64,000 nucleotides of DNA. Origin: Candidatus Helarchaeota archaeon (lineage in GTDB: Archaea; Asgardarchaeota; Lokiarchaeia; Helarchaeales; RDOG01). Under the pieces are notes generated by a model, which saw nothing but the letters and a program-made list of their open reading frames with translations, was not told the origin of the DNA and searched no databases. Below, one piece after another: positions 1 to 64,000 of the stretch. Location: the NCBI GenBank assembly GCA_019058315.1, contig JAHPZH010000002.1:1037910-1101909 (forward strand), written 5' to 3'. Both the position numbers and the translations under genes were made by a program. Positions within the stretch are counted from its first letter, which is position 1. Each line of letters starts with the position of its first letter.

Positions 1-3000
1 AAATTTGCATTGATATTTATATTAAATATTCCATATTTTAGACCGATACTACTTGAAGGATTTTGAATAAAATTTTCTAAATTTTTTTGTACAATATGGT
101 TGAATTCTTCCATATCATTTTTATTTTCTATATTATATTTATCAGAACTTATTCGTGTATCTTTAAAAGAGAGTTCCTTGGTAACTGGATCAAATCTGAT
201 TTGAGAAAAACAATGATTTATATCTTTTTGAAATATACCTTGCCTTCTTAAATTGAATTGAATTATCTCTTCTCCATCCTCAGTTTGTGCCACCCATATT
301 AAACGTTGATTTTCAATATTTACATAAAATAAATATCCTGTTACTGCTTTCTCCCCATTAATGTTCCTACCTACAGCATAACTTTTAGAATATTCACGAT
401 TTATTCTTGATGAGATTTGTGATAATTCTTGTGCTAATTCATCTACAGGAACTTTACCATAAGGATGCTCTAAATGATCTTTTAATGGTTTAAATGGAAC
501 AACACTATAAGAGTGAATACCCATTGCTTGGTCATAAAATTCTGAAGTTGTGGTAATCATATATCTATCTAAAAAAAGTCTATGTTCTGCTAACCGTTGC
601 TCTTGAGCATATATTCTGTTAAATGGACCAAATGGTGTCCCCGATTCTTTGAGCGGGATTAATGGTCCCGCTCCCGGTGCATAACCAGTAGATCCCCACC
701 GCATTAGATTAATAGCGTTATATAAATCAATAGTTTCAGCAGGTACATTAAATATGGCATCATTTAAATTAGCATTAGTTGTACCAATAGCCTCTGTATA
801 TGAGTCTAAGAAGTCGAAAAATTCCTGGTTAGAATGATCAAATGAAAGTACTTTAAAAAATTCTTCAAAGGAAATTTCTGATAATTCTAACATATGTCGG
901 AATTCTTCAACTTCTACTAATTCCTCTTCAATTTCTTCTAAGGATCCTTTTGGAATGTAAATAATTTCCACCTTTTTTATATTTTGCCATTGATTATACT
1001 CACCAATCGCTAGATAGTCCATTTGTTCTCGTCTTACTGCATAAACTTGTTCAATGTCCTCCTCTAAATGACCCGATTTCCATATTCTCAATAAAAAATC
1101 TTCATCATCCCAATTGGGATATGTAGAAGTAAATCCTTTTTCATACCAACTAGGTTTCGTATCAGCACAGGCTTGGACATACATTTTAAGACCTTGATCC
1201 TTTTGAGACAACCATATAAAGTTATTTAATGCGTATTCTCTCATTTCTTTTTTATCTACAGGTAGTAAAAATGTAGCCATTTGTTCAGTTTCACGCATTA
1301 CTTGTTTCGCCCCAGGGAGTTTCCTCCTTAATACAATTACTTTTTGTTTCTCAGGATCCCAAGGCATTAAATGAAAGCAAGCACCTTGTAAACCTGACTC
1401 AATTGCGTATTCTGGATCACCACTTTCTTTTAAAGTTTTATAAAAGCCAGCTGTTGAGTCAAATATTATTTCCCCCAATAAATTATCCACTACTTCTTGA
1501 TAATTTGGACTAGAGGGTGGTAAACCAGCCTCTATTCGAGCTCTCTCCTCTGCATTTTGTCTTATGATTTCTTCTATCATTTTTTGTTTCAATTTTGAAG
1601 CCATCCACTTATGGAAATGGTGACTTCTTTTCATCTCATATTCAGGTGGAAGAGCAGGACGGGTATTGAATTTTTCTACTGCTGCATTATATTCTTCTTT
1701 ACTTAAAAACTCCCATGTATCCCATATATATAACAGCAACCAAATAGGAATTTCAACTTCTCCTTTCTCAGGTTTATAGAATCCGTAATAATAATCATCA
1801 GCAAATTCTTTCATTACAAGTTGAATTTTATCTTCTAATTCAATCTTAATGAAATCAGTAAAATATTCTATAGATAAATCCTCTAAATTTACTCCCACAT
1901 CGTCAAAATAATTTGAAACTATATTGGGAACGGTTAAAAATTCTGGATACATTGCTAAAACAAAATCTTGTACTGATAAATGTCTTATTTGCGCAATTTC
2001 TTGAGCAAAACCACTCCCTGCTTGTATTGTATTATCAATAAAAACTGGAGTTATTTGAGCAATATCTTGTGCAACGGCCCTACCAGCTACTGCACACATT
2101 TCATCAAGTTGTGTATGTGTTATTCCTGATGGAGGTCTAATGGCAGCTCTTGGGACATCATCTAAAAAGTCTGTCGGTTGTCTCGGAATAGATCTTGCTG
2201 GGCCTGTCATTCCTGAAGATGCTACTGGTACTGGTGGAGAAATAAAGGATCCCTCTAAATTTTCATTTAAATCAACAGATATTTGTGATTTAGTCGCCAT
2301 TTCAAAGTCGTTCGAAAATGTAGTTTCTGTAATACCCACACTAGCTTGTAATTTTCCATAATTATTCATGTTAATTGGTGAATTTGTTCGTTCATGGTCT
2401 CGGGTTGCAAAGGAATTAAATTCATTAAATAACTGAATTGGCGCTGTAATATCTGGATTTGATGTCATATCGGGAATGTTGGATTGAGCTGCTATAATTA
2501 AATCCCCTGAAATCATTAAAACACAAACAAAAATAGCGAATAATACCATTTTATTCTTCTTTTTTAAGAAAGTATATAATATAAGTAATGAAATAATTAA
2601 AAATAGACTAATTAACGCTAATAGCGTATAATCAATAGCAAATATATCCTCTAAATATGGTGATATCGATTCTATAGGAAAATCAGGTCTTCTAGACGGA
2701 AATCCCAGTCCATCTTTTATAGGTATTTCTTCTTCAGTAAAATTACCTATAACTATTGTCCCATTTGGAAGTGTCATAAAATTAGGTTCGTAGTTATAAT
2801 GATTACTATTGATATAATTTTCAATATTTCTAGAAATAGCTTGTTGATAAAAAGCTAATTTAAGATAATCTAAATCTGGTCTCAGAGAGGGTAATCCATA
2901 ATTCTGTTGGGCACTCAAGGTTTCAATTGTTTCTTCAAAAGGAGTTTCTCCAAGCCATTTAGTCAAATTCTGGTATTTTTGGTATTGATATAACCCATCT

Positions 3001-5195
3001 GCCTCCCCCAAAATATTTAATGCATCTATTGATAAATATGCATTTTGAATAGATGAAAATGTCCCATCATCTTTTAATTCACTCTCCTCTATTATTTGTT
3101 CTCTTAGAACATCTTTTTCTAATAACATTTTATATATCGTTTCTACCTGTTTCGGTTCAATTATTAATTCTTTTAAAAGGTTTGTAGCGAACCATAATCT
3201 TTCTAAGTTTTCTGCATAAGGTTGGATAATAGAAAGGGAATCATTATCTAAAAAAAACTGTTCATCCCATACCAATTTGATGTCGGAACTTTCTAAAAAT
3301 GATACAAATTGTTGTGTTTTTTGATTTTTACTATAGATATTTTCTAAAGACAGATAATGTAGACCTATTTCTTCTAAACCTCTAATCGGATCAAGAGCTT
3401 TTACCGCGATTATTGCCCAATACTGACTTTCCAAATCTTCTTGCATGATTCGATTCCAAATTATTCGACCTCCAACCATTTCTTTTATCTTTTCATATGC
3501 CATAGGTCTAATGGAGACTATTTCATCTTTTGCATCTATATAATTCAAGATACAAATTGCTTTAGCAGTGATTTCTATATTTGGAGTATCACCAAAAGTT
3601 TCAGAAAATCCTCCCTCAAGTCTCCACCTCTCCATAAGCCAAGAAACAAGTTTATTTCTATTAATATTTTCTAAAAATTTATCCTTTTTACCAAATAAAT
3701 CTAAAAATTGGAAAACTTGATAAGTTGTATCAATAGAAGAATATTCTTCATCTAATGCAAATCCCCCATCCTCAGATTGAAGGCTAGAAAAATATTCAAT
3801 TGTTGGGTCTTCTTTTTTAAATATCGGTGATTCAGATAAGAAATATAACATTAACGCATTGGGACTATTCTGTAAGTTTAAAATATTGATTCCTAATCCC
3901 AAAACCATTATGATTAAAATGGCAATTCCTACAGTAGGTGCTGCTCTTTTTACATATTTTGGCAATTTAATAGGTCTATTCTTTGGTTTTTTAGTCCAGA
4001 TCATCTTTTTGTTGGATTTAAGACTATATTGCTTAAAAATACCTCTCTTTACTGTTTCTTTTGTTTTATTTAGCGCATCTATTATAAAATTTTTAAAATT
4101 TATCACTTTAGTACTTAAAAGCAGCATTTTTTTAGATTTGTTTTGGGAATTTTTACGTAATTTTAAGGGAGTTATAGTATATTTTAGACTAAAATCTTTA
4201 CTGTTAGTCTTTTTATTTTTAATAAAAGATATCAAAGCATTTATTTGATAAATTATGTATTTTAATAAATCAACCTTGTATTCAATCTCTTCGTTTTTCA
4301 AATTTTCTAAGGTTCTATTTTTCAAGATCCTTAAAAGGTCAATTTTTCTGTTGTCAGAATATCCTTTTAATTCTAAAATGTGTTTAGCTTTTTCAAGAAA
4401 AGTTTCTTCTTCCTTTGAATAACCATATTTTCTCCTTAAACCAGCTCTACCAAGTAGACACTCTACTTGAAAAATACTGATAGCATTTGGACATTCAAAC
4501 TCCTTATTTAATTCTCTATCGTGTTCTTTTATCTTTGGATCGCTGTCAAAACTCAAATTTTGGTAATTAATGTCTCTATTTATATTTATTTTATATTTAT
4601 TACGAATTATTTTTAATTTATGTTCTATATTTATAGCATCAAGCTGTCCTTCTAAGAGTTCCTTGAAGAAATCAAAATATTCTTTACTTTCAAAGAGGTA
4701 ATTACTATTATTTTCCTTTGATGCTAAAAATTCATCGACTTTAGCAATCAAATATGAAATACGTGATAAATTTTTGGTTAACTCATGATATTCTTGGATC
4801 CTTTTATCTATATACTTAAATCCATTTAATAATGCATGGAATTTCTGATCAACTTCCATCGTAATATTTCTAAAATGAAGATTATTTAATTCTCCTTCGA
4901 GTTCTTCTAATAAATCAGTCTTAAAATTCGTTAACTCACTTAAGGTTAATTTTGGTTGCTTTTTATATTTCTTTTCAAGAAAATTAATAAAAATATCTAA
5001 CTTTTTATTTTCTAGTCGGGGTTCCCAGATAGAATTATAAAATGCAGCTGATAATATGGAATATATTCTATTTTTAAAAAAATCTTGCTTTTTATAATCG
5101 TTGATATACTTTTCAGCCATTTTTTCACATTCAAAACGATTATGCATACCATTGTCAGTATGATTTCTCGTTATTAACTCAGACTTTGTAATCAT
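1..5195 (-). CDS. Giant multi-pass membrane protein (>=1731 aa, 3' end beyond the window) with prenyltransferase/squalene-oxidase-like repeats
   Basis: Manually translated. ATG at 5195 preceded by AAGGTGA SD-like motif; frame open to position 1 (MITKSELITRNHTDNG...). TM1 AAPTVGIAILIIMVLGLGINIL (~3935-3880); YFSSLQSEDGGF and LVSWLMERWRLEGGFS motifs (~3795-3600); TM2/TM3 separated by KKKNK (~2630-2490). Absent from the ORF track because there is no stop in the window. Confidence 0.9.
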   Translation of the reverse strand, partial: MITKSELITRNHTDNGMHNRFECEKMAEKYINDYKKQDFFKNRIYSILSAAFYNSIWEPRLENKKLDIFINFLEKKYKKQPKLTLSELTNFKTDLLEELEGELNNLHFRNITMEVDQKFHALLNGFKYIDKRIQEYHELTKNLSRISYLIAKVDEFLASKENNSNYLFESKEYFDFFKELLEGQLDAINIEHKLKIIRNKYKININRDINYQNLSFDSDPKIKEHDRELNKEFECPNAISIFQVECLLGRAGLRRKYGYSKEEETFLEKAKHILELKGYSDNRKIDLLRILKNRTLENLKNEEIEYKVDLLKYIIYQINALISFIKNKKTNSKDFSLKYTITPLKLRKNSQNKSKKMLLLSTKVINFKNFIIDALNKTKETVKRGIFKQYSLKSNKKMIWTKKPKNRPIKLPKYVKRAAPTVGIAILIIMVLGLGINILNLQNSPNALMLYFLSESPIFKKEDPTIEYFSSLQSEDGGFALDEEYSSIDTTYQVFQFLDLFGKKDKFLENINRNKLVSWLMERWRLEGGFSETFGDTPNIEITAKAICILNYIDAKDEIVSIRPMAYEKIKEMVGGRIIWNRIMQEDLESQYWAIIAVKALDPIRGLEEIGLHYLSLENIYSKNQKTQQFVSFLESSDIKLVWDEQFFLDNDSLSIIQPYAENLERLWFATNLLKELIIEPKQVETIYKMLLEKDVLREQIIEESELKDDGTFSSIQNAYLSIDALNILGEADGLYQYQKYQNLTKWLGETPFEETIETLSAQQNYGLPSLRPDLDYLKLAFYQQAISRNIENYINSNHYNYEPNFMTLPNGTIVIGNFTEEEIPIKDGLGFPSRRPDFPIESISPYLEDIFAIDYTLLALISLFLIISLLILYTFLKKKNKMVLFAIFVCVLMISGDLIIAAQSNIPDMTSNPDITAPIQLFNEFNSFATRDHERTNSPINMNNYGKLQASVGITETTFSNDFEMATKSQISVDLNENLEGSFISPPVPVASSGMTGPARSIPRQPTDFLDDVPRAAIRPPSGITHTQLDEMCAVAGRAVAQDIAQITPVFIDNTIQAGSGFAQEIAQIRHLSVQDFVLAMYPEFLTVPNIVSNYFDDVGVNLEDLSIEYFTDFIKIELEDKIQLVMKEFADDYYYGFYKPEKGEVEIPIWLLLYIWDTWEFLSKEEYNAAVEKFNTRPALPPEYEMKRSHHFHKWMASKLKQKMIEEIIRQNAEERARIEAGLPPSSPNYQEVVDNLLGEIIFDSTAGFYKTLKESGDPEYAIESGLQGACFHLMPWDPEKQKVIVLRRKLPGAKQVMRETEQMATFLLPVDKKEMREYALNNFIWLSQKDQGLKMYVQACADTKPSWYEKGFTSTYPNWDDEDFLLRIWKSGHLEEDIEQVYAVRREQMDYLAIGEYNQWQNIKKVEIIYIPKGSLEEIEEELVEVEEFRHMLELSEISFEEFFKVLSFDHSNQEFFDFLDSYTEAIGTTNANLNDAIFNVPAETIDLYNAINLMRWGSTGYAPGAGPLIPLKESGTPFGPFNRIYAQEQRLAEHRLFLDRYMITTTSEFYDQAMGIHSYSVVPFKPLKDHLEHPYGKVPVDELAQELSQISSRINREYSKSYAVGRNINGEKAVTGYLFYVNIENQRLIWVAQTEDGEEIIQFNLRRQGIFQKDINHCFSQIRFDPVTKELSFKDTRISSDKYNIENKNDMEEFNHIVQKNLENFIQNPSSSIGLKYGIFNININAN

Positions 5196-6047
5196 TTCAT
5201 TCACCTTAAATTCCCAATTTTTTTGAATTTGAATTGAAAAAATTATAAAATTCGAAAAATACAAATTAATTTAAATAGATTTTATACAAAAAATACTTGA
5301 AATTTGCAAAGTTTTCATAAAATTTTGTGATTTCTTTGATACTATATTTATTAAAATAATGGGTTCTGAAACCAGAATTGGAAATATTGGGGGATCTGGA
5401 TCCAAAGTATGGGGTAACCTCACTTATATACCCTTTAGTAGAATCTATATTAGAAGATAAACTTAATTTATATGAAACTTCTATATATGAATTAAGATTA
5501 AAATCCTTACAAAAATGTAAGTAGAGATTAAACAACAATATCTTTTACCTGCTACTTTTAAACCTAAAAACTCCCATTTAAATTTGAAAAAATCAATTTT
5601 TTAGGGATAGATAATGTCTTTTGAATTTATATTTAAATTCTTCGAACTAATGATACATATTATATAATATCTATTAGATATTCACGATTATTCATTGTGA
5701 AATTCTTAATAATTATTGTAAAATTTCCAAAAAATAACTACATTTTAATGCGATTTTTATAATGAATAATATTCAATTCACAAAAAATCTCTTATTATAA
5801 AAATAAAGGAATTCATTTAGGTATATTATTAAATCATTTTCATTCTTACCTAATTTAATTTTTATAAGAGGAAAAAATTAATAAAAACTATAATTAATTT
5901 GAATTTCTTATAAAAGACGCTTCTATAATTAAATTTTAAATATATTTCGTCATTTGATTTACTAAATACTTATTTCTTTAATATAACTAACAAAAAAACT
6001 TATCAAGTTTTTATATAATAAGTTAATAACAATAATACTTGATGTGA

Positions 6048-7493
6048 ATGAAATTGGGAATACGAAATAAATCCATTATATATGTATTAGTATTATTATT
6101 AAGTCTTAATACTACATTTCAAATATTAAATAATAAATTGATCTTAGTTTCGGAACATTATAATACAAAAGCTCCAGATTTATCTTCCAAAAATATATTA
6201 ACAAAAATGGGAAATGAAATTCAAGCAAATACTTACAATAATAGTAATCAAGCAATCCCTGCAATTTCATGTATTTCCAATGATTCCGTCATTATAGTTT
6301 GGCAAAGTGCAAATCAAGATGGGAGTTTAAGAGGTATATTTGCTAAGCTTTTTGATTCAGATGGTAATAACAAAACCAACGACATCCAAGTAAATACTTA
6401 TAATTCAAACGATCAATTGTGGCCATCGGTTTCTTATTTCTCTGATAAATCCTTTGTAATAACTTGGACCAGTGATGGACAAGATACAGATGGTTATGGT
6501 GTTTATGCTAAAATTTTTAATTCCTCTGGACTTAATCGGACTAATGATATTCAAGTAAATTCTAATAATACAAATGATCAAAGACTATCAAAAGTATCAA
6601 GTTTTTCTGATGGATCTTTTGTTGTAGCTTGGGAAAGTTATTTTCAAGATGGTGATGGTACTGGAGTTTTTTTCAAAATCTTTAATTCAACTGGTGCTAA
6701 TAAGACTGATGATATTCGAGTAAACGATTATACTTCTAATGATCAAGATAATGTATTCATTTGCTGTCTTCCTAATAACGATTTTGTTGTGGCATGGATA
6801 AGTGATCAACAAGATGGAGCTGGAGATAGTGTCTATATTAAAATTTTTAACTCATTAGGCGTTGAAAAAACCGGTGAAATACTAGTAAATAATTTTTACG
6901 AACATTCACAAATGAATCCTTTCATCCGTAGTTTTTCTGATAGTTCATTTGTTATAGCATGGCAATGCTTCGCTCAAGACGGAGATGGTTGGGGAATCTT
7001 TACAAAAATTTTCAATTCAACAGGACTCAATACCACAAATGATATCCAAGCCAACACGCATTATGAAGATTGGCAAGATAGACCTTCAGTTTGTTGTTTT
7101 TCTGATAAATCTTTTATGGTTACATGGAATAGTAGAGATATTACTTATACTGATGTTTATGCAAGCCTTTTTGACTCATCGGGTCATAAGCTGACTGGAG
7201 ATATAAGAATTAATACCTATACACAATATTATCAAGATACTACATCTGTTGATTGTCTTTCAAATGATAAATTTGTAATAGTTTGGCAAAGTCAAGACCA
7301 AGATGGAGATGGGTTAGGGATCTTTTTCAGAATTGGATATTTTGCTAAATCTTATGAATATGAAAAATTAATTATAAGTATGTTGATAATGCAATCAGGG
7401 ACTAGAATAGATTCTTTTCTAATTGGTGGAATTCTTTTAGGATCTTTTGCTTCAATTATTTTCGTTTTTTGGTATTGGAATAAAAGAAGATAA
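6048..7493 (+). CDS. Membrane-anchored surface protein with ~7 x ~55-aa beta-propeller-like repeats
   Basis: N-terminal hydrophobic signal; repeats of VNTYxxxxQxxPxVxxFSDxSFVVxWxSxxQDGDGxGIFxKIFNSxG; C-terminal TM followed by NKRR. Confidence 0.85.
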   Translation: MKLGIRNKSIIYVLVLLLSLNTTFQILNNKLILVSEHYNTKAPDLSSKNILTKMGNEIQANTYNNSNQAIPAISCISNDSVIIVWQSANQDGSLRGIFAKLFDSDGNNKTNDIQVNTYNSNDQLWPSVSYFSDKSFVITWTSDGQDTDGYGVYAKIFNSSGLNRTNDIQVNSNNTNDQRLSKVSSFSDGSFVVAWESYFQDGDGTGVFFKIFNSTGANKTDDIRVNDYTSNDQDNVFICCLPNNDFVVAWISDQQDGAGDSVYIKIFNSLGVEKTGEILVNNFYEHSQMNPFIRSFSDSSFVIAWQCFAQDGDGWGIFTKIFNSTGLNTTNDIQANTHYEDWQDRPSVCCFSDKSFMVTWNSRDITYTDVYASLFDSSGHKLTGDIRINTYTQYYQDTTSVDCLSNDKFVIVWQSQDQDGDGLGIFFRIGYFAKSYEYEKLIISMLIMQSGTRIDSFLIGGILLGSFASIIFVFWYWNKRR

Positions 7494-7808
7494 TTTTATA
7501 TATAATTTATGAACACCAATTGGATAATCTATTAAAAATGAATTAAGACATTTATTATTTCACTCTAGATAGAACTTAAGTTACGAGAATAAAAATTATC
7601 TAAATGAAAGCTTAAGCATTATAAAAAACTATAATTAAAAAAAATGCCATAGAATACTATGAAGAAACTATTAAGCTTTTTATTCTTGAGAAATAAATGT
7701 TTTATAACAAAGAATTATGTTAATATAAAAAAGCATTAATTAAAATTAACTTTAATTGAACGATATAGAACAGAAAAATTATTTCAAATATTATATTATT
7801 TAAAAGAA

Positions 7809-8705
7809 ATGGTTAAAGGAATGAATTTTAATAATTACGTTGAGATTCGAGGAAAAAAATATGTTTTAAAAAGGGATTATCACGGATTTATCAAACTGAA
7901 TCTATCTAGTGCTAATATCTCAAGTATTACAGAAGTTGAAGGTTTAAATAAACTTCACCCATTCAATATATTAAGAATTATGGGAGATCCAAACTCGAAA
8001 CGTAAGTTTGTGGATATGGATAGTTTGGAAGAATTAACAAGAGATCAAAAATTACAAATTCATAAATTATTTCTTAATAATAATGAAATTATTAAAATTA
8101 AAGGGTTGAGAGGTTTTGCTAAGTTGGCAACATTAGACCTTAGTGGGAATAAAATCAATAGTATAGAAGGATTAAATGAACTTCCAAATCTTCAAATACT
8201 TTCACTCATAAAAAATCAAATTAGGGAAATTGCGGGTTTAGATAATTTAACTAAATTAAATTCCCTAAGACTTAATAAGAACAAAATTCAAGAAATAAAA
8301 GGTCTAAATAAAATTATTAATTTAAAATCACTCGATTTAAGATCAAATGAAATTAAGGAAATTAAAGGTCTAGAATCACTTAAAAATTTAACATCACTTT
8401 CCCTAGATAATAATAAAATTAAAGAGATTAAAGGACTAGAAAAATTAAGAAATTTAAGGTCATTATCTTTAGGGAGTAACCAAATTACAAAAATTGAAGG
8501 ATTGGATAATCTTATTAAATTACAAGAATTGAGTCTTGATAATAATGAAATTTGTAAAGTGGAAGGATTGGATAATCTTATTAGGTTAGAAGATTTGGAT
8601 CTTTCTAGAAATCGAATATCTGTAGAATATGAATACCTTATGGCTGAATTACGTGTCGATTCTCCATATTTAGAAATTTTAACACTAGATAATCAGAAAT
8701 CATAA
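7809..8705 (+). CDS. Leucine-rich repeat protein (SDS22-like)
   Basis: About nine 22-aa repeats LxxLxLxxNxIxxIxGLxxLxx. Confidence 0.92.
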   Translation: MVKGMNFNNYVEIRGKKYVLKRDYHGFIKLNLSSANISSITEVEGLNKLHPFNILRIMGDPNSKRKFVDMDSLEELTRDQKLQIHKLFLNNNEIIKIKGLRGFAKLATLDLSGNKINSIEGLNELPNLQILSLIKNQIREIAGLDNLTKLNSLRLNKNKIQEIKGLNKIINLKSLDLRSNEIKEIKGLESLKNLTSLSLDNNKIKEIKGLEKLRNLRSLSLGSNQITKIEGLDNLIKLQELSLDNNEICKVEGLDNLIRLEDLDLSRNRISVEYEYLMAELRVDSPYLEILTLDNQKS

Positions 8706-8778
8706 AAATAATTATTTATTTTTTCATTTTATCATATTTTTGAGTAAAATTTAGATTTATTTAATATGAAAATAGAAA

Positions 8779-9342
8779 TTATGAATCTGTCTTATATTTT
8801 CCCATTATAAGTCTATAAAGTTCTTTAATCCAAGAAAGTATAACCGTTAGAGAGCCAATAAATAATAATATAACTCCCCAACTGAATCGTTCTGGGTATA
8901 CTAAAGACTGTATATTTAAAAAAAAGCTAAAAAATACTAAACAAATTCCTAATAGCGAAAAAATTATTTTTACAATTTGATTTTTTTCTAAATTAGGGAT
9001 ATTAGTACATATTATTAAGCTAGCTAAACCAACAATCCCTGAAATAAGTATAAGACTCCCAATAATCAGTCCAGAAGTTAAATTAGGTCTTATAAGGTTA
9101 TAAATAAGTGTAAGAGTGCCTATTAACTCACTCTTATCTGATATTTCGGAACTAAGTATATCGTTTAACCAAATTATATATCCCAACCTGAAATTTTCCG
9201 CAAATACTCTATTTCTTTCATTAATTAACAACCAAAATATTCCTATAGCAATAATTATTATACTAGTGTTAATTAAAATGAAAACAATTTTTTTCTTTGT
9301 TTCCCAACCTCTCATTATTCGTGCCAAATTTATGAAAGCCAT
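8779..9342 (-). CDS. Hypothetical membrane protein (~4 TM)
   Basis: 187-aa ORF with four hydrophobic segments. Confidence 0.7.
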   Translation of the reverse strand: MAFINLARIMRGWETKKKIVFILINTSIIIIAIGIFWLLINERNRVFAENFRLGYIIWLNDILSSEISDKSELIGTLTLIYNLIRPNLTSGLIIGSLILISGIVGLASLIICTNIPNLEKNQIVKIIFSLLGICLVFFSFFLNIQSLVYPERFSWGVILLFIGSLTVILSWIKELYRLIMGKYKTDS

Positions 9343-9377
9343 TTCTATAAATCCTTCTAAAATTCTAAATATCTTCT

Positions 9378-9563
9378 TTAATAAAAAACCTTTTTTTTAT
9401 AAACCACTTTCCAAAGTAACGTTAAATCATCTTGAAACAAGAGATTTGAATTTTCTTCTCTGATACTCCCCAATATTTCCAATGCGCTTTGCTCAACATA
9501 TTTAAAAACTTTGATCGGTTCTGTAATTAAACTAGACATTTCAGATTTACGAATTGAGTCCAA
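9378..9563 (-). CDS. Possible small hypothetical protein
   Basis: 61-aa TTG-start ORF filling the gap 2 bp after the upstream gene; no motif recognised. Confidence 0.3.
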   Translation of the reverse strand: MDSIRKSEMSSLITEPIKVFKYVEQSALEILGSIREENSNLLFQDDLTLLWKVVYKKKVFY

Positions 9564-9565
9564 CC

Positions 9566-10657
9566 CTAATCATATTCAGGAACAAATGGAAAACAGTCTA
9601 GAACCAAATTAGAGGTTGTTTTAAATTTTTCCTCATCAATTGTTTCTGTAAGAAATTGAGAGTAATCCTTTAAAAATCGTTCAGTAAAAGAATTAAGAGC
9701 ATCTCTTAATGTTTTCGAAGACTTGTTTGCTACTAAAACGCAAATAATGGGGTGCTTCTCACTTTTTCTTAAAATAAGGATAGCTTCTTCGAGATGGATT
9801 TCGCTGACAATTCCTTTACCTAAAGATTCTTGAACAAATTGATTTATGGCATGCATCATTCCAGAAAAGAGTGACGCGTCTGACATTTCTTCTTTTTCAC
9901 TCCAAGTATAGCTATAAATTGGAATTCCACCAACTGATTCAATAATTGCAAGTCTTAACACTTTAAATGGTAATATATATGCTAACTTCGGCTGCTTTGC
10001 AAAGGAAATTGCAGTTATTAAGATCCCAACACCAAAAAGTGCCATATGTATTCCAGGAACTGCCAAGTGTAACCCAAGTATAACAGCAACGGTGGTAACG
10101 ACTCCAAAAATAATAGTTCCTACTAAGCACATGAAAGAATTGAATTGTAATTTTTTGGGAGCATTTATATGAATTTTAGCAAAATAATAAATCATAAGAC
10201 TACCCATTACTAATTCATGAACTGCAAGAATAGGTAATAGCTTTCCACTAAAAAAAATCGTCCACTCTCCATTAGGATATGTATCAACAGCAAATGAATT
10301 CGGATCCAAACAGGCAATCATTAAAGCCCCAGAAAGTAGACTAATAACCATTATTTTTATTGGATCAAAAGATTCACGAGATATTATATCTACTAATAAA
10401 ACAACACTAAATCCCATAGGAACATAAGAATAACAAAATATCATTAATATTGGAACACTTAAAAAAAAGTCAGCAAATGCATAAGAAAAGATCATTAAAA
10501 AGGAAAAAAAGCAACTTAGCCCCAGAAATATTATAGGGCGGTATTTATATTTAAAATAAAAATAAATTGCGAATATAATTCCAGGAATTACAAGTCCTGA
10601 AGCTATGAATGTTATTATGGTATGCATTTTCCATCCAACAAACATATTAATCCACAC
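9566..10657 (-). CDS. 7TM membrane domain fused to C-terminal longin/roadblock-like domain
   Basis: About seven hydrophobic helices in aa 10-220, then a soluble domain with GGIPIYSYTW...LFSGMMHAINQFVQE...ICVLVANKSSKTLRDALNSFTERF, a pattern typical of Asgard longin-like domains. Confidence 0.75.
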   Translation of the reverse strand: MWINMFVGWKMHTIITFIASGLVIPGIIFAIYFYFKYKYRPIIFLGLSCFFSFLMIFSYAFADFFLSVPILMIFCYSYVPMGFSVVLLVDIISRESFDPIKIMVISLLSGALMIACLDPNSFAVDTYPNGEWTIFFSGKLLPILAVHELVMGSLMIYYFAKIHINAPKKLQFNSFMCLVGTIIFGVVTTVAVILGLHLAVPGIHMALFGVGILITAISFAKQPKLAYILPFKVLRLAIIESVGGIPIYSYTWSEKEEMSDASLFSGMMHAINQFVQESLGKGIVSEIHLEEAILILRKSEKHPIICVLVANKSSKTLRDALNSFTERFLKDYSQFLTETIDEEKFKTTSNLVLDCFPFVPEYD

Positions 10658-10729
10658 TCTCTAATTTGGTTTCTAGATTTCAAATTTTTTGAAATAATTA
10701 ACAGATTCTTATATTTTTTATATTATTTA

Positions 10730-11320
10730 TTATTTTCTAATTTTTGGGAATAAAGCACCAGTACGCTTTTTGTATTCAATATATGGCTCTCCAAAGCGTT
10801 TGACTAAATCTTGTTCTTCATAATGAATCATAATCGGAACATAAACAACGATGAATATAATGGAGATAATTACTAAAAACCAAGAATTAATGAAAAATCC
10901 GAGTGCTATATATATAGGAAATTCTCCTAGGCTCTGAGGATGGCGAATATAATTATATATTCCCCCATATAATTTCGTTTCAGCCGAAGGTTGAAGAGTT
11001 TCTTTACCAGCATCAATTTCCCCCTTCATCATAAGGATTAAACATGGTATGAGCATTGCAATTCCAATTCCAATACCCACCCAAATATTTTCATTTACTT
11101 TCCAGTCAAGACCTGAAACTGGAAACCATATCCATAAAATCATATTAGCTGTTATAATAAACATAAAAATACCTGAAATAGATCTCAATATAGAACATTC
11201 TCTCCAAGCCGACTCACCTCTAGACTCTTTACGCTTCATGGGTTGGACACTTAAAATATATAACCATCCAAACACAAAATAACTGATAATCATTATAATT
11301 ATATTGATATATTCAATCAA
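10730..11320 (-). CDS. Isoprenylcysteine carboxyl methyltransferase (ICMT/Ste14/PEMT) family protein
   Basis: LYGGIYNYIRHPQSLG...EEQDLVKRFGEPYIEYKKRT motif plus TM helices. Confidence 0.9.
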   Translation of the reverse strand: MIEYINIIIMIISYFVFGWLYILSVQPMKRKESRGESAWRECSILRSISGIFMFIITANMILWIWFPVSGLDWKVNENIWVGIGIGIAMLIPCLILMMKGEIDAGKETLQPSAETKLYGGIYNYIRHPQSLGEFPIYIALGFFINSWFLVIISIIFIVVYVPIMIHYEEQDLVKRFGEPYIEYKKRTGALFPKIRK

Positions 11321-11426
11321 GTTTATACAACACCTATTATTTAATTGCGAATCTTAGTTAACATGTTAAAAATCTGGATATTCAAAACCGTTGTTATTTA
11401 AATATAAAAAAAAATGTTGGAATTTA

Positions 11427-11726
11427 TTATAATTGCATTAATTTTGCAGCATCTGTCATTCCCATTAATGTTTCAATTTTAGCTTTATACCCTTTAATTT
11501 CTAAAAAAGGCATAATAACTTTATTGATCTCGAATAAAGCTTCGTCCCCTTTACCTCTCTCTGTCATAATTAGATGGTAAGCCTTCATACCATCCAATCC
11601 ATCAGACGAACCAAAAGCTTGCCACTTTTTTATAAAAGGGGGTAATTTCCCTGCAGTATCAAAAAATTTTTTGCCAACCTCTTTTGTTTTGTCTCCTGGA
11701 TACCAAACAGTTAATAAAAATATCAT
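11427..11726 (-). CDS. Small hypothetical protein (DUF3303-like ferredoxin-fold candidate)
   Basis: 99 aa, GGAGATGA SD-like motif upstream; pattern MIFLLTVWYP...KWQ...GMKAYHLI. Confidence 0.65.
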   Translation of the reverse strand: MIFLLTVWYPGDKTKEVGKKFFDTAGKLPPFIKKWQAFGSSDGLDGMKAYHLIMTERGKGDEALFEINKVIMPFLEIKGYKAKIETLMGMTDAAKLMQL

Positions 11727-11833
11727 TTTATCATCTCCCGGTTTTTTACGATTTTTTAAAAAATCAAAATATCAATTTTATGATTGAATTATAATTACTT
11801 ATCTATTTAATATGAATTTTTCATACTTACTTT

Positions 11834-14149
11834 ATGTCGTTAAATTACAACAAACTTATTCTAAAATGGCAAAAATTAGGATTAGAAGGATTAAAAGAGG
11901 AGCTTATGACTGATGGTAGTCAAGAAGCTCAGATAATATTAAATATATTAAATATGTGTTCATCTATTCTAGAAAAATATCCTGAGCAATTACCAAGCCA
12001 ACTTGTCGCGAATTTTAGAGATCCTAAAGATAATTTTATATTAGATTTCGCTTTAGAAGTAGCAAAAGCTGATAATATAACTTGGCTTATGCCAATTGCC
12101 CCATTTCCACCAACTGAAGAAGCTTGTGTGGCAACATTACATAAACATTCCAATTTTGTAGGGTCTATAGTATGTCTAAGTAATACTGAATTCATCTCTT
12201 CATCAGAAGACGGAACTATGAGAGTTTGGGACCTAGATACGAAACAAAACACAAAAATTTTAACTGAACATACAATGCCAATTAATTGGATGCACTATAC
12301 TCCTGGTAAAAAGCATTTATTATCTGCATCTGATGATTACACTGTAAAAATATGGAATATCTCAGATTGGACTGTGTGGCGTACTCTTAAAGGACATAGC
12401 GATTATGTTAGTAAAGTATCAGAAACTAATACAGATCTTATTGTTTCAATATCTAGAGATCAAACTGTTAAAGTTTGGAATTTTAACAGTGGAGCATGTT
12501 TGCATACGTTGGAGGGTCATAATTCATGGGTATATTGCTTAGCAGTCGCTCCGGACGGTTCTCGCGCTATAACAGCATCAGTTAATAGCACAATGATAGT
12601 TTGGGATTTAATATCTGGTAAAAATCTTAGAAATATTGTTGATGGTGGTGGAGACGTTACCTATATCGCGGGATTAATTTTAGGTGGGTCAAATTATTCT
12701 GAAAAAGGGCATAAAGAATATCCTCTTTATGCTCAATGGTTAGATGATGGACGTATAATTTCTGCATCGAAGGATATAATTATTTGGAATGATAGTAATT
12801 ATACCATTGCAAAGCGACTGGATGGTCATCCATGGAAAATACATGGTTTTGTTTTAAGTCATAATAAAAAATATCTAATCTCAGTTGCAAATAGTATAAA
12901 AATCTGGGATTTAGAAACTGGGAAAAATATTATATCTCTAATAGGGCATAACAAGGAAGAGATTTACAGTATTGCAATAACCCCTAATGAAAAATATGTA
13001 TTAACTGGAGATAAAAAAGGCATAATTAAGATTTGGGATTTAGAATCATTATTCTCTAAAGATCGAGTAACCGGTCATACAAGTTGGGCTGGGTCAATAT
13101 CAATATCACCCGATGGTAATCTCGTTGCCACAGGTGGTTATGATGAAACTGCAGTTATTTGGGATGTTAAAACTGGTAAACCTCGTCATCATTTAAAAGG
13201 ACATTCAGGAATGGGTGTTAATATAATAGGGTTCCGCTCTAACGGAAAGGAATTACTCACTTCAAGTTCTGGTGAGATGAGAATCTGGAATACCGAGAAC
13301 GGGGAACTACTAAAAAAAGTTAATTATGCCATTAATTTATTTACAATCGATAACTCTTTAATTTTAGAAGGAGAAAAACAAGTTTTTTGTACAAATATGA
13401 GTTATCGTCCAACTCTTTGGGATCTTGAAAAAGGAAAAGTCAATTCTTTTGAATTAAAATTCGGATTTACATTTAATATTTGTGTATCCCAAGATGGTCA
13501 TTATTTACTTGCGTGTTCCTACCCTACTAATTTACTTGATGAAGGATATGTTGCTAAACCTGAACCAAATTTTAGTCCAGTTTATCTCTGGGATTTAAAA
13601 GAAAATAAAGTTATTCGAGAATTCTGGTTTGTGAAACAAAAAATCGAAAAAGCGGATGCGCAAGATACCGAGGAAATTAAAATCTACCCAACTAAAGTTA
13701 CTTTTAGTTCTAAAGAAGATAAAGTTATTGCTGGCTTCTCTAATGGCTATTTATGTATTTGGAAAAGAGATTCTGGAGAAATTATTAAATTTTTTAAAGC
13801 TTCAAATGATTATTTTTCAAATTTTTTCTTGACATTTGATGAAAAAATCGCTACATTCGGACAAAATGATAATTTAATAAGAATTTGGAGTTTGGAAGAT
13901 TACAAAATCTCACGTACAATTCCAATTCTTGGTCCTAAACTAAATAATGCGACTATCTCAGAAGATAGGAAAATAATAGCTGGTGTAATAGAAAAGAATA
14001 CAATTGTTCTCGTAGATTTAAAAGAAAATAAAGTGATTTCCACTCTTACTTTACCGAAACCAATAAATGAATTAAAATTTTCAGAAAATAGACTTTTTGT
14101 TGCTACAAGTGACGGTTTACTTTATGGTTTTGAAATAATTCAACAATAA
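11834..14149 (+). CDS. WD40 repeat protein (probable double propeller) with N-terminal APAF-1-type helical segment
   Basis: Many GH...WD repeats (e.g. LKGHSDYVSKV...DQTVKVWNF); N-terminal ~100 aa contains SILEKYPEQLPSQL...WLMPIAP. Confidence 0.9.
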   Translation: MSLNYNKLILKWQKLGLEGLKEELMTDGSQEAQIILNILNMCSSILEKYPEQLPSQLVANFRDPKDNFILDFALEVAKADNITWLMPIAPFPPTEEACVATLHKHSNFVGSIVCLSNTEFISSSEDGTMRVWDLDTKQNTKILTEHTMPINWMHYTPGKKHLLSASDDYTVKIWNISDWTVWRTLKGHSDYVSKVSETNTDLIVSISRDQTVKVWNFNSGACLHTLEGHNSWVYCLAVAPDGSRAITASVNSTMIVWDLISGKNLRNIVDGGGDVTYIAGLILGGSNYSEKGHKEYPLYAQWLDDGRIISASKDIIIWNDSNYTIAKRLDGHPWKIHGFVLSHNKKYLISVANSIKIWDLETGKNIISLIGHNKEEIYSIAITPNEKYVLTGDKKGIIKIWDLESLFSKDRVTGHTSWAGSISISPDGNLVATGGYDETAVIWDVKTGKPRHHLKGHSGMGVNIIGFRSNGKELLTSSSGEMRIWNTENGELLKKVNYAINLFTIDNSLILEGEKQVFCTNMSYRPTLWDLEKGKVNSFELKFGFTFNICVSQDGHYLLACSYPTNLLDEGYVAKPEPNFSPVYLWDLKENKVIREFWFVKQKIEKADAQDTEEIKIYPTKVTFSSKEDKVIAGFSNGYLCIWKRDSGEIIKFFKASNDYFSNFFLTFDEKIATFGQNDNLIRIWSLEDYKISRTIPILGPKLNNATISEDRKIIAGVIEKNTIVLVDLKENKVISTLTLPKPINELKFSENRLFVATSDGLLYGFEIIQQ

Positions 14150-14475
14150 ATCAAGAGTATATATTGAATTTGTAGTCAAAAATTATTATTTTTTTATAGC
14201 GAATTTGCTACTATTTTATAAAATATTGACATATATGCAATAATTTAATTTTTATTCTGTCCCAATGGAATATATTTCTAATTGAACTTTGTCTCACTGA
14301 GTTATATTGGACAATTCGCAAATAACAACTCTCAAACTATTGAGTTTCGCAAAGAAATATTTTTATTTCATTGCTAAAAACTGTTATTCACAAATAATTT
14401 TCAATTATAAAGAGAGATCATTGAAAATTTTTCATTTGAATCATTAAAATTCAATTTAATTACAACCTAATTTTT

Positions 14476-17400
14476 GTGGGAAGAAATATGATTAATAAAA
14501 AAAATAAAATGAAATTTATAGGCATATTACTGATTTTCATCATGATTACTCCAATTGGGATTACTACATACCAAACATCTCTCGTAATAAATCAAGACGA
14601 TACTTTAAACAATAATTTTGAGAAATATTTAAATCTAAAATTATTAAATGAAAAACAATCACCTCAAGATAATTCTAAAACGACTCAACCGAACGTTCCC
14701 AATCTAGATTTTACCGATCCAACTCAAAATTCGGATAATACTGAACATAATTACGAAAGTCCTTATATTGATACGTCAATGATGAATAAAACTACGTATT
14801 ACGACTCGTCTGCTCTTGACCTACTGTATCAACAAATAATTAATGGAGAATTCAGTCTGGAACAAGCTTTCATTCAAAGCCAAGGAATGACCACTGAATA
14901 TACTGAGAAATATACAAATGAAACTCATACAGTCATTAATAGAACAATATCTGTTATTAATAATGATCCGATTAATATAGAAGATGCAATAATTAAAGCA
15001 ATTCCAACTGATTTAATTGATGATTTCCAAATTATTAAAAAACAAGAAGTAACTGATTACAATAAACATTTTATATCATTAGAAATGGCTAAAAACTTAG
15101 AATCTCTTATAAAACAAAACATTATTAACTGTTCCATAGACATTTTAGAATTTCAACAGTCAATTGAAAAAATTCTTAATGATACAATTTTAATAGCGAG
15201 TGTAAAGTATTTTCCAAAAAATGGTTTTAATAATAACAATCCTATAATTTCCAAATTATTATATGATACTTCTCAAACTCGTATCTTATTTGATTGTTTT
15301 ACTTCAAACATTATGAAGCCAAGACTAGATAACCGAAGTATTCTTCTAATATCTTCAAATAGTATGAAAAACAAAATTGATTTAGAGATTTCCGATACTG
15401 GGAATATTGGAGCAGATTTTCTTGGAACGTTTGTCTATTTTTCCTCTTTTAGTGCTAAATTTAAAGGGGATATTGTAATTGATCCTAATGGTTTTGTTTA
15501 TCAATCACAGCTTGGTGAAATTTCAATAAAAAATACTACAATTGCAAATATTAGTGGAAAAGTGAGTAAATCGGTGGATTTAGTATCTATATTCGTATAT
15601 TGGCCAATTCTTCTCATCCCAATTGTTAATAGTATTTTTACTGCTTGGTTTGCTGGAGCCCAAAATCAGATAATTTCTCGTTCATTCACTACATCTGTTT
15701 CATTTGAACCAAATTTTAACACTAATGATAATGCAAATATAATTACTATTTCTAAAGACTTAGGTTCTGGGGCAGGGGGTGCAGAAGTCCCTGTATCTGA
15801 AAGTATTATCATAAATCGAGATGTGAATGATAATAATACCCTAATTGGGGAATTATACTTTACTTTAGAACTATCTGGGACGTTAGGAGATATCATTTTA
15901 TCAGAACCTGTCTCAAAAATCACAATTTTTAATCAAATTGATGATACACTACAATATCTCAGAACTTGGAAAGATCCAACGATTGATATTGCAATAACGG
16001 ATGCAATTGTGGTTACTAAGACTAATGATCTAAATGTAATTGTCTTTAACAACATGGTAAGTCCAGATCAATTAGCTCTTAGGAACATTGAAATTGAATT
16101 GTCAATAGAAAACGAAACAAATTCCGATTCACTTCGATTTACAATGGATAATTTAACAAGCTTTAATTATATTATTAATGAATTAACAACTGCTTTTTGC
16201 ATGAATACTACAAAAATTGTCCCAAAGAATTTATCAAAAACAACTATAAAAGCACGAATAGTTTCATATCAATTATTTATTCATGGTTCTACAATTGATG
16301 TAACTTTAAATAATAATCTTGGAACTATTTCTGTTGTAAAAACTATAACAATATTAAATGAAACTGCAGATCCTCAAATATTTCATATTAGTGGGGATTA
16401 TAAAAAACAAGATACCCCTAATGATTTTTCAGAACCTGGTGAGGGTTTTGAAATAACAATCCAAATAAAAAATGTTGGTTTCAAACCATGTAAGAACCTT
16501 AAACTTTTAGTTTACTTCAGAAGAAGTGGAGAAGAGTATAATCTACCAATAGTATTAAATTATATGACTTACTTAGCCGAAAATTCAACTGGAATTTTAG
16601 AAAATTATACTTTATCTTTGACCTTAGTTGATACTTATTTTATTAGATTTGGATTTAATTTTGAATATAACTCTTCCCAAGGACCCATAAACATAACTAA
16701 AACAAATTTTGATCCCCTAGAACTGCCAGATGAAACAATAGATATTGAAAAAAACATATCAATTAGTAATAATCCAACAATTCTTATATCTTTTTCAAGT
16801 GGGGATGGTTATGAAGAATTGTCTGTAAATTTGAAAAATAATGCACAATCTGTCAATTTATATTTTGATACAAGTGTTCAACAGACTTATGTTAAGAAAA
16901 TTTATGAAGGTTTAACTATTGATGATGTACTGGGAGCAATATTTGGCTTTGTAGGAGATGTAATTGATGAAGTATTTGAGCCTATGCTTCCCACACCTGG
17001 ATATGATGAAAATCCAGCTTCTTACACTTTGAAACTTATTAAAAAATTATTAGAAATGAAATTTATATCTGAAGAAGCTAAGAATAAGGCAGGAATTCAA
17101 GGTTTTGCAATTGATTTAGGGATTAGAGCAGGTTTTACAATATTATATTACCTTCTTTATGGGTTTTCGCAAGTTCTTGAAGTAAAGGACTTAAGAAGCA
17201 AAAATCTATTTCCAATTTCGATGGTTAATTTTACTAATTATCAACAAAATATCACTTTAAGTGAAAGACTGATTTTTAAAGATTGGCAGATTACTGATCC
17301 GAAGGGATGGTGGCTCTGGTATTGGACTACTGGATATACTAAGATAGAAGAGACTTTAAAGTTTACATTTCATGTTTATGATGAATATGGGAATAATTAT

Positions 17401-20400
17401 AACCCAGATGTTGAAACAACCGCTCATAATAAAGCAACTTATCCGGATAAAGCTACTCATAGTTATGATGGTACGATTAAAACTGTTGATAATGTCAATA
17501 TTAACATAAATGTTGCAGATTTTTGGAAAACTATAGCTGATATTAGACTTGGACAATGGCTAGATTTCTTAATAGCATCTTCAACAATAATTGTAGAGGT
17601 AATTTTAGTATGTTTGCCATTTGGTATTGGGGCATTTTTTTCACCTTTATTAATGCCACATATAATAGGAAATGCAATTAGTGCTGCTATTTCTATTGCA
17701 GTATGTGGTGTTATGACATTAATTGTTCTTTTTGACCCTGATGAAAATTATACAAATGTAGTCGAACCTATACCATATCCAATTCAAGAAATGTTTCTAA
17801 ATGATTCCCAATCTGCACTAGCAGCGGAAAGAGCAGAAATTCTTTCCAATATTTATGGTTATATAAATGCTTCAAAAATTACAAATTTTAGAATGACAGC
17901 CGCTAAAAATGACTTTAATAGTACCTACATTGATTTACAAGCGAATGCTCTATTAAATTTTACAGAAAAAATTGATTTCTACTGTAATGACCTATTAATT
18001 AATGCACTATTACATGATAGTGGGAATAAAACAATAATAGATAACCAAACTGCTGAAGAAACAGCCGAATTTATAAAGGAAAACGGTATTACTCCAGATT
18101 TAGAACAAAAATTAAAACCTTTAGAAGATGATGCACAAGAGGCCATGAATCCTAGTGATTATCCAACAAATATAACTGAATTTAATTCAACGGACTTTTT
18201 TGAAGAAGAATTTACTTCTAAAATAAATAAGACTATGGTACAACAAATCTTAAATAATTCTTTAAGTTTAAATGAGACTCTAAAATTTGTTTTTAAAGTC
18301 AAAGCTTTCTCTTCTTATCTACGTCAAGAAGCTTTTAATGGTAAAATTTACATTGAAACACAAATAAATAATGAGACGGTTAGTGATCTTTCTCCTTCAC
18401 AACAATCAAACTTAACTTATTGGAACTCCTCACTACTAAACGCTCTGAATGACCATAATTACACTAATTTACAATATTATATGGAAGAATTAAATGATAC
18501 TATTTGGGATATTCTCCTCACTACAAATAATGGCTCAATTGTTCCATATTATGAAAAAGTAGTCAGTGCAAAATACAATCTGATTAATCAAATAAGATTT
18601 ACTTCTATAAATTACCCAAATCTTATTGTTTTAGACAAAACCAAGGAAAAATCGTATGAGAACTATTCCTTTAGTGTGATGAATTCTGGCTTTCTAAATA
18701 CCACTTTCAAAGCAGAAATGATTTCATTTCCGTCCGAGTTCTCAACAGACTTTGTGGCAAATCAATTCTATCTTGGCAGAAATGACCGAATAATACAAAA
18801 TTTTACGATATCTTTACCCAATAATACTATTCTTAATAAAACAAATTATGAATTTCAAATCAAGATTTCATCTTTAATAAATCCAAATATATATGAGATT
18901 CTTAATTATTCAGTTGAAATCGCCAATTATGACTTTGAGGCTAGAATAATTGATGTTATTGATTCAATTCAACCTGGTGATAAAGCAAAATATTTACTTG
19001 AAATTGAAAATCTAGGAAACACATATGACATTTATGAAATATCATATTCTGGTACTCTACCAGAAGACTGGTTCACTCATCCAGTAGAATTATTTATGAT
19101 GGATGATAATGCTGATAATTATTCAATATTAGTCGATGTTCCTCGCTTACCTACCTCAACACCTGGGCTTTATACATGTTTCATTAATATTCAGTCATTT
19201 TATAACTCAAGTTTGAATAAATCGTATCAATTTAATGTAGAAATATTACCATATTATGAATTTAGTTCTTATATTGAACTATTAAATAATGCAATAGAAC
19301 CTGGTGATTCATTTCTATTTAATCTCTCAATTTATAATTTTGGAAATACAATAGAAACTTATTCCTTAGAGATTCTTAACCTTCCTGATGGTTGGTCTTT
19401 AAATACAACGTCCGTTACTCTATCTCCAAACGAAAGTAAATCAATGATTGTAGCTTTGGATGTGATTAGGAATTACACCATACAACCTCTTAATTATTCT
19501 TTACAATTCAGATTAAATTCTACAAGTTTAGCAGATTATTACGATGAATTTGGCTTTACAGTTAAAATTATACCGTTTGTTGATTTGATTTATGAAATAA
19601 CACCATTAACTCTTCAGGTCCCTGTCGATTCACAGACTGGAATTTATAAAGTTAAAATTACAAATATGGGAAATATTCCTGAAAATATCAGCTTTACTTG
19701 TTCTCAACAACCTGCTAATTCATGGTTAACCCCCCTTGACACAGTGGAATTAGATATATTAGAAAGTGTTACATTAATACTCAATTTAACAGTACCAAAA
19801 TCTTGGGATTCATTTGCAGGTGGATATAATTTCACTTTAGATATCCAAATGGAAAATTATAATAAAATCGATTCAAAATATTTTGAATTTACCGTTTTAC
19901 CATTTTATGATTTTACATTGAACTATAATCCACTAAGTTTTACTATAGATCCTGGAGATTCAAATGATATAATATTTCAAATAGGAAACTTAGGAAATAT
20001 TGCTACCACATTCGACATAAAAGATTTAATTGGTTTATCATCAGATTGGTATTCGATAAATAATCTGCCTATAACTCTAGATCCTGGTCAAAATTCTACA
20101 TTTACAGTAAGTGTTTCTCCACCCCGTTCTCCCTATACTACTCCTGGAACTTACTCATTTTCAGGTAAAGTGTACGTATTAGAAGATAATGCTGTCTTTA
20201 AGACCTTTTTAACAACTATAACAATCTTACCTTTCGCAGAATTCGATTATTCGATCGAACCATCATCCCTAGAGATATTTATGGGGTATTCAAAAGAAGT
20301 GGAAATCTCTATAACTAATCTTGGTAATATAAATGACACTTTTATGATAGATTTGTCATTTAACAATTCTCTAGTTGAAAATTTCACGCAGATAGATGCA

Positions 20401-21246
20401 ACAGAAGTCAATTTATCAATAGATTCTTCAAAAACTATTAAATTAACTATAACTGTTCCCTTAATGCCTCTAATTGAAGATATAAACGGATTAATTAAAG
20501 TAAATATCTCTTCAGTATTCGATCCATCAATTTCTGCCGAATCGGAAATTACACTCAAAATTATCGCCTCTCCAATCGGAATGTTACAATATGTAATACT
20601 AAAACTCCAGGAATTAAAGAATTACGCAAAAGATAACTTTTCAGAATGTTTAAGTAAAAAAGTTATATGTAAACTTAATATTTCGGAGAAATTTTTAGAC
20701 ATGGCTATCTGTGCATACAATAAATGTTATGAAACTACATCTATTATATTTGAAATGGTTTCGGAAGCTTTACTAAGTATCTCAGAATTATACCTAGATT
20801 TAGCAGAATTGTTCAATTGCATTGACTATAATATAACAAATCCATTCCATACGAAATTATACTTAATCTACTCACAAATAACTTTAATCAAAGCTAGAAC
20901 TATAGATACAAATATTGCGTATGAAATAGCAGAAGTAAAAATTAATATGTTAAATATTGCTCTTTGGATAAAGACCGGACAGAACTTTTGGCTAGAATTA
21001 TTAAATTACCTAAAAATTAAAAGTATAATTCTCGCACTTGATGTAGCACTACTAATGCAATCGTTAAATAATTCACAAGCAACCTATAATAATCTTTATT
21101 CAGCTAGCTACAAAATCTCATGTACAATTTCAAGTATTAGCTTTCTCTCCTTATTTAATCTAATAGATGAAGAAACAAAGGAGTACTTAATAACTAATTT
21201 AGAAATGAATAAGGCTTTAATTGAAGAGATTTCAGGTCAAATTTAA
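14476..21246 (+). CDS. Very large secreted/surface protein with CARDB/NEW3-like Ig repeats
   Basis: Signal-like KKNKMKFIGILLIFIMI (true start probably ATG 14488 or 14509); ~6 repeats with I-x-N-x-G-N...P-x-x-W in aa ~1390-2030; many N-x-S/T sequons; helical C-terminus. Confidence 0.85.
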   Translation: MGRNMINKKNKMKFIGILLIFIMITPIGITTYQTSLVINQDDTLNNNFEKYLNLKLLNEKQSPQDNSKTTQPNVPNLDFTDPTQNSDNTEHNYESPYIDTSMMNKTTYYDSSALDLLYQQIINGEFSLEQAFIQSQGMTTEYTEKYTNETHTVINRTISVINNDPINIEDAIIKAIPTDLIDDFQIIKKQEVTDYNKHFISLEMAKNLESLIKQNIINCSIDILEFQQSIEKILNDTILIASVKYFPKNGFNNNNPIISKLLYDTSQTRILFDCFTSNIMKPRLDNRSILLISSNSMKNKIDLEISDTGNIGADFLGTFVYFSSFSAKFKGDIVIDPNGFVYQSQLGEISIKNTTIANISGKVSKSVDLVSIFVYWPILLIPIVNSIFTAWFAGAQNQIISRSFTTSVSFEPNFNTNDNANIITISKDLGSGAGGAEVPVSESIIINRDVNDNNTLIGELYFTLELSGTLGDIILSEPVSKITIFNQIDDTLQYLRTWKDPTIDIAITDAIVVTKTNDLNVIVFNNMVSPDQLALRNIEIELSIENETNSDSLRFTMDNLTSFNYIINELTTAFCMNTTKIVPKNLSKTTIKARIVSYQLFIHGSTIDVTLNNNLGTISVVKTITILNETADPQIFHISGDYKKQDTPNDFSEPGEGFEITIQIKNVGFKPCKNLKLLVYFRRSGEEYNLPIVLNYMTYLAENSTGILENYTLSLTLVDTYFIRFGFNFEYNSSQGPINITKTNFDPLELPDETIDIEKNISISNNPTILISFSSGDGYEELSVNLKNNAQSVNLYFDTSVQQTYVKKIYEGLTIDDVLGAIFGFVGDVIDEVFEPMLPTPGYDENPASYTLKLIKKLLEMKFISEEAKNKAGIQGFAIDLGIRAGFTILYYLLYGFSQVLEVKDLRSKNLFPISMVNFTNYQQNITLSERLIFKDWQITDPKGWWLWYWTTGYTKIEETLKFTFHVYDEYGNNYNPDVETTAHNKATYPDKATHSYDGTIKTVDNVNININVADFWKTIADIRLGQWLDFLIASSTIIVEVILVCLPFGIGAFFSPLLMPHIIGNAISAAISIAVCGVMTLIVLFDPDENYTNVVEPIPYPIQEMFLNDSQSALAAERAEILSNIYGYINASKITNFRMTAAKNDFNSTYIDLQANALLNFTEKIDFYCNDLLINALLHDSGNKTIIDNQTAEETAEFIKENGITPDLEQKLKPLEDDAQEAMNPSDYPTNITEFNSTDFFEEEFTSKINKTMVQQILNNSLSLNETLKFVFKVKAFSSYLRQEAFNGKIYIETQINNETVSDLSPSQQSNLTYWNSSLLNALNDHNYTNLQYYMEELNDTIWDILLTTNNGSIVPYYEKVVSAKYNLINQIRFTSINYPNLIVLDKTKEKSYENYSFSVMNSGFLNTTFKAEMISFPSEFSTDFVANQFYLGRNDRIIQNFTISLPNNTILNKTNYEFQIKISSLINPNIYEILNYSVEIANYDFEARIIDVIDSIQPGDKAKYLLEIENLGNTYDIYEISYSGTLPEDWFTHPVELFMMDDNADNYSILVDVPRLPTSTPGLYTCFINIQSFYNSSLNKSYQFNVEILPYYEFSSYIELLNNAIEPGDSFLFNLSIYNFGNTIETYSLEILNLPDGWSLNTTSVTLSPNESKSMIVALDVIRNYTIQPLNYSLQFRLNSTSLADYYDEFGFTVKIIPFVDLIYEITPLTLQVPVDSQTGIYKVKITNMGNIPENISFTCSQQPANSWLTPLDTVELDILESVTLILNLTVPKSWDSFAGGYNFTLDIQMENYNKIDSKYFEFTVLPFYDFTLNYNPLSFTIDPGDSNDIIFQIGNLGNIATTFDIKDLIGLSSDWYSINNLPITLDPGQNSTFTVSVSPPRSPYTTPGTYSFSGKVYVLEDNAVFKTFLTTITILPFAEFDYSIEPSSLEIFMGYSKEVEISITNLGNINDTFMIDLSFNNSLVENFTQIDATEVNLSIDSSKTIKLTITVPLMPLIEDINGLIKVNISSVFDPSISAESEITLKIIASPIGMLQYVILKLQELKNYAKDNFSECLSKKVICKLNISEKFLDMAICAYNKCYETTSIIFEMVSEALLSISELYLDLAELFNCIDYNITNPFHTKLYLIYSQITLIKARTIDTNIAYEIAEVKINMLNIALWIKTGQNFWLELLNYLKIKSIILALDVALLMQSLNNSQATYNNLYSASYKISCTISSISFLSLFNLIDEETKEYLITNLEMNKALIEEISGQI

Positions 21247-21531
21247 AAATTCCTTCTTTTTTTAATTATAAATTTAAAAGATATATTTAACATCTTAAAT
21301 ATCCCAAATTTCACCAATATAATTTATTTTAAGAAATAAATTACCTTTTAGAAAATTTTACTTGTCCTATTTCCTCACTTTTTATATTTAGTATGAAAAA
21401 TAATTTATAATAAATTTAATAATTAATAAAGTCTGTAAGAATTAATTATTTAAATTGAGATATTGATAGATTAATCTATTTAATTTATTTATAAAGTCGA
21501 TTCTAGTAATATTAGGAGTTGAATAATTAAA

Positions 21532-21705
21532 TTGAAAAAAGAAATTGATATTCCCGAGGAGTTAGGAGAAATTATCATTAAATTTATCGACTCACACTCA
21601 AATTTTAATAATTTAAACGAATTTGCTAAAGCAGCATTTGAATCTTTTTTACAAAATGATGAATTTTTACAGAGTAAAATAACCGCTCTCGATAAAACGA
21701 AATAA
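21532..21705 (+). CDS. Ribbon-helix-helix (CopG-like) small DNA-binding protein, 57 aa
   Basis: Manually translated: TTG-KKEIDIPEELGEIIIKFIDSHSNFNNLNEFAKAAFESFLQ...; AGGAG upstream; fits the RHH pattern I-x-I-P-E-E-L...EF-x-x-x-A. Not in the ORF track, whose shortest entries are 60 aa. Confidence 0.65.
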   Translation: MKKEIDIPEELGEIIIKFIDSHSNFNNLNEFAKAAFESFLQNDEFLQSKITALDKTK

Positions 21706-21848
21706 AGGAATAAAGAGTAAGATTTTTACTAAAGGATAAATTTTAATTTGTAGAAATTATTTAATTTTAAAATTAAATAAAAATAATATAAAAAAAGAAA
21801 AAAGTTTGAAAAATCTCGGGAAAAATTGGAGAATAAGGTTTTTAATAG

Positions 21849-22124
21849 GTGATAGTTATGAGTGAAGATGAACAAGCAGTCAAACATGCGATTTTTTTAC
21901 TAAATCAAATAGTCAATGACAACTCCATTCCGCGAAATATTAGGCGAGCAGCAAACGAATCAGTAGAATTATTAGAAACCGGTAAAGATTCAATTGCCTC
22001 TCGTGCAATATCAGTTATTATGACGCTTGAAGACACCTCCCAGGATCCAAACTGTCCATCATATGCAAGGACTAAGATATTTAAAATACAATCTCTTTTA
22101 GCTCCCTTAAAGGATGATGTATAA
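21849..22124 (+). CDS. UPF0147 family protein
   Basis: IVNDNSIPRNIRRAA...LEDTSQDPNCPSYARTKIF signature; probable start ATG 21858 after GGTGA. Confidence 0.9.
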   Translation: MIVMSEDEQAVKHAIFLLNQIVNDNSIPRNIRRAANESVELLETGKDSIASRAISVIMTLEDTSQDPNCPSYARTKIFKIQSLLAPLKDDV

Positions 22125-22413
22125 TTAAATTTTCACCTCTTTCTCTTTAATATTTTTAAATTATTTCAATTTATATTTTCAACTTATTATGGAATCTTAT
22201 ATTATCAAATCAAATTATATCATGATATAATAAAAGAAAAAGATGGGAGGTTTAAATTAACTCAAGGAATAGATTTACAAATGTTATTTTTTTTGTTTTG
22301 GCAAAGGACAAACTAGATGCTTTAATAATATATTTTCTGCCTTGAAAAATAATAGTTTTTTGATTTTTAATCTTGTGTAATTTGTCCATTTTACTCATTT
22401 GTCAATCTCTCGA

Positions 22414-23070
22414 TTATGTTATTGTCTTTAACCTACTTTCAATTTTTTGAATAACCTCTTCCAAATAGGAACTTAATGAGGAATCTTCTAATTTATCTGA
22501 TACTTCTTTTAAAGTATTAACTATGGCTAAAGCTTGTTCAAATTCTGAACTATCCAAATAGATTTTAGCTTTCTTAAATAATTCTTCAATTTCATTTGCA
22601 TACATTTGATCCTGAAATGATTTAAAAAGACCTGTGGAGGTAGCTTGTGTATCCCAATAATTAACAGTTTGTATTCTATCAATAATGTGATTTAAAATAG
22701 CTCTATATTTATCTATTTTACAAATAAAAGTCACCAAACGATTTGCATTCGTTATTTTTGCAGATAGAACTATCATTACTTTTTCTGCGACTTTGAAAAA
22801 TATCAATCTCTTTATTGGGATGGCAAACGCTCCCAAATCCATCAGTTCAAAGTTTGATTTTGTATATTCTTGAATATATTTGTAAAAATGATCAAGTTCA
22901 TTGTCGATATATTTCATATTTCCTTTATCATCACAAATAGCAACATAAATTCCTAAATTTCCTAACAAGGCGACTAATTCTTTTTTTATAGATTCTATAA
23001 TTAAATCAATTTTAGGTTTATTTTTATATGTATATTGAAACATTTCTAAAGAACGATTAATTTCTTCCAT
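22414..23070 (-). CDS. Hypothetical protein: roadblock/longin-like N-terminal domain plus C-terminal TPR-like helices
   Basis: N-terminal domain paralogous to 30796..31515; C-terminus ELFKKAKIYLDSSEFEQALAIV is TPR-like. Confidence 0.6.
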   Translation of the reverse strand: MEEINRSLEMFQYTYKNKPKIDLIIESIKKELVALLGNLGIYVAICDDKGNMKYIDNELDHFYKYIQEYTKSNFELMDLGAFAIPIKRLIFFKVAEKVMIVLSAKITNANRLVTFICKIDKYRAILNHIIDRIQTVNYWDTQATSTGLFKSFQDQMYANEIEELFKKAKIYLDSSEFEQALAIVNTLKEVSDKLEDSSLSSYLEEVIQKIESRLKTIT

Positions 23071-23132
23071 TTTTTTACCAACCTTTTATTATTTACAAAA
23101 AAAAAGGAAATTATAGATGAAATTTCGATAGT

Positions 23133-24632
23133 TTATTCATGTCGTCCACAGAAAAATACCCTTATACCGAATGCCACTGCATATGATGTTTCCGTTCTGT
23201 AGATGAATAGAAATATTCTACCAAGATCACCCTTTCCAAAATAAAATTCGAAACAATCTGTCTTATATTGTTCAATAATATCCCAAGATGCTTTTTGATC
23301 ACAAATTTCTAATTTAATCGAGTCTTCTAAGAGGGATAAGGTACCTTCCCCTCGATATCTTTGCCAACCGATTCGAAGTCTACCAAATCCCTCGAAATCT
23401 TCATTCTTGGAATTTATCCAACCGTTTTCTTCCATAAATGGGTAATTATCATAACTTGTTTGTGGCCAGGATAAATCAGTATCTCCTATACCATCTTCAG
23501 CAATTGAATGTTTATCCATTCCGCTTCCATCATCAAGTCCGATATAATCGGACCAATAATTTCCTTCTAGCAAATCTGGATGATACCAATAGTTTTCTGA
23601 TGGGTTACGATCCGATACTTGGTTTGTATTATTTATTAAATTATTATGATAAATGAGATTATTTGTCGAAAATGATAGTTCGATGCCTAAAAGAGAATTT
23701 TTTACAATAGAATTTTCAAATATAGTGTTGTTTGAAGTATAAGTGGCACGAATACCATAGCGATTGTTTGTGATATAGTTTTCAGTTATTATATTATTTG
23801 AATCTTGAGTTATCATTAAACCAAACCAACCAGATTCAGATATTTCGTTTCTAATTATTTTATTGTTTGAAGAATAAGGGCATGATATTCCATAATATTG
23901 GTTACCTGTAATATTATTTCCAGTTATAATATTGCCTGAAGAAGACCAGAGCATGATGCCATAAAGCCATCCTTTAATTACAACATTTTTAATGGTAACG
24001 TTACTACGATCATACAAATAGATACCATAAGGACCAGAATCTTGTAGCGTATAACCGTTTCCATCTATTACTATGTTATCTGCAACTACATAAATTGATT
24101 CAAAGATATCTTGAGTAAAAGTATAATCAGATGAAATATAGATGGTTGATGGCTCTTCTTTAATGTAAATATGATGTGGCTTACTAATATCTTGAGTATA
24201 GCTATATTCTCCATCTGAATCCGTTGTTATTGTTCCGATAAACTGATCATCTTGATACATATAATATGTTGTAATGGGTTCAAAGCCAGAAATGGTTATT
24301 AAAGTTGAGGTTGCTGAGTTTTTACTTTCTATAATGAAACTAATCAATCTTGGAATGGATTCCAAGCGAATTTGAACTGATTCGCTGCTACTTAAAATAA
24401 TATTATGGTATTTACTGTCAGTTAATTCAAAACAAGTTCCTGTTGCTTCTACAAACCATTCACCTTTTACAACCTCTGAATGAGATAATTTTCTGATTGA
24501 TGTCTGTAAGAGTTGTGGGAGATAAGTCATTTGTGCTGTTCTTGTACCAATGGTTGCTGATAAGGGTATTATTATTGAAACCGCTAGGAGCAAACATATG
24601 GCAAATTTCTTTCCTTTTTTGCTATTTTTCAA
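23133..24632 (-). CDS. Secreted right-handed beta-helix (NosD/CASH-like) protein
   Basis: Signal peptide; parallel beta-helix repeats GIxLxxSxxNxIxxNxI; YHNNLINN...GNYWSDY...DGIGD motif. Confidence 0.88.
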   Translation of the reverse strand: MKNSKKGKKFAICLLLAVSIIIPLSATIGTRTAQMTYLPQLLQTSIRKLSHSEVVKGEWFVEATGTCFELTDSKYHNIILSSSESVQIRLESIPRLISFIIESKNSATSTLITISGFEPITTYYMYQDDQFIGTITTDSDGEYSYTQDISKPHHIYIKEEPSTIYISSDYTFTQDIFESIYVVADNIVIDGNGYTLQDSGPYGIYLYDRSNVTIKNVVIKGWLYGIMLWSSSGNIITGNNITGNQYYGISCPYSSNNKIIRNEISESGWFGLMITQDSNNIITENYITNNRYGIRATYTSNNTIFENSIVKNSLLGIELSFSTNNLIYHNNLINNTNQVSDRNPSENYWYHPDLLEGNYWSDYIGLDDGSGMDKHSIAEDGIGDTDLSWPQTSYDNYPFMEENGWINSKNEDFEGFGRLRIGWQRYRGEGTLSLLEDSIKLEICDQKASWDIIEQYKTDCFEFYFGKGDLGRIFLFIYRTETSYAVAFGIRVFFCGRHE

Positions 24633-25172
24633 CCTTTCTTATCTCCATTTTTTGGGTATTTTATCATCACGCCCCTCCTCGGCGCTCGTAATAAAATATA
24701 AATATTCCTAATTTTTTTAATGCTCTATTCAATTTTTTTATGTCCTTTTTAGAAATAACAGATTTTTTAGATTCAATCTCTGAAATATCTCGAATTAGCT
24801 TTTTAGAACTTTTGACTTTATCCATTTAATAACCAACTTTTCAAAATTCAGCAAAAATTTTATTTTATTTGTAGGATAAAAAAATTTGAATTTCACAAAA
24901 AATCATGAATATATTGCGATGATCTTCAGATCATCAAGTTGTTATAACAAATATCGCAATTAATAAAACTTATAAATGTAAAAATCGCAAAAAATGTTTT
25001 TTTTTTTGTAAAAATTAACATAAAGATATTTAATTTATAAGTAAAATTAGAAGATTATTTTATGAATAAGAAATAAAATTGAGGGTTATTTTATTTCTAA
25101 TATATAGCGCGTTTGTTATTTATAGAAATTTTGGCTCCAAATAATACTGATTATTTTTTGAATAATATTATG

Positions 25173-25255
25173 ATTGCAAATTTGCAAAACTAAAAAAAAA
25201 TTAAAAATTAGCGTTAATTGGTATTGCAAATTTGCAAAGTTAAAAAAAAATTAAA
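25173..25255. repeat. Two 33-bp direct repeats (31/33 identical, 50-bp period), each with the perfect palindrome TTGCAAATTTGCAA and an A9 run
   Basis: Copies at 25173-25205 and 25223-25255; palindromes at 25174-25187 and 25224-25237. Confidence 0.8.
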
Positions 25256-25332
25256 CCATATTGCATTTGTATTAATGTAAATTTAGAAAAATAGAGTAGA
25301 ATTAAGATATGAGTTTTACTATTTTCACCAAA

Positions 25333-26082
25333 TTAAATTTGAATTTGCATCATATCGTGAGGAATAATAACTTCTCCTTTGAAATGTTTTTTAGCTTCTT
25401 CACCTAAAAGATCTTCCCGTCCCTCAAGTTGTGGCATAAAATGAAATAATACTAATTTTTTTACACTTGCACTAGTAGCTATTTTTGCAGCATCTATAGG
25501 AGTAGAATGATAATATTTATGAGCCCATTCGGCATAACTTTCAGGCATAGAAGCTTCGTGCATTAAAATATCACAGTTGAAAGCAAATTTGGAAATTTTT
25601 TCAAGAGGGATGGTATCAGTACAATAACAGACACTTTTATCTCTATCTATTCTATATGCAAAGGTATCTATATGGTGGACTACTTTTAGCGCAGATATTT
25701 CTCCCAGGACAATTTTTTCTTCACCTTTAATTTTAGTATATTTAATTTCATAATTAAATGCATCTCTGGGAGTATGGGTTAATTTCAAAAATCCTTCTAT
25801 AACCTTTTCTACTTCAATGGGACCAATAATTTCTAGTGGTCGTTTTCTTTCTTCCACTAGCCATAGTCTCCATAAAAGAGTGACAATCCCCATAATATGG
25901 TCTGCATGTACATGTGAAAATATAATTTTTTCTAATTCTTTCAGATGTCCAACAACTTCAAGTATTTTTCGGGTAGTTCCTTCTGCACAGTCCATTAAAA
26001 TATCGTTATCTATTAAAAAAGAGGGAGTTCCTCTCGTTCTAGATACTGTGCTTCCCGATGTTCCTAAAATAGTTATTTTCAA
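25333..26082 (-). CDS. rnz: Ribonuclease Z-like metallo-beta-lactamase
   Basis: MKITILGTSGS...DCAEG...SHVHADHIMG...TDT...HEA...HST...LFH motifs. Confidence 0.8.
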   Translation of the reverse strand: MKITILGTSGSTVSRTRGTPSFLIDNDILMDCAEGTTRKILEVVGHLKELEKIIFSHVHADHIMGIVTLLWRLWLVEERKRPLEIIGPIEVEKVIEGFLKLTHTPRDAFNYEIKYTKIKGEEKIVLGEISALKVVHHIDTFAYRIDRDKSVCYCTDTIPLEKISKFAFNCDILMHEASMPESYAEWAHKYYHSTPIDAAKIATSASVKKLVLFHFMPQLEGREDLLGEEAKKHFKGEVIIPHDMMQIQI

Positions 26083-27539
26083 TTAACTAAAACTCCACTT
26101 ATGTCAAATACACAATTAAGATCAATGGAATATAGCAGCATTAAATTATCAGAATCTTGTGTTAGATTATTATATTTTTTGACGCTTTTAGGCTCAGCTC
26201 CGATGGATAAATAATATTGATATGGGCTTAATAGACTCATTAGATTAAAGGATAGGTATCTAGGATTCATATCAAGAATATAAATAGTATTTATATCGTA
26301 ATCCTGAAACATTAGAAGTCTCAAATTCTGTCGAATTTCTTGTTCAGCAAAACCAAAATATTGGGGACCGAAACAAGGTAGATAAACAATATAAACACTT
26401 TTTTTCGTTGATTTTGGTGTCATTAATGCGATTTGTATAGAAATATTTTCCATTGAATTTCCCATCACTTTGTATATATTCTTGCTATATTGTAAATAAA
26501 ATGAAGAGCCAAAAATTAATCCGGAAATAGTAAATAGTAAAAAAATAGTCTTTTTTCTTCTAAAATCAATTTGTTTTAGCCATGGTATAATTTTTAGGTC
26601 ATATTTATCAAGAAAAAGTAAAATTAATAAGAACGAATAAGCAACACAAGAAAAATAAAAGATTCGACTCGTTCTATGAAATATAAGCGGAACTGTATAG
26701 ATTAAAGCAAACAAAATTGTGAATTTTTTAGAGGAATTATCAATTTTTTTCATCCATAAGTATAAAGGTATTAAAAAAATTAACCCAGCTATAATAATAA
26801 CCAATCTTAAGGGGTCTAAAAAGCTTTGAATTGTAGAAAATAATCGATTTGTAGCTAAGCGAATATATATGAATAAAGCTACGATTGGTAAAAAATGCAC
26901 ATATTTGATGGCTCTCTCTTTTACAAATAATTTGATGCTCTCGGATTCAGTTAGTTCAAAAAATCCATATAAGGGAATTAAAAATAGAGCAGTTTCTTTC
27001 GACAAAACACTAAAGTTTACAAATACTACTGAAATTAGAAAATCCCTAATATTTTCTGTCTTTAAATATTTTAAAAAATAATAAATACTGATTAATCCAA
27101 AAGTAACGAAAAATAATTCAAAATAAGTCGCAATCCAGAAAAAAATTTCATAATAAATTGGAGAAAGAAGCAGCATTATAGAAATGGATAGTAATGGAGA
27201 AAGCTGCCTCTCAAAGAGTCTAGTTGCAACTAAATAAATTAAAAAAAGATTGATTATAATCATAATCATAGAGACTAAACGAAAAGGAAATGGAGCATTT
27301 CCAAAAATAAGGTAAAGTACCTCCATTAATAAAATAGGAATTGGTCTGTAATATTTTCCATTAAAATCATGCAATAAATTATAGTATGGGTTAACCAATG
27401 TATCGAAAAAGAAAGTTAATTCATCACTGAAGAAATAAATATTGAAATAATCTATAAAAATTAAAAAATTAATACCTATACTTAATATAATTACGAAAAT
27501 ATTATTTTTATCCTTTAAGCAATTTAGAATTTCGGTAAT
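26079..27539 (-). CDS. GT-C fold membrane glycosyltransferase (PMT/GT39-like); N-terminus extended beyond the ORF-track start at 27398
   Basis: YYRPI and LSKETA motifs and ~11 TM. Frame stays open upstream to ATT 27539 and contains a TM plus YFFSDE, the conserved acidic loop motif. Confidence 0.7.
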   Translation of the reverse strand: MTEILNCLKDKNNIFVIILSIGINFLIFIDYFNIYFFSDELTFFFDTLVNPYYNLLHDFNGKYYRPIPILLMEVLYLIFGNAPFPFRLVSMIMIIINLFLIYLVATRLFERQLSPLLSISIMLLLSPIYYEIFFWIATYFELFFVTFGLISIYYFLKYLKTENIRDFLISVVFVNFSVLSKETALFLIPLYGFFELTESESIKLFVKERAIKYVHFLPIVALFIYIRLATNRLFSTIQSFLDPLRLVIIIAGLIFLIPLYLWMKKIDNSSKKFTILFALIYTVPLIFHRTSRIFYFSCVAYSFLLILLFLDKYDLKIIPWLKQIDFRRKKTIFLLFTISGLIFGSSFYLQYSKNIYKVMGNSMENISIQIALMTPKSTKKSVYIVYLPCFGPQYFGFAEQEIRQNLRLLMFQDYDINTIYILDMNPRYLSFNLMSLLSPYQYYLSIGAEPKSVKKYNNLTQDSDNLMLLYSIDLNCVFDISGVLVN

Positions 27540-27676
27540 TTGCTTCTCCTCTTTTCATTAAATATATTATAAACTTTAAAATTGGATTATTTTTTTAATT
27601 TTTCTGATTATTATAAACTTAAAGGATTATTTTTTATTAATAGAAATAATAGTTCTAAAAGGAGCTACTGATTTTC

Positions 27677-28453
27677 ATGCCTGTAATTACATGTGTAAAT
27701 CAACCAATTAGATACGAGAAATGGGGTGTAAAAACTAGTCTTCCACCTATAATATTTTTACATGGTTGGAATAATAATGTAACTGGTTGGTATAAACAAA
27801 TTCCATTCTTTAAAAAAATTACTGAAGTTTTTGCTTATGATCAAATAGGTCATGGAAAAAGTTCTAGATCACGAGATATAGATTATTCGATGGATTTTAT
27901 GGAAGCTGTTTTATATCAATTTATTAAAAAATTGAAAATAAATAAACCTGTTATTGTAGGACATTCCATGGGAGGTATGTTAACTCAATATTTCGCTTTA
28001 AAACATCCAGATCTTATATCAAAAATAATATTACTATGCACAACTTCTGGTTTATCAAGGCCCTACAAAAGAGCTCCTTTATTTATATATCCTATTGCAA
28101 AAATATTATCAAAATTATTCAAACCAATACAATACTTTATGAATAGCTTTCCTCATAAATCTCTAACAAAGAAAGAGGCTCAAAATGATTTTAAACGAGC
28201 TGTAGCCACTGATCCTTATGGGTCCTTTAAAATTATAGGGTCAATCCTCAGTTTTTCTATTATTAAGGAAGCCAATAATATCAAAAATGATATACTTTTC
28301 ATTACAGGAACCTATGATATGTTCACAGATCAAATTCCTTTCTATCAAAAATTAGGGGCAACTGTAAAATTAATTAAAAACGGAGAACACAATTTACATG
28401 GACATTTTCATGAAGAAGTTAATCAGATTATGTATGAATTCATTAAAAGTTAA
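27677..28453 (+). CDS. Alpha/beta hydrolase
   Basis: FLHGW, DQIGHGKS, GHSMGG nucleophile elbow, C-terminal His. Confidence 0.92.
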   Translation: MPVITCVNQPIRYEKWGVKTSLPPIIFLHGWNNNVTGWYKQIPFFKKITEVFAYDQIGHGKSSRSRDIDYSMDFMEAVLYQFIKKLKINKPVIVGHSMGGMLTQYFALKHPDLISKIILLCTTSGLSRPYKRAPLFIYPIAKILSKLFKPIQYFMNSFPHKSLTKKEAQNDFKRAVATDPYGSFKIIGSILSFSIIKEANNIKNDILFITGTYDMFTDQIPFYQKLGATVKLIKNGEHNLHGHFHEEVNQIMYEFIKS

Positions 28454-28512
28454 TAAAATGGGAGAGGAAATAATTAAATTCGAATATATCTTACCCGAAA
28501 AAAATTCTTATT

Positions 28513-29679
28513 GTGGGTTTTAATTCACGTCCACTAGTTTTATCCGCTCTGAAGTTTGGATTAGATGTAGTTGCTATAGATTATTGGGGAGATCAAGATC
28601 TAAAAAATAAGATTAAAAATCTAATTGTAATAAAAGATAGAATGGCAAAAACAGATGTAGATACATCGGAATTATTAATTTCTGCTGCAAGAGATGCTTT
28701 TAAAGAATTCCCTAATCTTGAGGGAATTCTTGTAGGCAGTGGTCTTGATGATCGGTCTGATCTTTGGGGAAAATTAAATAATTTAGCACCAGTTTTTGGA
28801 AATACACCTATTGCAATAAAAGAAGTTAGAAATGTTCTTAATTTATTTAAGGAAGCAAGAAAGAAAAAGATCTCATGTCCATTCACTCAATTAGTATCTA
28901 CCTTAACGGAGGCCAAAACAATAGGTAAGGATATAAATTTCCCTCTAATATTAAAACCCTTTAGTGGAGGAGGAGGAATTAATATAAGAATTGCTTATAA
29001 TACAGATGATTTAGAGTCAAAATACTTAGAAATAAGTCAATTAACTAAAAATAACCGAGTCTATCTTCAGGAATTCATCGAAGGTCAAGATATTAGTACT
29101 ATGGTCTTATCAACAGGGAAAGAAAGTAAAGTAATATCTTTAAATGAACAACTAATTGGATTAAATGAAGTTAATTCCCCTTCAACCTTTACTTATTGCG
29201 GAAACATTATACCATTAGATACAACTAAAGAAGCAACACAAAATATAGAAGAGAGTTCTTTAAAATTAGCTCAATTATTTAAATTAAAAGGTATTAACGG
29301 TATAGATTTCGTCTTAAAAGATAATAATCCCTATTTAATGGAAATAAATCCTAGATTTCCAGGGACATTTGAATTGTTAGAAAATATATTAGAAACAAAT
29401 TTATTGAACATACATTTAGATGCTTGTTTTGGTATCTTACCCACTAAATCTTATCCGTATCTTAAATATGGTATAAAAATGGTAGTTTTTTCTAGGGAGA
29501 ATTATACATTACCTGATTTATCCTATATGAAAGATATTTACGATATCCCATTTCCAGGAACAATTGCAAACACAGGTTCGCCTATATGCACAGTTCAAAT
29601 ATTTGGAAAAAATAAAAAAACCATAATGGAAAAAGGTTTGAAAAAAATTAATGAAATTTATTCCAAATGTTCAGAATAA
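28513..29679 (+). CDS. ATP-grasp domain protein (COG2232-like); true start lies upstream
   Basis: DYWGDQDL, LKPFSGGGG, LQEFIEG, GIDF, EINPRFPGT, GSPICTV; in-frame KKILIV precedes the GTG. Confidence 0.85.
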   Translation: MGFNSRPLVLSALKFGLDVVAIDYWGDQDLKNKIKNLIVIKDRMAKTDVDTSELLISAARDAFKEFPNLEGILVGSGLDDRSDLWGKLNNLAPVFGNTPIAIKEVRNVLNLFKEARKKKISCPFTQLVSTLTEAKTIGKDINFPLILKPFSGGGGINIRIAYNTDDLESKYLEISQLTKNNRVYLQEFIEGQDISTMVLSTGKESKVISLNEQLIGLNEVNSPSTFTYCGNIIPLDTTKEATQNIEESSLKLAQLFKLKGINGIDFVLKDNNPYLMEINPRFPGTFELLENILETNLLNIHLDACFGILPTKSYPYLKYGIKMVVFSRENYTLPDLSYMKDIYDIPFPGTIANTGSPICTVQIFGKNKKTIMEKGLKKINEIYSKCSE

Positions 29680-29693
29680 CGTCCCCTCTTGGT

Positions 29694-30203
29694 TTAGGGA
29701 GTAGTTACATTAACCCAAAAATGGTTCCACATACCTGAATATACAAATTCATGGATTAATGGAACATATTTCCAAAGTTCGAATATTATTTTGGTTTTAT
29801 TAATGGCCTCTGGAATTTTAAACCGCATTTTGTGAAAGATAAATAATTCATTTAGTAAAATACAATCAAAATGAGTAAGCTCCTTTGCGTTTTTACTAGG
29901 ATGGAACAGACTATTGGTCGTATTTTCATCACCATATTTAACAATAACACGATAATAATAAATCATATCTTCCTGATTTACCACACTTACTGTAAAATTT
30001 ACAGTTTTGTTAACACCAATGATTTTTGGATAATGAGTTGTACCCCCAGAAGCGTCTAGTACACCAATTGAGGAAAAACGTTGGACAGGATAAGTTATAA
30101 TTGCATAGACATTAAAACCAACAACGATTCCTAGTGCGATTAAAACTGGAATTAAGTATATTTTAAAATGGGATTTTGAAATGTCTTTTTCGTTATTACT
30201 CAT
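29694..30203 (-). CDS. DUF1616-like membrane-anchored protein
   Basis: N-terminal TM, FSSIGVLD...YPK...VVNQE...KIIFELW...HFWVNVT. Confidence 0.7.
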   Translation of the reverse strand: MSNNEKDISKSHFKIYLIPVLIALGIVVGFNVYAIITYPVQRFSSIGVLDASGGTTHYPKIIGVNKTVNFTVSVVNQEDMIYYYRVIVKYGDENTTNSLFHPSKNAKELTHFDCILLNELFIFHKMRFKIPEAINKTKIIFELWKYVPLIHEFVYSGMWNHFWVNVTTP

Positions 30204-30217
30204 TTTGTGACCTTAAT

Positions 30218-30823
30218 TTATTTATTTGATATTACTATTTTCTTCTTCAAAAGATCTTTTTCATCTTTCTTTCGATGATAAGATTTTTTGGCATAGTAAA
30301 TTAATATAATTCCTATAAAGATAGAGATGATGATGATCGTTACATAGATTGGTATCACAATAGATGTGAATTCTTTATTTGAAACCGATTCGAAACCTTT
30401 GATTAAACTTAAAGGAAGAATGCCTTCTGCGATAGAATAGGCTTTTTTTGCGTAACTAATTGCTATTGTATAATTTGAAGTAGAAAATGCGGATTCTGCC
30501 TTATTTAAATAGTATATAGCATTCGCAAGACCAACATATAAAAACAAAATATCCCCTTGATTTAATTCAGTACCTACAAGTATCTCAAAATTCGCAAAAA
30601 TAAGATCTTCGGCATGTGTTATATTATCTACAGCGTTATCTTCGTCATCTAGAGCACATAAATTATGCGGATTTTTTTTATATCTCATATTAAAGATGAA
30701 ATTTTGAGAAGTAGAAGTATAAAAACTAATAAAAACACAAATTATTATAAATGAAACTGCTGCCAATTTAATTTTCATGTATTTCACAATTTGGGCTATT
30801 TCTTGTGAATTATTTCGATCCAA
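30218..30823 (-). CDS. Hypothetical membrane protein (signal/TM, helical ectodomain, C-terminal TM)
   Basis: Two hydrophobic segments and a basic tail; real start probably ATG ~30778 (MKIKLAAV), which avoids overlap with the upstream gene. Confidence 0.65.
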   Translation of the reverse strand: MDRNNSQEIAQIVKYMKIKLAAVSFIIICVFISFYTSTSQNFIFNMRYKKNPHNLCALDDEDNAVDNITHAEDLIFANFEILVGTELNQGDILFLYVGLANAIYYLNKAESAFSTSNYTIAISYAKKAYSIAEGILPLSLIKGFESVSNKEFTSIVIPIYVTIIIISIFIGIILIYYAKKSYHRKKDEKDLLKKKIVISNK

Positions 30824-31515
30824 CCTTTCTTTTCGTACTTATCAATGATATCTCTTACTTCTGCGACTGGGAAATTACATTTCTCGCTTATATCTTCAAG
30901 GCTATTTTTACCATCTGCATATTGTAAACAAAGCCCTTCATTAAACGCGAACTTCTTCTTAGAATATTTAGGGTCTAATAAGGGATATATTTCAGCAGGA
31001 GATAAAGTTTCCAGTGGTGATGGTGTTATTGCAGGTTCATTACTATTAACAGCTAGCGCTGGAACTGTTTCAACAGCTTTTACCTTCTTTAATCTTATAA
31101 TATCATATGCAATAGTTTCAAGTTCATAAATTTCTTGAAGTTTATTTAGTGCTTCATCTATATTACCAGTAAATGTATTGAGTAGCCCTCGATATGCAAG
31201 AAGGTTTCCGCTTTTTCCAGTAGGGGAGTATAAAACAAGCATAACTTTTTTTGAAATTTTAAAAAATCCTAAAAGAATCCCGCTTAATGGTATAGAATAT
31301 TGATTTATTTCTATAAGTGAAAAATTTGTTTCGACATAATCCTTAATATATTCTGCTCTATCTTGTTCTAATTCGGGATCTATATATTTGATATCGGCAA
31401 GATCATCAATAATTGCGATCTGGGTTTCGAGCTGAGGCAATAACGCTTTCATCTTACCTTTAAGCTCACTTACTACTTCTTTTAATGGGTTATATGACAA
31501 AATATTTCCTCTCAT
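30796..31515 (-). CDS. Roadblock/longin-like N-terminal domain plus C-terminal winged helix
   Basis: C-terminal LQYADGKNSLEDISEKCNFPVAEVRDIIDKYEKKGWI is wHTH-like; N-terminal domain paralogous to 22414..23070. Confidence 0.65.
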   Translation of the reverse strand: MRGNILSYNPLKEVVSELKGKMKALLPQLETQIAIIDDLADIKYIDPELEQDRAEYIKDYVETNFSLIEINQYSIPLSGILLGFFKISKKVMLVLYSPTGKSGNLLAYRGLLNTFTGNIDEALNKLQEIYELETIAYDIIRLKKVKAVETVPALAVNSNEPAITPSPLETLSPAEIYPLLDPKYSKKKFAFNEGLCLQYADGKNSLEDISEKCNFPVAEVRDIIDKYEKKGWIEIIHKK

Positions 31516-31793
31516 AGTTTATGATTAAAATAAATATTGCCTAATTTTCTTCACATTAAAAATATCTTAATATTTGATTTATATTAATTTCACACTTTTA
31601 AATTGTAAGTCTTTTTAAAGTATAAAAAACTGGTATAATTAAAAATTAAAAAAGTTTGAGGTATATAATTTCAATAATAATATTAAATGTCAATTGGAAA
31701 CATACATATTTAAATGTAGAAACTAAGAGAATGATGAGGATATAACTTTATATAATAATTTGAACTGATAAACAGCCATGGAAGCGAGCTGAT

Positions 31794-32537
31794 ATGGAGC
31801 GGAGTGAAGTTATAAAACTTATAAAAATGATGATAGAGGAGACAAATTCCGCTATTAAAGATAAACAATTTTTGTTAGTTTATGAAAATTACACTAAAAT
31901 TGCTGAACTTTGTAAACAAATTGGGGATGAGAAAAACGCTAATAGTTATGCTGAGGCTGCAAATAAATTTAAACAACGGGCAGATATAGTAGAACATGAA
32001 AAAGAATTACGCGACGCAATAAATAAAGCTCTTGCATTAGCAAAAATAGCTAATGAAAATAAAGAATATTCTAGAGTCAGTGACATTTATTATAGTATCG
32101 CTTCAAAGTTATATGATCTTAAAGATGAAGAAACTGCAAAAAAATTTAGTGAAGCAGCTCGAAAATTTCGAGAAAAGGCAGCTTTGGAGGAAGTACCAAC
32201 AGAAGTTAAACCTTCCGTACCCGCAGAAATACACGAATCAACTGATGTAGCACCAATTGATACATTCGCCTCGGCTTTGAAAATTGGAGTTGAAGCTCAA
32301 AAAATCGAAGCTCCCCCTGTTAACGATAAAGTTCCATTTATTGAACCACCTACTAAAAAAGAACCAATAAAAATTCCACCAGCTAGTGCATTAGGGGAAA
32401 TGGATATAAATTTGGATAAATTAGATCAATTTCTGCTGGATTTAGGGCTTAAATGTCCAAATTGTGGTAAAGAATTAACTGAAGAAGAATCAGCAACTCT
32501 CACAAAATGTCCAAATTGTGGCCAAGATTTGGCTTAA
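31794..32537 (+). CDS. Tandem helical (TPR/MIT-like) repeat, Pro-rich linker, C-terminal Zn ribbon
   Basis: Internal duplication (IAELCKQIGDEKNANSYAEAANKFK / IASKLYDLKDEETAKKFSEAARKFR); CPNCG...CPNCG. Confidence 0.75.
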   Translation: MERSEVIKLIKMMIEETNSAIKDKQFLLVYENYTKIAELCKQIGDEKNANSYAEAANKFKQRADIVEHEKELRDAINKALALAKIANENKEYSRVSDIYYSIASKLYDLKDEETAKKFSEAARKFREKAALEEVPTEVKPSVPAEIHESTDVAPIDTFASALKIGVEAQKIEAPPVNDKVPFIEPPTKKEPIKIPPASALGEMDINLDKLDQFLLDLGLKCPNCGKELTEEESATLTKCPNCGQDLA

Positions 32538-32551
32538 CATTATTATGTGAA

Positions 32552-32887
32552 TTAATTCTCTGAAAAAAACTTTTTATTAAGGGATTTAATAGTTCCAGAT
32601 ATACCAATAATATAAATTACTACTTCAGGTTGCTTTTTTCTTTCAAAGCTTATTATAGTGGCCAATGCAGTTCTTAATTTATCGAGTTCCTTCAAACTAC
32701 ATCTTAGAATACCTTTTTTGCTTTTAGGATCATAATTCATAAGCCAAAGTCCCATTTTACTAGTTCCGTGTTCGCCATATAATGTATACAATTGATACCA
32801 TATAGTATTTAATAACTGCTCTTCTGTAATTTCATTACTTTCTGATATAATTTCAAATGCAATATAACGATGCTTTTCTGCCTTCAA
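32552..32887 (-). CDS. rnp2: Ribonuclease P protein component 2 (Pop5/Rpp14)
   Basis: KHRYIAFEI...LYGEHG...GILRC...GISGTIKSL; adjacent to Rpp30. Confidence 0.9.
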   Translation of the reverse strand: MKAEKHRYIAFEIISESNEITEEQLLNTIWYQLYTLYGEHGTSKMGLWLMNYDPKSKKGILRCSLKELDKLRTALATIISFERKKQPEVVIYIIGISGTIKSLNKKFFSEN

Positions 32888-32890
32888 AAA

Positions 32891-33559
32891 TCATAACCCC
32901 CTATTCTTTATTATTTCTAAAGGAATATCTGACACCGCTTTTTTACATATCTCCTTTGGTAAATCTACTAGTCCTAAAATTGCGATTAATTCTCTGGCTG
33001 CTCTAATTTCATAAATTGATCTTGCACCTGAAGTTATGATAAAAGGTGTATTTGCACGAATAATATTATAACTCATTTTTCGTAGTAATCGGATTTGTTT
33101 TGAGCGATTCAAGCCTGAAAATATAATCAAAGGACGAACGAATATTTCAATGGCTTTGGAATTTCGCGTTGCCAGCTTTGCAGCCTCATATGTTAAAAGA
33201 TCAAAATTATTATAATCAAAAAATGTCAAAAAATCAATCCTAGAATCTTGAAGAGCCCAATTAAAAATTGCTTTTTTCCGGACTTTCAATGAAATAAGAT
33301 CAATATTTGGTCTGATATTTCTAAGTTCTTGCTTTATTCCTTTAATCTCTTCCCCAATTATTTCTGTTCCAGTTAAAACTTTAATTTTAGATTGAATATT
33401 GTTCTTAAACTCTTGAATTTTTTTTAAAGGTACATTATTAAAATCAGAAAAACTCACGTAAGAATATCCCAATTTAGAAGCCATATTAATCATATCAATT
33501 GGGGAATCAACACCATTAGAAATATTCGAATTAAGATGTAAGTCTGCATAAATTTTCAT
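32891..33559 (-). CDS. rnp3: Ribonuclease P protein component 3 (Rpp30)
   Basis: YADLHL...RIDFL...AIEI...IITSGARSIYEIRAAREL; conserved context with L15e and Pop5. Confidence 0.9.
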   Translation of the reverse strand: MKIYADLHLNSNISNGVDSPIDMINMASKLGYSYVSFSDFNNVPLKKIQEFKNNIQSKIKVLTGTEIIGEEIKGIKQELRNIRPNIDLISLKVRKKAIFNWALQDSRIDFLTFFDYNNFDLLTYEAAKLATRNSKAIEIFVRPLIIFSGLNRSKQIRLLRKMSYNIIRANTPFIITSGARSIYEIRAARELIAILGLVDLPKEICKKAVSDIPLEIIKNRGL

Positions 33560-33735
33560 TGCTTCACCGAAATATAACTTTCAAGATATTAACATCTGTT
33601 TTTTCTTATATAAGTAAGCTTCATGATAACAAAAAATTATCGTGATAATAAATTCTCAAATTATAGTTACAAACCAAAAAAGAAATAAAATATCTTTATT
33701 AAAGTTTAAACCATTAGATTAGAAATTTTAGACAT

Positions 33736-33981
33736 TTACAATGAATTTGTTTTTACAAGAATCTTATATTCATTTGAAAGATCTTTTATTTCTAGAACTT
33801 GGTGCCCCTCTTTTTGTAAAAATTTTTGTATATTTTCTTTTGCGGGTTGGAAATCTCCGATAATCTCAAGTATTTTTCCCGATCCAATTTCTCTTATTTT
33901 CTTTCGAGTTAATAAAACTGGCATCGGACAAGTTTTACCTCTAACGTCGAGATTTTCTTCTGGTTGTATAAAATCACCCAA
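33736..33981 (-). CDS. tusA: TusA/SirA-family sulfur carrier
   Basis: LDVRGKTCPMP motif. Confidence 0.88.
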   Translation of the reverse strand: MGDFIQPEENLDVRGKTCPMPVLLTRKKIREIGSGKILEIIGDFQPAKENIQKFLQKEGHQVLEIKDLSNEYKILVKTNSL

Positions 33982-34179
33982 ATTTTAAATGATTTTAGAT
34001 ATTTTGTCAATAAAATAATGGCATTAAATTTTATAAGAATAACCATTAGTTTTTCTAATATAGATTGAATTGAATAATATAAATTGAAATAGAATCATAG
34101 ATAGAGCGATGAATACAACTAAAATTAGAAATAATTACTTAAGTTTTTACTGTTCTCGTTTAAGAGATCATAAAATGAG

Positions 34180-34767
34180 CTATTTGCCCCGAGTACCCCA
34201 ACTTCTAATTGAAGGTCTAAGCTTTTCTGCACCTAATCCCTTATTCCGTAACCCTCTCGATTTTTTACCAGCTGAAGTTAATCCTCGATGGACTCGTCCA
34301 GTGTGTTGAGGATCACCTATCCAATTAATTTTTGGGTCAACAACAATACTGGGAACAATTGGATCTACTAGTATTACTTCGAAAAATTTCCACTTTCCCT
34401 CTTCGCCTACCCAATAACTATTTAGAACCTCTAAATTTGGAAATTTTCTTGCCACGCGTTCTTCTGCAATCCACCGTAATGATTTTTTTGGGGTATATTT
34501 TTTAAAACCCATTTTTTTCGGTCGTCGCCCCATTTTCGGTCTAGTTTTTCTTCTACCACCTCTGCGAACTCTTGTTCGCACCAAAATATATCCAGGCTTT
34601 GCTTTATATCCTAAAGCTCTCGCTCGATCTAATCTGGTAGGGCGTGGTATTCTCAATACAACTGGTTGTTTTCTCCAAAGAATATAACGAGCTCTTTGTA
34701 GTTCTAAAACACCACTTTTTTTCTTATTCTTCCAAGCCTCGCTAATATAATGATACATTGATTTCAT
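34180..34767 (-). CDS. rpl15e: 50S ribosomal protein L15e
   Basis: [15 protein letters not shown]...[21 protein letters not shown]...[13 protein letters not shown]. Confidence 0.98.
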
Positions 34768-34826
34768 GATGTAACCTTCTATTTTGATAAAAAGAATTAC
34801 TTTATATTTTTTATCTTTTTTACTGA

Positions 34827-35756
34827 CTAAATTTTCTCCTTTAATATCTTAATGATTTTTTCAGCCAAGATAGTACTGACCGCCTCATTAGCTTCTATAG
34901 TTTGAGCTCCTATATGTGGTGTAGCAATAACATTAGGTAATTTAATTAATTTAGGATCAGGATTGGGTTCATTAAGGAAGACATCTAAAGCAGCTCCTGC
35001 AATTTTTCCATTTTTAAGAGCTTCATAAAGCGCAACTTCATCGACTATATCCCCACGTGCCGTATTTATAAGAAATGCTTTGGGTTTCATTAAATTAAAA
35101 AATTCTTTATTTATCATCTTTCTAGTATGATCGTTAAGGGGACAACATATTGCAATAATATCAGAATTTCTAGCTATTTCCTCAAGGGGAACACAAGAAC
35201 ATCCGAGCTCTTCTGCTTCCTCAACCGCCGATTCTACAACATCACATCCTAAGACTTCCATCTCAAATGCGAGGGCTCTTTTAGCTAATTCAATCCCGAC
35301 ATTACCGCAACCAATTACACCGATAGTCTTTCCTCGTAATTCAAATCCTTTGATTTGCTTTTTTATCCATTTATTATCTTTTAAACCTTGATTACCCGCT
35401 GGAATTGACCTTAATAAAGATAAAATAAGCCCTAAAATTAACTCAGCTACTGAAACTGAAGAGCCTTTTGGTGAACGAATAACTTCTATATTATATTTCT
35501 CAGCAGTTTTTAAATCAATATTATCTAAGCCAACTCCTGCACGACCAATGACTTTTAATCGGTTCTTTCCCGCTTCAATTATTTCTTTAGTTACTTTTGT
35601 TCGTGAACGGACAATTAATGCATCATAATTTTCAATAGTTTTAATTATTTTCTCTTGAGTCATTTTTGGCTCTTGAACTAACTCAAATCCTTCAGTTTTT
35701 AGTATTTCAACTGCTTTTGGATGGATTGGGTCTGTTATGAGTATCTTATGTACTAT
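34827..35756 (-). CDS. serA: D-3-phosphoglycerate/D-2-hydroxyacid dehydrogenase (no ACT domain); extended to an ATA start
   Basis: [39 protein letters not shown]. Upstream in-frame segment (I)[23 protein letters not shown] matches the family N-terminus. Confidence 0.85.
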
Positions 35757-35872
35757 TTTCTAAACCACCTAGTTACTTCACTTAAATTATAATAAAGGAT
35801 AAAATTATTAATCTAAATGAAAATGTTTTTTTAAATCTTAATAATCGATTCAATATTTGATTATAAAAGAAT

Positions 35873-36274
35873 TTGGTGGAAAAATTGAGTAACATTCCAG
35901 ATGATTTAAAATATATTGAACAACATCAATGGGCAAAGGCTGAAGGTGATAATGTTAGAATTGGGATAACCGATTACGCCCAAGCCGAGCTTAAAGAAAT
36001 AGTTCTTGTAGATTTCATGGTTGGCGTAGGTGATACTGTTGCTAAACAAGCTGATCCATTTGGTTCTATAGAAAGTACAAAGGCGGTTTCAGATGTTTTC
36101 TCTCCTGTATCTGGCGAAGTAGTAGAAATTAATTCTGCAGTTGAGGAAGAACCCGAAATTTTAAACCAAGATCCTTATGGCAAAGGTTGGTTAATTCTAG
36201 TAAAAGCATCGAACAAATCTGAACTGGATTCTCTTTGGTCTGCTGCACAATACAAAGATTTCATTTCTAAATAA
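35873..36274 (+). CDS. gcvH: Glycine cleavage system H protein
   Basis: GITDYAQ...IESTKAVSDVFSPVSGEV...NQDPYGKGW, with the lipoyl-Lys. Confidence 0.96.
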   Translation: MVEKLSNIPDDLKYIEQHQWAKAEGDNVRIGITDYAQAELKEIVLVDFMVGVGDTVAKQADPFGSIESTKAVSDVFSPVSGEVVEINSAVEEEPEILNQDPYGKGWLILVKASNKSELDSLWSAAQYKDFISK

Positions 36275-36442
36275 TTAGAAATCGTTTTTTCTTTATTTTT
36301 TTCTTATTTTATTTTTAAATTATGGGTAAGATCGCTATGCTAATGTCAATATAGTAGCTATCTTTAAAAAATTTAAAAAAAAGAAGAGATTTTAGAGATT
36401 ATACACCTATTTGAAAAATATCTGTTTATTTTCTTTGCTTAA

Positions 36443-37639
36443 TCATACAATTACCTTTGTTGCTAATATAATCAATAGCGCTATTGCAAACGAGGCAATT
36501 ATATAAATGTATGGGTAGTTGTCTTTTTTAATGATCCAGAATTCACCGTTTTGTTCTTCATAACCTTGAATAGTAAAGAACAATAGTAGCGGAATAGAGT
36601 ATATAATGCATTTTAGATTATAATCTAGGTTTGATGTGCCAATACAAAGAATTTGCAATATGATTAACCAAAAAAGCGAGATCTTATTTAATTTATTTTT
36701 ATCATAATTCAAGATCCCTTGAAATGCGAATGGTAGAAATAGTACTACGGCTGCGCCCAAGGCCAAAATATAAAAGATAAACGACGAAACACTAAAAGAC
36801 TTAAAAATTACGATACTACTGTAATTTATTAATCCTGCTATTGGATGTCCAATGACTATTCCATAAATAAGTAATGCAATCGCTGGACCTGCTGCAAAAA
36901 TTACCAAATAGAGCAATTCTTTGATTAATTTATCTCTAGAGTCTGAATATAGTAGTAATAGTAGTACTCCAAATGCATATGTTATTGGAATGATGAGCCC
37001 TAAATTGAAAGTAATGACCAATAGACCTGCTAGAATTAAGTAAATATTAATTGTACTCTTTGGTTCCTCAACTGGATCAAGTATATAATTTACACTGTGT
37101 GTCGAATTAATTTGTTTTAAGAATAGAAAGAGAATCAAAGGAATTAATGTGTAATATAAATTTGCTACATTTATATGGCTTGCAAAATAGATACCTACTA
37201 AGTTAAAAGTATATAAAATGGTCGAAACTGTTATCAACTCTTCATTTCGAGTTAGTTCTTTGATAAATAGATTGAAAGTAAATATTCCGAGAGAAGATAT
37301 GATTGCCAAAAAGATACGAGCACCATAAATTCCTCCCAATGCGAAGAAAGGCGAAATTATACTAGGGAAAAGAAATGCATTCCACGGATTTGAGATAGGT
37401 AAGTCGATATATCCAAAAGCCAGGTGAATTAATAGCAATGTATTGTCTCCATTAACCACAAGATGAATCAAAGATAAGTTAAAAGGAACTGAAAATCTTG
37501 TCTGCCCAATAAGCTGTAAATATGTACCTAATTCTTCAGTAAATATGTTTTGCTCAAAAAAACATAAGACGATCCGTACACCAATAGCAATTAGCCAAAT
37601 AAACCAGATTTTTTTCTCCATAAAGAAATCAACGCTCAA
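36443..37639 (-). CDS. Polytopic membrane protein, probable GT-C glycosyltransferase
   Basis: ~10-11 TM; N-terminal AIGVRI...FTEE loop; LYTFNLVGIYFAS segment. Confidence 0.55.
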   Translation of the reverse strand: MSVDFFMEKKIWFIWLIAIGVRIVLCFFEQNIFTEELGTYLQLIGQTRFSVPFNLSLIHLVVNGDNTLLLIHLAFGYIDLPISNPWNAFLFPSIISPFFALGGIYGARIFLAIISSLGIFTFNLFIKELTRNEELITVSTILYTFNLVGIYFASHINVANLYYTLIPLILFLFLKQINSTHSVNYILDPVEEPKSTINIYLILAGLLVITFNLGLIIPITYAFGVLLLLLYSDSRDKLIKELLYLVIFAAGPAIALLIYGIVIGHPIAGLINYSSIVIFKSFSVSSFIFYILALGAAVVLFLPFAFQGILNYDKNKLNKISLFWLIILQILCIGTSNLDYNLKCIIYSIPLLLFFTIQGYEEQNGEFWIIKKDNYPYIYIIASFAIALLIILATKVIV

Positions 37640-37738
37640 GATCTACACCATTTAGCTCTTTTTTATTTTTTATTTTCTAATTTAAAAGTTTATATTTTTT
37701 TAATATAAATGATTAACTTAGTTTTTTAAAAGTATAGG

Positions 37739-38500
37739 ATGAAAAACAAATATATTTATGTGAATATTTTGGGAATTAATAACGATTTGAGCGAATATGA
37801 AGAAGATTTTTCGAAAAATATTATATTTAAAGTTAGCTTTATTTGTGTAATAGTTCTAATTATATATAATATTTTAAATTTAATATTTTATTATAGTTCT
37901 GTTGGTACAGGATTTAATTTTTTATCAATTTTAACAAATTCTAGTCTTGGAATTATCATAGGTCTTACTATATATAATTCTGCTATAAATTTTAACATAA
38001 AATCTGGTGAATATGCTGGAATTTCAAAAATTGTATTCGATTTTACGAGAATATCCATTTATCTTTATTATAATAACTATCTTGGTGAATTATATAATTC
38101 CTTAAATATATTCATTTTATTTCCAGGGTTTGATGAAGTAATTAAACTGGTTATTTTTTTTCAAGTTATGAGCTCAATAAGACCTCTCTGGATTGAAATA
38201 TTGGATTTTGTTAACCTAGGATTGAATTTATTCAGTATTTTACTAATTTCTTATTATTTTCATAATTTAGGAAAAGAAAGAAACAATAATTATTTTAAAA
38301 TGACTTCTATAGCTTACATATTTTCATTTATTCTGTTAATTATTTTCTCTCTAATTCCTGTTGCCATTTTTTATTTATCTTCAATACTTATAGAAAATAT
38401 TTTCTTGGCAATTTCATTCAATGTATTCTTAACTACAAAAATCAAAATTGTTGAACAATTAGATAAGAATTATAAACCAATTCATACCGAATATAAATAA
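37739..38500 (+). CDS. Hypothetical membrane protein
   Basis: 253 aa, ~6-7 hydrophobic segments. Confidence 0.6.
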   Translation: MKNKYIYVNILGINNDLSEYEEDFSKNIIFKVSFICVIVLIIYNILNLIFYYSSVGTGFNFLSILTNSSLGIIIGLTIYNSAINFNIKSGEYAGISKIVFDFTRISIYLYYNNYLGELYNSLNIFILFPGFDEVIKLVIFFQVMSSIRPLWIEILDFVNLGLNLFSILLISYYFHNLGKERNNNYFKMTSIAYIFSFILLIIFSLIPVAIFYLSSILIENIFLAISFNVFLTTKIKIVEQLDKNYKPIHTEYK

Positions 38501-38512
38501 TGGTGGATTATT

Positions 38513-39715
38513 ATGTTAATCGGAATTGTAGGAAAACCTAATTGTGGAAAAACGACGTTTTTAAATGCTGCATGTCTTACCACAGCAAAAGTGGCTGATT
38601 ATCCATTTACCACAATTGAACCGAACCTAGGAACTGCTTATGTTAGAAGCCAATGTGTTTGTAAAGAATTAAAAGTCCAAGATAAACCAAAGAATTCAAT
38701 TTGTATAAATGGAGTACGTTTAATCCCAATTGAACTTTTAGATGTTGCTGGTCTAGTCCCTGGAGCATGGGAAGGAAAAGGATTAGGAAATAAATTTCTT
38801 GATGATTTAAGAAGAGCTGATGCTTTAATTCACGTTGTTGATGCTTCAGGATCAACTGATGATAAAGGGAATTTAACTGAACCAGGATCTTGGGATCCAA
38901 TAGAAGATATTAAATTTCTTGAGTATGAAATAGCAATGTGGATTTCTAATATATTAAAACGCGATTGGCATAAATTTACGAGAAAAATTGAAGTAGAACG
39001 TCTCGATTTTGTAGATAAGATGGCACAACGACTATCTGGTTTGGCAATTAATAAATCCCACATAAATGAAGCATTAAAAACATCTAAATTAGTCGGCACA
39101 AAACCTGTCAAATGGAGTGATGAAGAAATTTTCAATTTCGCTGTTGCACTTCGAAAAATTGCTAAACCAATGATAATAATTGCTAATAAAGCGGATATGA
39201 AAACAGCGGATGAAAATATTAAAAGAATTAAAGAATTTACCAAAGATATTGTTGTTCCAGCATGTGTATTAGGAGAATTTTTTCTAAGAAAATTTGCCGA
39301 AGATGGAAGAATTAATTATATTCCTGGAGATTCATCATTTGAAATTATAAAATCAGAAAGCTTTTCAGATAATGAATTAAAAACCCTAAATAGTTTACAA
39401 GAATTAATAGACAAATTGGGTTCTACAGGAGTTCAATTAGCTTTAGATACTGCAGTTTTCAAATTATTAGATATGATTGTAGCATATCCAGTTCATGAAG
39501 TCTCAAACTTTTCCGATGCAGATGGAAATGTTCTGCCAGATGCTTTTTTAATTCCTAAAGGAACTCCAATTAAAGAATTCGCTTCAAAAGTCCATACAGA
39601 ATTAGCTGAAACGTTTATTCATGGAATTGATGCTAAAACAAAAAAGAGATTGGGTGATAATTATATAATACAAGATTGTGATGTAGTAAAATTCGTTTCA
39701 GCAAAAGGTCATTAA
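38513..39715 (+). CDS. ychF: Archaeal YchF/Obg-family translation-associated NTPase
   Basis: GKPNCGKTT, YPFTTIEPN, DVAGLVPGA, NKAD, C-terminal TGS domain. Confidence 0.95.
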   Translation: MLIGIVGKPNCGKTTFLNAACLTTAKVADYPFTTIEPNLGTAYVRSQCVCKELKVQDKPKNSICINGVRLIPIELLDVAGLVPGAWEGKGLGNKFLDDLRRADALIHVVDASGSTDDKGNLTEPGSWDPIEDIKFLEYEIAMWISNILKRDWHKFTRKIEVERLDFVDKMAQRLSGLAINKSHINEALKTSKLVGTKPVKWSDEEIFNFAVALRKIAKPMIIIANKADMKTADENIKRIKEFTKDIVVPACVLGEFFLRKFAEDGRINYIPGDSSFEIIKSESFSDNELKTLNSLQELIDKLGSTGVQLALDTAVFKLLDMIVAYPVHEVSNFSDADGNVLPDAFLIPKGTPIKEFASKVHTELAETFIHGIDAKTKKRLGDNYIIQDCDVVKFVSAKGH

Positions 39716-40152
39716 GAATCTTCATTATTGTATAAGTATTTTTTCAAATAATACCCAGGTTTTTTTTGAGATCCAAAGGATCTTAATCCCTCTGTTTCCA
39801 ATTGAATTTTTAATTTTTCAGCATATTCTTCCGTAATTTCGCCTTTTTTTAACATATAATCAATTATCTCGATTGCTTGTTCATCAAATTGACATCTACG
39901 AATAAAAGCTATTATATCAGGATTTTTTAACTCATCCAAATCTTCTTTATCTTTAGTTTTTTTTATATTCCAACGAATACCCTTCATTGATATCTTTGAT
40001 TCACTCAGTTCCATCTCTTTTGCCAAATTGGGAAATACATCTTCAAAATCCTTATCTGAATCCATATATTCTTTTGTCAATTCTTTAATTTTTTTATTTT
40101 TTTCTCGAATTGAGTCTTTCTTAGCAGAAGTAGAATTGGATTCGTCAGTCAA
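39712..40152 (-). CDS. DUF2095 family protein
   Basis: FPNLAKE...PDIIAFIRRC...AIEIIDYMLKKGEITEEYA...GLRSFGSQKKPGYY. Confidence 0.85.
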   Translation of the reverse strand: MTDESNSTSAKKDSIREKNKKIKELTKEYMDSDKDFEDVFPNLAKEMELSESKISMKGIRWNIKKTKDKEDLDELKNPDIIAFIRRCQFDEQAIEIIDYMLKKGEITEEYAEKLKIQLETEGLRSFGSQKKPGYYLKKYLYNNEDS

Positions 40153-40229
40153 TAAAAATATCCTTCCTAAATATAATTAAAAATAGTTAAAATTAAAACC
40201 TATTTATCAAATATTTAAAAACTAAATTT

Positions 40230-40424
40230 CTATTTAAGCTCAAAGGCGATTTTAGAAATCTCATTTGTGCATTCTTTAACAAGATATATGGCAGTATTAA
40301 ATAATTCTTTTAAATTAGGGTCTACAGAATTCTGTAATTGCTCTATATTATTTTTTATAGCCACCATATCCTTTGTTAAATCTACTAGATGCTTGATAAC
40401 CTTATTATTGTCCACTGCTATCAC
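40230..40424 (-). CDS. Small helical hypothetical protein
   Basis: 64-aa amphipathic ORF co-oriented with DUF2095; no motif. Confidence 0.45.
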   Translation of the reverse strand: MIAVDNNKVIKHLVDLTKDMVAIKNNIEQLQNSVDPNLKELFNTAIYLVKECTNEISKIAFELK

Positions 40425-40744
40425 TACAAAAATGGTGCAAATTTGAATCTGTTCTAAAATTTAGACTAACGATATTATAACAAAAATAAGCTTTTTCTTT
40501 TTAAAATTTTTGATACATCAATATTTTTACAAGAATCAATTTGATATTAATCTCTTTTTAATTTATTTCTAAACGAAAGGTTCTAGAATGAGTATTTTTT
40601 GAAAATCAGTTAATTCTATAAATTTAGGTTTTTTAAATTACAAAAAAATGAAAAATTTATTATTATTAAGAAATAAAAAATGGATTAATTAAGTTTAAAA
40701 AATGAAGTAATTATATTTTAAAAACTAAATCGAGTTGACAAACT

Positions 40745-41323
40745 TTGAATGGGGAAGAAATAACCCAACAAATGAAAAGATTGCTCTATTTAATTGCAGA
40801 ATATACTAAATCAGAGGAAAAATATGGTGTTCTAGCTATTAAAGAGTTACCAGTATTGTCGCTCATTTTCAGAGGAATATTAGAGAATATACTTGATTAT
40901 GATTATGCACCACAATCTGTAATGTATATGGACAATAGACGGTTTCTTAATATTAGCAAAGAAGGAGAAGATGATTTGGATGATCTTAGAGATGCAAAGC
41001 TATTGAAAAAGATACGATTAGCAACTCGTCGCCATGTCTTTATTTATGCCTACAATTTGACAGTATCTGGTATAAAATTCTTAGATTCAATCATGAAGGA
41101 AGATAAAAATGCAATAGATCAACTTATTTATTGTAAGTGTGGGGATTTATACAGTGTACAAGTTCAGCCTGAAGGGATATTCATGATATGTAATAAATGT
41201 AACATCAAAATTGATACTGAAATTACAGATATCGAAGACGTAGCTTATAAATGTTCACCAATAAGACTTAGGACACGGTTAACACGGAAATCAAGTAATA
41301 TTCGAGACGGTGAGAAAAAATGA
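40745..41323 (+). CDS. Winged-helix-like protein with C-terminal Cys cluster (CxC...CxxC)
   Basis: DYDYAP...NISKEGEDDLDDLRD...AYNLTVSGIKFL; CKC and CNKC; ATGA overlap with next gene. Confidence 0.75.
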   Translation: MNGEEITQQMKRLLYLIAEYTKSEEKYGVLAIKELPVLSLIFRGILENILDYDYAPQSVMYMDNRRFLNISKEGEDDLDDLRDAKLLKKIRLATRRHVFIYAYNLTVSGIKFLDSIMKEDKNAIDQLIYCKCGDLYSVQVQPEGIFMICNKCNIKIDTEITDIEDVAYKCSPIRLRTRLTRKSSNIRDGEKK

Positions 41324-43047
41324 GCTCTATTAAGGATGAATTAATATCATATATTCATTTTAAAGATTTAAAAGTCTATATTTCAGAGTATATTCCCTTT
41401 GGAACTAATCATATAATTGCATTTAATGATGAGTTGGATAGTTTAAGTGATGTTAAGGAAGGATTAATGACTTCAATCATCGATACAGAACCTACTCGAG
41501 CCACATTTCCAATTGATGAAAGATTAATAAAAGTTACTGTGACTGAATACGACCCAAATGATTATGTCATCTTTGATGCTTCAATAGTATATGAAGAAGT
41601 TGTTGAGCAAATAGAAGAAATTTGCGTATATGTAGATAACTATGGTCGTGTTATTTATGGATGCGAAATGGATGAAATTGATGGAGATAAAACAAAACTT
41701 TCTTTAGACAAACTTACACGTGTTTATGCTGATCTAGTTCTCGATAGTTCAAAAATGATTCATAATCTATTAAGCACGTATCAACGACGCCTTCTTGATT
41801 TAGTCTATTTTGGGACTCCCGAATATAGGAATAAATTTATCATTCTAGCTGCGAAAGATATAACCCCTGATAAAAGGGCTGCGGAATTTAATGATGGCGA
41901 AGATTTAGAAAATGAACTAAATCAAATTCTATCTATTACCACCCATTTCCATGATATGAATAATAGTACTGATAAATTCTTTTATGGTTCTGAGGGTATG
42001 ATTTTAATTTCTCAAAATCCTGAAAAATATGAGGAATTAATTTCAATAATGGCATTCTATTTTGGACTCGACATCTTCCAGAAGAATTATTTTGATAAAA
42101 TGTTCATGTTATGGGATGATTTGAATCGAGCAAGGCAATTAATAGACATATGTGACGTTGATCCTACTTCAACAGGAACTGCAAAATCAATACTTTCCCA
42201 AGTTAGTGCATCAGTTGTTTTGATGAATGAATTATTATCTTTTATGCAAAAATCTGTTGAAAAAATGAATCAAGAATGGGACCAATTTGAAAGGACTGAC
42301 CCGGATATTCAAGAGTTAATAAAAGTTATTAATTTGGATGATTTTGTTGACAAAGCATTAGTTCGAATAGATGATGCTAGGATGGTTGTTTCTGGATTAA
42401 TCGAAGAAATTAATGGTATTAATGGTTTAATCAATTCAATGGCAGAAAAACAAATGACTAGAATGAATGAAACATTAAAAGATAGTATCGCATCCATGGA
42501 TGAAATGAACCGTAGTTCAAACAGGACTGGTGTGGCATTAAATATACTCGAAGTTATATTAGCCGGGTCAATTGCTTTTGATATTTTATTACTTATGATT
42601 GGAGATTATAGCATTCAATTCTTTGCAAATTGGGTTCAAGAAAATATAGCAATTTGGTTGACAATATGTATAGCTACTTTCCTTTTAGTAGGTATTGGGC
42701 TTTGGAAAACTATTAAATATATGGAACGTAGAGCTGAACCTAACTTAAGAACTAAAATTAATATTAGTAAAAAATATAATAAAGAAAATTTCAAGAGCTT
42801 TTTGGCAAGTAAAGAAATTATTACGAGAGAATCTCAGTTGATCGGAGAAAATATGATTGAAGAATTCACTTGGGATGAGAAAGATAAGAAATGGCATGGA
42901 AATAATGTACGTATAAAATTAAGAGCTGACACAAATAACTCATATATTCTATCTGCAATTATTAACATAGACAAACCAAAACATATTAATGCAAGACAAG
43001 TTTCATCTATTATGGGAGAATATATAAAAAATGAGAATATTTTATGA
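41320..43047 (+). CDS. CorA-like architecture protein (large soluble domain, long helices, 2 TM, C-terminal domain); no GMN motif
   Basis: Coiled-coil leading into LNILEVILAGSIAFDILLLMIG and IAIWLTICIATFLLVGIGLW. Confidence 0.65.
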   Translation: MSSIKDELISYIHFKDLKVYISEYIPFGTNHIIAFNDELDSLSDVKEGLMTSIIDTEPTRATFPIDERLIKVTVTEYDPNDYVIFDASIVYEEVVEQIEEICVYVDNYGRVIYGCEMDEIDGDKTKLSLDKLTRVYADLVLDSSKMIHNLLSTYQRRLLDLVYFGTPEYRNKFIILAAKDITPDKRAAEFNDGEDLENELNQILSITTHFHDMNNSTDKFFYGSEGMILISQNPEKYEELISIMAFYFGLDIFQKNYFDKMFMLWDDLNRARQLIDICDVDPTSTGTAKSILSQVSASVVLMNELLSFMQKSVEKMNQEWDQFERTDPDIQELIKVINLDDFVDKALVRIDDARMVVSGLIEEINGINGLINSMAEKQMTRMNETLKDSIASMDEMNRSSNRTGVALNILEVILAGSIAFDILLLMIGDYSIQFFANWVQENIAIWLTICIATFLLVGIGLWKTIKYMERRAEPNLRTKINISKKYNKENFKSFLASKEIITRESQLIGENMIEEFTWDEKDKKWHGNNVRIKLRADTNNSYILSAIINIDKPKHINARQVSSIMGEYIKNENIL

Positions 43048-43246
43048 TTAAAAATAACTGATATAAGCTTAATTTTTTTTTTTTTATAAAATTTCTAGAT
43101 TCATCCACCAGGTTAAAAGCTTTATAAATGGAGATCTTTCATTACCAAAAGAGATAAGCCTAAAAATACAAAATATTAATCAAATTTATTTAATAATCTG
43201 CTTTTGATACAGTAAATAAATACTTTGAAAAAAAAAGGATTTTCTA

Positions 43247-44557
43247 ATGGAAATTTCTAAAAATACCTCAAATTCTCATTTTCAAAGAGGAAAGATAGAT
43301 AAAAAACTAATTATTATCTATTTAATAATCTTCACTGAGGTACTTGGATTTAGTATGGTTATCCCAGTGCTTCCCTTTCTAGGATTATCCCTAGGATTGG
43401 ACTATACCCAAATCGGTTTGGTTTCAAGTGTTTTTAGTATTAGCCAACTCATTTCGAGTCCTATTTTTGGAAAACTGAGTGATCGATATGGTAGAAAGCC
43501 AATTTTACTAATAAGTCAGACAAGCACTTTTTTTGGTTTTGTCCTTCTAGGTTTGGCCAATTCTGTATGGATTTTAGTTCTAGCTAGGCTCGTCGATGGA
43601 CTTTTAGGGAGCAATATGACAGTCAGTCAGGCGTATATAAGTGATGTTACGGATGAAGAGAGTCGTACCAAAGCATATGGGCGGTCCAGCGCCGTCTTCG
43701 GTGCTGGTCTGATCTTCGGACCTTTAATCGGAGGTTTATTGTCTCCTGAAGGTTATAGTCCTTTACTTGAGGCGTTACTACCCCCAGTTTCCTATGCTGC
43801 TCCCATGTTTTTAGCTGCTGGAATATCATTTTTATCCATAGTTTTAGTAATTCTAATTCTTCCGGAATCTTTAGTTGATAAGAAAGATAGATTCAACGTT
43901 GAACTTAGTGATATAGTACCCATACAAGATATGAAGAAGTTTTTTCAAAACCCTCAAATACGTGGGAAAATTTTACTCTTCTTCATTTACAATATAGGGT
44001 TTATGCTTTTTATTTCATCATTCCCGTTATTTGCTAAGGAACAAATATCTATACAAGCACGTGAAGTTGGATTCTATATGACGTGGATAGGGATTTTAAG
44101 AGTTGTCTTACAAGCCTTAGCAATAAATCCATTAATAAAGAAACTTGGGGAAGACTTAATATTAAAAACTGGCATGATAGCATTAATTTCATGTATGGCA
44201 ATATTATCATTTTCAAGAGATTACTTGTTTGGTTTTGTTGCTCTCGCTTTTCTCGCTTTTGGCACTGGAGTTTGTCGACCTATCTTCACAAGCAAATTAT
44301 CCAAGAGTGTCGAAAAGAAGGAGACGGGCAGCTTATTTGGAGTCAATAATGCTCTTGTAAGCATAGGTCAAATAATAACACCTATAGCAGGAGGAATCTT
44401 ACTTCAATATATGCCTACTCCTGCACTTCCAATAATATCAGGGTTCTTTTTTTCGCTTATACTTGTTCTTTGGCGTTATGGATTTGGTTTCTCAAGTTCA
44501 TCTAAAGAAACCTATGAAATGAACCAAAAAACCGATAATATTAACATGAGCAAATAA
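43247..44557 (+). CDS. MFS transporter, TetA/DHA1-like
   Basis: GKLSDRYGRKP motif A; ARLVDGLLG...AYISDVT; GLIFGPLIGG motif C. Confidence 0.93.
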   Translation: MEISKNTSNSHFQRGKIDKKLIIIYLIIFTEVLGFSMVIPVLPFLGLSLGLDYTQIGLVSSVFSISQLISSPIFGKLSDRYGRKPILLISQTSTFFGFVLLGLANSVWILVLARLVDGLLGSNMTVSQAYISDVTDEESRTKAYGRSSAVFGAGLIFGPLIGGLLSPEGYSPLLEALLPPVSYAAPMFLAAGISFLSIVLVILILPESLVDKKDRFNVELSDIVPIQDMKKFFQNPQIRGKILLFFIYNIGFMLFISSFPLFAKEQISIQAREVGFYMTWIGILRVVLQALAINPLIKKLGEDLILKTGMIALISCMAILSFSRDYLFGFVALAFLAFGTGVCRPIFTSKLSKSVEKKETGSLFGVNNALVSIGQIITPIAGGILLQYMPTPALPIISGFFFSLILVLWRYGFGFSSSSKETYEMNQKTDNINMSK

Positions 44558-44636
44558 TAGTAAAGCTGATAGACGGGAAAAAATAGTTTATAAATTCATG
44601 GTATATACATTATATATTTTTTTATAAAAAAAAAGA

Positions 44637-45173
44637 TTAAGGGACATAGGTTTGGACAAGTAGGGTAAAATCATCAAACCTTATGCTATTATCACTACCT
44701 CTAATTCCGATTGTAACAGTATGTGTTCCTGAGGATAGAGTTATAGAGGCCTGCAATGCACAAGATTGATAACCATTAGCGGTTACAGGGTCCATACCAA
44801 ATTCGACTTGTGGCGAGTATTTTTCTGCTCCATCAACAATAAAACGAACTATGGCGTTGTACGAACCACCCATAGGAAAATAAACATAACTAGTGAAACT
44901 TAAATACACAGACTCACCAGGATTTACCTTAAAAACTATGGTTATTTCATCAATAGGAATTGTGGTACCAAAAGGGTCTGTATATATTGAATACAGATAT
45001 TCACTATACCAAGTATTTTTCACTCCAGGTGGTGGAATAAATTTCTCAAGCAGATATAAAGTTTCACCAATGCCTAGGGATGGCGGTTGCATCTTATCAT
45101 ATACAATAAAACCTGTTGCGCCAGCAGCTATTAGGAGAGCAAATACTGCTACTGCTCCTGTTCCTTTACTCAT
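44637..45173 (-). CDS. Membrane-anchored beta-sandwich hypothetical protein
   Basis: N-terminal TM (AVAVFALLIAAGATGFIVY); beta-rich domain ending LSSGTHTVTI...TLLVQTY. Confidence 0.7.
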   Translation of the reverse strand: MSKGTGAVAVFALLIAAGATGFIVYDKMQPPSLGIGETLYLLEKFIPPPGVKNTWYSEYLYSIYTDPFGTTIPIDEITIVFKVNPGESVYLSFTSYVYFPMGGSYNAIVRFIVDGAEKYSPQVEFGMDPVTANGYQSCALQASITLSSGTHTVTIGIRGSDNSIRFDDFTLLVQTYVP

Positions 45174-45482
45174 TCATTATACCTCTTTTTTACTATTTTT
45201 AAAAATAATTTAGGTTAAATATGAAATCATATTTAACAGAATTTTTTGCATAAATAGTAATTTAAATTATTTGAAAACGGCAAAAAAATTTTATTTTTTT
45301 TCCAAAATTACATAGTTTTGCTGAATAAATTGTTATAATTAAACATATGCTAAAGAAAGAAATATATTGAATTTCCTTAAATTACCCGAAATTCCCTAAA
45401 AATTCATGAGTAAAGATGTTTGTATAAAAGATAAACGAATTCATTGAATTTATGTTTAATAAAAGTAAACTTTAGAAAATTA

Positions 45483-47084
45483 TTATATTACTGTATTAAG
45501 CCGATGATAGGTTTTCTTATTATTCTCATAAATATTTAAAAACTCTGTAAATAGCTCATCATAAATTTTTCTATTTTTTGGATTTGGTTTATATACATTT
45601 GAAATTTGGATTAATTTGGGAATTTCTTTAAGCTCTATATACCCCAAGGCTAAAGCAGCAATAAAGCCAGCTCCTCTAGCGTTAGCTTGGATAGGATCTT
45701 TAACTTGCCTTATAGTCCGATTTAATACGTCTGCGTAAATTTGACACCAAATATTTGAATTTGCGCCACCACCGATCATATTAAGTGGATCTAATTTTTT
45801 TCCTTTAGTGAATTTTTTTTCAACATACATCAACACCCAGCGACTATTGTAGGCGACACCTTCAAAAATAGCTCTTATCATATCCGCTCTTGTAGTATTT
45901 AATGAAATATTGAATAATGTACCCCTAACAGTATGATCTTCAATCGGAGTTCTTTCTCCATAAAGCCAAGGTGTGAAGATCAATTTATTACTTCCTGCTG
46001 GAACCGTCTCTACAATTCGATCAAATATTTTATAAACATCTGGTAAACGTTCTTCCCTCAGTAATTCGTCCTTATGATACAGAAGATTATCTCTCAAAAA
46101 AGTCAGACATGAACCAGCAGATTCTTGTTCATTAGCGACCATATATCTATCAGGAAGAGCACTAGGTAAAGAAGCCATATTATGATCTATATCCGTATCT
46201 TTATTAGGTATATGACAAGTAACCCAAGATGAAGTTCCTATATAAACATGACCTTGATAATTCTCTACAGCACCAGAACCAACGACTGCTGCTGGTATGT
46301 CAGGGGCTCCCATGATGACTGGAATATCTTTCTCCAATCCCAATTCGTCTGCCACGTCCCTTTTTATTGGACCTAGAATATCAGTACATCGTTTGAGTTC
46401 TGGAAATTTTTCTTTTTCAATTCCTGTCATTTTTATTAAGTCATCATTATAATGAACATTATTCAAATCTCGAGTGTCTGTTATCCAATTTAACATAATT
46501 GAACAATGTGAAGCAGCAAATTTGCCGGTAAATTTCAAATTGAGGTAATCTATACATTCAAGAAATTTATATGTCTTTTTATAAATCTCTGGAATCTCAT
46601 TTTTTATATATAGAATATGGGCAATTGGATCTTTTCCAGATCTTGTAGGGGCACCTCCCGTAATTTTCATCCATTTCAATACTTTGAATAGACCATAACC
46701 AGAAACATTAAGTAATTTTGATCTTACCACCTTTTTAATATAAGGCTCTCCTCGTGAATCCATCCATATTATTGCATTCCCCAAATTATTTCCATCTTTA
46801 TCTACTGGAACAGTTCCGGACCATTGTGAGGAACTACATACTGCTACAATATCTTCAATTGGGACTAATTCTTTATCTAAAAGTCTTTTAGAAGTAGTCA
46901 TTATCGCATCCCACCATTCTTCTGGTTTTTGTTCTGCTCCTCCACCAGATAATAAATATAAAGGAGTTTCTTCAAATTCAAAGTCCAGAACTTCACCCTG
47001 GGTGGAAACTATAGCTGCTTTACTTCCAGAAGTCCCATGATCATGTGCTAAAATATATTTTTTTTCTTTCTTACTAGATGACAA
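45483..47084 (-). CDS. FGGY-family carbohydrate kinase (xylulokinase-like)
   Basis: DHGTSGSKA, EQKPEEWW, IIWMDSR, YIGTSSW, PWLYGERTP, GGGA. Confidence 0.93.
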   Translation of the reverse strand: MSSSKKEKKYILAHDHGTSGSKAAIVSTQGEVLDFEFEETPLYLLSGGGAEQKPEEWWDAIMTTSKRLLDKELVPIEDIVAVCSSSQWSGTVPVDKDGNNLGNAIIWMDSRGEPYIKKVVRSKLLNVSGYGLFKVLKWMKITGGAPTRSGKDPIAHILYIKNEIPEIYKKTYKFLECIDYLNLKFTGKFAASHCSIMLNWITDTRDLNNVHYNDDLIKMTGIEKEKFPELKRCTDILGPIKRDVADELGLEKDIPVIMGAPDIPAAVVGSGAVENYQGHVYIGTSSWVTCHIPNKDTDIDHNMASLPSALPDRYMVANEQESAGSCLTFLRDNLLYHKDELLREERLPDVYKIFDRIVETVPAGSNKLIFTPWLYGERTPIEDHTVRGTLFNISLNTTRADMIRAIFEGVAYNSRWVLMYVEKKFTKGKKLDPLNMIGGGANSNIWCQIYADVLNRTIRQVKDPIQANARGAGFIAALALGYIELKEIPKLIQISNVYKPNPKNRKIYDELFTEFLNIYENNKKTYHRLNTVI

Positions 47085-47300
47085 TTAAAGCACCTTTTTG
47101 TTATTATATGTAAAATCTTTTTAATTTATCATTTTCCATAAACGTCAATTATTTAAATTATGATTAATTTTACTTAATGAGTTAATTATATTAGAGAAGG
47201 GGTAAAAAAATAATTGGGATTGGAATCATAAAAGCAAAATAGGGAAAGCAGAATGGCACTAAGCAAAGTACGGAAGTAATTGAAAAAAAGTGGATGAAAA

Positions 47301-47978
47301 ATGATAAACAATAAAGACCTTAAAAAAATTTTTGAGGGTATAGATTTGTCAAAAATAGAAAATCCAAAAATAAAAAATATTTGGATTTTTAGAATTTCGA
47401 ATAAAGTGCCAATATTTCAAGTTGCATTTTCCGATAATAAAGAATTAAAGAGGGTAACAATGGAAGATGACTTTCGAGGAGCCACTATTCAAGGGTTACC
47501 ACTACTTACAGTTGTTGATATATGGACTAAATTTAATGAACCAGAATTTAAAGGAAGAGACAAACCAAAATATTTTCAAGGGTATCAATATAGAGTTATT
47601 TATCGAGAGATGCCATTTAGTTATCCTGATGAATTGAAAATTTATTTATTGAATTTGATAAAATTTATGTTTAATTTTCCTAAAAGATATTTTGAATATA
47701 ATAGATATCCTATATACATTAAAGAAAGAGTTGCATGTATTATTAAAGTGGAATTTGATGATACTGAAGAGGGAGCATTTGAAAAAGCAAAATACTATAG
47801 TAGGTTATCTTGGTTAATTGCATCTTGTTTTTTCTCGAAATATGTTGATATTTTAGTAAAAAAATTTATGTATTGGGATGGGGATGTCACCGTTTTTCGT
47901 AAATTTGAGAATTGTTGTTTGGAGATAGTAAATGGAAATCTCTTTATAGATTGTACACCTCTAACCGCAAATTACTGA
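47301..47978 (+). CDS. Probable longin-like domain protein
   Basis: IWIF...VPIF at the N-terminus and FFSKY...WDGDVTVFRKFE near the C-terminus, as in Asgard longin-like proteins. Confidence 0.5.
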   Translation: MINNKDLKKIFEGIDLSKIENPKIKNIWIFRISNKVPIFQVAFSDNKELKRVTMEDDFRGATIQGLPLLTVVDIWTKFNEPEFKGRDKPKYFQGYQYRVIYREMPFSYPDELKIYLLNLIKFMFNFPKRYFEYNRYPIYIKERVACIIKVEFDDTEEGAFEKAKYYSRLSWLIASCFFSKYVDILVKKFMYWDGDVTVFRKFENCCLEIVNGNLFIDCTPLTANY

Positions 47979-48074
47979 GTTTTATTTTTAACAGTATTGA
48001 AGCTTGGCGAACCCTTTACAAAGTGTTGGAAAATTGGGAATGATTTAATGGATTGATTTTCTTAAATGATTTTT

Positions 48075-49292
48075 TTATATGGTTATCTTCTGAATAGTTC
48101 CTTTTTCATCTACTGATTCAATAATTAAAGGTGATCCCTTTCCTCCAACCTTCTCTAGTCTTAGAAATTTTTGAACGACTGAAAGGAAATCTAGAGGGTT
48201 GATACATCCCTCTGGTGGCAAAACTCCCTTTTCTTTTATCTTACCTTTGTTCATAAGAACTGCTCCAATAGCTGCCGGAATACCGGTTCCTTCACCCATT
48301 GCTTGACCTGTTGATGCCATCGAAAATATATATTGATGAGGTTTTCCTTTCTTTGTACCTGCAACAACAATCTTAACGCAACCTCGTTGCTCTCCAAAAT
48401 TTGTCTCCTTTAGAATCTTTTCTCTTTGATTGATAATATATGCAATAGTAAAATCAATGGGTGCAACACTTTGTCCCTTAACCTCAATCGGGTCTTCGCC
48501 AACTATCCCTAACCTTACTAAATTTCTTGTTAGAGAATAATATTCATCAGGTAAGACAGTACCTTTATTTGTTACACGTTTTACCCCTTTAATATATTTA
48601 GGAATCGTAATAATTTCAGGATGAGGATATGGAAACACCCTATAAGTTCCTATTTCATGAAAATCTACATCTTCTTCTAACATCATAGCCTCTCTTGTGA
48701 ATGATTTTACAGTCTTAAATTTTCCATCAAGGAAAACAGGAATATCAATAAGCATGGAATGAATTCTGTGCCAAATAACTCCTGCTCCTTCTGACGGTTC
48801 TCCGCCATGTGCATGATAAAGGTCAATGGTAAAGACTTCATCTAATAGTTGCTCGGCACCAAACTTTGCTAATAAATTGGTAACACCAGGAGAGCTTCCC
48901 ATTCCTATTAACGCAGTTATGCCTGCTTTTTTTGCAGAACCATCCATTTTTAATATTTCTCTAGTAACGTCTACATCATCGCATATATCCACATAATTGA
49001 TTCCAGATTCAATAACCGTTTTTAAGATTGTAGGAACAAATTTATAAAAAGGTCCTGTACAATTCAAAACCACATCAGAATCTTTAATAGCACTTTTAAT
49101 ACTTTTAGGGTCGAGTGCATCTACTCTAACTGCTGAAAGTTTCTCTGAGGCTAGTTGGGAGACCATCTCATTTGCTTTTTTAATATCGATGTCTCCAATT
49201 ATTACTTCTGAAAAATCTTTAACGGTCGTCAGTGTGCTAACTGCAACACTACCTACGACTCCACAACCACCTAAAACTATGACTCTTGACAT
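48075..49292 (-). CDS. Saccharopine dehydrogenase-like NAD(P)-binding oxidoreductase
   Basis: VLGGCGVVG, NCTGPFY, YVDICDD, GMGSSPGVTN, HPE, GVLPPE. Confidence 0.92.
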   Translation of the reverse strand: MSRVIVLGGCGVVGSVAVSTLTTVKDFSEVIIGDIDIKKANEMVSQLASEKLSAVRVDALDPKSIKSAIKDSDVVLNCTGPFYKFVPTILKTVIESGINYVDICDDVDVTREILKMDGSAKKAGITALIGMGSSPGVTNLLAKFGAEQLLDEVFTIDLYHAHGGEPSEGAGVIWHRIHSMLIDIPVFLDGKFKTVKSFTREAMMLEEDVDFHEIGTYRVFPYPHPEIITIPKYIKGVKRVTNKGTVLPDEYYSLTRNLVRLGIVGEDPIEVKGQSVAPIDFTIAYIINQREKILKETNFGEQRGCVKIVVAGTKKGKPHQYIFSMASTGQAMGEGTGIPAAIGAVLMNKGKIKEKGVLPPEGCINPLDFLSVVQKFLRLEKVGGKGSPLIIESVDEKGTIQKITI

Positions 49293-49410
49293 TTTACATC
49301 AAAAAAATCTATTAATAGTTGACAATTTATCTTTTTAGATATTAAACAGTAAATTAGGATATATTAAAGATTTTATAAATTAAACCTGATCTCTGCTAAA
49401 GGTCATAAAA

Positions 49411-50721
49411 ATGGATGAATACGGTAAATTTAATAAGGTTTTTTTAATTGGGATTTTTATCTTTCTTATTAATTTAATGAATTTAGAGGTAGGTTATTTT
49501 TTAACTATATTTGATTCAATTTTAATAGATTTCAGGGTTGAACAAGGAGCAATTGGTTGGATACTCCTTGGATTTTTTTTAGTACAAGCCATTTCAACTA
49601 TATTATTTGGTTATTATTCAGATAAATTTCAGCGACGTAAACTCTTCGCTCTAGGGGCTTTTCTTTATTCATTTTTTTGTATTATTATCTATTTAAATAA
49701 ATTCACAGAGAATTTCATTATATTATTAATTTTTCGCTCTTTAGTTGCTATAGGTCTGGGATGTTCCACTCCCATAGGAATATCTATGATGGTTGACTTA
49801 ATTCCAAGTAAAAACCGTTCTCAAGTTTTTGCAATTTATATTGTATTTACCTATTTTGGTACAATCTGGGGTGTTCTGTTTGGTTTTGTGCCTAATTTAC
49901 TCGAAACAATAGTAATTTTAATCACAAGTAGTATTGATTGGGAAAATCTATATCTTTACATTGGAATTGCTGGATTTATTGGCTGTGGTGCTTTATTATT
50001 ATTCAAAGAACCTAAGCGAGCGGCAACTGAAGAACTCTTTATTGAAATGATATCCTCTGGAGAAAATTATGCATATAGAATTAAATCCGAAGATTTAAAA
50101 CAAATATATACTAGACGAAGTAATTTTTGGTTAATTGTCAATTTTATTGATACCATTGCACCAGGATTACTTGTAAATTGGATACTTTATTACGCAGAAC
50201 AAGATGTTATTTATCGTGGTATTTCCCCGATTCAAATTTTTATTTCGGTTGGAGTCGTAGTAGGCTGTTTAATAGGTGGAACATTTGTATTTGCAAAGAT
50301 CGGAGATCAGAGAAAACAATTTGACAAAACAGCTAGGGCAAAAATCGCAATTTATTGTGCAATATTTAATGTACCTTTAATTATTGTCGCTTTTTTATTT
50401 CCACGATTTGGATTAATTTTTACAATCTTTCTTGCTATTGGAATGGCTGTTGATTCAGGTATCGGACCTAATTGGTATTCGACTCTTATTGATGTAAATC
50501 CTCCCGAACTTCGGGGAACTATGGTAGCTATGGCATCCTTTTTAGATACGATTGGTAGGGGAATTGGAGGATTAATTGGTGGCTATTTTGGCTTAGAATT
50601 CTCAATTATATTCTTATTCTTAAGCATCTTTCCTTGGTTACCTGTTTTTAAGCATATTGAAAAAGATTTGGATGAAGTTGAGAATATTTTAAAAGAACGT
50701 GTAAGTAAAATGAGTAGTTAA
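49411..50721 (+). CDS. MFS transporter
   Basis: GYYSDKFQRRK motif A; DVNPPELRGT; ~12 TM. Confidence 0.9.
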   Translation: MDEYGKFNKVFLIGIFIFLINLMNLEVGYFLTIFDSILIDFRVEQGAIGWILLGFFLVQAISTILFGYYSDKFQRRKLFALGAFLYSFFCIIIYLNKFTENFIILLIFRSLVAIGLGCSTPIGISMMVDLIPSKNRSQVFAIYIVFTYFGTIWGVLFGFVPNLLETIVILITSSIDWENLYLYIGIAGFIGCGALLLFKEPKRAATEELFIEMISSGENYAYRIKSEDLKQIYTRRSNFWLIVNFIDTIAPGLLVNWILYYAEQDVIYRGISPIQIFISVGVVVGCLIGGTFVFAKIGDQRKQFDKTARAKIAIYCAIFNVPLIIVAFLFPRFGLIFTIFLAIGMAVDSGIGPNWYSTLIDVNPPELRGTMVAMASFLDTIGRGIGGLIGGYFGLEFSIIFLFLSIFPWLPVFKHIEKDLDEVENILKERVSKMSS

Positions 50722-50768
50722 AAAGTTTGTAATAATTAAAATTAGGAAAATAATTTAGGTCTATTAAA

Positions 50769-51638
50769 ATGAGAATAGATTTTCATTGTCATCTATTTTA
50801 TGAACAAATGACACCTAAATTCTTAAAAACACAATTTAAAACATTTGAGGGTTATACTTTTTTTAATAGAATGATACAAGGAATAGAACAATTAGAACCA
50901 ATTAATATTGATGATCCCATAAAAAAAACGATTATGATTGCAAAAAGAGCCCAATTAGATAAAATTGTGCTACTATCTACTAGTAAAAATGAAAATGAGC
51001 GAGTTAAAGATTGGGTTAAGATACAACCTGATTTATTTATCCCATTTTTCAATCCTCCCGAAAAGTCGGAAAATAAATCTGAAGTTCAAACTAATGTGAG
51101 TAAAGCCTTGATCGAGGATGGGTTTAAGGGATTGAAAATTATGTTGCCATTTCGAGGAAAGAAAATTAATAGTGAAAATCTCTTTCCTGCTTATGAAATC
51201 GCAGATGAGCAAAATGTACCTGTTTTATTTCATACAGGATACCCCCCTCCAGGAACACCTGGCAAGAGGATGTTTATGAGTCTAGCAAAACCAGTGTTCT
51301 TAGATTCTGTAGCAGCATCATTTCCTTCTCTAAAAATAATCATGGCTCATATGGGTTATCCTTGGATTGATGAAGCTATCTCTATGGCAACTCAATTTCC
51401 AAATTTTTATTTAGATATTAGTAATCTCACCTATATGCAACCTAATCGAATGCGTGATGCTATTCTATACGCAAAGGATATTATTGGTCTCGATAAAATA
51501 CTCTTCGGATCAGATGGTTTTTGTCCTGAAACAATTGAAGTCTGTGTTAAAGCATTTCTTGCGGTGGATTATCTTAAAAAAGATGAGATCAATAAAATTA
51601 TTGGGTTAAATGCAAAAAAAATATTAAATTTAAAGTGA
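50769..51638 (+). CDS. Amidohydrolase_2 family metal-dependent hydrolase
   Basis: IDFHCH, GLKI, LFHTG, AHMGYPW, LFGSD. Confidence 0.92.
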   Translation: MRIDFHCHLFYEQMTPKFLKTQFKTFEGYTFFNRMIQGIEQLEPINIDDPIKKTIMIAKRAQLDKIVLLSTSKNENERVKDWVKIQPDLFIPFFNPPEKSENKSEVQTNVSKALIEDGFKGLKIMLPFRGKKINSENLFPAYEIADEQNVPVLFHTGYPPPGTPGKRMFMSLAKPVFLDSVAASFPSLKIIMAHMGYPWIDEAISMATQFPNFYLDISNLTYMQPNRMRDAILYAKDIIGLDKILFGSDGFCPETIEVCVKAFLAVDYLKKDEINKIIGLNAKKILNLK

Positions 51639-51811
51639 TTTCATATTTTTATTTTAGGTTTTTAATAAAGTCCAAAAAAAAATTTATGATGTGAACCAAA
51701 AAAATAAAATCTATCTAAAAGATAAATTAAAAAGATTAAAAAAAAAGTTTTTATAAGTTATTTAAAATTATTTTCTAATATTATATCATTTAATTATTAA
51801 TTATAGTTTAA

Positions 51812-53473
51812 ATGTGGAGAAAAATGAAAAAACGCAATCTTATGGCTCTCATCATTACTGGAATTTTAGTAATTCCCGTATTTATTGCATTATATGAAGC
51901 TAATGCTTCTTCCAACTTGCCTATTACACTCCCTGCTAAGAATTCTTTCCAATTGTCGTCTCTAACATCATTTAATGATAATTGGACACTTCCTATTCCA
52001 AATCCAGGTATAGACGGTTTAGAATGTAGGATGGCTATTGATTCAAATGATATAATTCACATTGTTTATGTTAATGGTACAATTACTCAACAGATAATAT
52101 ATACTAATTCATCCAATTACACCAATATTCGAAAAGTTTCAAACAATCCAGCTGACTCCGTGGAGCCGGCAATTGCAGTTGGTGATAATACTGTATATAT
52201 TGTTTGGATGGCTACAATTGCGGCTGAATTTAATATTGTAATATCAAACAGTTCTGACTATTTTTCAACAAATTTAACAATATCAACAAATAATTCAGCA
52301 AGTAATTACAATCCCGATATCGCTGTGGATTCTAATGGTATTGTGCACGTTGTTTGGGCAGCACCTCATAACATTACTGGTTTCGGTGAAATTTGGTACA
52401 CAAATAGCAGTAGTAATTATAAAACAATTACAAAAATAACTAATAGTTCTAATGATGATGATAGGAATCCTAGTATTGCAGTAGGTTCTGATAATACCAT
52501 ACATATCGCTTGGAATATGGACCAAATTTTTTACGCTAATTCTACTGACAATTTTCAATCTATTCAAACGGTAAGTAAAAATCCTAGTAACCCTAATACA
52601 AACCCTGATATTGTCGCAACAAACCCAATCTTCATAACTTGGGCTGCTAATGTGGGTGCAGGAGTAGATGAAATTTTTCTTGCGAACAGTTCAAACAATT
52701 GGGAAAATATTACCATTTCTAAAAGTCCAACCAACAATAGTAAACACCCACGAATAATGAAATTTGGTGATATAATTCACATTGTATGGACTGCAGAATA
52801 TTTACCGTCCACGGATCTTGTATCTTATGCAAATAGTCTAGATAATTACCAAGAAAATACAACAATTAGTTTGAATTGTACTTTTGATAATTCTGCCGAT
52901 ATTGCTTTTACTAAAAATGGAAGAATCATTATTATTTGGCCATTTAATTTCACAATTTATTCTCGAAATTCAACTTATCCATCATCTCCTGCAGTAAGAC
53001 AGATAAAATCTATATTAATTCCAATGGAGCTGAACAAACCTGGAACTGCAATGCTTGCATTTGGCGAATTTTTTAATGAATTTTATATTGAAAAAGTAGA
53101 GATAATGTGGTCCACAAATACTGGCGTTTCATGGAATACTTTTCTAATGTTTGGCTCAGGAAATGGGACAAAATGGAAAGGCACAGGAGTGATTCCTGGT
53201 TATCAATACGGCGTTGTATTATTGTATAAGTATAAGATAACTGACAAGGCTGGAATTGAACATGAGACCACACAACAAATGTTTTACTATCCAGATACTA
53301 GGACTGAAAGCATAGTATTAATCATAATACTATTCGGAGTATTGGGAACTCTCACAGCACTATATCTTATTCCACAAACAAGGAACTTCTTTGGTAGGCT
53401 ATTTAGTCGTAAAGAAGATAAAACTACTGAAAAAGCAAAAAAGCCTGAAGTTAAGGAAACACCTGAATCTTAA
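51812..53473 (+). CDS. Membrane-anchored surface beta-propeller protein
   Basis: Signal/TM; ~6 repeats PxIAVDSxGxxHIVW...IxYxNS; Ig-like segment; C-terminal TM and charged tail. Confidence 0.82.
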   Translation: MWRKMKKRNLMALIITGILVIPVFIALYEANASSNLPITLPAKNSFQLSSLTSFNDNWTLPIPNPGIDGLECRMAIDSNDIIHIVYVNGTITQQIIYTNSSNYTNIRKVSNNPADSVEPAIAVGDNTVYIVWMATIAAEFNIVISNSSDYFSTNLTISTNNSASNYNPDIAVDSNGIVHVVWAAPHNITGFGEIWYTNSSSNYKTITKITNSSNDDDRNPSIAVGSDNTIHIAWNMDQIFYANSTDNFQSIQTVSKNPSNPNTNPDIVATNPIFITWAANVGAGVDEIFLANSSNNWENITISKSPTNNSKHPRIMKFGDIIHIVWTAEYLPSTDLVSYANSLDNYQENTTISLNCTFDNSADIAFTKNGRIIIIWPFNFTIYSRNSTYPSSPAVRQIKSILIPMELNKPGTAMLAFGEFFNEFYIEKVEIMWSTNTGVSWNTFLMFGSGNGTKWKGTGVIPGYQYGVVLLYKYKITDKAGIEHETTQQMFYYPDTRTESIVLIIILFGVLGTLTALYLIPQTRNFFGRLFSRKEDKTTEKAKKPEVKETPES

Positions 53474-53502
53474 ATTAATTTCTATTTTTTACTTATTTAA
53501 AG

Positions 53503-54918
53503 TTAAACTATCGGAATCAAATTAATATTTGGATAATCTACTTCTAAAGCTAACGGATATTTAAAGTAAGGTTTTATTATTTCTAAAATAACACATCCAT
53601 CCATTCTTTCTAAGTTAAAATGATAATCACATTGATTTAACGAATATTGTAAAGCTTTTGAACCTTTTTTTATAAATAAAACATTTAAATTTCCCCCCAT
53701 ACGTGATACTTCTATGTTTTTCTCTTGAATTGGGATGTAGACATCAAGGGGATACTTGATTTCTAATGATCCAAGACTAGAAAAAAGTTGAATAATGTGT
53801 CCATCTGAAGAATTATCTATTAAATATCTTGCAGTTTCATTGTAAAGATTAATATCCAATTCTAAATTGCTACCATGAGTATATTTAATAAAAGGCTTTT
53901 CTATTTTAAAAAAATTATTTTCCTCTTTAAAAATTAAGACTTTTTTATTAAATACTTCTTCCGAGACTAATGGAACAAGATCATTAAAATATTTCATGGC
54001 ATATTCCTCCCCAGCTGGAGCTATTGTGCAAGTTCGCCCATGTTTCAGAAAATTTAGAATGGTTTGATAGACTAGAGTCTTTGGAAATATATCTGAAATC
54101 CCATCTCCTATCTCGAAAACGATAAAGGATCCCTTTCTATAACCCCCATTTAGAATATTATCTAATTGATGATTTCCTGTCGAGAAACAATCTCCAGAAT
54201 CTTCTATTTTTTGAAAACTACCCTGTTTAATTTTTGGATATAGGGGTTCGAAATTTCTGAATCTGCCGTTATTTAAAGTGAATATATATTCATGCTGAGC
54301 TACTTCTACGCCTCTAAGCTTTTCAATATGCATTTCTCGGATTCTTTTTTTTCGAGCCCTTTTTCCAAACCCTATACGTTTCAAAGTTATGATTCCATCC
54401 ACTATATAGTCTAAATAGGTTTCACTTTCTGTTTCCGTAACTAAAAATAATTTAATCTTCTTTTGTCGAACCATTTCACTTAGAAATGATTCTATTTTAC
54501 CCTCGATAATTGAGGATGATTGGGAATATTTAAGGAGTGTACTCCATGCGTCGATAACGACAAAGGGGTGTTCTAGATTTTTAGTTCTGTGATAGATGAC
54601 TTGTAAGAATTCAGGTAGATCTTTGAACCTAATAATTGATTCAAAGTATGTTTCTGTATCTGTTGAAATATAAGCTAGTTGAGTGATATCAAACATATTT
54701 TCTGGTTTAATTGCATCTTTTATCCAAGGAAACTGATGTTTTAAAGAAAGAGGGCTAACTCTAGTTGAGAAATATAGTGGATTTTCCGATCTAGAAAGTA
54801 ATTCCAAAACTAATGTAGTTTTACCAGAACCTGCTATACCTTTTACTAAAATCGAATACCCATAGGGTTTATTAATAGCCTCGACTAATTCTTTCGGAAT
54901 ATTATCCATACCTCTCAC
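53503..54918 (-). CDS. GvpD-like RAD55/KaiC-family ATPase (duplicated domain, second degenerate)
   Basis: GYSILVKGIAGSGKTT, STRVS, VVIDAW, LDYIVDGIITL...IEKLRG, FSTGNHQLDNILNGGY. Confidence 0.88.
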   Translation of the reverse strand: MRGMDNIPKELVEAINKPYGYSILVKGIAGSGKTTLVLELLSRSENPLYFSTRVSPLSLKHQFPWIKDAIKPENMFDITQLAYISTDTETYFESIIRFKDLPEFLQVIYHRTKNLEHPFVVIDAWSTLLKYSQSSSIIEGKIESFLSEMVRQKKIKLFLVTETESETYLDYIVDGIITLKRIGFGKRARKKRIREMHIEKLRGVEVAQHEYIFTLNNGRFRNFEPLYPKIKQGSFQKIEDSGDCFSTGNHQLDNILNGGYRKGSFIVFEIGDGISDIFPKTLVYQTILNFLKHGRTCTIAPAGEEYAMKYFNDLVPLVSEEVFNKKVLIFKEENNFFKIEKPFIKYTHGSNLELDINLYNETARYLIDNSSDGHIIQLFSSLGSLEIKYPLDVYIPIQEKNIEVSRMGGNLNVLFIKKGSKALQYSLNQCDYHFNLERMDGCVILEIIKPYFKYPLALEVDYPNINLIPIV

Positions 54919-55152
54919 ATCCGAATAGGAATTGAATATTAAATCACGAAAATTTTGTTAAAGAAAATTAAATAAAATAATTAATTTTTTATTAGTAGTT
55001 TTTAGACCTCGTTTTTTAATTTTTTCCATTGAAGTGTGTGATTCCGATCATACTATGAGATATTAGTTCTTTTTGAGGTTTTTTAAGAAAGCTTTTAATT
55101 TAATGAAATCTAATTAAATAATAAAGATTGACAAAATGAGGAACTTTATGCG

Positions 55153-55389
55153 ATGTTTCAAATAGAAGAAGCACCCACGGGCACCACTAAATGTGATTGG
55201 TGTGGGGAGCTTATTAAAAAAGGCACACTTAGACTAAGATTTGCCCCGCCAAAAGGTTACAATTATTATTGGCATCAAGATTGCGGGATAAAATATTTGG
55301 AAGGACTAAAAATTATGTTAAAAAATGGCGAAAAAGGTCATATTGGTCGAGAAGAAGCAGATAAAGCTCGGAAAGATGTGAGGTTATAA
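55153..55389 (+). CDS. Stand-alone PARP-type zinc-finger protein
   Basis: IEEAPTGTTKCDWCGELIKKGTLRL...WHQDC (C-x2-C-x23-H-x2-C); GAGGA SD-like motif. Confidence 0.75.
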   Translation: MFQIEEAPTGTTKCDWCGELIKKGTLRLRFAPPKGYNYYWHQDCGIKYLEGLKIMLKNGEKGHIGREEADKARKDVRL

Positions 55390-55730
55390 ATTTACGGTTA
55401 TGTTAACCTTTACTCCTGCATAATAATCAAGTAAAAGAAAATCAATTAATACAGAAACGGAAATTTAATTATTTTAATTTATGTCGATGAATTTCTAAAA
55501 AAACCGACCTTTCAAGGCTTTTTAGTCCAAATCCCACTTAAACTTCATCAAAAATAAGAAATACATGAGAAATTTTTATATTTGGTATAAAATTTTGACT
55601 TTTTTTTAAATTTTTCCTAAATAAAAACAATTAAATATTAAAAAAAATATATAAAATCATAATTTATATAAATCTTAAGATTACTTTAATACTTGATGAT
55701 TAGTCTTATCCACAATAAGGAAATGGTTAT

Positions 55731-57404
55731 TTGGATGAAATAAGTTTTTCTTCTGCTTTGAAAAAAATGAAAAAGGTTCGTATTATTCGTTTAAAAAGCA
55801 TTTTATTTGAATTATACGGTTTTGAAATGAATAAATATGAAGTAGCAAAAATTGTGGGAGTTACACCCCAAGCCATTGGACCAGAAATCGATTTTTTGGA
55901 GAATGTCGATCTTCTTAAGAAAACAAGGGTGGAGAAACGCAGAGGTCTTCCATCTTTTTATTATACATTAAATATTGAATCATTAATTGATAGTCTAAAT
56001 CTAGATAGCGATGAAAAAGGTATTTTAAAAGAGGGGCTTATTCGTCTTCAGAATGCTTACCGGCAATTAAAAAACTTGGAAAAAGACAGAAAAATTTCTA
56101 AGATAGAAAGCAGTTTGTATGAAGGAATAGTTCCAAATGACTATAAAATGTTTAATCTACAATTTATTAGTTCCATTTTAATAATTGCTGCACTTCTTTT
56201 CGATTTTGGATTTTCAATGCTACCTGATTTTCTTAAAAATAACCAACAATTGTTTTTTATTCTGCAAAATTATTCCAATGAATTACGAGATAACCTAAAA
56301 ATTGATGATCTGGATATGAATAACTGGATTAATGAAAATATCAAATCAATTAGTAATATTTACCAAAAAATTTGGAATGAGTTGATGCAGGCGATAGTAT
56401 TAAAATCAATTATTCAAGAGCCAAGTATGAAAATTATGGATAAGTTTGAAGAGACTAAGGAAGAAGATTTGAAGGTTAAGGTCGAAAAATTTCGAAATTA
56501 CAAAAAACAAAAGATAAAATTTAACGAAATTATTACAGAAGAAACAAATATTAAAAATAAATGTGATCAGAATTTAAGATCGACCGTTAATACCTTACTA
56601 GGGATTCAAAAGAAAGTATTAAAGGATAAAATAATTGGAAATAAATTAGATACTATTTATAATAAACTTTCATCTTTATCAACTAAATTAAAATCAACTT
56701 CTCTAGGAATGACATCATTTGGTACAGAAACAGAAAAAATCGAAGCAGTTAATATTAAAATTGCAATTCTTAAAGCATTAAATGAAGAAGTCGATGAATT
56801 AAAAGACCATTTAGCAAATATGGACCAATCAATTGACTATGGAAATTATGATGAAGTTGAAATACAAATAAAATCACTTTTTTCAATCACCCGAAATTTG
56901 GATAAATTTCAAAATTGGTATATAGATCCAAAAGAATTTCTTGAAAAACCTGCTGAAAAAACTAAAATTGATAAAAATGAATTGGATAATAAGATTTTAG
57001 CTTTAGTAAATAAAAATAAGCGTAATAATATAATTTTATTAAACGATTTTATTGCAGAATTTAGTTCAGCATATCCAAATTTTAGAATTACAAAGAACCA
57101 AATCGTCAAAGGAATACAAAGATTAAGTCAAAAATCAATTTATCCTCAAATTGAATCAATCAAATTGGAGAAGAAAAAAGAAAAGGTTATACGTTTGGAT
57201 TCGACAGATAAGGACCAAATTGAAATACTTCAAATTGCTAACGCTACAAATGGTAGGGTAACAATAGAAGGTCTACAACTACAATTAGATTGGCCTGTCT
57301 ATCGTGCAAAAGTTGTTTTGGAAGATTTAGTTAGTAACAATAAATTACATTTTAAAAGTACACGATCAGAGGGTGATGTGTATTATATTCCAGGAGTGTT
57401 ATAA
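55731..57404 (+). CDS. HTH - helical bundle - ESCRT-II Vps22/36 (EAP30)-like tandem winged-helix fusion protein
   Basis: N-terminal MNKYEVAKIVGVTPQAIGPEIDFLENVDLL...FYYTLN (ArsR-like wHTH). C-terminal DQIEILQIANATNGRVTIEGLQLQLDWPVYRAKVVLEDLVSNN...YYIPG fits the Vps22/SNF8 pattern. Confidence 0.75.
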   Translation: MDEISFSSALKKMKKVRIIRLKSILFELYGFEMNKYEVAKIVGVTPQAIGPEIDFLENVDLLKKTRVEKRRGLPSFYYTLNIESLIDSLNLDSDEKGILKEGLIRLQNAYRQLKNLEKDRKISKIESSLYEGIVPNDYKMFNLQFISSILIIAALLFDFGFSMLPDFLKNNQQLFFILQNYSNELRDNLKIDDLDMNNWINENIKSISNIYQKIWNELMQAIVLKSIIQEPSMKIMDKFEETKEEDLKVKVEKFRNYKKQKIKFNEIITEETNIKNKCDQNLRSTVNTLLGIQKKVLKDKIIGNKLDTIYNKLSSLSTKLKSTSLGMTSFGTETEKIEAVNIKIAILKALNEEVDELKDHLANMDQSIDYGNYDEVEIQIKSLFSITRNLDKFQNWYIDPKEFLEKPAEKTKIDKNELDNKILALVNKNKRNNIILLNDFIAEFSSAYPNFRITKNQIVKGIQRLSQKSIYPQIESIKLEKKKEKVIRLDSTDKDQIEILQIANATNGRVTIEGLQLQLDWPVYRAKVVLEDLVSNNKLHFKSTRSEGDVYYIPGVL

Positions 57405-57407
57405 AAA

Positions 57408-58115
57408 ATGAGTGATATGATAACTTGGGATTATGCAACTAATAAAGGCATAGTATATAGATGCCCTGTAGATAAGAAACATAAAGGATTTATTGTAAAA
57501 CAAGGTTTTGAGCAAGCTCTATGGATACGTAATGGAATTTTATATGATACGATTTCTGGAATTTCCTATAAATTTAAGAAAGGTGAAAAAGAGGGCAGTG
57601 AAATAATCTATGTAAAACTTGGAGATATTAAGATTAATTGGGGAATTCCTAAAAATAATGGTATAATCACAGTCGATGGAATAAAAATAGGCGGTCATGG
57701 AGATGTTATCGTTAAAATTTTAAATCCTGCAGATTTCGTATTTAATCTTGCAGGCTCAGTAGGTCAAGAATTTGTGGAATCAGTCGAAAAAGAAATATTC
57801 ATAAAAGGAGAGAAAAATAAGGAAAAAGTTCTTCGTAAAAAAGTGCAAAAAGACGAAATTGATGTTAAAGATGCGAAACGGGCATTAGAAGCTTTTTTAT
57901 TTACAAAAACTGATTTAAAAAATTGGCTAGTCAATGTTATTCGTAGTTCTCTACGTGACAAACTTTCAAAATTAACATTAAATGAACTTCTAAAAGTTGA
58001 CATAAGTGAAGTTGAAAGAGATTTACGTATAAAAAATACAGATGTATTTCAAAGTTGGGGTTTGGAGCTTAAATCTTTTAGTATAATCGGATGGCAATTA
58101 CCAAATAATTTCTGA
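57408..58115 (+). CDS. SPFH/Band-7 domain protein, YdjI-type
   Basis: FIVKQG-EQALWIRNG...IIYVK...INWG...GGHG...KILNPADFV...LR...WGLELKSFSI. Confidence 0.8.
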   Translation: MSDMITWDYATNKGIVYRCPVDKKHKGFIVKQGFEQALWIRNGILYDTISGISYKFKKGEKEGSEIIYVKLGDIKINWGIPKNNGIITVDGIKIGGHGDVIVKILNPADFVFNLAGSVGQEFVESVEKEIFIKGEKNKEKVLRKKVQKDEIDVKDAKRALEAFLFTKTDLKNWLVNVIRSSLRDKLSKLTLNELLKVDISEVERDLRIKNTDVFQSWGLELKSFSIIGWQLPNNF

Positions 58116-58117
58116 CG

Positions 58118-60478
58118 ATGATTTATATGAGTAATAACCCAGAAATTAAATATGACGGAGTTCTTTATTATCTTCCATTATATGAAGATGAAATCGTAAG
58201 AAATATAGTCAGTGCGGATAAACGAGTCAAAAGACGTAAGGATCTTGATGGCTATATCATTTTAACAAATTACAGATTTATCTTCATGGAAAGGAAAAAA
58301 GATTTAGAATATCACCTTTCAAGCTTTTTCTATTATAAAGATATTGAAAATATTAGACTTGGTGGAGTTGTCAATAAATTTATACAAATTAATGGTGTTC
58401 TATTTCATCCAAAGGATGTTTCAGTAGATTACTTAAGAAGTTCAATTAATAAATTCACAATAGAAGCAAAAAAACAAATCTTTTCATTTGAGCCAATGCC
58501 AGAAGAAGAACCCTTTCCTGAAGTTGAAATCAGCGATAAAAATATGTTTAATAAAGTTACAAACCTCTTCATTTCGATTTTTTCAACAATAATTGGACTT
58601 TTTTTAGTATTAAACTCTGCTTTATCTTTTTATTTTGGACCACATGCTTATTTGCCATTTGTAACCTCTATATTAGGAGTCGTTTTCTCTTCAATTATAA
58701 TGGGTGTCATAAATCATGAGAATAATAAAGATAATTTTTCAGAGGAATATTTTGATTCGCTAAAAAACACACTTTACTTTTCTATTTTAAGTCTTACATT
58801 TACTAGTGTAGGTTTGGGGCTTGATGGTCACTATGGACTGGCATTCAATTTATTTAGTATTAGATACAACTCCGCTCTCCTGATATTCGTCGTTTATTTA
58901 ACAATTGGAGTTCTTCTAATGTTTAAAAATGGAATTAATTTCTCAAATTTATTTAACGAGCCAGAGAATCCATATAATGAATTTAATAATAGAATTTTTG
59001 AAGAATTTGAATCTGAGAAGTTTCAAAACCGATCAAAAATGATATTTATTGTTTTTATCACTTTAATTGCAATACAAATGTTAATTTTAATCCTTTACAA
59101 CTTATTTCCTGGTGGCGGTATATATTTGGTCTTTTCATGGACTTTCTCTCAAACCCCAGCTCCCTTGGATGTTAGAAGTATCATTCCTGGTAATAGCTAT
59201 TATCTATTTAATCCTCTATTTTCAGGTGCAACAATTGTCGTTGGAATTTTTGGATTAATTTTAACTGCAATTATTCAAGCTCGAAATATTGGATATTTAA
59301 GATATTATTCTCTAGATATTTACAACACACTAAAAAACCGAGTTAGAGACAAAACCAATAGAATGAAATTGTTAAAAGAAAGAATTTTAAATAAAACACA
59401 AAATATTCTTAAACAAATGCATGCAGCTGTTACAGGAGTTGCAGAAAAGTCTATCCCAATAACGGAACAAGAAAGACGAATACCTATTGAAGTAAATGAT
59501 CAGAAAAAAATTGAAAAAATACATGTCGTGCCAAATTCAACAAATTCGAACTCTTTAATAAATCAAGTATCTGTTCAAGATAAATCTACTGAAATTCCAA
59601 TTATGGTAACTAAAGAAGAAGAAATCCCAATACCCGAAATAAAAAAACAAGAGCTCGTAGAGAGGATTATCGGAAAAATTGAAGTAAAACGTGGGGGACT
59701 AATAAAAGGAAGTGAATATTTATATAAAGTAAAAGTGGAAAATTTGTCTAATTCAGTAATCACCGATTTAAGAATCATAATAACTTCATATCCCGATGAT
59801 AGCTTAAAAATTGTAGGTTCAGAATTGCAAAAAAGATCAAAATTAACTCCTGGTGAAATGGTTTCCCCGTCTTTTACATTTCGGCCTACTGAAGATTGTA
59901 TTGTCGGAAAAATTAATTCAATTGTAACGTATTTAGATGCAAGAGGTGAATCACAACAAATAAGCATAGAACCTCTTATTATACGCTTTATTTGCGGTCT
60001 TTTAACTCCCCTTCCCATTAAAGCAGAAGAATTTGATCAAATAGTCAAAAAATTATTAAATTATTCGAATGCTGGGGAAGAGCTCGAATTGCCTCATAGC
60101 GCAAAGAGTATTTATGAAAAAGCAAAAGTATTATTGCCACAAAATAACTTTTATCTTATTTCCGCGGAGGATCATGAGGTTGCTTCTAATTTTATTGGTA
60201 TATTAAAAGGATTTGCTGCAGGACAATATTCTCATAAAAAAGTGGGTACACAAATAACTGTTACAGGTAAAAAAAATGAGAATTTTTGTGCTGCTCGAAT
60301 AGATGGATATACAGAAGATGCATCCATGTTAACACCTCTAATTTCGGAGCTAAAAAATGATATAAGAAGCTGGAATTGTGAGCAATGTGGAGCGCAATTA
60401 AGTGATACTCAAATTAAGAAAATATTAGATGGTAAAATTGTTCGATGTAAATATTGTGATGAGATATTAAAAATATAA
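58118..60478 (+). CDS. PH-like - ~6 TM - adaptin/COP appendage-like (Ig + platform) - Zn ribbon protein
   Basis: GYIILTNYRFIF...YKDIENI (PH/GRAM-like); six hydrophobic helices; YKVKVEN...LTPGE...FTFRP...TYLD...LTPLPIKAEEF; CEQC...CKYC. Confidence 0.7.
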   Translation: MIYMSNNPEIKYDGVLYYLPLYEDEIVRNIVSADKRVKRRKDLDGYIILTNYRFIFMERKKDLEYHLSSFFYYKDIENIRLGGVVNKFIQINGVLFHPKDVSVDYLRSSINKFTIEAKKQIFSFEPMPEEEPFPEVEISDKNMFNKVTNLFISIFSTIIGLFLVLNSALSFYFGPHAYLPFVTSILGVVFSSIIMGVINHENNKDNFSEEYFDSLKNTLYFSILSLTFTSVGLGLDGHYGLAFNLFSIRYNSALLIFVVYLTIGVLLMFKNGINFSNLFNEPENPYNEFNNRIFEEFESEKFQNRSKMIFIVFITLIAIQMLILILYNLFPGGGIYLVFSWTFSQTPAPLDVRSIIPGNSYYLFNPLFSGATIVVGIFGLILTAIIQARNIGYLRYYSLDIYNTLKNRVRDKTNRMKLLKERILNKTQNILKQMHAAVTGVAEKSIPITEQERRIPIEVNDQKKIEKIHVVPNSTNSNSLINQVSVQDKSTEIPIMVTKEEEIPIPEIKKQELVERIIGKIEVKRGGLIKGSEYLYKVKVENLSNSVITDLRIIITSYPDDSLKIVGSELQKRSKLTPGEMVSPSFTFRPTEDCIVGKINSIVTYLDARGESQQISIEPLIIRFICGLLTPLPIKAEEFDQIVKKLLNYSNAGEELELPHSAKSIYEKAKVLLPQNNFYLISAEDHEVASNFIGILKGFAAGQYSHKKVGTQITVTGKKNENFCAARIDGYTEDASMLTPLISELKNDIRSWNCEQCGAQLSDTQIKKILDGKIVRCKYCDEILKI

Positions 60479-60485
60479 AAATTCT

Positions 60486-62414
60486 TTATACTGGTAAACT
60501 TAAAGGTTCATAATCCTCAATTTTTTTCTGCTTTTTTTTCGTTTTGGTTATTTTTTTAGCCCGTTTTGTTTTTTTGACCTTTTTTATTTTTTTCTTTTTA
60601 ATTTTTCCTGTCTTTTTCTTTTTTTTAGTCTTTTTACTTATTTTCTTTTTACTTTTTATGACTTTTTTTGCTTTTTTAACCTTTTTAACCTTTATTTTCT
60701 TTGGTTTAGGTTTTTCAAAAGTTTTTTCTACCTTTTTCCCAATCGGCTTCGGAATTGGTTCAATTTCTATAGGTTCTTCTATTTTTTCAACCTTTAGCTC
60801 TTTTACTTTTTTAATTTTTTTATTTTTTTTAGCTTTTTTCTTTTTGATCTTTTTTATTTTTTTTGCTTTTTTAGCTTTTTTAACCTTAATTTTCTTTGGT
60901 TTAGGTTTTTCAATAATTTTTTCTACCTTTTTCTCAATTGGTTTCGGGATTGGTTCAATTTCTATGGGTTCTTCTATTTTTTCAACCTTTAGCTCTTTTA
61001 CTTTTTTAATTTTTTTAGCTTTTTTCTTTTTGATCTTCTTTATTTTTTTTGCTTTTTTAGCTTTTTTAACCTTAATTTTCTTTGGTTTAGGTTTTTCAAT
61101 AATTTTTTCTACCTTTTTCTCAATTGGTTTCGGGATTGGTTCAATTTCTATGGGTTCTTCTATTTTTTCAACCTTTAGCTCTTTTACTTTTTTAATTTTT
61201 TTAGCTTTTTTACCCTTCTTTATCCTTTTTACCTTTGGTTTTTTGATTTTCCTTATTTTTTTAGCTTTTTTCTTTTTGATCTTCTTTATTTTTTTAGCTT
61301 TTTTAGCCTTTTTAGCTTTAATTTTCTTCGGTTTAGGTTTTTCAATAATTTTTTCTACCTTTTTCTCAATAGGTTTCGGGATTGGTTCAATTTCTATGGG
61401 TTCTTCTATTTTTTCAACCTTTAGCTCTTCTACTTTCTTGATCTTTTTTATCTTTTTTATTTTTGGCTTTTTACGTTTCTTTACCTTTTTAATTTTTTTC
61501 TTTTTAACTTTTTTAACCTTTTTCTTCTTTATTTTTTTAACTTTTTTTGGTTTTGGCTTTACTTTTTTTACCTTTTTAACTTTAACCTTCTTTAATTTAG
61601 GTTTCTTAATCTCAACTTCTATAGGTTCTTCCTCGATTTTAATAGGAGGTTTGATTACTTCAGGAGGTGTTATAACTGGTTTAGTTATAGATTTTGAAAT
61701 TGGTTTAGTAATAAGTTTGGTTATGGGTTTGCTTACAGGTTTGGTTATTGGTCTTGTTACGGGTTTGATATTTGGTTTGGTTATAGGTTTAGTTACAGGT
61801 TTAGTTATGGATTTTGTTACGGGTTTAATAATTGGTTTGGTTATAGGTTCAGTTATGGGTTTTATTACGGGTTTAATAATTGGTTTGGTTATGGGCTTGG
61901 TTACAGGTTTAGTTATGGGTTTAGCAATTATTTTTTCTTTTATAATTTGTGTTGGTTCTGTATCAATGGGTGAACTTAATATCTCCTCCTCAAATTCTGA
62001 TGGATGAGTTAATTCTTCTACAATTTTATGAATTGATGCTGTCATTTCTAATTCAAGCATACCTTCTTCTTCATCAGATACTGGTTCAACAGTAGTTGTT
62101 AATTTTGGTTCTACAGTAGTTGTAACTTCTGGTTCTACAGTAGTTGTAACTTCTGGTTCTATAGTAGTTGTAATTTCTGGTTCTACAGTAGTTATAGAAG
62201 GTTCTACTTTCAAAGGGTCTTTAACGATTTCTAAAGTTGGTAATGGAGTCAAGAAGAAAATAAATTTTTCAGGACAATAATTTTCATGAATATTTAGAAA
62301 TTCTCTTCTAATTTTTTTGAAGGTTTGAACCATTTCTAACCTATGTAAAGTATAATCCGATCGAAATGCAAAATCAGAACCCTTTACTTCTCTAAACTTT
62401 ATCTCTTCCTTCAT
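60486..62414 (-). CDS. Low-complexity Lys-rich repeat protein (histone H1-like composition)
   Basis: 642 aa; TTTVEPE repeats, KP(I/V)T repeats, then four KELKVEKIEEPIEIEPIPKPIEKK blocks separated by poly-Lys stretches. Confidence 0.8.
   Translation of the reverse strand: MKEEIKFREVKGSDFAFRSDYTLHRLEMVQTFKKIRREFLNIHENYCPEKFIFFLTPLPTLEIVKDPLKVEPSITTVEPEITTTIEPEVTTTVEPEVTTTVEPKLTTTVEPVSDEEEGMLELEMTASIHKIVEELTHPSEFEEEILSSPIDTEPTQIIKEKIIAKPITKPVTKPITKPIIKPVIKPITEPITKPIIKPVTKSITKPVTKPITKPNIKPVTRPITKPVSKPITKLITKPISKSITKPVITPPEVIKPPIKIEEEPIEVEIKKPKLKKVKVKKVKKVKPKPKKVKKIKKKKVKKVKKKKIKKVKKRKKPKIKKIKKIKKVEELKVEKIEEPIEIEPIPKPIEKKVEKIIEKPKPKKIKAKKAKKAKKIKKIKKKKAKKIRKIKKPKVKRIKKGKKAKKIKKVKELKVEKIEEPIEIEPIPKPIEKKVEKIIEKPKPKKIKVKKAKKAKKIKKIKKKKAKKIKKVKELKVEKIEEPIEIEPIPKPIEKKVEKIIEKPKPKKIKVKKAKKAKKIKKIKKKKAKKNKKIKKVKELKVEKIEEPIEIEPIPKPIGKKVEKTFEKPKPKKIKVKKVKKAKKVIKSKKKISKKTKKKKKTGKIKKKKIKKVKKTKRAKKITKTKKKQKKIEDYEPLSLPV
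60700..61430. repeat. Four near-identical intragenic DNA repeat units
   Basis: GGTTCAATTTCTA anchor at 60757, 60952, 61138 and 61384 (spacings 195, 186, 246 bp, all multiples of 3). Confidence 0.85.
62083..62207. repeat. 24-bp tandem repeat encoding (V/I)TTTVEPE
   Basis: GGTTCTACAGTAGTTGTAACTTCT-type unit repeated ~4-5 times. Confidence 0.8.
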
Positions 62415-62644
62415 AACTATATTTGGTAAAGAAGAACTTCCATCAATTAAAAACTTCTCATCTCTTTTTTAATAAATTGATTTGTTATTAATACAGACTC
62501 GAAATTTTAAGTATGATATCTTTAATTTTTCTTTATAGATTAATTATAAAAATTATTCTTTGACAAAGAACATATAATCTCTATGGATATAGGAAATTAA
62601 ATAAAAATAGCATTCATTGAATAAAACAATTTTGAGGTTTTTTT

Positions 62645-63796
62645 TTGAATTTAGAAATAAATCTGCTTGCAAAAAGAGATTATAACGAGCTAAAAAATCT
62701 CTATAATAAATTTATAAAATATTTAAGTGTTAACAAAGACCAAGATTACACTCCTTTTACTCTAGAATTTACTAAATATGATATTGAGAATTCTATCTCA
62801 GATGAAGGTTTTATCCTAGGTATTTATTCTGATAAAAAGCTAATTGGAACTATAGGAGCAAATTTAATCCCTGTTATGTTTCAAAATTCTAAATTAATAA
62901 GCTGTACTATTACTTTATATGCTATAGATCCTGACTTTCTCCCATTATCAAAAGATACACAATTAAAGATTTATCAAACCATTATTGATAAAATAAAAGA
63001 GACTCAATCTGATTTCATTTGGATAGTCTTTGACTTAGGAACTAGTTTTGGGGAATATAAAGTCTTCAGAGATGACCTAGATTTTGTAAAGATAAATCCA
63101 AATGTGGAACCTTTAACCAAATTATTGGGAAGCTATGGTATTGATATACTTAAAAAGAAGAAAGGCTTAAGTGCAGTGCTTGCACAATTAGCTAAATTGA
63201 TGGCAAAAATGCAAAAAATCTCCCTTCCCAGTGGAAATATTCGAGAAGCAACTCCTGAAGATTATCCTCAAATTGTTGAATTATTAAATGGGTATTCAGA
63301 AATATTGGATATCGCACAGATCTGGACCGTGGAATCGTTTAAAAAATATCTCGAAATTAGCTCACAAGTAAATAATATCGATCATTCATACTTGGAGGCG
63401 GAATATCCAGATACAAATTGTGGTTTTTTTATCAAAGTTTGGGAATGTGAAAATAAAATTGTTGCTGTATTAACTTATCGAGTAATGGGAGTACAATTTA
63501 AAAAAGGCAAAGCACCGTTATGTTATTGGGATTACCTTGTATTTTCTCAAAATTTAACTATGGATGATAAAAAAGCCTTCATTGTTAATATGTATAACGA
63601 AGTCTATCATAAAGCAAGTACAATTACAGCATTTTTTCCTTATTATGAAGCCAAAGCTCTAAAAAAATCTGGATTCATGTCAAGCCAAATGAAAACTCCT
63701 ATGTACATCTACCCGATAACAGAAAATGGCAAAAAACTTCTTGAACTTAAAAAAATCTCAAAGTTCTATTTGCCATATATAGGTTTTCTTATCTAA
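62645..63796 (+). CDS. Tandem GNAT-fold acyltransferase (N-myristoyltransferase-like architecture)
   Basis: Two GNAT-like halves: KLIGTIGA...LYAIDP and IREATPEDYPQIVELLNGY...IAQIWT...LKKSGF. Confidence 0.6.
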   Translation: MNLEINLLAKRDYNELKNLYNKFIKYLSVNKDQDYTPFTLEFTKYDIENSISDEGFILGIYSDKKLIGTIGANLIPVMFQNSKLISCTITLYAIDPDFLPLSKDTQLKIYQTIIDKIKETQSDFIWIVFDLGTSFGEYKVFRDDLDFVKINPNVEPLTKLLGSYGIDILKKKKGLSAVLAQLAKLMAKMQKISLPSGNIREATPEDYPQIVELLNGYSEILDIAQIWTVESFKKYLEISSQVNNIDHSYLEAEYPDTNCGFFIKVWECENKIVAVLTYRVMGVQFKKGKAPLCYWDYLVFSQNLTMDDKKAFIVNMYNEVYHKASTITAFFPYYEAKALKKSGFMSSQMKTPMYIYPITENGKKLLELKKISKFYLPYIGFLI

Positions 63797-63818
63797 ATCA
63801 ATATAGGATGTTATTTAT

Positions 63819-64000
63819 ATCTGTGAACTTCTAGCTTTATCTTCTAATAAAAAAAGAGAAATTGAAGAAATATATTTAGAATTTAGATCTCATTCTGACT
63901 TTCATAAAGATGGTTGGGGAATTGCATTCCATGAACCTCGAACTTTTAACATTATAAAAGAAGCCAAACCTGCTTATCAAAGTAACCTATCAGAATATAT
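63819..64000 (+). CDS. Class II glutamine amidotransferase (YafJ/EgtC-like), partial, ATC start
   Basis: Manual translation: (ATC)-CELLALSSN...HKDGWGIAF...KEAKPAYQS, matching the YafJ N-terminus MCELL...HKDGWG; runs off the window. Confidence 0.85.
   Translation, partial: MCELLALSSNKKREIEEIYLEFRSHSDFHKDGWGIAFHEPRTFNIIKEAKPAYQSNLSEY

Follow-up and report, generated by a model that had tools for sequence, protein, structure and literature searches.

ESCRT-II is a eukaryote-signature machinery that has been traced to Asgard archaea, and the pre-eukaryotic use of its winged-helix modules is an open question. Makarova et al. 2024 (PMC10936438) described contextual links between ESCRT and SPFH proteins in archaea, as well as a patchy diversity of Asgard ESCRT-domain fusions. 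In Meth_adaptin and other archaeal ESCRT neighbourhoods treated there, an SPFH gene is found beside genes for ESCRT-type winged-helix and Zn-ribbon proteins, and these loci also carry Vps4 and ESCRT-III. In Bacillus subtilis, recruitment of the SPFH protein SamI, which has no anchor of its own, depends on two integral membrane proteins, SamH and SamG, the latter with a Zn finger on its cytoplasmic side. SamI then recruits PspA, a homologue of ESCRT-III (PMC13713150). In an Asgard archaeon, cryo-ET has recently revealed SPFH-like baskets at the inner face of the membrane (bioRxiv 10.1101/2025.11.06.686947).

Here we describe a gene in a 64,000-nt stretch of Asgard DNA (the window; about 29% GC), which is part of contig C5. 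The genome comprises 12 contigs, totals 5.8 Mb and is 94% complete; judged by the source names of the closest homologues, it belongs to the Asgard archaea of the Helarchaeota/Promethearchaeota type. Like the archaeal neighbourhoods above, the locus has an SPFH gene beside genes for ESCRT-type winged-helix and Zn-ribbon proteins, but unlike them it carries neither Vps4 nor ESCRT-III. With PspA-SamGHI (YdjGHI) it shares an anchorless SPFH protein encoded beside predicted integral membrane proteins, one of them with a putative cytoplasmic Zn finger, and a connection to ESCRT. However, no match to PspA or Snf7 (ESCRT-III) was found among the ORFs scanned at 49411-63796, and the connection is instead an ESCRT-II-type domain. 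In addition, neither membrane partner is a relative of SamG or SamH, and the SPFH protein has no Zn finger. A protein combining a winged helix-turn-helix (wHTH), a transmembrane (TM) helix and an EAP30 domain is not described in the main text of PMC10936438.

A regulator-type winged helix, a membrane helix and an ESCRT-II-like domain in one polypeptide

The open reading frame at 55731-57404 (+ strand) starts with TTG and encodes 557 amino acids. TTG also ends all five aligned orthologous upstream regions. Along its whole length, as in its full-length homologues, the protein consists of a wHTH, a membrane helix, a helical region and a Vps22/36-like tandem winged helix. The architecture thus joins a regulator-type wHTH, a membrane helix and an ESCRT-II-like domain in one polypeptide.

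Several independent MAGs and metagenomes encode full-length homologues of 555-570 amino acids (28-79% identity), and at least nine other sequences from such sources share the architecture and length. The family is small: a library of 1.8 billion contains 12 representatives of it. A search of 20 related genomes found full-length copies only in the window's own family: one genome (G001) has two paralogues and together with the window's genome makes up the two with full-length copies, and another (G005) has an N-terminal fragment of the fusion. The fusion is specific to a small group of Helarchaeota-type Asgard archaea.

The preliminary description had proposed that an HTH is fused to a Vps22-like domain. 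Both domains are real and recur together in independent assemblies, so that the fusion is not unique to this assembly, and the HTH fold is modelled for the N-terminus. That the fusion is an artefact of assembly or gene calling, in which an HTH gene was wrongly joined to a Vps22 gene, can be dismissed with near certainty. Such an artefact could be suspected only from the Pfam EAP30 score of the window's protein, which falls marginally short of the threshold. Against it, the same architecture and length recur in the independent sequences, and contigs of an independent sediment study (X2), which are 95-99% identical, cover 55602-56288 and 56351-57868, and with them the junctions, without indels.

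The domains differ in conservation. Mean pairwise identity is highest in the wHTH (57%) and the membrane helix (52%) and lowest in the helical region (34%), which is the least conserved long segment, and in the first winged helix of the C-terminal domain (WH1; 32%). The second one (WH2) is more conserved than WH1 across the family.

The C-terminal domain is related to Vps22 and Vps36

Residues ~413-557 (56967-57401, + strand) form an EAP30/Vps22/Vps36-type tandem winged helix (WH1 and WH2), as judged by profiles, model, structural matches and tree. The Pfam model EAP30 (PF04157) matched residues 417-537 with an E-value of 8.6e-6 and 26.1 bits, marginally below the cut-off of 26.8 bits. Despite this sub-threshold score the homology is secure; the distant family members P0012 and P0013 score well over the cut-off (57.9 and 41.6 bits, respectively). 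An EAP30 match at E<0.1 was obtained for six of the ten family members. The family profile also matched human SNF8 (3cuq_A; E 1.1e-6) and yeast Vps22 (E 6.9e-4). The match to SNF8 runs through the motif that had earlier been aligned by eye with SNF8/Vps22.

Residues ~415-552 were modelled with AF2 as a tandem winged helix with a pLDDT of ~88. The top seven Foldseek matches of the C-terminal domain were all ESCRT-II Vps22 or Vps36 chains (SNF8, E 4e-5). In VIA comparisons, residues 413-557 matched human Vps36 (2zme_B) with a Z-score of 13.8 (rmsd 3.3, 140 aligned residues), and further matches were human Vps36 (Z 12.4) and yeast Vps36 (Z 10.7). Eukaryotic Vps36/EAP45 and Vps22/SNF8 are thus the best structural matches of this domain. 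In contrast to these subunits, the fusion has no GLUE/PH domain in the polypeptide and is predicted to be membrane-anchored, and a Y-shaped complex with Vps25 is not in evidence. Complex prediction for residues 400-557 and the Vps25 of this genome, with alignments as input, returned a score of 0.00 and no verdict, which speaks neither for nor against binding.

With Asgard Vps22 (asCOG cog.002769; EAP30/SNF8 family, ESCRT-II) the fusion shares the C-terminal tandem winged helix and a well conserved WH2 motif. The canonical Asgard Vps22 P0018 matched residues 404-556 with an E-value of 1.8e-6 in the representative library and 8.9e-12 in the own-genome search. A profile search with residues 404-557 yielded mostly canonical Thorarchaeota Vps22, and a word-indexed search for shorter relatives of the same residues returned none. 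The fusion is twice as long as Asgard Vps22, and its N-terminus is made up of the wHTH, the membrane helix and a 230-residue helical region. It has no VPS28 or Vps23_core signal, and hence no steadiness box, whereas P0018 has one, and it is never encoded beside Vps25, Vps23 or Vps28. In a domain tree, the EAP30 domain of the fusion forms a clade of its own (98/95), apart from canonical Vps22.

The N-terminal domain has the fold of a transcription factor

The N-terminal domain (residues ~13-88; 55767-55994, + strand) is a wHTH of the ArsR/PH1932 type according to sequence profile, model and structural matches. It was poorly modelled within the full-length run, but alone and with 12 sequences it reached a pLDDT of 87.3 and a pTM of 0.76. 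The modelled topology, H1-β-H2-H3-wing, is that of a canonical wHTH and is followed by a long helix (residues 93-132; 56007-56126, + strand), as in PH1932 and Phr. The best structural match was the ArsR homologue PH1932 (Z 10.9, rmsd 2.7, 80 aligned residues, 25% identity), which upholds the fold of the ArsR-like wHTH claimed earlier. Next came ArsR/SmtB, CzrA, NolR, ROK, MarR and Phr regulators with Z-scores of 9-10 (Phr, 9.6), and all of the top 50 Foldseek matches were wHTH regulators. The Foldseek alignments of the N-terminal region to 2cwe and 2p4w extend over 145-161 columns and support the long helix, for which we infer a role in dimerisation. The sequence profile of the domain matched PH1932 with an E-value of 0.0029, and the following four matches were ArsR/MarR proteins. 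Both the predicted fold and the ancestry of the domain are thus of the transcription-factor kind, but its reading of DNA is not assured.

Compared with PH1932 and Phr, fold and element order are the same, but the fusion has an invariant Gly50-Pro51 in the putative recognition helix, where PH1932 has Tyr-His, and is tethered to a membrane helix. Asp54 is also invariant in this putative helix, and position 52 is mostly acidic. Elsewhere in the wHTH, Lys35, Gln47 and Arg66 are invariant; the wing is basic, and the net charge of the domain is positive in all members. Pfam HTH models were touched by only one to two of the ten members, and every match was sub-threshold.

Upstream of the gene lies a conserved promoter region (55616-55670, + strand), recognised by upstream alignment and by its inverted repeat. 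Its two elements are a block (55616-55639) and, ~61 nt upstream of the TTG start, the palindrome TATATAAA-N7-TTTATATA at 55648-55670. Among the orthologous upstream regions, the three closest (window, L009 and L010) have kept both elements, which are not alignable in L015/L037. Both arms of the palindrome resemble archaeal TATA boxes in a genome of 29% GC; the palindrome may therefore reflect plain promoter conservation. A sigma-70 promoter scan of this archaeal DNA found 32 sites against 31.9 expected and is uninformative.

These observations bear on a possible, although somewhat doubtful, role of the protein as a one-component transcription regulator tethered to the membrane in the manner of ToxR/CadC. 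This amounts to the earlier proposal of a coupling to transcription, now with an anchor in the membrane. A cytoplasmic wHTH dimer would bind DNA, possibly the palindrome in its own promoter, while the TM helix, the stalk and the tandem winged helix would form a sensing or regulatory part whose state the SPFH protein would modulate. By structure and by sequence, the nearest relatives of the N-domain are all regulators that bind DNA, and the long helix follows it just as in PH1932 and Phr. That the wHTH is the most conserved domain, has a positive net charge throughout the family and keeps its three invariant residues (Lys35, Gln47 and Arg66) is consistent with such a role, as is the retention of the palindrome in three orthologous promoters. 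Global transcription in B. subtilis changes when the SPFH protein SamI is lost (PMC13713150). On the other hand, the invariant Gly-Pro and Asp54 together with the mostly acidic position 52 are found in the putative recognition helix, Pfam HTH models hardly detect the domain, and the palindrome has TATA-like arms and cannot be aligned in the distant lineages. Moreover, winged helices of ESCRT-type proteins are protein-binding modules.

A conserved hydrophobic helix suggests a membrane protein

The wHTH and the long helix are followed by a hydrophobic helix (residues ~141-164; 56151-56222, + strand), identified by hydropathy and conservation. Its Kyte-Doolittle score is 2.15-2.56 over 19 residues in all members tested, including the second paralogue in a related genome. 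Leu143-Gln144 and Ser148 do not vary within the helix, and Ser147 is almost invariant. With this transmembrane-grade helix the 557-amino-acid protein is predicted to be a membrane protein. The preliminary description had placed a helical bundle between the two domains. The domains, their fusion and the helices between them stand, but the conserved membrane helix had been overlooked, and a soluble factor is not the appropriate description.

The helical region (residues ~170-400; 56238-56930, + strand) is defined by model and conservation and has long antiparallel helices, which the model places at residues 172-398. Residues 258-413 matched only generic helical bundles, IncA (Z 14.5) and Rx-CC (Z 14.0), at scores within the noise of VIA for helical folds. 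The match to a V-ATPase subunit is of the same kind, and none of the three was accepted as a relative. An Atlas look-up with residues 168-405 gave no usable match.

The flanking charges of the membrane helix weakly favour an N-in/C-out orientation, which would place the ESCRT-II-like domain outside the cell; N-in would also fit the transcription regulator considered above. An ordinary single-pass TM helix would put the wHTH on one side of the membrane and the tandem winged helix on the other, so that only one of them could meet a cytoplasmic SPFH protein. The soluble Vps22-like/SPFH pairs described below suggest a cytoplasmic place of action for the EAP30 domain. A cytoplasmic location is also to be expected of the N-domain, which is basic and has no signal, and the two together conflict with a plain single-pass helix.

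The fusion gene is followed by an SPFH gene in all family lineages

A gap of 3 nt separates the stop codon of the fusion gene from the start, at the fourth nucleotide, of a gene for a 235-amino-acid SPFH/Band_7 protein (57408-58115, + strand; Band_7 29.3 bits, above cut-off), which has no membrane anchor, its maximum hydropathy being 1.34. The next gene (58118-60478, + strand) encodes a 786-amino-acid protein that is polytopic by hydropathy. Its soluble N-domain is followed by ~5-6 TM helices and by a C-terminal domain that is conserved, and the protein ends in a four-Cys Zn ribbon, whose cysteines C754, C757, C777 and C780 are invariant. The partner protein P0022 yielded a profile with no PDB sequence relative, and its comparison with a bPH_2 protein by hhalign was negative (probability 0.3%). 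An Atlas adaptin-appendage cluster scored 0.75 for P0022, which we regard as a lead only.

An SPFH-domain gene lies directly 3′ of the fusion gene in five of five family lineages, which are all those with known downstream DNA; the lineages are few and related, and adjacency of genes is an indirect sign. They are represented by the window with L009 and L010, by L011 and L012 (35% identity, different flanks), by L015 and L037 (31% identity), by L013, where the SPFH domain is fused to a PLD-like domain, and by a 495-amino-acid paralogue in L043. The polytopic Zn-ribbon protein (~716-786 amino acids) is present in three of the five lineages, and the genes flanking the fusion-SPFH pair vary among them. 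A TM-grade segment was absent from every SPFH partner tested, so each would need a membrane receptor.

Two other candidates for the module were rejected. Small upstream ORFs, namely a 78-amino-acid Zn-finger ORF in the window and a 60-amino-acid helical ORF in L011, have no visible similarity, and L009 and L010 are without such an ORF. A divergent gene for a KaiC/GvpD-like ATPase is kept only in close, broadly syntenic relatives.

A second link between a Vps22-like and an SPFH protein was found on contig C3 of the same genome, where a gene for a 176-amino-acid protein lies between a 342-amino-acid SPFH gene and a multi-Zn-ribbon gene. This protein is the genome's only other EAP30 protein; it has no steadiness box, and in the domain tree it falls, on a long branch, with the canonical Vps22 proteins. 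The third link is in a genome of a different family (G010), in which the gene for a soluble 350-amino-acid helical and EAP30-like protein is directly 5′ of a 401-amino-acid SPFH gene; its homology with the fusion is confined to residues 433-557. Both pairs are non-orthologous to the fusion pair. The genes for Vps22-like proteins and anchorless SPFH scaffolds are thus recurrently paired, in three architectures.

Canonical ESCRT genes lie elsewhere in the genome

The canonical ESCRT cluster of this genome is on contig C10 and consists of ubiquitin E1 and E2, a UEV-Vps23-like gene, Vps25, Vps4 and three Snf7-family (ESCRT-III) genes. No Vps28 was detected above threshold in the genome, and no ESCRT genes were found in any homologous fusion locus examined. 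The operon for which autoregulation had been suggested earlier is therefore no ESCRT operon; the neighbours of the gene, which the preliminary description had missed as partners, encode the anchorless SPFH protein and the polytopic Zn-ribbon protein. The constant SPFH neighbour suggests a new membrane module, not an ESCRT operon of the classical type.

When the 176-amino-acid protein was searched against the relatives, the best match in 17 of 20 was a frame of ~240-250 amino acids, which adjoins Vps25 where coordinates were compared. With the queries used, such a Vps22-like gene beside Vps25 was not found in the window's genome or in G001, the two with full-length fusion copies. The fusion could be a genuine variant ESCRT-II subunit that, in this family of genomes, replaces the canonical steadiness-box Vps22: its Vps22-like WH2 would dock Vps25 and so recruit ESCRT-III and Vps4 to SPFH-marked sites. 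The good conservation of the WH2 motif with canonical Asgard Vps22 and the higher conservation of WH2 than of WH1 are in line with this, yet we consider it unlikely. The EAP30 domain of the fusion is in a separate clade and lacks the steadiness box, and the 176-amino-acid paralogue, which groups with the canonical proteins, is a likelier stand-in for Vps22. Furthermore, the fusion gene never adjoins ESCRT genes, and G005 has the N-terminal fusion fragment while no Vps25 was found in this genome, which is only 82% complete.

A possible receptor for an SPFH scaffold

By analogy with SamG/H-SamI of B. subtilis, the closest characterised analogue, the fusion protein may act as the membrane receptor or organiser of an SPFH module; of the readings considered this one has the best support, and we give it about an even chance. 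The hydrophobic helix would insert the 557-amino-acid protein in the membrane, with the wHTH at one end and a helical stalk carrying the Vps22/Vps36-type tandem winged helix at the other. From the gene order we infer that the protein would serve as receptor or organiser for the anchorless SPFH protein, in most lineages together with the polytopic Zn-ribbon protein. The tandem winged helix would be a protein-docking platform as in ESCRT-II, in a module apart from the canonical ESCRT cluster. In this scheme the domain architecture, the hydrophobic helix of membrane grade, the distribution of the family and the conserved gene pairing are observed, whereas physical contact between the two proteins, docking by the tandem winged helix and the orientation in the membrane are presumed. 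A receptor or organiser role alone leaves the strong conservation of the wHTH unexplained, as the wHTH and not the EAP30 domain is the most conserved part.

A combined role would be bolder, and we regard it as improbable: the protein would be a membrane-tethered transcription factor whose activity depends on an SPFH scaffold and on a docking domain of the ESCRT-II type. It would directly couple the state of membrane remodelling or stress to gene expression in Asgard archaea, and Vps22-type domains would, in this family of genomes, have been redeployed from ESCRT to SPFH microdomains.

The fusion represents a distinct clade of Vps22/36 paralogues that is welded to a predicted membrane helix and a regulator-type wHTH. 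In two related genomes, no canonical Vps22 was found beside Vps25. The module is a testable candidate for a connection between ESCRT-type and SPFH proteins in archaeal relatives of eukaryotes and a possible route from membrane state to transcription.

Genes flanking the module in the window

A KaiC/GvpD-type P-loop ATPase is encoded at 53503-54918 on the minus strand, divergently from the module. It matched GvpD_P-loop with 61 bits, and GvpD basic region 2 scored 26.7 bits, slightly below its cut-off. An ATPase of this type is retained at the position upstream of the module in close relatives only. The interval that separates the ATPase gene from the fusion gene contains a 78-aa zinc-finger ORF (55153-55389, plus strand) with a weak match to zf-PARP (E 9.7e-4; 20.3 bits against a cut-off of 39.3 bits); no such ORF is present in this interval in the close orthologous loci L009 and L010. 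On the other side of the module lies a 642-aa ORF (60486-62414, minus strand), for which Pfam returned no match. The AT skew of its stretch is extreme (-0.41 at 60001-62000), which points to a low-complexity or repeat protein.

The polytopic partner and variants of the SPFH pairing

The soluble N-domain of the 786-aa polytopic protein (58118-60478, plus strand) bears a GRAM/PH-like motif. The protein has about 5-6 TM helices, its C-terminal domain (residues ~520-750) shows strong conservation, and its four-Cys Zn ribbon is invariant. A PDB sequence search with this protein gave no match. In the Atlas, it matched clusters exclusive to Asgard at 0.95, whereas an adaptin-appendage cluster reached only 0.75.

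In one lineage of the fusion family (L013, 2504-3850) the SPFH partner is a 448-aa fusion with a PLD-like domain. In G010, a genome of a different family, a UFC1-like (UFM1 E2-type) gene (27.2 bits) lies directly upstream of a gene for a 350-aa helical + EAP30-like protein and a 401-aa SPFH gene (L045, G010:C36:37500-45500). In addition, a divergently oriented gene for a bPH_2 + Cro/C1-type HTH protein (L043, 3027-3911) adjoins the 495-aa paralogue of the related genome G001.

Vps22-type and ESCRT-like proteins elsewhere in the genome

The canonical ubiquitin/ESCRT cluster (L008, G000:C10:98000-117000) encodes E1-Ub, E2, UEV-Vps23, Vps25, Vps4 and three Snf7-family proteins. Unlike in most relatives, no Vps22 gene was found next to Vps25, and a Vps28 search across the whole genome gave nothing above threshold. 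A 555-aa protein (L020, G000:C5:555696-558854, ORF 178-1845) combines several Cys-rich Zn-ribbon-like motifs with a coiled-coil region and a PH/GRAM-like motif. By eye it resembles Znr_PH_CC_SB, an Asgard ESCRT-I-like family (PMC10936438); of the measurements, only a weak match to the steadiness box (E 0.35) supports this.

A second Vps22-like/SPFH module (L001, G000:C3:248313-251681) comprises four genes on a single strand. Its 176-aa Vps22-like protein, which lacks a steadiness box, is encoded between the genes for a 342-aa anchorless SPFH protein and a 245-aa multi-Zn-ribbon protein; the fourth product is a 108-aa helical protein. The module is adjoined by a gene for a TM + double-wHTH protein. 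Moreover, a 510-aa protein of unknown family (L019, G000:C5:495009-498197, ORF 160-1692) has at its C-terminal end a single Vps22-type WH2, which scores 30 bits against canonical Vps22. Vps22-type winged helices are thus carried by several scaffolds in this genome.

Follow-up and report, generated by a model that had tools for sequence, protein, structure and literature searches.

Proposed AUC initiation of a YafJ-type amidotransferase gene in a Helarchaeales archaeon, with apparent near-cognate start use elsewhere in its lineage

NCBI translation table 11 lists ATT, ATC and ATA among its alternative starts, and in eukaryotes near-cognate initiation at CUG and ACG is policed by eIF1. In E. coli, infC, which is autoregulated by IF3, and pcnB both start at AUU (PMC4705826). 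For archaea, a review of translation initiation names AUG, GUG and UUG only (PMC7531240), and in a ribosome-profiling study of Haloferax such near-cognate sites were seen but left out of consideration (PMC7261190). For the tubulin AtubA of an Asgard archaeon (Kariarchaeaceae), a 'rare ATT start codon' has been proposed (Sci Adv 2026, PMC13394414). Our literature search returned this one ATT case and no systematic description of such near-cognate starts.

The gene considered here lies at the end of a stretch of 64,000 nucleotides (the window, G000:C5:1037910-1101909). The genome of 5.79 Mb is a scaffolded MAG in 12 contigs with N gaps, about 30% GC and 6.6% estimated contamination. The original prediction inferred AUC initiation from an ATC standing directly before the catalytic Cys of a class II amidotransferase, and the inference is supported by the homologous start position, the Shine-Dalgarno (SD) geometry, purifying selection, and two further genes of the same genome, a second GlmS with ACG and a TatD hydrolase with ATC. 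We hold with good confidence that this is a functional YafJ-type class II amidotransferase gene translated from AUC. That view rests on sequence alone, without read, transcript, proteome or ribosome-profiling data, and the enzyme activity is inferred.

As in infC and pcnB, the proposed start is an AUH codon that would be read by the initiator tRNA, placed by an SD element and, by inference, expressed weakly and in a manner sensitive to fidelity factors; as with infC, the fidelity factor, here aIF1, itself lacks a canonical start. The two systems differ in that a handful of genes are involved in E. coli and about 40 of about 270 strong-SD genes here, and in that the initiation machinery here is archaeal and eukaryote-like (aIF1, aIF1A, aIF2). 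The likeness to eukaryotic near-cognate initiation lies in a one-base mismatch tolerated by the initiator tRNA, in stringency of the eIF1/aIF1 type and in the use of ACG, which here precedes Cys1 of a GlmS. In contrast to the eukaryotic case, positioning is by SD rather than by scanning and Kozak context, and third-position AUH mismatches predominate whereas CUG does not. AtubA is likewise an Asgard gene with an N-terminally truncated deposited model, in which the N-terminus that the fold requires was restored by an ATT behind a ribosome-binding site. It is, however, a single gene in a methods section; here the codon is ATC, the need of Ntn enzymes for an N-terminal Cys1 fixes its place, and support comes from across the genome and from other species.

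Anatomy of the gene and its start position

The features at the 5' end of the gene are as follows.

63804-63806, + strand: in-frame stop TAG, closing the frame 5 codons 5' of the Cys; the orthologue P0001 has TGA there
63805-63814, + strand: SD-like AGGATGTTAT, ending 4 nt 5' of the ATC and agreeing with the consensus AGGAGGTGAT at 8/10 positions
63808-63834, + strand: out-of-frame 8-codon uORF (ATG...TAG), overlapping the ATC and the Cys codon
63819-64000, + strand: 5' part of a class II (Ntn) glutamine amidotransferase gene of GATase_4/YafJ type, extending 553 nt past the window (L001:819-1553)
63819-63821, + strand: ATC, the proposed start codon, at profile position 1 and homologous to the TTG or ATG of orthologues
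63822-63824, + strand: TGT, the catalytic N-terminal nucleophile Cys1, aligned with Cys2 of 1TE5 and invariant in the orthologue alignment

Re-reading the DNA gives the stop codon followed, as first reported, by GAT GTT ATT TAT ATC TGT GAA CTT and then by CTA GCT, with no in-frame ATG, GTG or TTG between TAG and the Cys. The ATG at 63808 is indeed out of frame and runs through 8 sense codons to a TAG at 63832-63834, and AGGATG (63805-63810) lies 8 nt 5' of the ATC. In frame, no canonical codon appears until an ATG that lies 60 codons 3' of the ATC and begins at the window's last base. The public gene call P0003 (184 aa) begins at that downstream ATG, with the result that Cys1 is missing from it. 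Read by eye, the uORF has a counterpart in P0001, collinear, of 8 codons and with the same stop position, and a shorter one in P0002; it may amount to no more than a piece of the SD, or it may act in translational coupling or regulation.

Past the window, in the continuation L001 (whose positions equal window positions minus 63000), the amidotransferase frame stays open for 243 codons from the Cys to L001:1553, equivalent to window position 64553 (open frame L001:807-1553). The match to Pfam GATase_4 (PF13230) has an E-value of 5e-53 and scores 180.2 bits, where the cut-off is 23. It spans residues 5-242 of the frame read from stop to stop and positions 1-254 of the 272 in the profile, whose first position coincides with the Ile codon ATC and whose second coincides with the Cys. 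An open frame with a domain score so far above the cut-off means that the remainder of the gene is not a pseudogene, the outcome that would have refuted the original prediction. The nearest solved structure is 1TE5, a YafJ-type protein of Pseudomonas aeruginosa (E 1.5e-27), whose Cys2 aligns with the Cys of this gene. With the YafJ type the protein shares a full-length domain, a Cys right after the initiator codon and the DGWG, HIR, NTHPF and HNG motifs; it differs in that the codon before the Cys is ATC, not ATG, GTG or TTG, and in that the gene sits in an Asgard-specific conserved operon. Assignment to EgtC (TIGR03442) was rejected, the score being 51.7 bits against a cut-off of 218.65 and the operon having no egt genes.

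The reasoning depends on the premise that in this family the start codon stands right before the Cys, and the premise is borne out in 80 of 80 distant GATase_4 homologues and in nine Asgard loci. Among the former, metagenome sequences of 31-39% identity that are of use only for a family tally, the aligned Cys directly follows ATG in 77 cases and GTG in 3; among the latter it follows ATG in 5, TTG in 3 and GTG in 1. A propeptide was found in none of the 89 GATase_4 homologues examined. Because the homologues start right before the Cys and without a propeptide, the ATC occupies the homologous position of a start codon. Comparison with orthologues, one of the checks that had been proposed, places TTG at this position in P0001 and P0002 and ATG in P0005 and P0006. 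The closest are P0001 (80% identity) and P0002 (81%), from MAGs labelled Helarchaeota or Hodarchaeota, and P0001 is collinear from the in-frame stop (TGA GAT GTT TTT GGA TTG TGT against TAG GAT GTT ATT TAT ATC TGT). P0005 and P0006 form the next clade at about 70% identity and read ATG TGT. No orthologue seen shares the ATC: the four orthologous lineages have TTG or ATG, and ATC stands only in this genome. The 40 relatives searched yielded no close orthologue (best 41% identity), and a search of genome contigs for more orthologues returned distant bacterial matches only.

The SD geometry makes the same choice. Since the 3' end of 16S rRNA, with the anti-SD, is not in the assembly (the SSU rRNA is present as its 5' half only, at a contig end), the consensus AGGAGGTGAT was derived from the regions upstream of 1,859 confident starts. 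Canonical ATG and TTG starts in this genome peak 3-6 nt after the consensus end. A match of at least 8/10 at a spacer of 3-6 is found at 0.17% of all ATC triplets and at 3.3% of confident ATG starts, giving a likelihood ratio of about 20 for a start site versus a random ATC; a point against is that the exact run shared by AGGATGTTAT and the consensus is only 4 nt. On these sequence grounds the geometry supports the ATC and not the in-frame ATT upstream (63813), which overlaps the SD and could not be positioned by it; by the same reading, no codon other than the ATC would suit the SD spacing and also leave the Cys as a free N-terminus.

The coding sequence itself appears to be maintained. By the NG86 method, this gene shows a dN/dS of 0.13-0.16 when compared with P0001 or P0002, and those two orthologues compared with each other give 0.14. 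The dN to the outgroup is 0.19 for this gene and 0.20-0.22 for the TTG-bearing orthologues, with no acceleration of its lineage, and in a six-orthologue alignment (this gene, P0001, P0002, P0004, P0005, P0006) all of more than 120 invariant columns are kept. Judged by these comparisons, the gene is under purifying selection and a long-standing pseudogene is excluded. Since dN/dS is an average over the whole branch, a very recent loss of the start is not.

Apparent near-cognate starts elsewhere in the genome

A tally of the codons that precede N-terminal nucleophiles in the genome, also proposed as a check, finds ATG TGT in AsnB and in one GlmS, and ACG in the second GlmS. PurF and a GltB-type enzyme carry propeptides. 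The genes referred to below, with their apparent start codons, are as follows.

G000:C3:914325-916166 (L116:256-2097), - strand: second GlmS paralogue (GlmS-2), reading TGA GGC GAA TTT AAA ACG TGC GGC ATA ATT
G000:C6:32848-33627 (L215), + strand: TatD hydrolase, ATC; domain from residue 4, first canonical residue 104
G000:C5:1134744-1135910 (L217), - strand: serpin, ATC; domain from residue 15, first canonical residue 47
G000:C3:790586-791747 (L167), - strand: POR-alpha (pyruvate:ferredoxin oxidoreductase), ATA; domain from residue 26, first canonical residue 47
G000:C7:108722-109687 (L168), + strand: TFB paralogue, ATT; zinc ribbon at residues 24-65, first canonical residue 49
G000:C7:109720-110064 (L207), - strand: aIF1 (SUI1), with the zinc-binding EICPKC...CMC 5' of every ATG, GTG or TTG
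window 34830-35756, - strand: D-2-hydroxyacid dehydrogenase, ATA; Pfam position 1 at residue 5, first canonical at about residue 31
DUF2229 protein: ATT; conserved part from residue 4, first canonical residue 12
FAD oxidoreductase: ATA; conserved part from residue 5, first canonical residue 7

GlmS-2 is a genuine GlmS by its TIGR01135 score of 712 bits (cut-off 418). Its ACG immediately precedes the catalytic Cys, there is no canonical start that could serve instead, and GAGGCGA lies 7 nt upstream; the single GlmS of 29 relatives starts with ATG, TTG or GTG. Five other lineages (78-87% identity) share the ACG and the GAGGCGA SD without change; they are represented by 6 contigs of independent assemblies (L208-L213), and their DNA reads in every case TGA GGC GAx NNT AAA ACG TGY GGN ATH ATT GCN ATG. 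The spacer codon thus varies, as do the wobble positions through synonymous changes, around a fixed ACG. Such conservation of ACG-Cys1 across species and independent assemblies rules out sequencing error and decay for sites of this kind. The five closest public homologues (three NCBI MAGs, three JGI metagenomes) are annotated as truncated proteins from MVFND, MAMVF or MIFN, and CGIIA is missing from all six gene models. MAGs in which the amidotransferase gene has TTG or ATG before its Cys share this ACG as well. As sequence evidence, we regard the ACG-Cys1 of GlmS-2 as a stronger proof of principle than the ATC of the amidotransferase.

Support for a broader pattern comes from a set, collected with our own scripts, of 337 coding-like ORFs that span 200 codons or more and carry an exact 6-nt SD at the 5' end. 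A canonical start at spacer 3-8 is present in 229 of them (ATG 147, TTG 73, GTG 9), only a near-cognate codon in 59 (ATT 33, ATA 15, ATC 5, ACG 5, CTG 1) and neither in 45. From these counts, and with a near-cognate codon expected by chance in about 27%, about 270 genes with a strong SD would include some 40 true near-cognate starts; the figure is rough, and weak start codons may be over-represented among genes with a strong SD. Fifteen SD-led ORFs lack any canonical start over a coding-like stretch of 25 codons or more; in 13 of them ATT, ATA, ATC, ACG or CTG stands at spacer 3-8, against a chance expectation of about 27%. In-frame ATT peaks at spacer 4 genome-wide (19 against about 5 expected), at 19 of 101 in frame versus 10 of 236 out of frame (Fisher p 6e-5). 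A point against the present case is that ATC ranks as the rarest near-cognate start and that its genome-wide enrichment is not significant alone.

Individual genes whose conserved parts begin 5' of their first canonical start lend independent support. For ATC the most directly relevant is TatD, whose sequence ATC GAA ATA ATT GAT ACC CAT aligns codon for codon with those of two relatives (G003 L225, G005 L226), ATG AAA ATT TTT GAT ACT CAC and TTG AAA ATA ATT GAT TCG CAT. The serpin gene, 34 kb past the window end, has the leader GGAG TAG TTT AAA ATC; a search of 20 relatives gave no serpin orthologue. In six relatives the TFB orthologue starts with TTG, ATG or GTG. Convergent to the ATT-started TFB gene is that of aIF1, in which AGGAG lies 9 nt before an ATA; as far as the sequence goes, an ATA start of aIF1 suggests a feedback on start-codon stringency like that of infC and eIF1.

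Two further ORFs were noted in passing. One within the window (26082-27539, - strand) resembles a PMT_2 glycosyltransferase, has no canonical start for 52 codons and shows an ATT 4 nt after AAGAGGAGAA. The other (G000:C10:2946-3788, + strand, L157) reads AGGAGG C TAA AAA ATC ACA, giving (M)TIAISIKVNDGIVL, an N-terminus that resembles a Thr1 Ntn hydrolase. It had no matches in Pfam, PDB or relatives, and was dropped as evidence.

The sequence gives no sign of a changed initiator tRNA or a changed genetic code. An initiator-like tRNA-Met (A1:U72, a GGG/CCC stem, an intron) has the standard CAT anticodon, and translation table 11 gives ordinary stops and an ordinary ORF structure. That tRNA gene (C3:630543-630636) lies in a dense array of about 20 tRNA genes (G000:C3:627500-631800, - strand), many with long introns. 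ARAGORN and Rfam recover only 27-37 tRNAs genome-wide; so few are detected because many contain introns, and the tRNA set is incomplete.

Taken together, we think it probable that this AT-rich archaeon of the Lokiarchaeia/Helarchaeales has relaxed, SD-dependent start selection in which AUU, AUA, AUC and ACG are regular starts in several percent of genes or more. aIF1 would itself be made from AUA in a feedback loop, and the Ntn enzymes would provide the single-codon proof. The ATC of the amidotransferase would then be one unusually well-pinned case of lineage-wide near-cognate start use.

Alternatives to AUC initiation

The alternative that deserves most consideration, though we give it only a small chance, is that a recent change of ATG or TTG to ATC silenced the gene and left a young pseudogene without further lesions as yet. 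ATC is one substitution from ATG and occurs in no orthologue, and the public annotation gives a truncated product without Cys1 (P0003). However, the frame has remained intact over 243 codons in a genome of 30% GC, more than 120 invariant residues are kept without any acceleration in rate, and the SD is retained at optimal spacing. Near-cognate starts are moreover used in the same genome, as the conserved ACG of GlmS-2 attests, which means that losing an ATG need not silence a gene here. An error in base calling or assembly that conceals a true ATG (or TTG) appears very unlikely. A single base would suffice, the evidence is assembled sequence without reads, and the MAG, scaffolded and in 12 contigs, contains N gaps and has an estimated contamination of 6.6%; yet the near-cognate starts obey SD spacing and recur in other assemblies, so that as a class they are not driven by error. 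By our estimate, errors should hit the start codon of well under one gene per genome, as against tens to hundreds of near-cognate starts, and this gene carries no other lesion.

It is also conceivable, but we judge it just as improbable as an error, that translation starts at the in-frame ATT upstream (63813-63815) and yields Met-Tyr-Ile-Cys, with the tripeptide then lost through autoprocessing of the Ntn type known from PurF and GltB. Among near-cognate starts ATT occurs most often in this genome, whose own PurF and GltB-type enzyme carry propeptides. Against this, none of the 89 GATase_4 homologues examined has a propeptide, and position 1 of the Pfam profile is the ATC. The ATT also overlaps the 3' end of the SD-like element (a spacer of -2 in the consensus register), and its distance of 4 nt after AGGA is off the spacing peak. 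Two other readings were rejected. A programmed frameshift from the ATG at 63808 has no slippery heptamer and would give a product whose N-terminus is not Cys; readthrough from, or fusion with, the upstream 383-aa gene fails on the differing frames and would make the Cys internal.

Proposed initiation at AUC, its implications and the operon

The anatomy of the gene, the homology of its start position, the SD geometry, the purifying selection and the genome-wide pattern, including the conserved ACG-Cys1 of GlmS, are observed in the DNA. For AUC initiation itself, we propose that moderate SD pairing (AGGAUGUUAU) positions the 30S subunit so that AUC would occupy the P site 4 nt after the SD register. 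The initiator Met-tRNA, with its CAU anticodon, would pair with AUC despite the third-position mismatch, and methionine aminopeptidase would then cut the Met before the small Cys residue, exposing Cys1. The reading of AUC by Met-tRNAi, the removal of Met, the level of expression and any regulation are all inferred. A weak AUC start probably keeps the enzyme level low and, again by inference, renders production of the enzyme responsive to aIF1 activity; translational coupling may come in addition from the uORF that overlaps the start and from the 22-nt gap to the upstream stop. As to origin, the most parsimonious account of the orthologue codons would be a change from ATG to ATC in a lineage already tolerant of near-cognate starts.

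Because the Ntn Cys1 fixes the start to one codon, such genes offer the cleanest evidence from sequence alone for archaeal initiation outside AUG, GUG and UUG, and GlmS-2, with its conserved ACG-Cys1, provides even stronger single-codon evidence than the amidotransferase. Widespread near-cognate initiation in Asgard archaea bears on the evolution of start-codon stringency. It also matters for annotation: gene callers in the style of Prodigal or PGAP truncate or miss proteins started at near-cognate codons, here with loss of the catalytic Cys, and the truncated models distort Asgard proteomes, structure predictions and expression constructs. The N-terminal peptides predicted are CELLALSSNK for the amidotransferase and CGIIAMVF / CGIIAMVFNDNTQVAPLLK for GlmS-2.

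The amidotransferase gene is preceded by its operon partner:

62645-63796, + strand: ORF for a 383-aa protein without a Pfam family; its TAA stop lies 22 nt before the ATC

Conserved Asgard gene order runs from this unknown 383-aa protein through GATase_4 to a HGSNAT_cat-like membrane acyltransferase (here L001:1576-2730). Orthologous loci have a divergent radical-SAM gene downstream, and synteny is kept in all of them (L023-L029). The operon may modify an amino sugar or a lipid. In some relatives the gene for the 383-aa protein is duplicated.
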